This document shows positions 1-64,000 of a stretch of DNA of 64,000 nt, in pieces. The position numbers and the translations under genes were made by a program. How positions within the stretch are numbered: the first letter of the stretch is position 1; the number at the start of each line of letters is the position of its first letter. Where the stretch lies: the NCBI GenBank assembly GCA_964016885.1, contig OZ024740.1, positions 112,034,001 through 112,098,000 on the forward strand, given 5' to 3'. The notes beneath the pieces were generated by a model. It searched no databases. It was not told the origin of the DNA and saw only the letters and a list, made by a program, of their open reading frames with translations. This DNA comes from Eledone cirrhosa. Lineage: Eukaryota.

Positions 1-3000
1 CATTACTACTACCACCAACACAGCCACCATCATCATTATCATAACTACTACTACCAACACAACCACCGCTATCATTATCATAACTACTACCACCAACACA
101 CCCACCAGCCTCATTATCATAACTACTACCACCAACACACCCACCACCATCATTATCATAACTACTACCACCAACACAGCCACCACCATCATTATCATAA
201 CCACTACCACCAACACAGCCACCACCATCATTATCATAACTACTACCACCAACACATCCACCACACTCATTATCATAACTACTACCACCAACACAACCAC
301 CACCATCATTATCATAACTACTACCACCAACACAGCCACCAACCTCATTATCATAACTACTACCACCAACACACCCACCACCATCATTATCATAACTACT
401 ACCACCAACACACCCACCACCATCATTATCATAACTACTACCACCAACACAACCACCACCATCATTATCATAACTACTACCACCAACACACCCACCAGCC
501 TCATTATCATAACTACTACCACCAACACACCCACCACCATAATTATCATAACTACTACCACCAACACAACCACCACCCTCATTATCATAACTACTACCAC
601 CAACACAACCACCACCATCATTATCATAACTACTACCACTAACACACCCACCAGCCTCATTATCATAACTACTACCACCAACACACCCACCACCATCATT
701 ATCATAACTACTACCACCAACACAACCACCACCATCATTATCATAACTACTACCACCAACACAGCCACCACCCTCATTATCATAACTACTACCACCAACA
801 CAACCACCACCATCATTATCATAACTACTACCACCAACACAGCCACCATCATCATTATCATAACTACTACCACCAACACAGCCACCACCCTCATTATCAT
901 AACTACTACCACCAACACAACCACCACCATCATTATCATAACTACTACCACCAACACAGCCACCACCCTCATTATCATAACTACTACCACCAACACAACC
1001 ACCACCATCATTATCATAACTACTACCACCAACACAGCCACCACCCTCATTATCATAACTACTACCACCAACACAACCACCACCATCATTATCATAACTA
1101 CTACCACCAACACACCCACCAGCCTCATTATCATAACTACTACCACCAACACAGCCACCATCATCATTATCATAACTACTACCACCAACACACCCACCAC
1201 CATCATTATCATAACTACTACCACCAACACAACCACCACCCTCATTATCATAACTACTACCACCAACACAGCCACCATCATCATTATCATAACTACTACC
1301 ACCAACACACCCACCACCATCATTATCATAACTACTACCACCAACACAACCACCACCATCATTATCATAACTACTACCACCAACACAGCCACCAACCTCA
1401 TTATCATAACTACTACCACCAACACAACCACCACCCTCATTATCATAACTACTACCACCAACACAGCCACCATCATCATTATCATAACTACTACCACCAA
1501 CACACCCACCACCATCATTATCATAACTACTACCACCAACACAACCACCACCCTCATTATCATAACTACTACCACCAACACAGCCACCATCATCATTATC
1601 ATAACTACTACCACCAACACACCCACCACCATCATTATCATAACTACTACCACCAACACAACCACCACCCTCATTATCATAACTACTACCACCAACACAG
1701 CCACCACCCTCATTATCATTACTACTACCACCAACACAGCCACCACCCTCATTATCATAACTACTACCACCAACACAGCCACCATCATCATTATCATAAC
1801 TACTACTACCAACACAACCACCTCCATCATTATCATAACTACTACCACCAACACACCCACCACCCTCATTATCATTACTACTACCACCAACACAGCCACC
1901 ATCATCATTATCATAACTACTACTACCAACACAACCACCGCTATCATTATCATAACTACTACCACCAACACACCCACCAGCCTCATTATCATAACTACTA
2001 CCACCAACACACCCACCACCATCATTATCATAACTACTACCACCAACACAGCCACCACCATCATTATCATAACCACTACCACCAACACAGCCACCACCAT
2101 CATTATCATAACTACTACCACCAACACATCCACCACACTCATTATCATAACTACTACCACCAACACAACCACCACCATCATTATCATAACTACTACCACC
2201 AACACAGCCACCAACCTCATTATCATAACTACTACCACCAACACACCCACCACCATCATTATCATAACTACTACCACCAACACACCCACCACCATAATTA
2301 TCATAACTACTACCACCAACACAACCACCACCCTCATTATCATAACTACTACCACCAACACAACCACCACCATCATTATCATAACTACTACCACCAACAC
2401 ACCCACCAGCCTCATTATCATAACTACTACCACCAACACACCCACCACCATCATTATCATAACTACTACCACCAACACAACCACCACCATCATTATCATA
2501 ACTACTACCACCAACACAGCCACCACCCTCATTATCATAACTACTACCACCAACACAACCACCACCATCATTATCATAACTACTACCACCAACACAGCCA
2601 CCATCATCATTATCATAACTACTACCACCAACACAGCCACCACCCTCATTATCATAACTACTACCACCAACACAACCACCACCATCATTATCATAACTAC
2701 TACCACCAACACAGCCACCACCCTCATTATCATAACTACTACCACCAACACAACCACCACCATCATTATCATAACTACTACCACCAACACAGCCACCACC
2801 CTCATTATCATAACTACTACCACCAACACAACCACCACCATCATTATCATAACTACTACCACCAACACAGCCACCACCCTCATTATCATAACTACTACCA
2901 CCAACACAACCACCACCATCATTATCATAACTACTACCACCAACACACCCACCAGCCTCATTATCATAACTACTACCACCAACACACCCACCACCATCAT

Positions 3001-5815
3001 TATCATAACTACTACCACCAACACAGCCACCACCCTCATTATCATAACTACTACCACCAACACAACCACCACCATCATTATCATAACTACTACCACCAAC
3101 ACAGCCACCACCCTCATTATCATAACTACTACCACCAACACAACCACCACCATCATTATCATAACTACTACCACCAACACAGCCACCACCCTCATTATCA
3201 TAACTACTACCACCAACACAACCACCACCATCATTATCATAACTACTACCACCAACACACCCACCAGCCTCATTATCATAACTACTACCACCAACACACC
3301 CACCACCATCATTATCATAACTACTACCACCAACACACCCACCAGCCTCATTATCATAACTACTACCACCAACACAACCACCACCATCATTATCATAACT
3401 ACTACCACCAACACACCCAGCAGCCTCATTATCATAACTACTACCACCAACACAACCACCACCATCATTATCATAACTACTACCACCAACACACCCACCA
3501 GCCTCATTATCATAACTACTACCGCCAACACAGCCACCACCATCATTATCATAACTACTACCACCAACACAACCACCACCCTCATTATCATAACTACTAC
3601 CACCAACACAACCACCACCATCATTATCATAACTACTACCACCAACACAACCACCACCCTCATTATCATAACTACTACCACCAACACAACCACCACCATC
3701 ATTATCATAACTACTACCACCAACACAACCACCACCCTCATTATCATAACTACTACCACCAACACAACCACCACCCTCATTATCATAACTACTACCGCCA
3801 ACACAGCCACCACCATCATTATCATAACTACTACCACCAACACAACCACCACCCTCATTATCATAACTACTACCACCAACACAGCCACCACCATCATTAT
3901 CATAACTACTACCACCAACACACCCACCAGCCTCATTATCATAACTACTACCACCAACACAACCACCACCATCATATCATAACTACTACCACCAACACAG
4001 CCACCACCCTCATTATCATAACTACTACCGCCAACACAGCCACCACCCTCATTATCATAACTACTACCACCAACACAACCACCACCCTCATTATCATAAC
4101 TACTACCACCAACACAACCACCACCATCATTATCATAACTACTACCACCAACACAACCACCACCCTCATTATCATAACTACTACCACCAACACAGCCACC
4201 ACCATCATTATCATAACTACTACCACCAACACACCCACCAGCCTCATTATCATAACTACTACCACCAACACAACCACCACCATCATATCATAACTACTAC
4301 CACCAACACAGCCACCACCCTCATTATCATAACTACTACCGCCAACACAGCCACCACCCTCATTATCATAACTACTACCACCAACACAACCACCACCCTC
4401 ATTATCATAACTACTACCACCAACACAACCACCACCATCATTATCATAACTACTACCACCAACACAACCACCACCATCATTATCATAACTACTACCACCA
4501 ACACAGCCACCATCATCATTATCATAACTACTACCACCAACACAACCACCACCCTCATTATCATAACTACTACCACCAACACAACCACCACCATCATTAT
4601 CATAACTACTACCACCAACACACCCACCACCATCATTATCATAACTACTACCACCAACACACCCACCACCATCATTATCATAACTACTACCACCAACACA
4701 CCCACCACCATCATTATCATAACTACTACCACCAACACACCCACCACCATCATTATCATAACTACTACCACCAACACACCCACCACCATCATTATCATAA
4801 CTACTACCACCAACACACCCACCAGCCTCATTATCATAACTACTACCACCAACACACCCACCACCATCATTATCATAACTACTACCACCAACACACCCAC
4901 CACCATCATTATCATAACTACTACCACCAACACACCCACCAGCCTCATTATCATAACTACTACCACCAACACACCCACCACCATCATTATCATAACTACT
5001 ACCACCAACACACCCACCACCATCATTATCATAACTACTACCACCAACACACCCACCACCATCATTATCATAACTACTACCACCAACACACCCACCACCA
5101 TCATTATCATAACTACTACCACCAACACACCCACCACCATCATTATCATAACTACTACCACCAACACACCCACCAGCCTCATTATCATAACTACTACCAC
5201 CAACACACCCACCACCATCATTATCATAACTACTACCACCAACACACCCACCACCATCATTATCATAACTACTACCACCAACACAGCCACCAACCTCATT
5301 ATCATAACTACTACCACCAACACACCCACCACCATCATTATCATAACTACTACCACCAACACACCCACCACCATCATTATCATAACTACTACCACCAACA
5401 CACCCACCACCATCATTATCATAACTACTACCACCAACACACCCACCAGCCTCATTATCATAACTACTACCACCAACACACCCACCACCATCATTATCAT
5501 AACTACTACCACCAACACACCCACCACCATCATTATCATAACTACTACCACCAACACAACCACCACCATCATATCATAACTACTACCACCAACACAACCA
5601 CCACCATCATTATCATAACTACTACCACCAACACAACCACCACCATCATATCATAACTACTACCACCAACACAACCACCACCATCATTATCATAACTACT
5701 ACCACCAACACACCCACCAGCCTCATTATCATTACTACTACCACCAACACACCCACCAGCCTCATTATCATAACTACTACCACCAACACAGCCACCATCA
5801 TCATTATCATTACTA
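1..5815. repeat. 39-bp minisatellite array, runs off the left edge
   Basis: Unit CATTATCATAACTACTACCACCAACACA(G/A/C)CCACCACCAT repeated about 149 times. Units with a 1-bp deletion occur near 3972, 4283, 5571 and 5646. Confidence 0.97.
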
Positions 5816-6117
5816 CACTAATCACCACCATCACTATCATTACTAGCATCTCCACCATCCCCACTGCTATATCTTCCCCCACACACAACAATACGAAGAC
5901 CAGATATGTCGCCCCACCCTACAACCACCTGCAACGATGCCACCACTACCGCCACCTCTATTACCATCACTGCTAATAATGAAAACTCTATCATTGGCAT
6001 TCATAAATTTGGACAAAACGTCTTGCCGTGTCAAATCACTCCACCCCCGATCTCTCACTCTTTCTCTCTCTCACGCACTCTCTCTCTCTCACTTTCTCTC
6101 TTTTACTCTTTCTCTCC

Positions 6118-6174
<57 letters not shown>

Positions 6175-6286
6175 TCTCACTCTTGTTCTTTGTCTCTCTA
6201 TCTCTGCATATATATATATGTGTGTGTGTATATATATGTGTGTGTGTGTATATCTGTCTGTGTGTTTGTAAATATATGTGTATGTT

Positions 6287-6343
<57 letters not shown>

Positions 6344-6378
6344 ATATTTGTCTATATATATATCTATATGTGTGTGTG

Positions 6379-6419
<41 letters not shown>

Positions 6420-6462
6420 ATATTTGTCTATATATATATCTATATATCTATATGTGTGTGTG

Positions 6463-6502
<40 letters not shown>

Positions 6503-6883
6503 CATATACATATGTATGTATGTATGCATATATGTGTATGTGTATATATATATTTATTTATATGTGTGTATGTCTCATTCACTCGCTACCTATCTATTGC
6601 TTTCCATATCCCCATCCCAACCATTCTAGACTATCATCACCGCCACCAACCTCCACTATATTACGTCTCCCTTCTACACCCCCCCCCCCCCACTCCCACC
6701 CTCAGCTCCCAGCCACCCACCCTCATTCGGTGGCAGGGGAGTGCAGCAAAAGCTGATGTTAGGGGTGAGGGTTCTGCAATAGAGCGCCAGGTTTCCCGGG
6801 TAACAATTAACCACATTATTATCTGGCCTGATGGCATTGGAGAGGTTGTCGATGGCGAAACCTCAAACACACACACACACACG

Positions 6884-6958
<75 letters not shown>

Positions 6959-7357
6959 ACACTATCTATCTAAATCTCCCTCTATCAGTTGGAGGACTCC
7001 TTCTACTGTCCACATGGCACATTTCTTTATTATAAAGAAACGAGACACACTATCGGAAGTCGATACACCCATACACGTACATGCATTCAAGCACACACAC
7101 ATATACATACAGAGGCACATAAGCACGCGAATATATATACATATATACATATATACGCACACACATATACACGCACATACACTCACAGATACACAAATAC
7201 TGGTCATCCCTACACTACACACATATGCACATTTAAGAAAAGAAAGGTGAATGTTTTATTATCGATAATTATTCATGTTATATAAAGGGATGTGTCTGCA
7301 ATTTTATATTACATCATAGACACTATCTATTTATCTATCTATAGCATACATACATAC

Positions 7358-7452
<95 letters not shown>

Positions 7453-7712
7453 AATATATATATATATTCTTTACCTTGTATGGTTTCACTAATAGATGAA
7501 ATTACTGGAATCCGGTTTTCACATGTTTTTCATTGAGGTATATATATAGCTTTTTCATATCTTTAAATATATATATATTGATGCTTTGGGGTGTGACAGA
7601 TAATACTGGAGGCGATGTTATCAAGGCATTATATACATTGAAAAGTCTGTGATAATGATATCTAACTGGTATTTTGGTTTTACCAAAACTAGAAAATTCT
7701 TCGCAATAATAA

Positions 7713-7864
7713 TTGTTTCTACTTTTGGCACAAGGCCAGCAATTATCCAGTACATTACTGGTACTTTATTTTATCGACCCCGTAAGGATGAAAGGCAAAC
7801 GTAAAGGGACGTAACTGTGCTGGAAAGCATGGTGTCTGACCCTCTACTGATACTGCCAATCCAC
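7713..7864 (-). mobile_element. tRNA-derived SINE family A (MetaSINE-like core) with the B-box region deleted
   Basis: Matches the other family A copies. TSD TCGCAATAATAA at 7701-7712 and 7865-7876. Confidence 0.9.
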
Positions 7865-8595
7865 TCGCAATAATAACAGTGGCCTCTATGTTACAAGTTG
7901 ATTAAACCTCGTTATCTTCCTCTTCCTGGTTTTTTCAGGATCCTATGTGGATGAGGGATTCCCTATATAGACTAACTTCTCTTGAAGCAGTTCCTAGCTA
8001 GAGTCTCGTTATAGTGGGAAGCTACCCTACGTAATATGTCCGTATCGGAGAATAGATTGAATACTACTGAAGGATTTTTGGATTGCCTATGGATATGTTC
8101 CATCTTATAGGTTGACATCCAAGAAGAGTAATGCTTAAAGGACATAAGCTCTAGCATAGTGACTCGAAAATTAGCTATGGTTAAGTTAATAGAAACTGTA
8201 ATAGTATGACTATCAGGACTTTCTTAAATTGAGTCATATAATGTTCGTTCATGTTGAAAATGACTTTCGAATCCTCATATCTGTATATACCAAGTCCCTT
8301 TCTTGAGGGGGCCAATAATAACCTCCAATATCCCCCAGCTCTGCACCGTCGTAGCTCTCTGAATAGATTCCCCAAAATGGGCCTCCCTATTCTGGAACCA
8401 GTAGAAATGGCTGTCATATAACAATAGCGAACTTTATTATTCTGATATCGAGGTCACTGATAATTGCAAATGGCTTCCCAAAGTCCGGAGAATTCGGATA
8501 CAGAGCCTTTCATATGTAAATAGATAGATAATAAATACACATTATGAAACTTTATTGGTAAGTTTCTTTCCAATGTCACAGAACTCTACATATAT

Positions 8596-8670
<75 letters not shown>

Positions 8671-8794
8671 GCAAGATTCTTGATGTGAAATAGTATTTTA
8701 AAACAGACATTGATATATTTGGGGATGGCATGTTGCCAACACCTGGCCATCGCAAAATATAACATGTATGTGTGCGTATCTATTATGTGCATAC

Positions 8795-8893
<99 letters not shown>

Positions 8894-8900
8894 TGTGGGG

Positions 8901-9068
8901 AAAAGAGAACAGAAAACTGGGAAGACACAGTCACAAGGACGATTCCCGCTCATCAGCTGTCTTCTGTGGATCATTAAAGCCTTCGAAACTATAATGATCA
9001 ACAGAAGACAGCCGAGGAGCGGAAATCGTCCTTGTGTTTGTGACTTCCCAGTTTTCTGTTTCCTTTTT
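8901..9068. repeat. Imperfect fold-back (about 75-bp arms), Penelope-like footprint
   Basis: AACAGAAAACTGGGAAG...CTCATCAGCTGTCTTCTGTGGATCATTA mirrored by TAATGATCAACAGAAGACAGC...CTTCCCAGTTTTCTGTT. Confidence 0.75.
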
Positions 9069-9128
9069 TTTCATACGTTTTTTTTTTCATATATCCTAGT
9101 AGCCGCACAACCTTATTTTGAAATCATT

Positions 9129-9200
<72 letters not shown>

Positions 9201-9456
9201 GTCTGTGTGTGTCTGTGTGTGTGGATAGACAGATAGATATCAATCTCAAAATGGCTGACTAAATACGTACACCTGCTTTTTCTCCCACCTTCCCCCTCAC
9301 CCCTCATTTTCCCCGTTCCTCCTCTTCTCGCTCTTTTCTATTTATATATTTTCTATTTCAAGCGTTAAACTAATATATTTCTTCAATGTACTGTCGTTTG
9401 CCTTGATATTTCTGTTTACCTTTTCTTTACCTACGCACACACACACACACATATGA

Positions 9457-9556
<100 letters not shown>

Positions 9557-10117
9557 AGTGGAAGCTTAGTAAAATCGAAGCTTTGGCTGTGGCCAAGCAA
9601 AGTCGACCTACAATAAGGAATGAGTAGCAAAGCACTCAATAAGGGTAGGTCCTTAGAGTAATAACATTACGTTTAAAAGCTTGACAAATTGAAAATTGCG
9701 GTAGGCAAAACCCAACCATACAATACCAAAAACAACGAGAGAACTAATCAGGTAAATATATATATATATTCATTTGACTCAGTTTTATTCAAAACTCCGT
9801 TATACATGTAGCCTGAGCTCTTCAGACGGCAAAACTTAAAATAAACATTGAAAGTTCCTAAGAAACCTCTAAAAGTGGAAAAATCCAATAATTACCCCGA
9901 AAAAGATTTTCTTTTCATGATACAGGGGCCGTCCGAACGCGTGTTGTTGTTTCTTCGACGTTACCTTTTGTTGATGGATGTTGTACTCAATACATATATT
10001 AATAAATATAGTGCATATATTATAGTGTATATTTAAACTGAATTCATTATTGGTGTCAGGATTTCCATGTGATAGTGGTGGTGTAGTCAGGTGTATAAAG
10101 ACTTCTTCTCCCATTTA

Positions 10118-10342
10118 TTCCTGAGAGGGTCGTGGGTGCAGAGTCCTCAAACACTCCTCCCAGCGGGTCCTGTCAGAAGCAACCATCTCCAACTGATCCA
10201 GTTGGATCCTCAAGCAAGACCAGCCAAGCTCATGGATGTTATCCAACCATCTTGCTCAGAGTCTACCCCTGGGTCTCCTGCTTGCTGGTTTTGCTCGTAA
10301 AATCTGTCCACCGATTCATTCCTGGGACATTCTAACCACGTC
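10118..10342 (-). mobile_element. RTE-like LINE 3' fragment
   Basis: Minus strand gives a decayed VVRMSQE..GQILRAKPASRRPRGR..RWLDNI..DRTRW. Homologous to 19460-19765 and 31431-31625. Confidence 0.75.
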
Positions 10343-10469
10343 TGAATCAAATCAGAAAGGTTGTATAGAGAGGGGGGAGGAGAAGGAGAGGTATGGGGAG
10401 GAGAAGGAGAATGATGAAGACAGAAATGTGAACAGGCGTTGGTGACGGCCTGAAAGACAGTAAAATAAT

Positions 10470-10626
10470 TGTTTCTACTTTTGGCACAAGGCCAGCAAAT
10501 AACCCAGTGTATTACTGGTACTTTATTTTATCGACCCCGTAAGGATGAAAGGCAAAGTTAACCTCGGCGGGATTTGAACTCAGAATGGCAAGGGCCGTAA
10601 CTCTATGCGTCAAAGCATGGCGTCCG
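10470..10626 (-). mobile_element. SINE family A, 5'-truncated
   Basis: B-box GAGTTCAAATCCC on the minus strand. 15-bp TSD AGACAGTAAAATAAT at 10455-10469 and 10627-10641. Confidence 0.92.
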
Positions 10627-10753
10627 AGACAGTAAAATAATATGAGGGGATGAAAGAGACGTAGCAAGAAAATAAAGGTGTTAAACTGGCAGTGGGATGG
10701 GGGGAAATGATAGGAAAAGATGTAGGGGCAGAACAAAAGGGGTGAAGTAAAGG

Positions 10754-10785
<32 letters not shown>

Positions 10786-11174
10786 AGATAGGTGTGTGAA
10801 CTGTGAAAGAGATAGAGTAGAGGAAGAGATAAGTGAGCAGGGGAGTCGGGTGGGTAAGATGATGCGAAGAGGTGAGGATGACAAAAATAAAAATATCGGC
10901 CACCTCCTCCATCTTCACCTCAATCTACCAAAACATATTCACAGATAAAATACTGTCACACATATCATAGATATGGCACACACACACACACACACACACA
11001 TAAAAATATACAGATGCACATAAATATGCACTCAGACACACACAAACATAAACACATAGACACACATGCATACATGTGTTCATAGAAAGGCACATACACA
11101 CGTGTATATAATCAGCCGTGATTACACATATACAAACACACAGACACACAATCATGCATACACATGAATCTAAA

Positions 11175-11280
11175 CACGGCATCGCGCATGCGTGTTAGCT
11201 GCCTTGTCCGAGTTCAGCCCGTAGCGAACTGAAGTGAACTACAGTGGCAGTGGGCAGCGGTGGTGAGAGTAGTACCAGTA
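11175..11280 (+). promoter_or_regulatory. Candidate promoter/TSS region
   Basis: CpG-containing unique island with an NRF1-like GCGCATGCG near 11184. It is followed by about 800 bp of unique, UTR-like sequence leading to a candidate first exon. Confidence 0.35.
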
Positions 11281-12058
11281 TATATATGTTTGTATAAATA
11301 TATATATGTTGAGAAATGGAGAGAAAGAAGATAAGTGAGATAAAGAGAGAGTGTGTTAAGCTAGAAGCAACACAGAACAAAATACAGCAAAACGACACGG
11401 GACTAACACACCAAACTCGCCTTTTCCAATAACGTGTGCAACATATTTTATTTTACCTGGCTACATTTTTTGTTTTATTTTTGTCTTCTTTGTCTTCCTT
11501 TTTACTTAGGGGGTAATCCCCCAACTCCACGCCTCATGTCACTTGTTGTAAACATTATTATTATTATTAATATCGACGACACTGCCTTTTAAAGCCACCC
11601 AGGAGTAAATAAAAAAAAAGTTACAAACAAACAAACAAGCACGTTACAGTGAAATTCGAATGTTGGGAGGATCGATATATAAACAATATATACACAGTAT
11701 ATAATTATTGGTTATTACTCTAAACCCCACACCACTTCCTTACAGCAACAACACAACAACAACATTTAAGACCGTGCCATCTAAAACTGTGTATGTATGT
11801 TTGATATTCGTGTTGTCTGTATGTCAACACTAATACACACACACACTTTCATTCACTTTAAGGTGTCCTTTGGTTCGTTATTAGTATTGGCCTTGTTTCT
11901 AAATCAGAAACCTTTATTATTATTATTATCTTAAACATCTTGTTGTATCTCCCTTTTCGGGGCAATACCCCCAACCCAACCACCACTACACGAACAACAT
12001 CAACAACAACAACAATTATAACAAGTGAAGACTTCTTACTGAAGTGAGACAGACACCA

Positions 12059-12145
12059 ATGGTATATACAGGCTTACCTTTGTGTCTGATGGGTGTTACC
12101 AACCTACACACACCGTGTTCCGCTCCTACATGTGAATTCCAGCAT
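12059..12145 (+). CDS. Candidate first coding exon (MVYTGLPLCLMGVTNLHTPCSAPTCEFQH), product unknown
   Basis: ATG at 12059, 29 non-repetitive codons, then a consensus donor GTGAGT at 12146-12151 (phase 0). No homology recognised. Confidence 0.4.
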
Positions 12146-12410
12146 GTGAGTATTGTTTCACACACTCACACACACACACACACATACATACATACATACA
12201 CATATTTCCAAGTATTTATATATGTAAAAATATATATACATATATGTATACATACATGCATACATATATATATATGTATGTATGTATGCGTAAACATGAT
12301 TGCATATGTATATATGCATATATATATATATATATATATATGCATATGCATATACTTGCATTTACATACAAATCTATATGCATACATGCATATATACATA
12401 TGCAATCATG

Positions 12411-12477
<67 letters not shown>

Positions 12478-12626
12478 GCACCCATATCTACATATATAAA
12501 CTCAAGAGAAAAATCATCATCCGACTTATCTATCGGACCTACAGAACCTGAATTCAAAATACATGGTACATTGTAAATTATCTAAGATACATGTACGACT
12601 TATTACGAGTATATACAGTACATGTT

Positions 12627-12788
12627 CAGTGGAAACCGCTTATTGTGAATGGGGTGAAGAATAATAAAGCAATAACCGGCTGATAACATTAAGCAGAGGC
12701 TATAAAAATATATTTAAGCGTGTTTGGGACCTTACTAATATTGATAACTGTAACAGTTTGATACGTTATGTGATCACAATAAGCGGCT

Positions 12789-12795
<7 letters not shown>
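12627..12795. mobile_element. Tigger/pogo-like MITE
   Basis: TIRs CAGTGGAAACCGCTTATTGTGA and TCACAATAAGCGGCTTCCAATA. Confidence 0.7.
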
Positions 12796-12853
<58 letters not shown>

Positions 12854-12871
12854 GTGTGTGTGTGTGTATGT

Positions 12872-12916
<45 letters not shown>

Positions 12917-12996
12917 TACACACACACAGTGCATGTATTTTTATAGTTTTTGTTGTTGTTTTGATTTCTTTTATCATTGATGCTATCATTTCTGTA

Positions 12997-13039
<43 letters not shown>

Positions 13040-13299
13040 GCACACAGATATATACTTACTTAAGTATATACATTCCATTGCTTAAAATGAAAGTGTTTTC
13101 TTTCTTTTTGCCGCTGTAGTCACAGAACCACTACTTTCAGTGGATTTTTTTCTGTTCCAGTCTCTATCTATCTCATTGCATCTATATAATGTCCGATTTG
13201 TCGAAACTCTCATTTACCTCTTCCCAAGTGTGAAACTAATAAGACTTTGTGTTTTTGCCTATATATATTTATATATATATATATATACACACACACACG

Positions 13300-13398
13300 C
13301 AGGGTGTCCCAAAAAATGTATACACACGGGTTGTGCGTTCTAATAAATTTTGCCGGTATAGGTAATCTAATATGTATACACATTGGGGGGACACCCTG
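13300..13398. mobile_element. About 100-bp Tc1/mariner-type MITE
   Basis: TIRs CAGGGTGTCCC..AATGTATACA and TGTATACA..GGGACACCCTG, followed by TA. A homologue lies at 58328-58426. Confidence 0.8.
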
Positions 13399-13464
<66 letters not shown>

Positions 13465-13735
13465 CTTTTATAAGTTTGAGTCATTAGAGTGCGGCCATGC
13501 AGGTGTAATATATATCTATATACACCGTGAATGGGTGTCGGCTATACTTCTTAAAGTATACTGAATTACAGTATGTGTATAATGGTATATTAGAGGGATC
13601 ATGCGTGTATATGTATGTTTACATGCCGACATAAGTGGAATGAGTGTTTTCCGCTGGTATATATGTGTTTGTGTGCGTAGTGAGTGTGTGTGAGGGGCGG
13701 GGGGTAGTGAATATATATATGTATATATAAATACT

Positions 13736-13773
<38 letters not shown>

Positions 13774-13777
<4 letters not shown>

Positions 13778-13990
13778 CAGTCGATCGACATTCGTCAAAT
13801 CGGACCGAGGAAATAATGTTTCCGTTGGTCTTTCCAATTGCTAATACTCTCTATCGGTCGCAACTCGAGGTCGAAGGAGCAACGTGAAATAAAGTGTCTT
13901 GCTCAAGGACATAACTCATCGCCCGGTCCAGGAATCGAACTCACAACCTCACGATTGCGAATTCAATTCTCTAACCACTCAGCCACGCGC
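13774..13990 (-). mobile_element. tRNA-derived SINE family B
   Basis: Minus strand has A-box TGGCTGAGTGG, B-box GTTCGATTCC, then GTCCTTGAGCAAGACACTTTATTTCACG. Homologous to 16112-16316. Confidence 0.88.
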
Positions 13991-13994
13991 TATC

Positions 13995-14030
<36 letters not shown>

Positions 14031-14034
<4 letters not shown>

Positions 14035-14202
14035 GTTTCTACTTTTGGCACAAGGCCAGCAATTAACCAGTACATTATTGGTACTTTATTTTATCGACCC
14101 TGTAAGGATGAAAGGCAAAGTTAACCTCGGCGGGATTTGAACTCAGAATGACAAGGGCTGTAACTCTATGTGTCAAAGCATGGCGTCCGACCCTCTACCG
14201 AT
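14031..14202 (-). mobile_element. SINE family A abutting (TA)n
   Basis: Close match to the family A consensus, lacking the extreme 5' end. Confidence 0.92.
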
Positions 14203-14546
14203 ATATGTATGGGTGTGTAAAAAGGGGAATAATACGTTTTTTGACGTGTTAATAATACGAACTTGCACCGCGATATGTGATTTGTATATTAGTTCATTTA
14301 ATATAACATGAATTTGTCACCCCTACGTGGTTCAGTAAAAACAAGATACATGATGACACCTGTCTATGGAATTCATTTGGTCCAAGATCTTGTTACGCAT
14401 CGTCGAAACCGACGGAATACCCAACTCTTTGGTGTGTATATATATATATATATATATATACCAACTCATAATATTATAATATTATAAAATTAAATCAAAT
14501 TATTTAACACTACAAGTGAAGTCATTCTTTTCCTTTTTTTCAAATG

Positions 14547-14617
<71 letters not shown>

Positions 14618-14856
14618 CCCCTGCCCCCACGTAACACTTCCATCGTGGGAACTACTCGTAACCGGGGGCCTCCGAGTTGAGGCATATCGAGCACGGGCCT
14701 GTCGGATCTGGGTGCTTTCTTGACAACCGGAGACGTGTGTTGTGTTGAGGCAAATAACTATCTGTATACTCTGGTAATGTATCTTACATTGCCCATTGAG
14801 TGCGCTGAGATACAACCGGTACTGGCATTGATAAATATGCTGGGTCCGTCAACTCT

Positions 14857-14894
<38 letters not shown>

Positions 14895-15172
14895 AATCCC
14901 CTAGAAATGATTACCCATTATCTGACTGCTGTTGAAGTGTATATATATATTTTGGGGGGGACCCTATGTATAATATATATATATTTATATATGTGTGCGT
15001 GTGTTATGGTAAAGGCGGGAGTCTTGTTACTCTGGATTTCACCTGTGCACTCTCATGATCATCAGCCTTGTCTGATGATCATGTAAGTTCACAGGTGAGA
15101 GTAAACCGACTTGTCACTTAGCCATAATAAAGAATATTTAAACTCTTCTTTGGAAATGAGTACCGTACTCAT

Positions 15173-15211
<39 letters not shown>

Positions 15212-16111
15212 ATGAGTACCTCTCGTTACAACCCTACCACTGGTATGGCGAAATATGTTTCATTTAAACTCCTTTTATATTACACAAAAGAAACATGTGC
15301 TTAGAATACCAGGTGAAGATGTGAACCATTTTAGTAAAATTAAATCTATTTCTCTTTCCAAAGATATTTTTAACATATTTTATATTAGGAGAAACTTAAT
15401 CTTTTAAGTGTTTCGGGCATCACAAGAACTTAATCTGGCCCTTAATGTATAAGGTACATAAATATGTAGTGCGTACGCACCCATCAGTAGCGTGTATTCC
15501 TAAGAAACAGGGTAAACAATGATCTATACAAATTATTATATTATCTAACATATTATTTTCTGTTTCACAGATAAGGGATCATATTAACGTATTAACTGTA
15601 CTTCTCAGAGACAATATTCCCCCTAATAGATACCTTATCATGATACTTGAATAAAGATATTAATATTTTGGGTTAATCTATCAATGGACCCCTTAACTCC
15701 CGACGGAGTCGTAGTGGCGCCATCATGACACATGGCGTGTCTTGGACGGATCTCTCCAGGTCAAAACACGTCCGAGTTCTTCTCCTTCGAGAGGGCAAGA
15801 ACCGACCCAGTATTGTATTTATCAGCCACGAAAGGTTGACAAGCAAAGTTGACATAGGCGAACAAATAACGCAAAGCCTTTTACCCGACCTTCTAACGAC
15901 TCTTTACCGCCTTTTTTTGGATTAATATATATTAATAATGGTATAAACTTCTTTCGTGTCTATTACGCAACATTTGCTGACTCTAACATTTTTCCACTGC
16001 ATGACCCTAATACATGCACACAAACACACAAACACAAGCTCATATCTATGATGTACTCACACACACACACACACACACACACTTTTATTATGTACATCCA
16101 TATATGTACAC

Positions 16112-16316
16112 TGCGTGTGGCTGATTGGTTACAGAACTCGATATGCAATCATGAGGTTGTCAGTTCGATTCCCGGACCGGGCGATGCGTTATGTCCTTGA
16201 GCAAGACACTTTATTTCACGTTGCTCCTTCGACCAGGAGTTGTGACCGATAGAGAGTATTAGCAAGACCAACGGAAAAATTGTTTCCTCGGTCCGATTTG
16301 ACAAAAGTCGATCGAA
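16112..16316 (+). mobile_element. tRNA-derived SINE family B
   Basis: A-box GTGGCTGATTGGTT, B-box AGTTCGATTCCC. Body matches the reverse complement of 13774-13990. Confidence 0.88.
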
Positions 16317-16501
16317 AAATAAAAAATAAAGAATATATGCATACAAACACACGTGAATGGTTTATATACGCGCATGAAGAAATATATATGTTGCATATAC
16401 ATGTATACATACATGTATACGTACACATACAAACGTGTGTATGTATACACATACATATATACATACACATGTGTATGTATACACACACACCCACACCCAC
16501 G

Positions 16502-16552
<51 letters not shown>

Positions 16553-16590
16553 ACACACATACACACACACACGCACATACAATATGTGTT

Positions 16591-16887
16591 GGATCTCCGT
16601 CGATTCCAACGAAGAGTGTTCCAGCTGTACGAACCATGGAGCAGCTTGTTCGTGAAATTGACGTACAAGTAGCAAAGCATTCCATGGACATATGCCCCCT
16701 TAACGTATAGTTCTCGACGAGATTCAACTAGACACAGTATGTGAAAAAGCTGGCCCTTTGAATTACGGGTAGAACTCATTTTTGCCAGCTGAGTAGACTT
16801 GAGCGCCACAAAATAATGGGCCTTGCTCAAGAACACAACGCTTCACCTGGAATCGAAATCACGACCAACATAACCACTAAACCACGC
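16591..16887 (-). mobile_element. Diverged tRNA-derived SINE family C (cephalopod-type)
   Basis: CCCTTAACGTA..TTCTC..GAGATTCA..GCTGGCCCTTTGAATTAC..CAGCTGAGT body is shared with the copies at 42094-42943. Confidence 0.75.
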
Positions 16888-17069
16888 ACACACAAATACA
16901 TACCCACAAATGTTATCACAAAATATGACATCTAAACATTGCACACTAGCGGACACACAGACACACAGGCATGCTTGAACACACACAGACACACAGGCAT
17001 GCTTGAACACACACACACAGGCTTGCTTGAACACACAGACACACACACATGCACACACACACTCTCACA

Positions 17070-17779
17070 CACATACACTATAGTGTCAGAACACACGCAC
17101 ACACACACACACTATAGTGTAAGAACACATGCACACACACACTCTCACACACACTCACACACATACTATAGTATAAGAACACATGCACACACACACGCAC
17201 ACACACACGCACACACACACTATAGCGTAAGAACACATGCACACACACTCTCACACACACACTCACACACATACTATAGTATAAGAACACATGCACACAC
17301 ACACGCACACACACACTATAGCGTAAGAACACATGCACACACACTCTCACACACACACTCACACACATACTATAGTATAAGAACACATGCACACACACAC
17401 TCACACTCACTCACACACACATACATACACACACATACACACACACACACACACACACTATAGTGTAAGAACACATGCACACACACACACACATTCACAC
17501 ATAGATACACGCACACATACACACACACTATAGTGTAAGAACACATGCACACACACACACATACACACACACTATAGTGTAAGAACACATGCACACATAC
17601 ACACACACACTCACACACACATATACACACACACACACATACACACACACACTCACACTCGCACACACACACATATACACACACACACACACACTATAGT
17701 GTAAGAACACACGCACACACACACACACACACACTATAGTGTAAGAACACATGCACACACACACACACACACTCACACT

Positions 17780-17811
<32 letters not shown>

Positions 17812-18030
17812 TACACACTATAGTGTAAGAACACACGCACGCACACACACACACACTATAGTGTAAGAACACATGCACACATACACGCACATACACACAC
17901 ACACTCACACTCGCACACAGACACATATACACACACACACACTATAGTGTAAGAACACACGCACACACACACACACTATAGTGTAAGAACACACGCACAC
18001 ACACACACTATAGTGTAAGAACACATGCAC
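17070..18030. repeat. Compound repeat: constant CTATAGTGTAAGAACACATGCAC core with variable (CA)n spacers
   Basis: Roughly 18 copies of the core embedded in CA-rich sequence. Confidence 0.9.
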
Positions 18031-18179
18031 GAAAATAGAGACGAGCACACAAACAGACTAACATGGTATTTGTATAAGTTTATATACATTACACTGTCAT
18101 ATATAGCTGTGGATATATGAGTGTGTGTTTTGTTTCAGTGTGTGCCATAGGGTTGCATGTGAACATCTGTATGTCAGTG

Positions 18180-18463
18180 AAGGGCCGGTGGTCTCTTCGG
18201 GGTAACTAGGCACGCAACTAGATTACGAACTTCGGAAGGGCGCATTACTGAAGATGTATAATTTGTATAAAATATATTTTTAAACATAATTTCTAAAATA
18301 ATTTTTTTAATAATTTTTTAAATTACTTCCTGCCCTCAATAAATAAATAAATCACTAAACATCTTTGCCGCGTGTAATTTATTTCGGAAAATGTGCATAA
18401 ATGGGAGGAGGTGTAACACTATGGGGCTAGCCTTGAAGGCTATGTACCTAGGTGCCGGTCCCG
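18180..18463. mobile_element. Old hAT-like MITE
   Basis: Termini AGGGCCGG and CCGGTCCCG. Possible degenerate 8-bp TSD TGTCAGTG/TTTCAATG. Confidence 0.5.
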
Positions 18464-18666
18464 TTTCAATGAACATGTGTGTGTGTGTTAATCTCTCATA
18501 TCTATGTATGATTCTGTAGCTGGAGTAGAATCTTTGTCTGAACTTTATTTGATGAGAGCCTACTACAAAAATTATAGCAATTATTTCATTGAGACCCTCT
18601 CTTCAAGGCCGCATTGAGTTCTAACAACGTTATTGGCCTCACTACAAACAGGTGAATACTAATATA

Positions 18667-18710
<44 letters not shown>

Positions 18711-19275
18711 GATTTATGAGCGAATATTTACCCTTATTTAAGGTATTCTAAAGAGGTACCATATTTAAGATATCTACCTAAAATATTCCTTCCAATCAGG
18801 GGTACCTTATTTCAGGTACTTGTCTATATATTTCTTTCTACAGCTGCAACTTACTTGAAGAACCTTTCTATTCCTTCCTCTCAGGGGTACCTTCTTTCAG
18901 GTACTTGTCTGAATATTCCATCCTGCTGGTTAACCTATTTCAGATGTTGATAGCGATTACCTACTAAATGACTGTAAAATCAAGGCTGGCCTGGGGTTGC
19001 ATAAAAACGAACTACCTGCATACCATACGCTGTCTGGAATAGGGTTGACGTGGTGCTATACACCAACAACTACCTGCTTGCTATGGGTGTGCTGGCTCAG
19101 GTCTAACCTGAGGTTTCACAACAGCAACAACATCAAGGACCGAGAGGGCGTGTAATAAGAAACCCGTTCATACACATCAATATATATATATATATATATA
19201 TAATAATTGTTTCTACGTTAGAATAATAAAGGACGATTTGTTATGTCTTCATTGCGTTATATTCTATATATATAT

Positions 19276-19338
<63 letters not shown>

Positions 19339-19459
19339 ACTGAATGTCCAGCGGTGAAGCTTAAAAATTGTTTCAATGGCATCGAAGCAGTTTAAGCTTG
19401 GCCATCGTGCTAGCTAGTCTATAATATTATCTACACTCTACTTATCCTCACAAATGGAC

Positions 19460-19765
19460 TGCTGAATAATACGGTGTGATGCTCCGAGATCAGTGAGCCG
19501 TTCCAAGTGGAGCTGCATCTTCTCTGCATCCAGAGATCAGAGTTTTGATACTACGGACATCTGGTTAGAATGTCTAAGTAAAGAATCGCTGGACAGATTT
19601 TATGGGCAAACCTAACCGACAGGAGACCCAGAGGTAGACCACAGTTGGATAACATCCATAAGCTCGGTTGATCTCGTTTAACTCAGTTGGAAGTGAATGC
19701 TTCTGACACGACCCTCTGGAAGGCGTATCTGAAAAATCTGCTAGTACACCCCTGGATTCTCCCAA
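19460..19765 (+). mobile_element. RTE-like LINE 3' fragment
   Basis: Encodes YYGHLVRMS*..RIAGQILWANLTDRRPRGRP..W. Same family as 10118-10342. Confidence 0.75.
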
Positions 19766-20504
19766 ATTTACTCTACTAGCATCAGTATATTTCAGTGGAT
19801 CTATAAGTTATTACTGGAAGTACGTGAGTTAATTTCAAAATTTAAAGTTTTCTAAATATAAAAATGTTATTCACTTTATTAAAAGCATTATAATACACAG
19901 CGATCTTCTCTAAATATATAAATTTGTCTCCTTCGTTTATTATTATTACACAACATACATACGCAAGCACACACGCATACACACATACACAAAACAAACA
20001 CACACACACACAAACATAACGCATACACACAAACACAACACATAGACACAAACACAACACACACCAGCACACACACACACACAAACACAACACACACACA
20101 CACATAAACACACACACACACAAACACAACACATACAGACAGAAACACAACACATACACATACAAACAGACACAAACACACTCCAGCACACAACACACAC
20201 ACTCCAGCACACACACTCCAGCACACAACACACACACTACAACACACAAACACTCCAACACAAACACTCTCACACACACACACACTCCAACACACAAACA
20301 CTCCAACACAAACAGTCTAACACACACACTCCAACACACAAACGCACACACCAGCACACATACGTGCCTAAACGTGGGAAGGCTAAATGACGTACGTGTA
20401 TCACGTGATATATACAATGTAACATGCACCCACGTGGCTGGGGCGTTTCTTTTCCTTGCGGTTTGTTGTGAAAGTTCCTGTAACGGTTGTAACTGTTATT
20501 TTGT

Positions 20505-21397
20505 TATGATGGTTCTTACTGTTGATGATGTTATTGGTAGTGGCTGTTGTTGGTGGTAGTGGTGTAGTGGCTGTTGTTGCTGGTAGTGGTGGTGGTGTTT
20601 ATTGTTATTGTTGTGCTGGTGGTAGTGGTCGTGGTGATTGTTGTTGTGGTGGTGGTTGTTATTTTTGTTGTGGTGGTGGTTGTTATTGTTGTTGTGGTGG
20701 TGTTTATTGTTATTGTTGTGCTGGTGGTGATTGTTGTTGTGGTGGTGGTTGTTATTGTTGTGGTGGTGGTGTTTGTTGTGGTGATTGTTGTTGTGGTGGT
20801 GGTGGTTGTTATTGTTGTGGTGGTGGTGGTTGTTATTGTTGTGCTGGTGGTGGTTGTTGTGGTGATTGTTTTTGTGGTGGTGGTTGTTATTGTTGTGGTG
20901 GTGGTGGTTGTTATTGTTGTGGCGGTGGTAGTTGTTGTGGTGATTGTTGTTGTGGTGGTGGTTGTGGTGATTGTTGTGGTGGTGGTAGTTGTTATTGTTG
21001 TGGTGGTGGCAGTTGTTATTGTTGTGGTGGTGGTGGTTGTAATTGTTGTTGTGGTGGTTGTAATTGTTGTTGTGGTGGTAGTTGTTATTGTTGTGGTGGT
21101 GGTAGTTGTTATTGTTGTTGTGGCGGTGGTTGTGGTGATTGTTGTTGTGGTGGTGGTTGTTGTTGTGGTGGTTGTGGTGGTGGTGATTGTTGTTGCGGTG
21201 GTGGTTGTTATTGTCGCTGTTGTTGTAGTTGTTGTGGTGGTGGTGGCTGTTATTGTTGCTGTTGTTGTAGTTGTTGTGGTGGTTAATGTTGCTGTTGTTT
21301 ATTGTGGTTGTGGTAGTTATTGTTGATGTTGTTGTAGTGTTTGTGTTGGTTATTATTGTTGTTAGTGGTTGTGGTGATCGTGGTGGTAAGGTTGTGG
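20505..21397. repeat. Degenerate (GGT/GTT)n trinucleotide low-complexity tract
   Basis: Mosaic of TGG, TGT and TAT triplets. Confidence 0.9.
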
Positions 21398-21600
21398 TTT
21401 GGTAGAATCGTTTGAATGTCGGTCGAAATTGTTTGCTTCCTATGATCCAGCTGTTTACGTACTCAGTTCAAATCCTGCCGAGATCAACGTTGCCCTCCAT
21501 CATTTCGGTTTCGATAAAAATAGAGTACCTCTCATTTACTGGCGTTTCACCCCCACCTCTCACCCCCAAAAATGCCAGTCTTATCCCTAAATTAGAAAGT
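21398..21600 (+). mobile_element. Old, diverged family A-related SINE
   Basis: Contains CAGTTCAAATCCTGCCGAGATCAACGTTGCCCTCCATC..TCGATAAAAATAGAGTACC. Confidence 0.7.
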
Positions 21601-21604
21601 AATG

Positions 21605-21820
21605 GTTTCTGATTTAGACAAGGTCAGCAATTTTTTGTGGGGGAGGGGAAGTCGATAAAATCGACTCCAGTGCGTAACTGGTACTTTATTTTATCGACCC
21701 CGTAAGGATGAAAGGCAAAGTTAACCCAGGCAAGATTTGATTTCAGAACGTAAAGGGCCATAACTTTATGCTGCAAAGCATGGTGTCCGACTCTCGACTG
21801 ATTCTGCCAATTCGCCGCCC
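21605..21820 (-). mobile_element. SINE family A (longer subtype) inserted into the tail of an older SINE
   Basis: Full head GGGCGGCGAATTGGCAGAATC on the minus strand. 13-bp TSD TTAGAAAGTAATG at 21592-21604 and 21821-21833. Confidence 0.9.
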
Positions 21821-22147
21821 TTAGAAAGTAATGTTGTTGGCTTAGAACCCTTGTTAATTTATTAACAAGAGTATTTGGCTACTATTTTTAGCAGCTTGTA
21901 AAAGGTTAGTTCTCTGTAACTATCCCATTTAAATCACACATCCCAGTTGTCAACTATCGATTTAATAATTAATTTATTTAGATGGTTTTTATATTTATTT
22001 GTTTAATTTTGGTGGGCGGAGCAAGGGGCGGTGTCAGACTTTTTTTGGGTTTTTGTCATATCACTGACAAATCAGAACAACTGTAAGCACCACACCTTTT
22101 CTTAGAAATGACAGGTATGTATAGTTCTACTACAACTGCTAAACCTG

Positions 22148-22460
22148 ATACATACGTACATATATGCTTGCGTACATACATACATAAATGCATGCATACA
22201 TGCATGCATACATACATACATACATACATACATACATACATACATACATACATACATGCATACATATCTACATTCATACATACATGCATACGTACGTACA
22301 TACATACATACATGCATACGTACGTACATACATACATACGTACGTACGTACGTACGTACGTACATACATACATACATACATACATACATGCATACATATC
22401 TACATTCATGCATACATACATGCATACATACGTACGTACATACATACATACATACATACA

Positions 22461-22491
<31 letters not shown>

Positions 22492-22525
22492 CTACATTCA
22501 TACATACATACATACATACATACAC
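22148..22525. repeat. (CATA)n / (CGTA)n / (CATG)n microsatellite
   Basis: Read directly from the sequence. Confidence 0.95.
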
Positions 22526-22785
22526 ACACAAATATATACAAATATACATATAGAAACACATAAACTCTTAGATAACTATGTATGCATACATATAACCTCA
22601 ACATAGCAATCTACTCGAAATATCAGTATGTATGTATGTGCGTGTGTATGATTGTCCTATTCACAAGGATGATGATGTTGACGGCTCTGGCAGTGATGGT
22701 GATGGTGGAGGTAACTGTGATGATAGGGTGGATTGACTGGGACTGGATCGTGTTTGGTGCTATGTCACGAGCTAATTCAGAGGAT

Positions 22786-23000
22786 CATAGGCCGTTCTAA
22801 TAGTGGTGGCCTATGAACACTAGCTGCTCATAGGCCGTTCTAATAGTGGTGGCCTATGAACACTAGCTGCTCATAGGCCGTTCTAATAGTGGTGGCCTAT
22901 GAATTCTAGCTGCTCATAGGCCGTTCTAATAGTGGTGGCCTATGAATTCTAGCTGCTCATAGGCCGTTCTAATAGTGGCGACCTATGAACACTAGCTGCT
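22786..23000. repeat. 43-bp tandem repeat x5 with an internal hairpin
   Basis: Unit CATAGGCCGTTCTAATAGTGGTGGCCTATGAACACTAGCTGCT starting at 22786, 22829, 22872, 22915 and 22958. Confidence 0.95.
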
Positions 23001-23404
23001 TGGCACACACCCCGCCAAATGGTTCCCTTCAAACAAGAATTACAGATTCCCTCCACGCCATAGTTCTACAGATGATAGGTGACGATTTAGCAGCCAATTC
23101 GTGAGAGTGTCGGATAAAATACATTCCAATCGTGACCATTCCCTGTTTTTTGTTTTTTTTAGTACGTACAACAACATCATGCAATAAGTCCAATTCTTAT
23201 TAACTCTTTAACCCTTTTGATAATAAATCGCCCAAAGCTGCCACTCGTTTTAAGCTCTATATGATAAAGTGTTTATATTATTAAAATAACCTTCTACCAT
23301 AATCTTTAAAAAAGTTGTTCCAAAACCAGAAAAAGTTGAATATATTTTTTAATCTTTCCAAAATCTTGATTATTTTCAAAATATTTTGAAAATATAGTCA
23401 TAAC

Positions 23405-23660
23405 CACAGTAAGGTGTGATTTGAGGATTAATTAACTGTTATTTCTAGCAAGTGGAGTGACCATATAAAAACTTGCTCATTGCATCTGTTGTTGTTGTTT
23501 AGATCCAGTTTAATTCTGATCCAACTAACTTATGATCAAAATTTTCCTACCGTAACCATCCCGTGTTTTAAAATTATGAAGGACCTCACCATATTAGAAG
23601 TTCATTCCTTGTGAAGAGACGTGAGAGGTGTGTTTTGAAGATGAATTGGGCGGTTTGAAA
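23405..23660. mobile_element. Fragments of an old interspersed repeat (SINE-like)
   Basis: AGGTGTGATTTGAGG..TATTTCTAGCA and TATGATCAAA..CCGTAACCATCCCGT motifs recur near 23075-23150, 28910-29065 (reverse), 33900-34000 and 34240-34310. Confidence 0.55.
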
Positions 23661-24867
23661 TCTGAAGTACATTTATGCGTTGTCTCCTCGAAAACAAGAA
23701 CAGCACCAGCAGCCCGAATTCAAATCCTGCCGAGTTGTACTTTGCCATTCATAATACGAGTCTAGTGTGATGGATGCAATGAGATACCTTACGATATTTG
23801 TTCCGATCGTCTTTTGCGTTCTGAGTTTAAACACCGTTAATGCCTAGTAGGGTGGTACATTTAATTCGTCGCTCATTTTAACACCACATGGCTTTTTGGT
23901 GACTTTACTTGATTTTGCAAATATTCAGTCCAGGTTTCCAGTCTGAGAATTCCTTCCTTTGCCCTCCGCCCTTCACATTTTGGGGCATTCTGAAAAGGCT
24001 CGTAGGCCTGTCTCTTACTCTCTGACAAAACAATAAAAAAAGGACTAGCTTCATTTCAGTATCAACCACAAGAAGGACCTGAAAATGTCATATATCTAAA
24101 GTACATCCTCCATTTACTAACTTAAAAAAAAACCCAGCTATATTGACAGAAAGTCAGATTCTTGTGTTGTAAACTTAATCCGTTGTCCTGTTTAACAGCA
24201 CCACGCGGCTCTGGGGTGCTTTTAGTAGAATACTCTTTGTTTCAAAAACAAAAACAAAACGTTACCAAATGCTTGATAGGGAGGAGAAACTAGCTTTACT
24301 GCCAATAGTCAGTCCAGAGTCGCAGGTTTGTGGATACTCTCCTCTTTCCATATCACCATACTCGAAGGCCCTGGAGAGGGTCCTAGACACTACCCTTCTC
24401 TACTTAACTGAACAGGAAACATTAAAAAATAATAAAAACACAGACAGATAGACAAAATATTCTCTTCACTCTTACATTGAATAGAAGAAAAGCGAACACG
24501 AGGACAAAAATATATATATATATACATATAACAAAGAAAATTGGTGAGAAACTTGGTGTCCTGCAGGGTGAACTTTTAATTGTCAGCTTATTTCACGTGT
24601 AAGAATGGTAAATAGAAATAATTATAAAGAAAATAATAACGGAGAGGTGTGGAATAGTAGCCCTCCTCTCACTATCTCTATTGTTATAGAACTGTTGTAT
24701 TGTGTATGGCAACAACAACAACAGCAAGAACAGCTACTGCAGCTACAACAACAACAAAACAAAAGAGTAGATTTATGAAATAGTCTATAAATTGGTTGAA
24801 CAACCATTGTGGCGTGAATGAGACCCAATACACAATAGCGAGAAAATAGAGGGAACATTCTATTCTT

Positions 24868-24916
24868 TATATATATATATAATGATAAATATATATATAT
24901 ATATATATATATAATG

Positions 24917-24957
<41 letters not shown>

Positions 24958-25066
24958 GATAAATATATATATATATATATATAATGATAAATAAATATAT
25001 ATATATATATATATATATAATGATAAATATATATATAAAGATAAATATATATATATATAATGATAA

Positions 25067-25097
<31 letters not shown>

Positions 25098-25104
25098 ATG
25101 ATAA

Positions 25105-25135
<31 letters not shown>

Positions 25136-25138
25136 ATG

Positions 25139-25175
<37 letters not shown>

Positions 25176-25196
25176 GATAAATATATATATATATAA

Positions 25197-25229
<33 letters not shown>

Positions 25230-25247
25230 GATAAATATATATATATA

Positions 25248-25288
<41 letters not shown>

Positions 25289-25380
25289 ATACATATATAT
25301 GCATATATATATATATACATATATATGCATATATATATATATACATATATATGCATATATATATATATACATATATATGC

Positions 25381-25413
<33 letters not shown>

Positions 25414-25726
25414 TATACATATGTATATATATATATATATATACATACATATATATATACATATATATACATATATATATATATACATACATATATATAT
25501 ATATATATACATATATATACATACATATATATATACATACATATATATATATAATCATATATATACATATATATATATATACATATATACATATATATAT
25601 ATACATATATATATATACATACATATATATATATAATCATATATATACATATATATATATATATATACATATATATATACATATATATACATACATATAT
25701 GTATATATATACATATATATATATAC

Positions 25727-25758
<32 letters not shown>

Positions 25759-25786
25759 GTACATACATATATATATATATACATAC

Positions 25787-25828
<42 letters not shown>

Positions 25829-26075
25829 ATTTGTATGGATATGTGTGTGTGTGTGTATTTGTATGGATATGTGTGTGTGTGTGTATTTGTATGGATACGT
25901 GTGTGTGTGTGTGTGTGTATTTGTATGGATATGTGTGTGTGTGTGTATTTGTATGGATACGTGTGTGTGTGTGTGTATTTGTATGGATACGTGTGTGTGT
26001 GTGTGTATTTGTATGGATACGTGTGTGTGTGTGTGTGTGTATTTGTATGGATACGTGTGTGCGTGTGTGTGTATT
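24868..26075. repeat. Compound (TA)n / TATAATGATAAA / GTATTTGTATGGATA microsatellite block
   Basis: Read directly from the sequence. Confidence 0.95.
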
Positions 26076-26275
26076 TTATGAGTATGTAACAAACATCCAT
26101 ATGTCTACAGCTGGTCTCCTTCCTATCTCTTCCTTCGTGTTACCACTGCTACTACTACTTATAAATATACACATTTATACAACCCTATAATGCATTTACA
26201 CATACATTCTCTCTCTCTTCCTCTCTCTCATACTTTATCCCTTTCTCTCATGTTCTCTCCCTCTCTCTCTCTTTG

Positions 26276-26314
<39 letters not shown>

Positions 26315-26855
26315 TCCTCTCTCTCTCTCTATCTCTCTCTCTCTATCTCTGCTTTCTCACGCCATTACTATTTATCCCCCCCTCTCTCTCTATTTAAATA
26401 TATGTATGCATACATTTGTGCGTGCATGCCCGTGCATATATATATATATATATATATACATATATAGATATATATTATATATATATTATATGTGTGTGTG
26501 TGCGTATGTATAGGCGTATATGAGAATGTGTTAGTACACAGAAAGTGAGAGAGACAACCAAAATAGAGTGTGCAGTTTGACACACGGGCACGCGTACACA
26601 CACATACAGGCATGCTCTCAAACATGCTACTACATACCTCACACATATACGTAAAAGCCCCGTCTATTTAATAACATAACATAGTATAACTTTTATTTCT
26701 ATTATTCAGACAATTGTTTGCTCACATTATGTAGCCCTTTTCTGTTTACCTCTTCTTTATTATCGGCACCCCATATTTCATTTCATTGTGCTTTTGTGCG
26801 TGGAGGTTTCTTTTCACCGTTTTTTCTATGAGCGTATTTGTGCATCTGTGTATTT

Positions 26856-26924
<69 letters not shown>

Positions 26925-27792
26925 TGTGTAATGTATTTGGAATCACTACAAAACAATTCAGTAAAAAGAACTCAATAAAATAAAGCAGAGAAATCTAATG
27001 AAATACACACACACACCCACCCACACATACACACAATCACACATACACACACATACATACACACTCACACCACACACCCACACATACACACACACACACT
27101 CACACCACACACACCCCCACACACACCCACACACACACACACACAAATATAGAAATATCTTAAATAAGGCCCATAATTGACGAAAGCGAAGATCGCAGTA
27201 AAGTACTTTAAAATAAAGAAACCTTATAAACGTCTCACCCCAGGGCAAACTTCTTGTCAAGTGACCTAAATCTAGAGGGCTTAACAATTTTTTCCCCTTT
27301 ACTACAGTTTCACAAGCTAAAGTAACAGAATTTGCCATCTCAATCAATAAAGATAGATATTTCTGAATTATATTCTACGCGATATTATTTATTGAGATCT
27401 AATGTATATTACTGACTAATTTTTAAATATATATGGGGGGGGGGGTCTCTAGGACTCATTTTAAGTAAAGATACTATCAACATCAAAACACGTTCCGAAA
27501 TCCTGAACAAAATTTTGTACACAAGTTTGTGAATATGGTCATTAAAATGTAATAATATCAGAATCTAAGAAGTTACTAGAAACATATTGGAATATGTCAA
27601 ACTTTAAAATCAAGTTAACGATGGTTTCTATCTTGAACTCCTGTTCAAAGCCAATATGTTTTGTATTGTCGTACATCGACATATTTCTTAAGTTAGTTTA
27701 TGTCTGGTCTTTTCGGCAAAACGCTAATCGGTTTATTGCGTTGTCTATGCCAGATCACATGGTCCGTGTCCAGAGAAGAAATATACACACAT

Positions 27793-27855
<63 letters not shown>

Positions 27856-27859
<4 letters not shown>

Positions 27860-28050
27860 AAAAGAGTCAGGACCCTGACGGCTGAGCTCCGGCCTTTTCG
27901 ACAGCTAGATCCGAACTAGATGTCGAAACGAAACGGTCGGAGATCAGCCGTCGGTCCTGACTCTTTTCCTATTACCCACTCTACTACCCTAAGTATCGAG
28001 TACTCTGGTGCGTTATGGTCCACCTGGTTCCTTACCACGCTTTCTTTGTT
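27856..28050 (+). mobile_element. Fold-back element family P1 in (TA)n (Penelope-like)
   Basis: Inverted arms of about 55 bp plus a tail CCCACTCTACTACCCTAAGTAT..GTGCGTTATGGTCCA. Homologues at 46415-46554 and 59248-59445. Confidence 0.75.
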
Positions 28051-28062
28051 ATATATATATAT

Positions 28063-28134
<72 letters not shown>

Positions 28135-28148
28135 TTGCGTTTGTATTG

Positions 28149-28338
28149 GGCGGTGGATTGGCAGTATCGGTGGAGGTTCGGACGCCATACTTCGACGCAT
28201 AGAGTTACGGCCCTTGCCATTCTGAGTTCAAATCCCGCCGAGGTTAACTTTGCCTTTCATCCTTACGGGGTCGATAAAATAAAGTACCAGTAATGTACTG
28301 GGTAATTGTGGCCTTGTGCCAAAAGTAGGAAACAATTA
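28149..28338 (+). mobile_element. SINE family A, full length
   Basis: Head GGCGGTGGATTGGCAGTATCGG (A-box), GAGTTCAAATCCC (B-box), core TTTGCCTTTCATCCTTACGGGGTCGATAAAATAAAGTACCAG, and an ACAATTAT tail. Confidence 0.93.
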
Positions 28339-28389
28339 TATATATATACATATATGAAATGTTGCTCCAAAGTAAATGACTATAATAAT

Positions 28390-28518
28390 TGTTTCTAATT
28401 TAGGCACAAGGCCAGCAAATACCCAGTGCATTACTGATACTTTATTTTATCGACCCCGTAAGGATGAAAGGCAAAGTCAACCTCGGCGGGATTTGAACTC
28501 AGATCGTAAAGGGACGTA
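28390..28518 (-). mobile_element. SINE family A, 5'-truncated
   Basis: TSD ACTATAATAAT at 28379-28389 and 28519-28529. Confidence 0.9.
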
Positions 28519-29062
28519 ACTATAATAATAGTCGATCACTATAAACAATAGTTGAGAAAATGCGGTAGAAAAAAAATGACACGCGCACACAGACACACAC
28601 ACACACACAGACACGCACACGCACATGTAGATGTATTAACCCTTTCGCCAACAATTATGTATCATTGTCATTACATTTCCTTAAAATTGATACTTATGTA
28701 TGTTTAAATGTATTTTTTGTTGGTTATGGAGGAAGGAGATAAAGCAGGAATGTTCCCGCTTCACTCACCAGCTAAAAATCAATATATTATCTATTTTAAC
28801 TACATTCACCACCACCCTTTATTTACTTCTTCAATCTCGCCTCCTCTTTCCCTTTATTCATGCAAACGGAACATAAATAAGAAAACAAAAGAGCTTCTAT
28901 GAGGTAGTTTTCTCTGCTAGAAATAGCCTCACTTCATACACTTGAAGAAAACGGTGGAACAAATTTCAAAATGTGGTTCTAGATTCACAATATCTGAACA
29001 TGTGGTGAGATATTCACAGCTCGAAAGACTTTGATCATAGGTCCGTCTGCTGGGTCGGAGCT

Positions 29063-29166
<104 letters not shown>

Positions 29167-29741
29167 GATAGATATATATATATATATGTGTCTGTGTGTG
29201 TATGTATATATATCCTTTATTTTCTCCCCATCTTAAGTGACAGTCTTATTTTATCGTTCATTAATCACAGCAATAACACTTACATAGTATCCCACCTCCC
29301 ACTTCCACTCGCTCTTTCACTCTCTTTCGTGTGTGTGTGGCTGTTGGTGTGTTAACACGTTTATATGTGTTAGTGTGTTCGTGAATGTTTGTATTAGTGT
29401 GTATATGTATGTCACAGTAACAACTGTGCCTCATATTTCATTAAACCATCTGCAAACGACAGCGTTTAAATATGTCATATTGTGTATGAAGATGATGATG
29501 AATGTAAGAATGTAGAGAAGTGGGAGACTAACTAATGGTGGTGGTGGTGGTGGTGGTGATGGTGGTATTCGTTGTTGGGAGGTGATGGTGTTAGTGGTGA
29601 AAGATGGCGATAGTGATGATGATAACGTAAGTGAAAGTTAAAAACAGTGGCTATCTTTTGTTCTGATTCCTGTTCCGAACCTATTTATATGTATGATCGA
29701 AAGTTGTGTGTGTGTGTGTGTATATATATCTATATATATAT

Positions 29742-29894
29742 ATTAGAAATTAGAAATTATAAGCTTTCACCGTATTTTAGACTAAAGAAATTTCTAGATG
29801 AGTGTTGCCGTACATGTACGGCAACACTCATCTTTTTCCATTTCTCCGAGGGTTATAAACCCCACTATCAGGCTAGAAATTTCTAATTTCTAAT
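29742..29894. repeat. Element with 17-bp inverted ends and an internal perfect 38-bp palindrome
   Basis: Ends ATTAGAAATTAGAAATT and AATTTCTAATTTCTAAT. Palindrome AGATGAGTGTTGCCGTACATGTACGGCAACACTCATCT at 29796-29833. Confidence 0.8.
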
Positions 29895-29951
29895 TTCAAA
29901 CTCGCGCACCGTTTCAAAAACATACTTACATGTTTGCGTTTATAATTTGCT

Positions 29952-30014
<63 letters not shown>

Positions 30015-30584
30015 AAAGATAGTGCCATACTATTTAATTCTTCATAATTCGGAGTTTTAAATAGAGGTTTATTGTAAAAATATTAATGAAGTAATGAATT
30101 ATGTGACTCTTTAAATACCCTTAGCAAAATTATAATAGGAGATATTTTCCGAAGTGACCACTTTTATTGAATATCTCTGATCTGATATTTAAATTGTCAG
30201 TGGATATATTGATGCTCATGAGTATGTATTCGCTTTATCATTTGTGGATAATCCATTGAACGTTTTTGCCATTTTATATAATTTACATGTTTCTAGGATT
30301 TTCCACTTTATATCAAATGCCTTATTGCCTTATTCCAATATCCAGGCATAATTTGATATTTTTGTTCGTTTCTTGTGTCTTTCACTTCAATCTGAGACTA
30401 ATATATAATAGAAAGACGTTTCTTTTAATTACACGTTACTGTGATTATATTCTAATTTAATTTTTTTAATGTAATTACAATGGAATGGATTGTGATGGAA
30501 ATGGCAGCTCTTGGTGTTTTTGTTTTTTGCTGTTATGAAAGAAAAAAAAACAATTCTTACTGCAATAAGCCAGTAACGCAGGAT

Positions 30585-30750
30585 ATTGAGCTAGCGGAAT
30601 TGCCCTCATTATGGCAATAAAGATTCTCTCGTGGAGCCAATTAATCTCCAGTGCCTCTGCAGTTGCTTTGGCTATTCTAACCCCGAGTTCAGAAATAATA
30701 TTCAAAGTTGAAGGGCTGTTAATGGCAGCTGTCTGTAACGCCACCGATTG
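30585..30750 (-). mobile_element. CRE-like (RLE) non-LTR retrotransposon C-terminal fragment
   Basis: VALQT..INSPSTLNIISELGVRIAKATAEALEINWLHERIFIAIMR resembles the CRE-clade C-terminus (ELGRRI..TGE..E..WL.QR.S.A.QRGNA). Confidence 0.6.
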
Positions 30751-30754
30751 AAAA

Positions 30755-30935
30755 AATAATTGTTTCTACTTTAGGCACAAGGCCAGCAATTACCCAGTAC
30801 ATTACTGGTACTTTATTTTATCGACCCCGTAAGGATGAAAGGCAAAGTCAACCTCGGTGTGATTTCAACTCAGATCGTAAAGGGACGTAACTATGCTGGA
30901 AAGCATGGCGTCCGACCCTCTACTGATACTGCCAA
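30755..30935 (-). mobile_element. SINE family A
   Basis: Matches the family A consensus. Confidence 0.92.
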
Positions 30936-31087
30936 GTTGTTATATTAGTCTTGCTTCATAATTTAGTTATAGGTCTTGAGGATGAATGATCAAAATAACT
31001 ATATTTTCATTTACTTTCCACCATAAAACATATTTAAGTTTCGTCAAGTAAAAGTGATTTTGCCTCATAAATAATTGCTTTCCGCGC

Positions 31088-31159
<72 letters not shown>

Positions 31160-31269
31160 CCTTTATTCTGTGGACTTTGGCCGTCTTGATAGGCATGAAT
31201 CGATCATATTGGCCCTAGTAGTTATTTTACGATCTCTCTTCACCGTAAAATAGTTTAGACCAGTATACG

Positions 31270-31345
<76 letters not shown>

Positions 31346-31430
31346 TACACACACAAAAAAACAAGCACACACGCACATGCACACACACACGCACACATGT
31401 ACACACGCACGCGCGCTGACATATACATAT

Positions 31431-31625
31431 GTCACTGGACAAATTTTAGGGCTAAAACTTACCAGCAGGAAACTCAGGGATAGACCCCTAGCAAGTTGGT
31501 TGGATGACATCTTTGAGCTTGGCTGGTCTCACTTTGGGGAAAAAGCTTGATCAATTTGTGACGGTTGCTTCTGACAGGACCCACTGTTTAAGGATTCTTC
31601 TTCTACGACCCACCCAGCAATAAAG
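31431..31625 (+). mobile_element. RTE-like LINE 3' fragment
   Basis: Encodes [32 protein letters not shown]. Same family as 10118-10342. Confidence 0.72.
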
Positions 31626-31651
31626 GGCCTAGACGAAGACACACAAACACA

Positions 31652-31712
<61 letters not shown>

Positions 31713-31718
<6 letters not shown>

Positions 31719-31948
31719 AGTATGTATACGTACATACATATATGTATACAGACGTACAGTATTATGTATATATATACATACATGCACACATATATATATA
31801 TGTACGTATGGATTGTTTACAAACAAGCATTATAATAAATGTTTGGTGAATCCATACGTACATATATATATGTGTGCATGTATGTATATATATACATACT
31901 ACTGTATGTCTGTATACATATATGTATGTACGTATACATACTTATATT
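31713..31948. repeat. Inverted duplication, about 100-bp arms with a 34-bp spacer
   Basis: 31713-31814 is the near-exact reverse complement of 31849-31948. Confidence 0.9.
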
Positions 31949-32001
31949 TAAGTAACAGCCGTACTAAGAGTGGGAAATGAAATTTCGTTTCATTTTTTTC
32001 C

Positions 32002-32050
<49 letters not shown>

Positions 32051-32057
<7 letters not shown>

Positions 32058-32246
32058 AAAAGAAATCGAAAATGCAACTGAAGTCTTTTTAAGAATATTT
32101 ACCAGGGCTTGTGGTTGCGAGAAAAACCACAAACCCTCCATCTCAATTCTACTTTTGAAAAGCATAAGAACTGTGAAACAGGTAAAGGAAACAAATAAAT
32201 ATTCTTAAAAGGACTCCAGTTGCATTTTCGATTTCTTTTCCTTATA
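32051..32246. mobile_element. Element with about 50-bp terminal inverted repeats (MITE or Penelope-like fold-back)
   Basis: TATAAGGAAAAGAAATCGAAAATGCAACTGAAGTCTTTTTAAGAATATTTA versus TAAATATTCTTAAAAGGACTCCAGTTGCATTTTCGATTTCTTTTCCTTATA. Confidence 0.75.
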
Positions 32247-32296
32247 CTTTATACTCGTGTAGGACATCTCGTTTTTTTCATTAAAAAAAGTCATTT

Positions 32297-32347
<51 letters not shown>

Positions 32348-32371
32348 TCTCACGCATGTGTGTGTGCGTGT

Positions 32372-32501
32372 GTACGATGTGCTACCGCACAGTTTCTTTC
32401 TACCACATTCCACTCAAATATTATTAGCTAACCTACGTCTATAGTAGAAGTCAATTGCCTAAAATATCGTATAGTGGGATCAAACCTGAAACCATGTAGT
32501 T
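32372..32501 (-). mobile_element. Old SINE family D fragment
   Basis: Minus strand has GGTTTGATCCCACT..GGCAATTGACTTCTACTATAG. Related to 62692-62845. Confidence 0.5.
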
Positions 32502-32981
32502 ATACATATATGATAGATGTGCTTCTAAGTACTCAGAACATATAAATCACCTCTGACCACTAATTTATATCAACTGCTGTTATGATTACCAATATCATAA
32601 AATTGAATATGAAATATAATATCGTCAAGTATGAAATTTGTAGACATTTGTTTTATTTTGCTACAAATTTTTACAAATTTCATACTTGACGAACCAATAG
32701 TTGAAGGAAAAAAAAAGCTCAGAGATACAGACAGAAATCAAATAACAGAATTATAATTTCTAGATTTGTTTTTATTTTATTATATTTTAAAGACTTGTTC
32801 TTTTCTGCGTTTACTCGTTTCAATCATTAGACTGTAGCCGATTTTGTTTCGTTAAAAAATGTTCTGAAGACGAAATGAAAACTTGCGTGAGATTCATGTA
32901 TTTCAAGCGAACTTTATTTTGAATTGAAAAATCCTCAGCGCTATTTTCTCGAAAGAAAAAAAATGATATCAAGACAAAAAT

Positions 32982-33037
<56 letters not shown>

Positions 33038-33323
33038 AAAAAAATAAAATAAAATCCGTAAAAAAAATATTTAAATGCAATTTTCAAAACATTGGATCGA
33101 CAAAAGTTTGTTTAAGTATACATTTTCGTTTTTCCACCACCAAAAGCTAGAATCTGGTTTATATAAAGACATTAAAAAGAAACATTTAAATTGTTAAAAT
33201 GGCGTAAAATCGTTTTTGTTTTATTTTTTTAACTTCCTTTTTCAATGTCATATCCGGCAAATTTCTAAATTTTTTAAAGCTAAATACATATATGGCTGTG
33301 CGCGGACATGCACACACACACAC

Positions 33324-33404
<81 letters not shown>

Positions 33405-33588
33405 ACATACACACGCGCACACCACATACACACACACACCACACCACACACACCACATACACAGACACACACACACACAATACGATATCGTGTCTAACAT
33501 AATCGAATTTATGTAACGGTTTAGAAAAATATACATATATATGTACGTGTGTGTGTGTATGTGTATACATACGTATACATATTTACAT

Positions 33589-33623
<35 letters not shown>

Positions 33624-33646
33624 TATATACATATAGAGAGAGATGT

Positions 33647-33693
<47 letters not shown>

Positions 33694-34647
33694 GTTTAAA
33701 CCGTTGTTTAAATTCGATAACCTTACATAGACATGGTGTCGTGTTTTTACTTTTGTTTTATTTTGTTGTTTTTATGAAAACTTTTAAAGCCAATTTGAGA
33801 TAATATATTTTTAAAAAATCAATATACATCCGGTTGTCGGTGGGAGAGCTCTTTAGAAATAGAGATAAATTCATGTTGAGATAAATTGATGAAACGGTTG
33901 TTCTTGTCTAGTTTGGCTCTAGGTCAGCCCTGATTGGGTTAAATCCATGATCAGAGTATGATCAGAGACATTCCAACCGTAACTATCCGTCTTTTTAAAG
34001 GCATACATAATTCAAAATAACAGTAGTATGTGTATGTATGTAGGTTGGTTTGCTGAAAAACTATAAGCTGACCAAGATACTATCATGGAATGACCTAATA
34101 TAGTTTATTTTTCAACATAGTCTCTGGAAAGTAACAATACAGTTATTAATTAGAAGAGTTGAAATGAATGCATGCAAGACTTCACAGCAGTAGCATCACT
34201 CCTTTACAATCAGCCTATGAAACTTTCGGCTATCCGTGAGGGAGGGATTATATCTGCACGTCATTTCCAGCAGATCGAGCGACCACGTAGAAGCTTTCTC
34301 ATTGGCACGTGAAGCAGTTTCAATTTCTGGTGTCAGCTATTTGACGGCTTATGTAACAAATGAAACATGTTCCACTCTAATTCTGATTTCGTCTATCCTG
34401 CTTATACATTATATGTATAAATTCTTGAGAGCGCTATCACATCGTTGTTCAGAATGTAAGTGTGTATGGACACATACAATATGTTCATATGTATTAACCA
34501 TATATATCGTCTCTATGTGAATATTTTAAGATGTGATCATATCACAGCTAGAAAAGTACTCGTGTAAGAGCGCTGTATATATATGTTTCAAGATTGTTAT
34601 CTCTCATCACTAGACGCTTACTTATTACAAAGGTACTGAGGTGACAA

Positions 34648-34840
34648 AAATAGTTGTTTTCTACTTTTGGCACAAGGCCAGCAATTATCCCAGTACATTA
34701 CTGGTACTTTATTGTATCGACCCCGTAAAGATGAAAGGCAAAGTTAACCTCGCGGGATTTGAACTCAGGTCGTAAAGGGCCGTAACTCTATGCTGCCAAG
34801 CATGGCGTCCCACCTTCTACCGATACTGCCAATCCCCCCA
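34648..34840 (-). mobile_element. SINE family A
   Basis: Matches the consensus through the A-box head. Confidence 0.92.
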
Positions 34841-35280
34841 ATATAATATCTTATAAATAGGTTTTGTAAAAAAAAATCTATGTGTGCTGAAAGCTTAATT
34901 ACAGACAGTGTAAGCACGATTTGATAATTAACGATATCACTAACACAGCGTGGTCCAGAATTAAGGCTTATATGAAATCATATAAAACATGTTTATGTAT
35001 AATAACCTTAGACAGTCTTGTGAGTATTTAAGCTATGATCATATCTCAGTGCCCGTGTAAGAGCGTTGTATACATGTACTTCAGGATGTTTTTCTATCAT
35101 CAGCAACATTTACTATCGACAGGAATTGAGGTATAGAAGACAATGTATACATTGAATGTATAATAATTTATATCGTGGTGGGCGTTCCTATTAACGTGTC
35201 TTAATTACTACGAAAGTCTTCATTCGAAAATCAAATATAACTTAATTAAATATTAAATGCATATATGCATACACATTCCC

Positions 35281-35531
35281 GCATGTACATACACGCATGC
35301 GCACACATACATACATGTACATACACGCATGCACACACATACATACATGTACATACACGCATGCGCACACATACATACATGTACATACACGCATGCACAC
35401 ACATACATACATGTACATACACGCATGCACACACATACATACATGTACATACACGCATGCACACACATACATACATGTACATACACGCATGCACACACAT
35501 ACATACATGTACATACACGCATGCACACACA
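35281..35531. repeat. 32-bp tandem repeat, about 8 copies
   Basis: Unit GCATGCACACACATACATACATGTACATACAC. Confidence 0.92.
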
Positions 35532-35795
35532 TAATACATGGATCAATTTCACATTTTTGCAATGTCGACATTATAGTTCTTTTCAATCAGATTCCTGATG
35601 GTCCTCTTCCCCGCCACCATTTCATTTCGTGTTGTTGTTGTTGTTCTTCTTCTTCTTCTTCTTCTTCTTCTTCTTTGCGCGTGAAAAATATGTTGCGTGT
35701 GTATTTAACAAACAAGCATGTTTTGTGTATGCATTATATATGTATATGTATACATACATATATATATTTATACATACATATATATATATGTATAC

Positions 35796-35829
<34 letters not shown>

Positions 35830-35840
35830 ATTTATACATA

Positions 35841-35911
<71 letters not shown>

Positions 35912-35930
35912 CAGGCACACGAACAGGCTT

Positions 35931-36045
<115 letters not shown>

Positions 36046-36306
36046 ATCTGTGTCTTCCACACCTACAACCACTTTTATGTGTACTCGTGAGTACATGCCG
36101 CTCACTTTAGCCTGGGACCCTGGGGCTAATGACAGGCTGTTAACGTCTGCCTGGTTCAAATGTTTGACAAGGAACAATCCAGAATGAGTTTATTTAACAT
36201 ATAAATCGTTTCGGATTAATATGGATTTATAAACGACGTTTACACACGACCACTTTGCTAAGCACCATATATTCACACAGGCACACAAAGATATATAAAT
36301 AAAAAA

Positions 36307-36380
<74 letters not shown>

Positions 36381-36629
36381 ATATGGTGCTTAGCAGAGTG
36401 TTCGTGTGTAAACGTCGAATATATATACTATGAGGATAAAGGAACAAGGATTCAGTGTTGCATCATAACATATTTGATAACATATTACATATGTTTCACT
36501 ATCGATCAGCTCGAGGAAAAGTCTATTATAGGTCGAACCTGACTCTGCAATTGAAAGATCGTCAGGTATGCTTGCTATATGATCTCGTCTCCGATTCTAT
36601 GTGTGAATATATATATATATATATATAAA

Positions 36630-37180
36630 GGGCAAGAGCAAGGTTGCTTATGAAATCCTCACAATGATAACAAAAATAAAGCAACACACCACCACTGCCA
36701 TTGAAAATAAAACTGGCTTGCTCCTCACAGACGAGCCCAAAGTCATCAAAAGATTGTCTGAGTATTGCGAAGGCCTCTATAACCACAAATTTAGACATGA
36801 CATCAACATCCTAGACAATTCCATGAAATAAGAACAATAGAATTGAGGATACTCCAATTCTCCAGGAGGAAGACGAAGAGGTGGTCCACATGTTTAAATA
36901 TAGTAAATCTCCTGGGGTCAATAGCATTCCATCAGAGCTCCTAAAACATGTAGTGCCCAACTTATCAAGGCGCTGACAATTTCCTGTCAGAGAATATGGG
37001 AAACAAAGTGGCCAAAGGAGTGGACCCAATCACTGATAATACCCATTACCTAAAAAGGAAACTTTAGAATCTGCCAGAACTACGCAACAAAGCCAAATTA
37101 GCTAAGTACTTTCAAGAGCTCTTCTAAACGGACTTAAGGCGAAAGACATAAGAAATCCTGGCCGAAGGAAAGGCAGCTTA
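36630..37180 (+). mobile_element. RTE/BovB-like LINE internal fragment (pre-RT and start of RT), decayed
   Basis: With frameshifts it reads EYCEGLYNH..PILQEEDEEVVHMFKYSKSPGVNSIPSELLK..CQRIWETKWPKEWTQSLIIPLPKKG. Confidence 0.85.
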
Positions 37181-37262
37181 TATATATATAATATACATAT
37201 ATGTAAATATGCACTTATATATACATATATGTATGTATACATATATATACATATATGTATGT

Positions 37263-37300
<38 letters not shown>

Positions 37301-37584
37301 ATATATTTATGGATATATACATATATATATGTATGTATGGATATATACACATATGTATGGATGTATGTATGTATGGATATATACATATATGTATGGATGT
37401 ATGTATGTATGGATATATACATGTATGGATGTATGTATATATGTATATGTACAGTATGTATTAATATGTATAGTTGTATGTATCTGCTTGTGTGTGAATT
37501 TTTTTAATTTTCGTTTTGAATGATCCATTTAGAAATGCATGTGGTTCGAATATCGCAGAGGGCTCTGCCACAGTTATTGTCATT

Positions 37585-37651
<67 letters not shown>

Positions 37652-37939
37652 AGTACACGTCAATTCTTTGTAATGTGTAGTGTATTGATAAATATGCATT
37701 TGTGTGTGTGCGTGTAGCGATTAGAAAATTGGCAGTACACACACACACACACGCACACACACACACACATATGCACACACACACGTCCACATATATTCAG
37801 TTTAAAACATTATATAACGTAAGGTGTGTGTGTGTGTGAGCCAGACTTGTATGTCAGTAGCACTGAATCAATAAAAGGGGCATTATACAGCCCTTACTGT
37901 AAACTAACCATGTTTGTAGGAAAACATTGTTAAACATAC

Positions 37940-38630
37940 ACACACACACTGTATACTCACCACACACACACACTGTATACTCACCACACACACACACTGT
38001 ATACTCACCACACACACACACTGTATACTCACCACACACACACACTGTATACTCACCACACACACTGTATACTCACCACACACACACACACTGTATACTC
38101 ACCACATACACACACTGTATACTCACCACACACACTGTATACTCACCACACACACTGTATACTCACCACACACACACACTGTATACTCACCACAAACACA
38201 CTGTATACTCACCACACACACTGTATACTCACCATACACACACACTGTATACTCACCACACACACTGTATACTCACCACACACACTGTATACTCACCACA
38301 CACACTGTATACTCACCACACACACTGTATACTCACCACATACACACACTGTATACTCACCACAAACACACTGTATACTCACCACACACACTGTATACTC
38401 ACCACACACACTGTATACTCACCATACACACACACTGTATACTCACCATACACACACTGTATACTCACCACACACACTGTATACTCACCACACACACTGT
38501 ATTCTCACCACACACACACTGTATACTCACCACACACACACTGTATACTCACCACACACACACTGTATACTCACCATACACACACTGTATACTCACCACA
38601 TACACACACTGTATACTCACCACACACACG
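37940..38630. repeat. Tandem repeat CTGTATACTCAC(CA)n, 20-26 bp units
   Basis: Read directly from the sequence. Confidence 0.95.
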
Positions 38631-38807
38631 CATACGCAATCTGTACTCACTATTCTGTCATACATACAATACACACAGGCACTCACTGGGGTCGTCACTA
38701 TATACTTACTGTCCACTCACACACACATACACACACACAGTATACTCACAAATACACTGCAAACGCGTTATACAATCACTGTTCATTCAAACACCTACAT
38801 TATAAGC

Positions 38808-39135
38808 GCACATACATGCACACTAAATAAACACACATACATGCACACTAAATAAACACACATACATGCACACTAAATAAACACACATACATGCACACTA
38901 AATAAACACACATACATGCACACTAAATAAACACACATACATGCACACTAAATAAACACACATACATGCACACTAAATAAACACAGATACATGCACACTA
39001 AATAAACACACATACATACACACTACATAAACACACATACATACACACTAAATAAACACACATACATACACACTAAATAAACACACATATATACACACTA
39101 AATAAACACACATACATACGCTCTACATAAACATA
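38808..39135. repeat. 25-bp tandem repeat
   Basis: Unit CACTAAATAAACACACATACATGCA. Confidence 0.93.
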
Positions 39136-39239
39136 CATTTACACTATATATAAACACATACATACACATAAATTGTATACGCATCAATATGATAAATGCA
39201 TTTACATATCTAGTCGTCTCAACGTAAATGATTAAATCA

Positions 39240-39424
39240 TTATTTCTACTTTTGGCACAAGGTCAGCAATCAACTCAGTACATTACTGGTACTTTATTTT
39301 ATCGACCCCGTAAGATTGAAAGGCAAAGTTAACATCGGTGGGATTTGAACTCAGACCATAAAGGGCCGTAACTCTTTGCTGCAAAGCATGGCGTCTGACA
39401 CTCTACCGATACCGCCAATCCACC
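39240..39424 (-). mobile_element. SINE family A
   Basis: Consensus match. Probable TSD GATTAAAT(C/A)AT. Confidence 0.9.
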
Positions 39425-39487
39425 GATTAAATAATGCTTCACAAATACAGGTAAAGCACCCTTGGAAATGGAGAGATTGTGGACACA

Positions 39488-39522
<35 letters not shown>

Positions 39523-39526
<4 letters not shown>

Positions 39527-39655
39527 TTAATATAGATGAGATTCTACAGGACTAGAACTGTTTCATTCATTTGAAATCATCAGGAATCTGATTCCTGATG
39601 ATTTCAAATGAATGAAACAGTTCTAGTCCTGTAGAATCTCATCTATATTAAAACT
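39523..39655. repeat. Perfect 66-bp-arm palindrome containing a hammerhead-ribozyme-like motif
   Basis: Arms 39523-39588 and 39590-39655 surround a single T. The right arm reads GATTC-CTGATGA-tttcaaatgaat-GAAA-CAG-ttctagtc-CTG-TA-GAATC. Confidence 0.9.
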
Positions 39656-39742
39656 GTTATACTCTGCTATGTATTGAGTACCTTACTTACTGTGGTTACC
39701 TCCGATTCAACCCGGAATAACGTATATATATATATATATATA

Positions 39743-39797
<55 letters not shown>

Positions 39798-40099
39798 TCA
39801 TCATAATGATGAATTTTATTGGTGACAAAAACGTCGATGACAGCGATGCCCATTATAGAGATGGTGGTGATGATGATGATGACGATGATGGTGGTGATGA
39901 TGATGATTAGGCTATTGATGGTGGTGGTGGTGGTGGTGGTGGTGGTAGAGATTGCGATGATGACGGTGGTTATAATGATAACGATGATTGTCGTGATGAT
40001 GATAGTGGTGGTGGTGGTAGTGGTGATGGCTGGAATGATAACGGTGATGAGTGGACGATGATGATGGTGAAGGCCTGTCGTTGTCACAACATCGGTCAT

Positions 40100-40131
<32 letters not shown>

Positions 40132-40519
40132 CAGCAGTAGCAAGCTGTGTGAAGACACAGTTGATGTGGTCGTGTTGGACTGGGGAGTAAGATCCGCCAC
40201 TTCCACCCCCTTTTTTCCCACCTTTCACCCTGCCCTACCTCCACCCTTCTATTGTTACTGCTGTCAGTTGGCTGCCGTCTTTTCAACAACACCACACCAC
40301 CACACCCAAACCAAATCCACCGCCAAATCCATATCGCGCTTCAATTCTTACCGAAAATATCCAACCCTTGTCACCACCACTCCCCGACACCACCACTACC
40401 CCGTCCCCACCACTACCATCGTCTCAGCCGTCTTTGACACCACCGCCATCGACATCTGCAGCTCCATTGCTAACCTAACAACACTTTTCACACCATCGCA
40501 AGCTCTGCCCACACCTATT

Positions 40520-41700
40520 TACCTATACCATTATAACCACCCTCACCATTATAACCACTTCAACCACCACCATTACAATCATAAACACCATGACCAATAC
40601 AGCCAATACCATTATAACCACTACCACCACTACAACCAATACCACCAACACCACCTTTACAACCACTACCACCAACACCACCACTACAACCAACATCACT
40701 ACCACTATCATTAAAACCAATACCACCAGCACCACCACTACAATCAATTTCACTACCAGCACCATTACAACCACTACCACCACTACTACCACCACCACTG
40801 CAACCGCTGCTACCACCAGCACCACCACTACAATCAATTTCACTACGACCACCATTACAACCACTACCACCACGACTGCAACCGCTGCTACCACCACCAC
40901 TGCAACCGCTGCTACAACCAGCACCACCACTACAATCAATTTCACTACCACCACCATTACCACCACCACCACTACTACCACCACCACTGCAACCGCTTCT
41001 ACCACCAGCACCACCACTACAATCACTACAACCCTACCACCTCCATCACTACAATTACTACCACCGTGACCAATACAACCACTTTCACTAACTTTAGCCA
41101 CAGTATAACCTCAAATCACCATTACTAACACCATCATAACCACCACCACCACTGCTGCCACTAACACAACTATCACCAACCCCAATACCACCGCCACCAT
41201 CACCAATACACTTGCCAGCATTATCACTATCACCATCTCAACCATCACCGTCACCAGCACCATTACCATCGTCGCCGTCAACATCACCACTATCAGCAGC
41301 GTTATCACCACCATCATCATTACCATTAACACCACCATCACCGCCATTAACATCACCACTACCACCACTGTCATCACCACCGCCACCATTAACGCCACCA
41401 TCGCCGCCTTCAACATCACCACTACCACCACTGTCATCACCACCGCCACCATTAACGCCACCATCGCCGCCTTCAACATCACCACTACCACCACTGTCAT
41501 CACCACCGCCACCATTAACGCCACCATCGCCGCCTTCCATTAACGCCACCATCGCCGCCTTCAACATCACCACTACCACCACTGTCATCACCACCACCAC
41601 CATTAACGCCACCATCGCCGCCTTCAACATCACCACTACCACCACTGTCATCACCACCGCCACCATTAACGCCACCATAATCGCCGCTACCACCACCATC
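40520..41700. repeat. ACC/ACT-rich trinucleotide-derived minisatellites, including a 60-bp unit at about 41330-41680
   Basis: Read directly from the sequence. Confidence 0.9.
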
Positions 41701-41852
41701 CTCCCTTAAACATGTCTCACTGCAAGTGACATATTTCACACCACCCCCTTCCCATCTTGACACCCCAACCCACGCACACTCCTTGGTTTCAATTTTTTTT
41801 TGTCGTGTTTCCCCTCTACATGTCCTTTCTAGCAAAAACGAGTGCGCGCGCG

Positions 41853-41936
<84 letters not shown>

Positions 41937-42093
41937 CCATTTCAGTTTCCCGGAATGAATGTATATACAAAATCATGTGTATATGGCATACATATGGAAA
42001 AAAATAATCACACACTATCGTGTACTAAATGCACACACATATTACATCAGTACAAGTATATCCACACATATACCTACACAGATGTGTGTACGT

Positions 42094-42943
42094 TGGATCC
42101 CAGGTGGTTGCGACGATGAGTGTTACAGTTCATACGACTATCAAATGACTCTGCTCGTGAAATTAACGTGTGCACTTAACATAGTTCTCAGGGAGATTCA
42201 ACGTGACACTGTGTGAAAGCTGATCCTTTGAATTCTATTTTTTACAGCTGAGTGGATTGGAACAACATGAAATAATGTGTCTTGCTTAAGGTCACAGTGG
42301 GCCAAACGCCTCGCTGACCCCTAATCCACGCGCCTTCACTACGTATATATATACTCCTATTAAAGCTGGTCCCCTTGAATTCCAGATAGAGCCCATCTTT
42401 TACAGCTGAGTGGATTGGAGCAACATGAAATAATGTGTCTTGTTTAAGGTCACAACGGGCCAACCGCCCCCTAACCTCTAAACCATGCACCTTCATTACG
42501 TATATATATATATATACACCTATATATACACACACTAACTTATAACTTCATAAATCCCTGAAACTGACTTGGCTCAAAGAAACGTATTAACTGTCTTGAA
42601 TTCTGCAAACCAGCTTGGATCCCCGTCGGTTCTGACAATGCATGTTCCCGTTGTTTAGTCAACAACCTTTTCATGAATTCATGTACGAGTGACTAAGCAT
42701 TCCTCACGCGTATGCACTCGTAACGTAGTTCCTAGGGAATTGCGGTGTGATACTGTTTCAGACATGGCTGACCCTTTAAATTACAGAATCAACTTATTTT
42801 TGAGTGGACTAGATCAACGTGAAATTAAGTGTCTTGTCCAAGAGCACAGCACAAGAGTTGGAATTGCACCCGGCCCAAGAATCGTTTCCACGAACTTATG
42901 ATCGTGGTTGAAACATCACTTACCACGAAGCCACGCAACTTCA
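42094..42943 (-). mobile_element. Cluster of three SINE family C copies or fragments (about 42094-42340, 42363-42495, 42616-42943)
   Basis: Shared CAGCTGAGTGGATTGGA.CAAC.TGAAAT..TGTGTCTTG and TAACGTAGTTC..AGGGA.ATT segments. Confidence 0.75.
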
Positions 42944-43297
42944 CCAATTCTGCAAAGAATTTAAATGAATCTCAAAGAAATTCGTTCCTAGACAACATCC
43001 ATCCATCCATCCATGCATGCATGCATGGTGGCTGCTAACTCGTTTTCGAGTACGGCCACTACTTTATATCCATGTAGGAGAACCCCTACCGATGCGCTGA
43101 ACGAGTGTGACTTTTTAGTTCAGCCAGCAACTTGAAAACTCTGGTACAAACACTACACCTGTGACAATTATTGACACAGTGCTGGGCCCATGGTACCATG
43201 TGACGACAAGTGCAGAGAGATCTCCAGATATAAAGCAATGCCTGTGCCGTGAAGCTTTTATAGTGAGCAAAGGCACTGCACAAAACCAGTCCCACTC

Positions 43298-43397
43298 ACA
43301 TACATACAAACATACATACATACATACATACATACATACATACATACATACATACATACATACATACATACATACATACATACATACATACATACAT
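43298..43397. repeat. (CATA)n tract 5' of the tandem retrotransposon insertions
   Basis: Read directly from the sequence. Confidence 0.97.
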
Positions 43398-43636
43398 GGA
43401 GCTACGGGTTATATACCAACCCGCTTGGACCAAAGTATGACTGAACTTGGATTTGCGGACAAAAAGCGCAGCTCCCTAATTCATAGTCTACAAATGACTG
43501 CGATAGCTGGCACCTTCAAAATTTGCAAAACATTCTTGCGATTCAAGGGATGACAATTTCTTTTCTTTTACAACCTTGCCACCAGGAAGGTGGCCGGTCA
43601 AAAAAAATATATACTCGAAATTAAGAGAAAGAGATA
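43397..43636 (+). mobile_element. Severely 5'-truncated copy (last about 50 codons plus 3' UTR) of the R4/Dong-like element
   Basis: Near-identical to 45465-45701 (4 substitutions, small 3' UTR indels). Flanked by (CATA)n on both sides. Confidence 0.95.
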
Positions 43637-43713
43637 TACATACATACATACATACATACATACATACATACATACATACATACATACATACATACATACA
43701 TACATACATACAT

Positions 43714-45621
43714 CACTTACTAACTAATAAAATGATTCAAGAAAAAACAACAAAGAATCGCAGAAACATGACTGTGGTGTGGCTGGACTATCAAAAAGCA
43801 TTTGATAGTGTACCTCATGGGTGGATTGTTAAGGCTTTACAGTTAGCCAAAGTCCCACAACCACTGGTAGATGCTGTTGAACGTCTGACCAAGAACTGGT
43901 ACACCAATTTGATCCTTAGAGGTGAGAAGGAGCAAGTTAAGACTGATAGGATACATTACCAGAAGGGCATCTTTCAGGGTGATAGCTTGTCAGTGCTACT
44001 CTTTGTTCTCTCACTAAATCCACTATCTTACCTACTCAGGAAACAAGGTGGACAAAGAAGTGGGTCCAGAAGTATCTCCCATCTTTTCTTTGTTGATGAC
44101 CTGAAGTTGTATGGGCCAAATATCAATGACATCAAGAAACAATTGGACCACATTACACAATTTTCAACAGACATCAAAATGAAATTTGGTGTGTCCAAGT
44201 GTGCATATTTGGCAGTAAAACGTGGAAGAGCTGTGCCCTCCTCTAGAAATCTAGAGATGAACGGCCTGACAATACAACCTCTACAATCAGGTGACAACTA
44301 CAGATATCTTGGACAGTATGAGAATGCCAGATATGATGGACCCATAAACAAGGAGAGAAGCAGAACTGAATACCTCAGAAGAGTAAAGAAAATATGGTCA
44401 TCAGAACTGTCAACGTACAACAAATATATTGCCCACAATACTTATGCTGTGCCAATTCTAACGCCAACATTTGGCCTGCTGAACTGGCCATTGCAAGAAC
44501 TAAGTGAGATGGATGTTAGAACTCGCAAACTTCTCAGTGTTACTGGGAACTTTAACATCAATGGTGATGTGGATAGGCTATACTTCTCACGCAAGGAAGG
44601 TGGCCGGGGTCTAAAATCCATATTAACATCATATGAGACCCGGATAGTAACACTGAAGCAACACATTCAACAGAGGAAAAAGGTTGGCAACCATCTTGCC
44701 CAGGTTTATGAGTATGAAAAAAAAAATATCATTAGAATAGCCACTGATCTGGAGGAGAGATATGGAATAAAGCCTGATATAAATCTCTCACCCAGAGAAA
44801 TCGGAAGATCCTATTCAATGTTCAAACAAGATGAAAAAATTGACCAATTTACAGAAAAAGTTGTGCATGGATACTTGAGACGTAAAACACAGACCATAGA
44901 TGGGATAAACCACTCAAAAAGCCTGGCATGGAGTTCCGACAAGTTTATGACATCACACCTTGAGGGATATCTCTATGCAATACAGGAACAAGATCTCCCT
45001 ACCAAATATCTGCTGTACAAAAGGGGAGGGCCATCAGCTGACAATAAATGTAAGCTATGTAAAACAAAGATCGAGGATGTAAGCCACATTGTTGCCAGCT
45101 GCGAAAGAATGTCATCTCGCTACTACCTCCCCATGAGACACGATGGGATAGCTACAACCATCTGGAACGCACTTCGGAAAACAAAATTAACAACAAACGA
45201 GGAAGAATATATTGAGACAGATGGCACTAAGGAATACTGGTGGAACCTGAAAATAAAAACTGCCACCAAATTAAAGCACAACCGGCCTGATATTGTTGTT
45301 TGGGACCACACATTGAAAACGTGTTCTGTTGTGGAGATCACCTGCCCACTTGATGTAAACGTTGTCAGAAAAATACAGGAGAAGGAGGACATCTACGGAC
45401 CATTGATGAGGAGTTTTCAAATCCAGTATCCAAGATACACCTTTAGCTTCATACCCATTATTATTGGAGCTACGGGTTATATACCAACCCGCTTGGACCA
45501 AAGTATGACTGAACTTGGATTTGCGGACAAAGAGCGCAGCTCCCTAATTCATAGTCTACAAATGGTTGCGATAACTGGCACCTTCAAAATTTGCAAAACA
45601 TTCTTGCGATTCAAGGGATGA
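43714..45621 (+). CDS. Reverse transcriptase + CCHC zinc knuckle + PD-(D/E)xK restriction-like endonuclease, N-terminally truncated, uninterrupted frame
   Basis: RT motifs WLDYQKAFDSVPH, GIFQGDSLS, HLFFVDDLKLY, YRYLG and RKEGGRGL. Knuckle CKLC-x8-H-x4-C, then RHD and RPDIVVWD..VVEITCP. First in-frame ATG at 43732. Confidence 0.93.
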   Translation, partial: HLLTNKMIQEKTTKNRRNMTVVWLDYQKAFDSVPHGWIVKALQLAKVPQPLVDAVERLTKNWYTNLILRGEKEQVKTDRIHYQKGIFQGDSLSVLLFVLSLNPLSYLLRKQGGQRSGSRSISHLFFVDDLKLYGPNINDIKKQLDHITQFSTDIKMKFGVSKCAYLAVKRGRAVPSSRNLEMNGLTIQPLQSGDNYRYLGQYENARYDGPINKERSRTEYLRRVKKIWSSELSTYNKYIAHNTYAVPILTPTFGLLNWPLQELSEMDVRTRKLLSVTGNFNINGDVDRLYFSRKEGGRGLKSILTSYETRIVTLKQHIQQRKKVGNHLAQVYEYEKKNIIRIATDLEERYGIKPDINLSPREIGRSYSMFKQDEKIDQFTEKVVHGYLRRKTQTIDGINHSKSLAWSSDKFMTSHLEGYLYAIQEQDLPTKYLLYKRGGPSADNKCKLCKTKIEDVSHIVASCERMSSRYYLPMRHDGIATTIWNALRKTKLTTNEEEYIETDGTKEYWWNLKIKTATKLKHNRPDIVVWDHTLKTCSVVEITCPLDVNVVRKIQEKEDIYGPLMRSFQIQYPRYTFSFIPIIIGATGYIPTRLDQSMTELGFADKERSSLIHSLQMVAITGTFKICKTFLRFKG

Positions 45622-45701
45622 CAATTTCTTTTCTTTTACAACCTTGCCACCAGGAAGGTGGCCGGTCAAAAAAATATACTCGAAATTAAGAGAAAGAGAT
45701 A
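43714..45701 (+). mobile_element. 5'-truncated RLE-type non-LTR retrotransposon (R4/Dong-like)
   Basis: Begins inside the RT directly after (CATA)n, has an 80-nt 3' UTR ending GAGAAAGAGATA, then CATACATACATACAT. Confidence 0.95.
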
Positions 45702-46005
45702 CCATACATACATACATTATGGCTGCAAATTCTGCTAAGAGAATTGCCATTGCTTGTCAGGTTATAGTCTGGTACACTTTTAGTTACGGCCAGCCACATG
45801 AACCTGTGCGTTGAAGGTTTTTTTTAAGTGGGGAAAGGCCTTGCATACATACATGTGTGTGTAGAGTTTCTTAGTTCAAGAAATAATGACGAAGATTAAA
45901 TGAGCACTCAGAACATATTAATTTGTTAAACCTGTAGAGAAAATATTTATTACCATGCCTTTTAGCTAAAAGCTGAAATTATATATGTATCTTTACATAT
46001 ATATA

Positions 46006-46117
<112 letters not shown>

Positions 46118-46414
46118 GATATATCAGTTTAGATCATGTTAATATCATAATTTATCTGACCGGTTTATGCTCACGTCTTTGTACATTTTCTTCATTGTTT
46201 TTCTATATAATGTAACTTGTGAGAATAATTATCACCTATTTTTCTATATATAAATATATATATACACATAAATCCAAGATAAAAAATAAAGATAAACATA
46301 AACATACAATTGCAGTCTTATTAGTTTCACGCTTGTTCGAAAAGGAATGTTTCAGCCTATCAGACGCCAGTCTTTCATCATTGTATATATAAGTATATGA
46401 TATATATATATATA

Positions 46415-46552
46415 TAGGAAAATGTTTGATCCCGACGGCAGAGCTCAAGCCGTTTCGACGGCTATTTCTGGACTATTTCCCACTCTACTACCCTAAGTAT
46501 TGAGTACTCTGGTGCGTTATGGTCCATCTGGTTCTTTACCACACCTCCTTCG

Positions 46553-46554
<2 letters not shown>
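46415..46554 (+). mobile_element. Fold-back family P1 copy in (TA)n
   Basis: Inverted segment CCCGACGGCAGAGCTCAAGCCGTTTCGACGGCTA joined to the same tail as 27856-28050. Confidence 0.75.
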
Positions 46555-46584
<30 letters not shown>

Positions 46585-46592
<8 letters not shown>

Positions 46593-46941
46593 AAGTAAGT
46601 CCTTCATCAGTGACCCTCCAACCGTCCCAGGCATTTCATCGCTTTAAGGGCCATATACCTCAGGTTGGTGCGAACAACGGCTAAAAAAAGTCGTTGGGAC
46701 ACGTAAATAAAGGGGACGTTAGGGTGAACAAACAAAATGGTTTAAGCAACGGAAAGTGAGAAGAAAGAGACAAGTCCCAGATTTCTATGAATATAAACTC
46801 GGTGAAATCGTGAACAAGAGACAAAAGACCATCAAACCTGGTTGAAATGTGAGCAAGGAAGGAATTTCGCACAGGTCTAACGGGGGGGAAGAAGAAGGGT
46901 CTGGTCTGCGAATTCGGTAAACATAAGTTCTGTGAAGTCGC

Positions 46942-47010
<69 letters not shown>

Positions 47011-47370
47011 TTCATACCGGCTTGACCAAGAACGCGCGAGAAAAGAAATCGGAAAGGTCAAGCGGGAAGAAAGAGGAGGAAAGAGGAGGAGGAGGAGAGG
47101 TAGTGACAGAGAATGAGTGAGTGAAAGTTGAGGAGGAGGCTAACAGAGAGAGAGAGACTGCTAGAAAGGGTAAAGATACAAAGAACGAAACAGACGGGTG
47201 GCAGCAGAAGAAAAAATATGTGTAAATATGATAATAATGGAGCTGCGCGTTGCAAATGGGATACATATGAAAAAGTAAGTCCTTCATCAGTGACCCTCCA
47301 ACCGTCCCAGGCATTTCATCGCTTTAAGGGCCATATACCTCAGGTTGGTGCGAACAACGGCTAAAAAAAG
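46585..47370. mobile_element. Non-coding element with identical 106-bp direct terminal repeats, inserted in (TA)n
   Basis: 46585-46690 is identical to 47265-47370 (period 680), with (TA)n on both flanks. Confidence 0.85.
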
Positions 47371-47599
47371 ATATATATATATATAACACAAAGTCTTATT
47401 AGGTTCACACTTGGGAAGAGATAAATGAGGGTTTCGATGAATCGGACATTATATATATACAATGAGAGAGAGGGGGAGAGAGAGCGAGCACGTCGTGTTC
47501 AGCTAAACAATCAGTTTCATGTCATGTCTACCATACTATAGTTCAGTCTTCACTCATTTATGGCTGTGAGACATAGACCACGTACCGTTCCCATCTAGG

Positions 47600-47775
47600 T
47601 ATGCGGGAATGATTCCACAAGCACTATCTAATGAAGATCTACGACCTACTCATCACCATAGGCGCTCAGCTGGCCAGTCATAGGTGTGAGCCTCGCGAGT
47701 TGGAGTGGCTCTTCCAGCGCATCTCCCTTACCATCCTCCTGGGAAACGCCTTCTCCATTCTGTCCGCCGGGGCTG
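47600..47775 (+). mobile_element. CRE-like (RLE) non-LTR retrotransposon C-terminal fragment
   Basis: Encodes LLITIGAQLASHRCEPRELEWLFQRISLTILLGNAFSILSA. Confidence 0.72.
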
Positions 47776-48123
47776 TGGGGTGGCCAGCACGTGGGATCCC
47801 ATTTGCTCATCATACAGAGAGATGGGGAGGGCGAGCGAGATGGAGGCGATGACATTGGGAGTTCGGCTCTTCCACGTTCGGACCATATCCTTGTGGTTGT
47901 GTTCATTATCTATAGAGTTCAACCTGAAAGGACAAGATCAAGAACGCCGAAATCCTATGATCATGCAATAGTACCCAAAACCCATCTAAATCTATTCAAC
48001 AATCAAGCCGTATATGTCAAACAGAAAGTTATTTGTCTCTAATATTGTCAGGCATGTCAATGAAAAGATAAACATCAACTCAGAGAAGCATTTAAACATT
48101 TAACTTAAGCCAAAATCGATATA

Positions 48124-49330
48124 TTGGGTTGGACACAAAGTTACAGACGATTATCAAAAGAGTTTTTAGAAATGTTGAAGATTGCGTATGCACGCTTATA
48201 CAAAATGTGACATTGGTATGCACTATGTGCATTTCTCAATTTCTGTTACGCCGTCAAAAGGGAGGCAACATGATCTATCCAAATCGTATATTCGTGGCTG
48301 TTTTCTTTATGACTTCAAATCTGGCCTGAGCACAGCAGCACCGATTCGTTACATTTGGGTCATACACGACGTCTGAACGTAATGCCAAAGACTGGCTCAC
48401 ACGCTTCCATTCCAATGATTATAGCCTTGAAGATCAGCCTCACACAAGACGTCCATTCTACTTCCATGACAAGCAACTGCGTGAGCTGGTGGAAGCCGAC
48501 CCGTGCTAGATATCACGTCATCTCTCTGAGCTGATTGTGGTATCGAAAACAGCCAGCCTGAATCAGTTGCATGTAATAGAGAAGGTGTCTAAACTAAACC
48601 AATGGGTGCCCCACAATCTGACTGACCATAATCGTGCATGTCGGGAGCAGCTGCGATTTCTCTGCTCTCCTACCATCACACACCCAATTGGTTACGTTCT
48701 ATTGTCACTGGTGATGAAAAATGATGTCTCTACATTGAATTCAAGCGCAAGTGATCGTGGATTAATAAAGAGAGTGCCCCACAACGGCAAGTTAAGACTG
48801 GCCTCCACCTTCGCAAGGCCCTGCTGAGCGTCTGGTGGGACTGGAAAGGTGTCATCCACTACGAGCTGCTTCCATCAAACACCAGCATAACCTCTGAGGT
48901 CTATTGCCAACATCTTAGTTTAGCAGGAAAAATCACACAGGTGTGCCCACACCATGGTCCTGTTCGATTCCTTCATAATAACACTTGACCTCATATATCA
49001 AGGATGATCCATGAGAAGCTGTTGGAACTAGATTGGGTGATTCTGCTCCACCCACCGTATTCGCCCGATCTCGCGACGACAGGTTATCAATTTTTTCTCT
49101 CAATGAGTAATGCAATGGAGTCAAATACTTTCGCCAATGAAGGCCAGTTAAATTAGTGGCTGGCGGAATTTTTTGCATCGCAACCAGAAGAATTCTACAG
49201 GGATAGAATAATGTGCCTTCCTAAACGATGGCAAATGATGGCGATTATTTTGACTAAATTTTTCTAGTATTATAAAACATCCTAGTCAATAAACATTAGA
49301 AAAATGGTGAGAACTTACTGCCCAACCTAA
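48124..49330 (+). mobile_element. Full-length decayed Mariner transposon
   Basis: Diverged TIRs TTGGGTTGG.. and ..CCCAACCTAA flanked by TA. About 1.2 kb. Confidence 0.92.
48270..49257 (+). pseudogene. Mariner transposase pseudogene
   Basis: Across frames, with stops and frameshifts: IRGCFLYDF, SLEDQP, WVPHNLT, IVTGDEK, LSVWWDWKGVIHYELL, HPPYSPDLA, LPKRWQ. Confidence 0.92.
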
Positions 49331-49389
49331 TATTATTTGAGTTACTGCCCTTTGAATAATTGCAGTTTTCTTATACGACGCTAGTGTGG

Positions 49390-49594
49390 TAGAGGTAGAG
49401 GGTCGGACAACATGCTTTGCGGCATATGGGTACGCCCCTTTACGTTCTGAGTTCAAATCCCGCCGAGGTTAGCTTTGCCTTTCATCCTTACGAGGTCGAT
49501 AAATAAAGCACCAGTAACGCTCTGGGGTCGATTTATTAGATTTTTCCTTTCCCCAAACATTGCTTGCCTTGTGCTTATAGTAGAAACAATTATT
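49390..49594 (+). mobile_element. SINE family A (longer subtype)
   Basis: B-box, core and AGTAGAAACAATTATT tail present. Confidence 0.88.
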
Positions 49595-50223
49595 TATGTA
49601 TGCATTTATGCTTATGTATAACATTTTAAGGCAAACACTGTATAACGACGTTTAATATGGGTTTTATATTTCAAATCTATGTTCATACGCATATATACGT
49701 GTGTATAAACTATATGTACGTGTGTATAGATTATATATACGTGTGTGTATGCATGAATATATGTGAGTGGATATATATGTATCGGTATGTTGCCTCATAG
49801 TAAGTGTATGTTCGTCTGTTGTGTATAGTTTATTACCTGTCATCATGTTGTACATTAAGCCGTCGATGCGTCCCCAATCAAACATCATGGGTCATTGTGT
49901 TCAATAATAAATTATCGATCTATGTGATGGGAACAGCATACAAATCAGATGAGAGGCGGGAGAGCAGAGTAGTGATGTATATATAAGCCTGCAGGTTAAT
50001 AATGTAGGTTGAGTGTGTTTATATTTATTACATCAATTGCTTACACAGCAATTGGCCTCATAAACATCGCTCCCTCACACTCCTTCACTCTCTTCTTTTC
50101 ACTAGTTTTCTATATTTCTCGCTTTAGATTTAAACATTGATATCTATATATATATATCTATCTATATTTTTATCTCGATACCTGTCTATACATATCTATA
50201 TATTTATATGTATCTACATTCAC

Positions 50224-50247
<24 letters not shown>

Positions 50248-50290
<43 letters not shown>

Positions 50291-50800
50291 TATATATTAT
50301 ATATTATATGTATCATTTATATTATATTATATTATATATTATATATTATATGTATCATTTATATTATATATATCATATATTATATTATGTATATATATAT
50401 ATATATATATTATATTATATTATATTATATATTATATGTATCATTTATATTATATATATCATATATTATATTATATATATATGCATATATATATATATAT
50501 ATATTATATTATATTATATTATATTATATTATATATTATATGTATCATTTATATTATATATATCATATATTATATTATATATTATATTATGTATCATTTA
50601 TATTATATATATATTATATTATATTATATATTATATTATGTATCATTTATATTATATATATATTATATTATATTATATATTATATTATGTATCATTTATA
50701 TTATATATATATTATATTATATTATATATTATATTATGTATCATTTATATTATATATATCATATTTTATATTATATATTATATTATGTATCATTTATATT
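50248..50800. repeat. AT-rich minisatellite (TATATTATGTATCATTTATAT units)
   Basis: Read directly from the sequence. Confidence 0.92.
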
Positions 50801-50974
50801 ATCGGTAGAGGGTCGGACGCCATGCTTTGCAGCAAAGAGTTACGGCCCTTTATGGTCTGAGTTCAAATCCCGCCGAGGTTAACTTTGCCTTTCATCCTTA
50901 CGGTGTCGATAAAATAAAGTACCAGTAATACACTGGGATAATTGCTGGCCTTGTGCCAAAAGTAGAAACAATTA
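50800..50974 (+). mobile_element. SINE family A inserted in an AT-rich repeat
   Basis: Consensus match, 5' head clipped. Confidence 0.92.
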
Positions 50975-51180
50975 TATATATATTATATTACATATTATAT
51001 ATACCATTTATGTTGTGTTGCTTACCAATGGGTAGAACTGTTCATTACAGTTTAGTTAACGATGATGCAATAAAACTAAGCACTCGACGTTATACAAATC
51101 ATCCATTGTAGATGTGGTATCCTGTGGCTGGTGCAGGAACGGAGTAAAATATTAATCTAAAATCAAAAGAAAGCCGGGCT

Positions 51181-51490
51181 GGAAACATTCTGTAAAGTTT
51201 TAATATTGCGAAAAAACGATACGCATTTCATTGGCCTAGTTACATCATCGGATAATGATGCAAGTCTTAGACGATTTCATCAGGTGTGGATTGCAAAATT
51301 AGTTATATGAGACAACAGGATTATGGCGAACACAAACAGAGAATAGTGAATGGATTTGATTCGGGGATGGCTCGACAATCCGTTGTTATTGTACCAAATA
51401 TATTCTCTGTTCTCTGTTTGCATCATTATTGGATTATGTAACTAGGCCATTGAAATACGTATATTATTTAAAACTTTACAAAATGTTTCC
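51181..51490. repeat. Diverged inverted repeat (about 75-80-bp arms), Penelope-like footprint
   Basis: GGAAACATTCTGTAAAGTTTTAA..ATACGCATTTCATTGGCCTAGTTACATCATC..TAATGATGCAA mirrored at 51418-51490. Confidence 0.75.
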
Positions 51491-51494
51491 ATAA

Positions 51495-51542
<48 letters not shown>

Positions 51543-51639
51543 TTATATTTGTATCTTCTATCTGGCTATATATATTTATATCTATCTATCGACCTATTTA
51601 CGCAGCTACCTAACTATCTATACTTCCCTTTCTAAGCGA

Positions 51640-51768
51640 TGAATTGCGGTAGTGTTTGAGCGACCTGCGATCTTCGTTCCGGTTGTTTGAACTCTGAGTT
51701 CAAATCCCACCGAGGTTAACATAGTCTTTCATCTTTTTCTCAGTTGATCGACAATGAAGTACTAGGAC
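51640..51768 (+). mobile_element. Old family A-related SINE
   Basis: Contains CTGAGTTCAAATCCCACCGAGGTTAAC..CTTTCATC. Confidence 0.65.
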
Positions 51769-51858
51769 AGTCCACCGCAACCTCTCTCTTTCTTCTCTTT
51801 CTCCTCTCTTTCTCCTCCCTTTCTCCTCTTGTTACTCTCTCATTCTCTCTCATTCTCT

Positions 51859-51921
<63 letters not shown>

Positions 51922-53597
51922 TTCTCTCTTTCTCCCCCTCTCTCAATTCAAAGGTTCATCTACGGCTCATTACGTCACAATGATTCAGTCTAAAAGTTAG
52001 GTAAAGTGTCACGTGACTGTAAATATACAGATGTATACACGTTGAGCAAAAGTTTCAGTTGATGGACTAACTGAATGTTCATCGTCGAAACAGCCCGAGG
52101 CCCAGTCACCATATCTTTTTGCTTATCTGCTTCCTTTATACCGATCTCTCTACCTTTATATTAGGCTATCTAACTCGACTTATCTATTCTGTCCCCCCCC
52201 CCCTCTCTCTCTCTCTCTCTGTCTCATATACCCCCTATCCCCCTCTCTCTCTCTCTCTCCCCTCTCTATGTAGGTGAGTGTATATGTATATATGTATGTG
52301 TGTATAAATATAAATACATATATATGGTGGAGTATAAACACATGTTTGGCATACATGTATGTCGATGTATGTGTATATATATATATATGTGTATATGTGT
52401 GTGTTTGTGTTTGGGTGGGGTACTCACATATATATGCACATATATATACATATGTGTGTGAATTCATTTATTTTTTCTTCGTTTAAATTGGATTTTCTAT
52501 TTCACTTGATATAACATTTCCCCAGATACATCTCCGCCTTTCCACCTTTCCATATACTACCCCCACCCAGGCTCTCTCTTTTCCTTCTCTCTCTTTCACC
52601 CTCTCCTTTCTCTTTCTCGCTCTCTATCCCCCCCCCCTCTATATCTCTCCCCCCTCTATATCTCTCCTCTTCTCTATCTCCCCCGCTATCTCTCCCCCTC
52701 TATATCTCTCCTCCTCTATATCTCCCCCCTCTATATCTCTCCCCCTCTCTATATCTCCCCCCTCTCTATATATCTCCCCCTCTCTATCTCTCCTCCTCTC
52801 TATCTCTCCCCCTCTCTATCTCTCCCCCTCTATCTCTCCCCCTCTCTATCTCTCCCACATTCTCCCTCACTCTGTCCATCATTCTCTGCCTCTCTTATGT
52901 TTACACTCCCATCTACCTACCCTTCCACCCCTCCACTCCACTCTCTGCACATGTAAGCAGCGCCGTGAGACGACGGACGAGTCAATGTTTGAATTAGGGG
53001 GCGTGTCTGATTACATGAATTACAACTTGGGACAGGCAGCGTGGAGAGTGTGATCGACATGTGATGAATGTAGGGAGTCATATGTTGGGCTGAGAGTAGG
53101 GTGACGATGGCGGCAGCTTGTAGTGTTAGAGATGATACAGGTGGTGGTGGAGGTGGTGGTGTTGGTAATGGTGGTGTATTGCCGTGTTAGTGATGATACA
53201 AGTGGTGGTGGAGGTGCTGGTGGTGGTAACGGTGGTGTATTGCCGTGTTAGTGATGATACAAGTGGTGGTGGAGGTGGTGGTGGTGGTAACGGTGGTGGA
53301 TTGCCGTGTTAGTGATGATAGATATGATGCTGATGGTGATGATGGTAGTGGCGGCGGCTTGTAGTGATAGTGATGTTGGTGATGGTGGTAGTTGATTGTA
53401 GTGATAGTGGTAGAAATGTAAGAGAGTTTCACTCGTCAGCTCTTCGGTAATGTTCCAGATCTGTACGAAGCGATGAGCTCAACAGAGCAGACTATCAAAA
53501 CACTAATGTTTTATACAGTGCTGCCACTATCTACCAAACCATGATCAGCTCGTCTTAATGTTTTATCCAGTCAGATCTCATAAATAAATAATTTCAT

Positions 53598-53644
<47 letters not shown>

Positions 53645-53651
53645 ATACTAC

Positions 53652-53833
53652 CTAAGAGGCTGTGTCCCCATAAGTGCTTTCAAAGGAAACCACAAGCAGA
53701 CCCTAATTGCAGAGGGCACAAGCTCTCCTATCCCGATTCTGCTATTGAAATCCAGGACTTAGCAACGGCATTGAACGACAGACCACGTGGAGATCAATCG
53801 TTCAGTCGATTTCGGCTGAGGCCGCCGGATGAT
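53652..53833 (+). mobile_element. Probable RTE-like LINE 3' end between (TAC)n tracts
   Basis: Reads ..RGHKLSYPDSAIEIQDLATALNDRP.WRSIVQSISAEAAG-stop (with one frameshift), then (TAC)n. Confidence 0.55.
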
Positions 53834-53869
<36 letters not shown>

Positions 53870-54049
53870 CACTGCCACCACCATAAATCCACTACCGCCG
53901 CCACGAACATCATCAACACATTACCACCACCAACCTCCCACTAATAACACCATATCCAACTACAACACATCCGACACCGCCATCACTATCACCCTCAACC
54001 CTACTACCAACAACACTCCCAACCCTATTACAAAATCAAACACTGCCAA

Positions 54050-56075
54050 AACTACCACGACCACCACCACCAATAAACAAGACCCTCAACACCATTACCG
54101 TCACTAACATTACCTACAAACACCAGTACCCTCACCACCCAACCAGCACAATAACAACAATACGCCCAAAACTACCACCACCACCACCACCACCAATAAA
54201 CAAGACCCTCAACACCATTACCGTCACTAACATTACCTACAAACACCAGTACCCTCACCACCCAACCAGCACAATAACAACAATACCCCCCAAAACTATC
54301 ACCACGACCACCACCACCACCAATAAACAAGACCCTCAACACCATTACCGTCACTAACATTACCTACAAACACCAGCACCCTCACCACCCAACCAGCACA
54401 ATAACAACAATACCCCCCAAAACTATCACCACCACCACCACCACCACCAATAAACAAGACCCTCAACACCATTACAGTCACTAACATTACCTACAAACAC
54501 CAGTACCCTCACCACCCAACCAGCACAATAACAACAATACCCCCCAAAACTATCACTATCACCACCACCACCAATAAACAAGACCCTCAACACCATTACA
54601 GTCACTAACATTACCTACAAACACCAGTACCCTCACCACCCAACCAGCACAATAACAACAATACCCCCCAAAACTATCACCACCACCACCACCACCAATA
54701 AACAAGACCCTCAACACCATTACAGTCACTAACATTGCCTACAAACACCAGTACCCTCACCACCCAACCAGCACAATAACAACAATACCCCCAAAACTAT
54801 CAGTATCACCACCACCACCACCAATAAACAAGACCCTCAACACCATTACCGTCACTAACATTACCTACAAACACCAGCACCCTCACCACCCAACCAGCAC
54901 AATAACAACAATACCCCCCAAAACTATCACCACCACCACCACCACCACCAATAAACAAGACCCTCAACACCATTACCGTCACTAACATTACCTACAAACA
55001 CCAGTACCCTCACCACCCAACCAGCACAATAACAACAATACCCCCAAAACTATCAGTATCACCACCACCACCACCAATAAACAAGACCCTCAACACCATT
55101 ACCGTCACTAACATTACCTACAAACACCAGTACCCTCACCACCCAACCAGCACAATAACAACAATACCCCCAAAACTATCAGTATCACCACCACCACCAC
55201 CAATAAACAAGACCCTCAACACCATTACCGTCACTAACATTACCTACAAACACCAGTACCCTCACCACCCAACCAGCACAATAACAACAATACCCCCAAA
55301 ACTATCAGTATCACCACCACCACCACCAATAAACAAGACCCTCAACACCATTACAGTCACTAACATTACCTACAAACACCAGTACCCTCACCACCCAACC
55401 AGCACAATAACAACAATACCCCCCCAAAACTATCACCACGACCACCACCACCACCAATAAACAAGACCCTCAACACCATTACCGTCACTAACATTACCTA
55501 CAAACACCAGCACCCTCACCACCCAACCAGCACAATAACAACAATACCCCCCAAAACTATCACCACCACCACCACCACCACCAATAAACAAGACCCTCAA
55601 CACCATTACCGTCACTAACATTACCTACAAACACCAGCACCCTCACCACCCAACCAGCACAATAACAACAATACCCCCCAAAACTATCACCACCACCACC
55701 ACCACCACCAATAAACAAGACCCTCAACACCATTACCGTCACTAACATTACCTACAAACACCAGCACCCTCACCACCCAACCAGCACAATAACAACAATA
55801 CCCCCCAAAACTATCACCACCACCACCACCACCACCAATAAACAAGACCCTCAACACCATTACCGTCACTAACATTACCTACAAACACCAGTACCCTCAC
55901 CACCCAACCAGCACAATAACAACAATACCCCCAAAACTATCAGTATCACCACCACCACCGCCAATAAACAAGACCCTCAACACCATTACCGTCACTAACA
56001 TTACCTACAAACACCAGCACCCTCACCACCCAACCAGCACAATAACAACAATACCCCCAAAACTATCAGTATCAC
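54050..56075. repeat. About 124-127-bp satellite, about 16 copies
   Basis: Unit CCAATAAACAAGACCCTCAACACCATTACCGTCACTAACATTACCTACAAACACCAG.. with a variable (ACC)n. Confidence 0.97.
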
Positions 56076-56154
56076 CAACATTTAAGTATTTTCACATATC
56101 ATAGTAGTTTTGTTAGATTTTTTCAGATTTGCTTAACTCTGTTCCATATGTATA

Positions 56155-56347
56155 GGGTGGTGGATTGGCAGTATCGGTAGAGGCGTCGGGCGCCATGCTT
56201 TGACGCATAGAGTTACGGCCCTTGACAGTCTGAGTTCAAATCCAGCCGAGGTTAACTTTCCCTTTCATCCTTATGGGGTCGATAAAATAATGTACCAGTA
56301 ATGTACTGCGTAATTACTGGCTTTGTGCCAAAAAGTAGAAACAGTTA
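56155..56347 (+). mobile_element. SINE family A, full length
   Basis: A-box, B-box, core and tail all present. Confidence 0.93.
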
Positions 56348-56375
56348 TGTAAACCATGGATCGACAAACATTTTG

Positions 56376-57157
56376 GTGGCGGGCTGGATGAACATGTATC
56401 TAGCAGGCTGGATAGTCATGTATCTAGCAGGCTGGATGGTCATGTATCTGGCGGGCTGGATGGTCATGAATCTGGCGGGCTGGATGGTCATGTATCTAGC
56501 AGGCTGGATGGTCATGTATCTGGCAGGCTGGATGGTCATGTATCTGGCGGGATGGATGGTCATGTATCTGGCAGGCTGGATGGTCATGTATCTGGCGGGC
56601 TGGATGGTCATGTATCTGGCAGGCTGTATGGTCATGAATCTGGCGGGCTGGATGGTCATGTATCTGGCAGGCTGGATGGTCATGTATCTGGCGGGCTGGA
56701 TGGTCATGTATCTGGCGGGCTGGATGGTCATGTATCTGGCAGGCTGTATGGTCATGAATCTGGCGGGCTGGATGGTCATGTATCTGGCGGGATGGATGGT
56801 CATGTGTCTGGTGGGCTGGATGGTTATATATCTGGCAGCCTGGATAGTCATGTATCTGGCAGGCTGGATGGTCATGTGTCTGGCGGGCTGGATGGTCATG
56901 TATCTGGCGGGGTGGATGGTCATGTATCTGGCGGGGTGTATGGTCATGAATCTGGCGGGATGGATGGTCATGTATCTGGCGGGGTGGATGGTCATATATC
57001 TGACGGGCTGGATGGTCATGTATCTGGCGGGCTGGATGGTCATGTGTCTGGCGGGATGGATGGTCATGTGTCTGGCGGGATGGATGGTCATGTGTCTGGC
57101 GGGGTGTATGGTCATGAATCTGGCGGGGTGGATAGACATGTCTTCGTGTCTGGCGGG
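56376..57157. repeat. 24-bp minisatellite, about 32 copies
   Basis: Unit TGGATGGTCATGTATCTGGCGGGC. Confidence 0.96.
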
Positions 57158-57751
57158 AAAATAAAAGTGAAACTATAGTTTACAAACTGTTTGTTTATTT
57201 AATGACTGTTTTTCATCAATGGCTTTTCACGTAGAATAAAATAAATGCTTTGGGGGAAATGTTTCTTAACACTGTGTATGCCTGTATGGTCTTGTAACTC
57301 CTGCTGGCCATAGTGACATACAGCCTATCTTGGGCATCTTAATCATTGTAGACCCACATCTGAACATAGCTTATTTCTTTCACAAGGGGAGAGGGAAAGT
57401 GGGAGGGAGTGACATAAATATATAGGAATATGTAGGAAAGGAATCGACCGTAGTAGTAGACTGGTACATTATTTATCGACCGCAAAGAGAGCCAAATCGA
57501 ATACTGCACATCATTCTCTCCGATGTTCTACAGACTTCGCCAATACGACGCTTGCCCTTAATGCTATAACTTCGTTTAAAACTCGTTGATATAAATATTT
57601 CTTTTGCTAAGTTTATAACTGGGTCACAGATTAGGCGCAGAATAATGCATAAGAACGATTTAAAGCTGAAAATAACACAATACAGGAGTTATAAGAGCAT
57701 AATAGAAACGCCAAAAGACAAATACAAATCCTGTTTGTGTGTGTTTATATA

Positions 57752-57799
<48 letters not shown>

Positions 57800-58274
57800 A
57801 TGTGCGTAATATTACATCAGATACGCTTCTATTATAAGGGAAAAATAATAATGCTGGAGTGCACCTCCCATTGGGAATCTTAGAGCTCATTCCACCCGTG
57901 AATGCACACGGAGATAGCATGCGTGTGTCTGGGTAGGGGCCTAATTAGACTCCATCGCGCCTAACTTTACCATCAATACACCCTCCACTTCATCACCACC
58001 AGCATCAGCCCCATGTACATCTTATTCATCAACACCAGATACACTATCAACACAACGGTGAAAGGGTATGGTCATATGACCTTGACGTGCTGCGGGGTGG
58101 CAGTTTTGACTGGGTGTGTCGGTTGTTGCTGATTCTATGTTTACGGTTGATTGAATCTATAGTTGCAGAGAACAGAATCTGATAAATGGAACGGTGAACA
58201 CACTTATAGAAATCTAGGTGGGATGACTCTCGGTCTTAATTACACACTCTCTCGCTCTCTCTCTATATATATAT

Positions 58275-58316
<42 letters not shown>

Positions 58317-58327
58317 TGTGTGTGTGT

Positions 58328-58426
58328 GTGTGTCCCCAAAAACTGTATGCACACTTCAACAGCATTCTAATAAATATTGCCTGTACAGGTAATCAAAGTG
58401 TGTATACATTTTTGGGAGACACCCTG
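58328..58426. mobile_element. Tc1/mariner-type MITE, same family as 13300-13398
   Basis: GTGTCCCCAAAAACTGTATGCACAC..TTCTAATAAAT..GGTAATC..TGTATACATTTTTGGGAGACACCCTG. Confidence 0.78.
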
Positions 58427-58431
58427 TGTGT

Positions 58432-61583
<3,152 letters not shown>

Positions 61584-61830
61584 AAGAGAGAAAAGGAGAG
61601 AGAGAGAAAGATAGGGAAGTAGACCTCCCACACGCATACACATATGTCAATTTGTCTGTCTGTCTATCTAATTATTTCTGTCTGTCAACCTATCTATCCG
61701 TCTCTCTTTCCTAATGTCTGACAACGAATATATTAATTGCACCATGCAAAATGAACAAAAGTCATATTTAGAAAAACTGTTGTGATTCTCGCTTTCAATA
61801 CACACACACGCAGACAGAAGCGCACGCACT

Positions 61831-61885
<55 letters not shown>

Positions 61886-62150
61886 ACGCACACACACACA
61901 TATATATTTATTTATATCTATATATATATACATATATATATATATTTATTTATATCTATATACATATACATATATATATATATATCTGTATTTATATATA
62001 TATATATTTATTTATATCTATATATATATATACATATATATATATACATATATTTATATATATATATTTATTTATATATATATATACATATATTTATATA
62101 TATATATTTATTTATATATATATATATTATATATATATATATATATAGAT

Positions 62151-62201
<51 letters not shown>

Positions 62202-62691
62202 CATACATGTATGTATATATAGATAGATACATACATGTATGTATATATAGATAGATACATACATGTATGTATATATAGATAGATACATACATGTATGTAT
62301 ATATAGATAGATACATACATGTATGTATATATAGATAGATACATACATGTATCCATATATAGATAGATATATACATGTATGTATATATAGATACATACAT
62401 ACATGTATGTATATATAGATACATACATAGATTAATGTGTGTATGTGAGATTTGTTCTCTACAGTAGACAGTTTTCCATATCATTTGTTCGCGAAGTCAA
62501 GTCAATCGAAACATTACAGAAACTACGCATGCGTGGTTTACACACACATGCCCACTATGCATAAAAGTTCACAGTTGTGTGGTATACATGTCCCCAATTT
62601 ACATACGCCCAGTCTTGCATGCAACACACACTAGTATACATACGTGTAATATATATATATGTATGTATGCATGTATGTATGCATGTATGCT

Positions 62692-62845
62692 TTGCTGCGT
62701 GTTTAAGAAGTCCTCTTCGCAATGAAACTCATGTTCGATCCTTCCGCATGGCATCTTGAGCAAGTATCTTCACCATAGACTTGGGTTCATCCATGCCTTG
62801 TAAGTGAACATTTTAAGAGCGAATTGTATAGAAATCCAATGGATG
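62692..62845 (+). mobile_element. Old SINE family D
   Basis: GTTCGATCC B-box-like motif followed by GGCATCTTGAGCAAGTATCTTCACCATAG..GCCTTGTAAGTG. Confidence 0.55.
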
Positions 62846-63134
62846 TATTGTGATTTTAATTCAAAGGTATAGCTGTGTTACGTATTGTGTCATATATATC
62901 TTCATATATTCTTCCAGAGAATTACGTTAAGGTACGTCTGTGGAATACTCAACCACTTATACGGACAGTCAGTTGATCGAACGGCTGAATGCTCATCATT
63001 TAAACAGATGTTGGATCCATCGTCATCGTGGATGATTTTAAAATATGAATTTTTACAAACGATTAAAAAAATGATTGAGATAGACCTAATGAATAATATA
63101 ATGAAAACTTCGAAATTGTACATATCTTGCAAGA

Positions 63135-63530
63135 TAGAGACTGTGTTGAAACCAAAGCAGTTACTGCATGGAAGAGTCATTTTAACCATAGTTGTACATA
63201 TCTGGCAAGTGGCTCGAACCGAGATTGTGGGGTGTTGAAACCAAAGCAGTTACTGCATGGAAGAGTCATTTTAACCATAGTTGTACATATCTGGCAAGTG
63301 GCTTGATCCGAAACTGTGTCGAAACTAAAGCAATTACATCAAGCAATAGTCATTTAACCATGTCTGGCAAGTGACTTGATCTGAGAAGGTGTGTTGAAAC
63401 TAAAGCTATTACATCATGGAAGAGTCATTTTAACCATAGTTGTACATGTCTGGCAAGTGACTTGATCTGAGTGACTTGATCTGAGACTGCGTTTTGAAGC
63501 TGAAGCAATTACAGCGTGGAAGAGTCAGTT
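63135..63530. repeat. About 85-bp diverged tandem repeat, about 5 copies
   Basis: Unit GTGTTGAAACCAAAGCAGTTACTGCATGGAAGAGTCATTTTAACCATAGTTGTACATATCTGGCAAGTGGCT. Confidence 0.9.
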
Positions 63531-64000
63531 CATTTTTGCCATTCAAGACACCCAAAAAACTGTTCACTTCGAGATTCCTCCAAGATACGATAAATGTAAA
63601 GTTAAGTCTTTGGAGGTTTGAGAATTGCCAAAATGAGTCTTCCTTGCTGTAATTGCTGATGGTGAAAACTGTTAGAATTTTTAGCCGTTATATCTGGTGT
63701 TTAGTCGTGATAACTGTGCCTGGTATACCATACATAGTTATTCATGGATAACTATCATTACCACATCACAGCATTACTGTGTGAAGAGCCGACATAATGG
63801 CTGAAAGTGCTAATCTTATTATTCACTCAATTGTGACAATAATAACATAGGAGAACATTACAATGATGCAATGTATGGTCAATTGTTGATATAGTTGGAA
63901 ATGATCCAAAGAGTTTCGGTTTTTAGCCTTTCATTGAAAGATAGGATGAGAGAGATATTTGAGAGAAACAAGAAACAGGAAGATAGACGAGAGTAAGAAA

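Follow-up and report, generated by a model that had tools for sequence, protein, structure and literature searches.

In our reading, which we hold with a probability of roughly 0.86, Eledone cirrhosa harbors a young retrotransposon of the R4/Dong clade, Dong-1, that inserts in one orientation into (CATA)n microsatellites, and whose protein likely reads the repeat, nicks its (TATG)n strand and performs target-primed reverse transcription (TPRT) there. Among the Dong-1 junctions scored in this genome, 162 of 177 match CATA, and as the repeat is found at 5' ends as well as 3' ends, it represents a target and goes beyond a tail of the element.

The array in the window and the Dong-1 family

The window, i.e., the whole stretch of 64,000 nt that was analysed, at positions 112,034,001-112,098,000 of its contig, contains two Dong-1 copies embedded in CATA repeats (Table 1). 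An earlier note made from the letters of the window had described the order of repeats, 3' fragment and truncated copy, the matching orientation of the two copies, and their four substitutions and small 3' UTR indels, all of which are seen in the sequence; the copies are 98% alike over 210 aligned nt, with one 3-nt indel in the 3' UTR. Both copies end at GAGAAAGAGATA without poly(A), as had also been noticed, but their junctions with the repeat turn out to be minority variants in the family. Similarly, the inventory of the array was right for the Dong copies but overlooked two pieces of RTE-group elements on the minus strand, elements B and C. The two Dong and two RTE-group elements appear therefore to occupy a single original array that extends from about 42996 to 45854. 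A reading of B and C as 5' ends of plus-strand SINEs mobilised by Dong was ruled out, as their fixed end is the 3' end of a minus-strand RTE element and they have neither a tRNA gene nor similarity to Dong.

Table 1. Features of the CATA array and its surroundings; positions are those of the window.
Feature	Positions	Strand	Remarks
Old tRNA-like SINE	~42690-42950		copies ~72% alike
Degenerate (CATC/CATG)n run	42996..43024	.	3' tail or flank of element B; TATG/TA-type repeats (B sense) come after B 3' ends
Element B	43025..43297	-	5'-truncated copy of an RTE-group non-autonomous retroelement (~610 bp)
Target array (CATA)25	43298..43397	+	one CAAA variant
Dong-1 short copy	43398..43636	+	final 239 bp (ORF end and 3' UTR), 5'-truncated
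Target array (CATA)19	43637..43713	+	separates the short and long Dong-1 copies
Dong-1 long copy	43714..45701	+	3' 1,988 bp of the 4.2-kb element, 5'-truncated
C + (CATA)~4	45702..45717	+	target remnant downstream; also the 3' tail of element C, or its flank
Element C	45718..45843	-	older RTE-group 3' fragment, tail-to-tail with the long Dong-1 copy
CATACATACAT	45844..45854	+	end of the original array beyond element C, of which it is the 5' flank

The long copy has an open frame up to a TGA codon at 45619-45621, which is followed by a 3' UTR of 80 bp. This frame matches RVT_1 (E 7.6e-18) and, weakly and under the Pfam cut-off, zf-RVT, and it contains RT (FVDD), CCHC knuckle and restriction-like endonuclease (NRPDIVVWD...VEITCP...K) motifs. 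In the 3.0-Gb host genome, full-length Dong-1 elements are about 4.2 kb long and consist of a 5' UTR of ~630 nt, a single ORF of 1,169 aa and an 80-nt 3' UTR; the 3' end is fixed among copies, and the 5' truncation is variable. The 3' end, RT region and 5' end were each used as a query, all of them devoid of the flanking repeat, and yielded 237, 1,466 and 625 candidates, respectively; the best 40 of each were scored, so that older copies are under-sampled. An essentially intact ORF of 1,165-1,169 aa is present in three of the 39 full-length candidates (L138, L142 and L162), and another of these candidates, L134, has an open ORF of 1,144 codons. Pairwise identity among 28 complete copies has a median of 97.8% and reaches 99.6% for the best pair. 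The description of the element as young in the earlier note thus holds for the family, but the most similar pairs come from a subfamily ending in GAGAAAA, and the window copies from the GAGATA group, which is T-ended and somewhat older.

Flanks of Dong-1 copies and occupants of the opposite strand

A flank of 12 nt was scored as matching at 10 of 12 positions or more, with up to 3 nt skipped, and the window copies were included. Counted as distinct junctions (loci L001-L185), CATA is present at 39 of 43 full-length 5' ends, or at 20 of 21 when a looser de-duplication is applied, at 49 of 54 truncated 5' ends, which are spread over positions 1055 to 4158, and at 74 of 80 3' ends; TATG was found at none of them. 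All in all, 88 of the 97 5' junctions have CATA within 3 nt, in a single orientation. These counts bear out the strand-specific CATA targeting, with 5' truncations adjoining the repeat, that the earlier note had proposed, and they answer its concern that the 5' flanks might be unique sequence. In the background, represented by 199,780 positions from 20 stretches, each of 10 kb and chosen by round coordinates, CATA matches 1.3% of positions and TATG 0.9%. A control RTE-like LINE, seeded from a background stretch, had CATA at 0/18 and TATG at 0/18 junctions. The tRNA-like SINE next to the array was also tried as a control, but the ends of its 30 loci were not definable and it was excluded from scoring.

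The modal 3' junction of Dong-1, ...GAGAAAGAGA(T/A)AA|CATA, i.e., GAGA(T/A)AA|CATA, is phased with respect to the repeat. Specificity for CATA is nevertheless incomplete. Among the five truncated junctions below threshold, two are repeat-free (L034 and L040) and one has CATA a few bases off (L017); at the sub-threshold junctions of L010 and L164, a SINE-like insertion lies within the Dong-1 copy. Some other flanks are mixed CA/TA tracts. Microhomology at the truncated 5' junctions was noisy, with many rows lacking an anchor, and a target-site duplication is unreadable within a repeat. In the raw reads of the public run X24, checked over window positions 43716-45975, 446 reads support an additional 5' truncation, at 44967, whose loose end is CATA, and 723 reads continue into CATA beyond the 3' end, and contigs of run X4, which carries a different organism label, have a matching CATA 3' flank. 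With this support from reads and from contigs under a second label, the pattern of CATA flanks is not an assembly artefact. None of the public runs listed as carrying the sequence is an RNA run.

Elements B and C of the window have their last ~40 nt in common with an autonomous element, L236, which has hits to Exo_endo_phos, RVT_1 and C2H2 (APE-RT, C-terminal C2H2 fingers); the middle of B matches the 5' UTR of L236 at ~69%. The name RTE for this group is based on the architecture of L236 and on motifs rather than on a tree. Element B, of ~610 bp, is young, with copies 97-99% alike, and the other copies of C are 73-89% alike. In a search seeded inside the ORF, 5' truncations of the L236-type RTE element adjoin TATG in 17 of 21 cases and CATA in none. 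For B, TATG is matched at 42 of 64 truncated 5' junctions and 61 of 87 3' ends, with TA in many of the others, in a set in which part of the loci come from Dong searches and certain junctions are internal rearrangements. Dong-1 shares its arrays with this APE-type RTE family and with the 610-bp derivative of the latter, both of which lie on the opposite strand. Over such an array, the 3' end of Dong-1 faces an RTE-group 3' end in 18 of 80 cases; beyond the array at its 5' ends lies an RTE-group 5' part in about 30 of 97 cases (a few rows being ambiguous or B-seeded), a second Dong family, Dong-2, in nine of 97 and another Dong-1 copy, upstream across CATA, in nine of 97. Few non-reference Dong insertions were called with MELT, according to excerpts of the study concerned (PMC9115989). 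Microsatellite flanks may be a reason for this scarcity, but the RTE group sits in such arrays here too.

Protein, relatives and phylogeny

The 1,169-aa ORF matches RVT_1 and, weakly, zf-RVT, and its motifs align with those of relatives in the order RT, CCHC and restriction-like endonuclease; a Pfam domain search gave no Exo_endo_phos match that would denote an APE. The AlphaFold model of the protein has a mean pLDDT of 87.5, and the folds that match it best are those of R2 proteins (E 1e-34). At the N-terminus, and attached through a disordered linker, lies a three-helix domain (residues ~22-73, pLDDT >90) whose top structural neighbours are mostly Myb/SANT domains at modest Z scores below 8, including Zeste (Z 5.9, rmsd 2.5, 64 aligned residues) and TRF1 (Z 5.9, rmsd 3.7, 65 aligned). 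This domain had no hit in Pfam and no Foldseek match at E<=0.001; it aligns with the equivalent region of TAA-targeting and 28S-inserting relatives. N-terminal zinc fingers are absent from the Dong-1 protein. At the nucleic acid level, Rfam yielded no match for a 5' ribozyme, and the 5' 151 nt have a fold z of -1.2 in pseudoknot-free folding.

The nearest named homologue of the Dong-1 protein, at 52% identity, is from Argonauta hians. The Eledone genome itself contains two relatives. Dong-2, of ~50% protein identity, has AGAAGA|ACATAC at 17 of 21 3' ends, a proportion that is biased by the retrieval of these ends next to other CATA-associated elements. Dong-3, of 33% protein identity, has TAA at nine of 11 5' truncations and CATA at none of the 11, in a selected set of copies whose query crossed a junction with a TAA tract in an RTE UTR. 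Beyond this genome, 80 metagenome loci were scanned for repeats, and the ends of 23 near-complete ones were inspected; each locus is a single contig of unassigned host. Six are close relatives of 36-45% identity, and five of these adjoin (CATA)n or (CTTA)n arrays. L332 has (CATA)n at both ends, with a 3' junction GAACGAA|CATA; (CTTA)n flanks L333 on both sides and is present at a single end of L331, of L334 and of L336, and in L335, of the same clade, no repeat was seen. Fourteen more distant relatives (28-32%), two of them identical, terminate within or close to TAA runs, and one terminates in AATA. L383 and L380 are inserted in 28S rDNA and match Dong-1 with E values of 1e-75 to 1e-88. A 13-bp duplication marks R4, and one of these two inserts has a 13-bp duplication.

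Dong-1 aligns over nearly its full length with TAA-flanked Dong-like, Bombyx and Pediculus proteins at 30-34% identity and with the two 28S-inserting elements at 26-28%; matches to R2 sequences cover the RT only. In a quick maximum-likelihood tree of 38 rows, with SH-aLRT supports and a midpoint root, the elements with tetranucleotide targets form a long-branch clade (SH-aLRT 100), the TAA elements form another that includes Bombyx and Pediculus (98), and the 28S pair stands apart, a split that was repeated in a second tree. Protein matches, tree and R2-like fold agree with the R4/Dong assignment of the earlier note, and the membership of Dong-1 in this clade is well supported by sequence comparison. 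The rows of the tree are Dong-like relatives, including Bombyx, Pediculus and the 28S pair, in place of the named Repbase references that the same note had called for and of R2, NeSL, HERO and CRE outgroups. Within the limits of a quick tree, the tetranucleotide clade is strongly supported and sister to the TAA-targeting Dongs, and C(A/T)TA targeting appears, from the flanks of its members, to be a trait of the whole sub-lineage, not of one family. In the predicted recognition helix, CATA elements have K..LNE, CTTA elements K..[LQ]RD and TAA elements mostly Q[RK]LA[DN]Q, all in small numbers; L360, a TAA element, has a helix like the tetranucleotide pattern. A broader scenario, to which we give slightly less than even odds, is that a deep, unreported R4/Dong branch present in several animal hosts may have switched from (TAA)n to C(A/T)TA via its Myb-like recognition helix, and that here each array is shared with an opposite-strand, TATG-tailing APE-type RTE element, both building a self-renewing niche.

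Proposed targeting mechanism and comparison with known systems

In the R2 and R4 systems, the protein binds its own RNA, nicks one strand of the target and primes reverse transcription there. By analogy, the Dong-1 protein would first bind its RNA, and the predicted N-terminal Myb/SANT-like domain (~22-73) would recognise the CATA repeat. The restriction-like endonuclease would then nick the (TATG)n strand, and the RNA would be copied at the nick by TPRT. Incomplete cDNAs that are joined early to upstream CATA in the second-strand step might give rise to the 5' truncations. As CATA is kept on both sides of each insertion, arrays would stay open to further insertions, yielding tandem copies such as the window pair.

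How the repeat is selected may nevertheless be viewed differently. CATA follows every genomic copy and would hence be carried by read-through RNA, the CAUA tail of which might anneal to nicked (TATG)n while the protein loosely prefers AT-rich, alternating purine-pyrimidine tracts; the mirror pattern of the APE-type RTE element suggests that a tail-annealing route is feasible, and the mixed CA/TA flanks would fit a loose preference. Such RNA-led targeting is unlikely, in our estimation, given that most of the 80 copies have a phased 3' junction, to which those of Dong-2 and L332 are similar, that the target class tracks the protein tree across unrelated hosts, and that the far commoner pure TA, CA and GA arrays are avoided. 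Junction phase, agreement between target and tree, and avoidance of TA and CA arrays lead us to favour recognition by the protein. In a still simpler view, CATA would be no more than a 3' tail or would act as a passive sink, with random insertion followed by survival or accumulation in microsatellite-rich regions. The genome is indeed very rich in microsatellites, and Waldo-A/B of Drosophila have been suggested to accumulate passively (PMC3812793, in part). This view is so improbable as to be nearly negligible, as dozens of distinct truncation points have CATA 5' flanks that a tail leaves unexplained and as the one-orientation 5' counts stand against a 1.3% background and a control without any match; the same comparison of 5' flanks with background ruled out CATA as a mere tail.

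With respect to the window pair, its proximity and its high identity might reflect one insertion followed by local duplication, template switch or assembly error. The two copies differ, however, at three columns where 76 other copies of the family also vary (A51/G23 at 45532, C55/T20 at 45566 and G65/A9 at 45574), and each copy is nearer to other loci, at three differences, than to its neighbour, the alleles being shared elsewhere. Different shared alleles at three columns therefore favour two insertions, and the recurrence of CATA-separated Dong-1 tandems among the upstream neighbours also speaks against a local event, which we regard as quite improbable. The window copies are likely independent insertions, judging from their sequences, as the earlier note had surmised.

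RLE retrotransposons are under development as gene-insertion tools, and to our knowledge the target determinants of those outside R2 have been little tested. Dongs specific for TAA, CATA and CTTA constitute a natural series for locating the specificity determinant by domain swaps, with two members in one genome and intact ORFs available. For cephalopod genomics, the findings give a rule for where copies of one of the largest LINE groups with recent activity are inserted. They also show two unrelated LINE classes stacked, in opposite orientations, in shared arrays; this affects how hot spots of insertion, microsatellite markers and insertion calls from short reads are interpreted. The mechanism class is already known, and the catalogue is extended rather than a new kind of system added. 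Microsatellite-targeting Dongs, annotated octopus Dong-R4 elements and ACAY as an APE-type Waldo target are known already; new, apparently, are a CATA target within the R4/Dong clade that seems to mark a sub-lineage, and the opposite-strand co-occupant. No CATA- or CTTA-targeting R4/Dong was found in the accessible part of the full-text literature, most of it judged by title and the beginning of the abstract, and it is quite possible that the target of Dong-1 has been catalogued earlier, e.g., in Repbase or Repbase Reports, which frequently list such targets.

In octopus, five recently active Dong-R4 families with 1,129 insertions and 4.73 Mb have been described, each of ~4.2 kb (PMC13282606, in part). 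This length matches that of Dong-1, and the available sections of PMC13282606, PMC9115989, PMC8967140, PMC12988792, PMC13708176 and PMC10294476 state no target for these elements. Other RLE LINEs located at microsatellites include Togen, at (TG)n, which is NeSL-related, and some HERO families (excerpts of PMC4640811); they differ from Dong-1 by clade and by repeat. The nematode R4, in 28S rDNA, and R2 have the same RT-CCHC-RLE core as Dong-1 but target rDNA, and R2 has N-terminal zinc fingers. Excerpts of two sources give (TAA)n as the Dong target and ACAY as the Waldo target (PMC3812793, PMC7998251). The ACAY class, targeted by WaldoAg1/2 and WaldoFs1, includes ACAT, equivalent to CATA (PMC3812793, in part). 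Unlike Dong-1, Waldo elements are APE-type members of the R1 clade; since their endonuclease and architecture are unrelated, the shared target is convergent.

Dong-1 is also closely paralleled by the Dongs themselves, whose target is (TAA)n in most insects, molluscs and cnidarians and whose R4/Dong proteins have been reported to contain a Myb-like domain (passages of PMC7998251). Like Dong of Bombyx mori, DongAG and DongBG, Dong-1 has a single ORF with RT and, C-terminally, a restriction-like endonuclease, and it shares with the (TAA)n Dongs a predicted N-terminal Myb/SANT-like domain that lacks zinc fingers, flanks of microsatellite at either end and the absence of poly(A). An HDV-like ribozyme is found at the 5' end of B. 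mori Dong (PMC3774820, in part), whereas none was detected at that of Dong-1 by Rfam or pseudoknot-free folding. In contrast with classical Dong, the target of Dong-1 is (CATA)n and that of its relatives (CTTA)n, and together they form a separate, long-branch clade.

RTE-group elements and other repeats of the window

The APE-type RTE family and its 610-bp derivative, which is an internally deleted form of that family, have (TATG)n/(TA)n, read in the element's own sense, as their insertion site. In the arrays they lie on the strand opposite to that of Dong, and a tandem arrangement of their insertions is frequent. Their locations are listed in the table together with those of the other features.

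Locations of RTE-group elements, other repeats and the 5' motif
Feature	Location	Strand	Remark
RTE family and 610-bp derivative	window 43025-43297; L097-L126, L236, L241-L270	window piece (-)	
Old tRNA-like SINE	window ~42690-42950	(-)	other copies ~72% alike
39-bp tandem array	window 1-5816		~149 copies
Further long CATA-rich array	window 22148-22550		with interruptions
Hairpin and GGA(C/T)GTG	L162:490-570; 5' ends of L331, L332, L333		

Insertions within and beside Dong elements

Two Dong-1 copies on different contigs (L010 and L164) share a SINE-like insertion at an identical position, and at five other loci (L012, L018, L073, L130, L132) Dong-1 copies are adjoined by fragments of further Dong families, with protein identities of 27-43%. 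The classical TAA-targeting Dong-3 was found recurrently in a TAA tract within the UTR of the RTE element (L238, L301-L330), in a search whose query was biased towards such copies.

Among TAA-targeting Dong-like elements from metagenomes, apparently tRNA-like sequence directly follows the repeat at the 5' ends of L340, L346, L349, L352 and L354. Some ends of L339 and L340, a close pair in the TAA clade, carry AATA/AAAT repeats, possibly reflecting further drift of the target. The R4-like elements L380 and L383 are inserted in 28S rDNA, with a target duplication of 13 bp at L383.

The 5' end of tetranucleotide-clade elements

Elements of the tetranucleotide (CATA/CTTA) clade have a motif in common that lies at most ~35 nt from the 5' end: a short hairpin with GGA(C/T)GTG after it. 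We take it to resemble a downstream promoter element or, alternatively, a small RNA motif.
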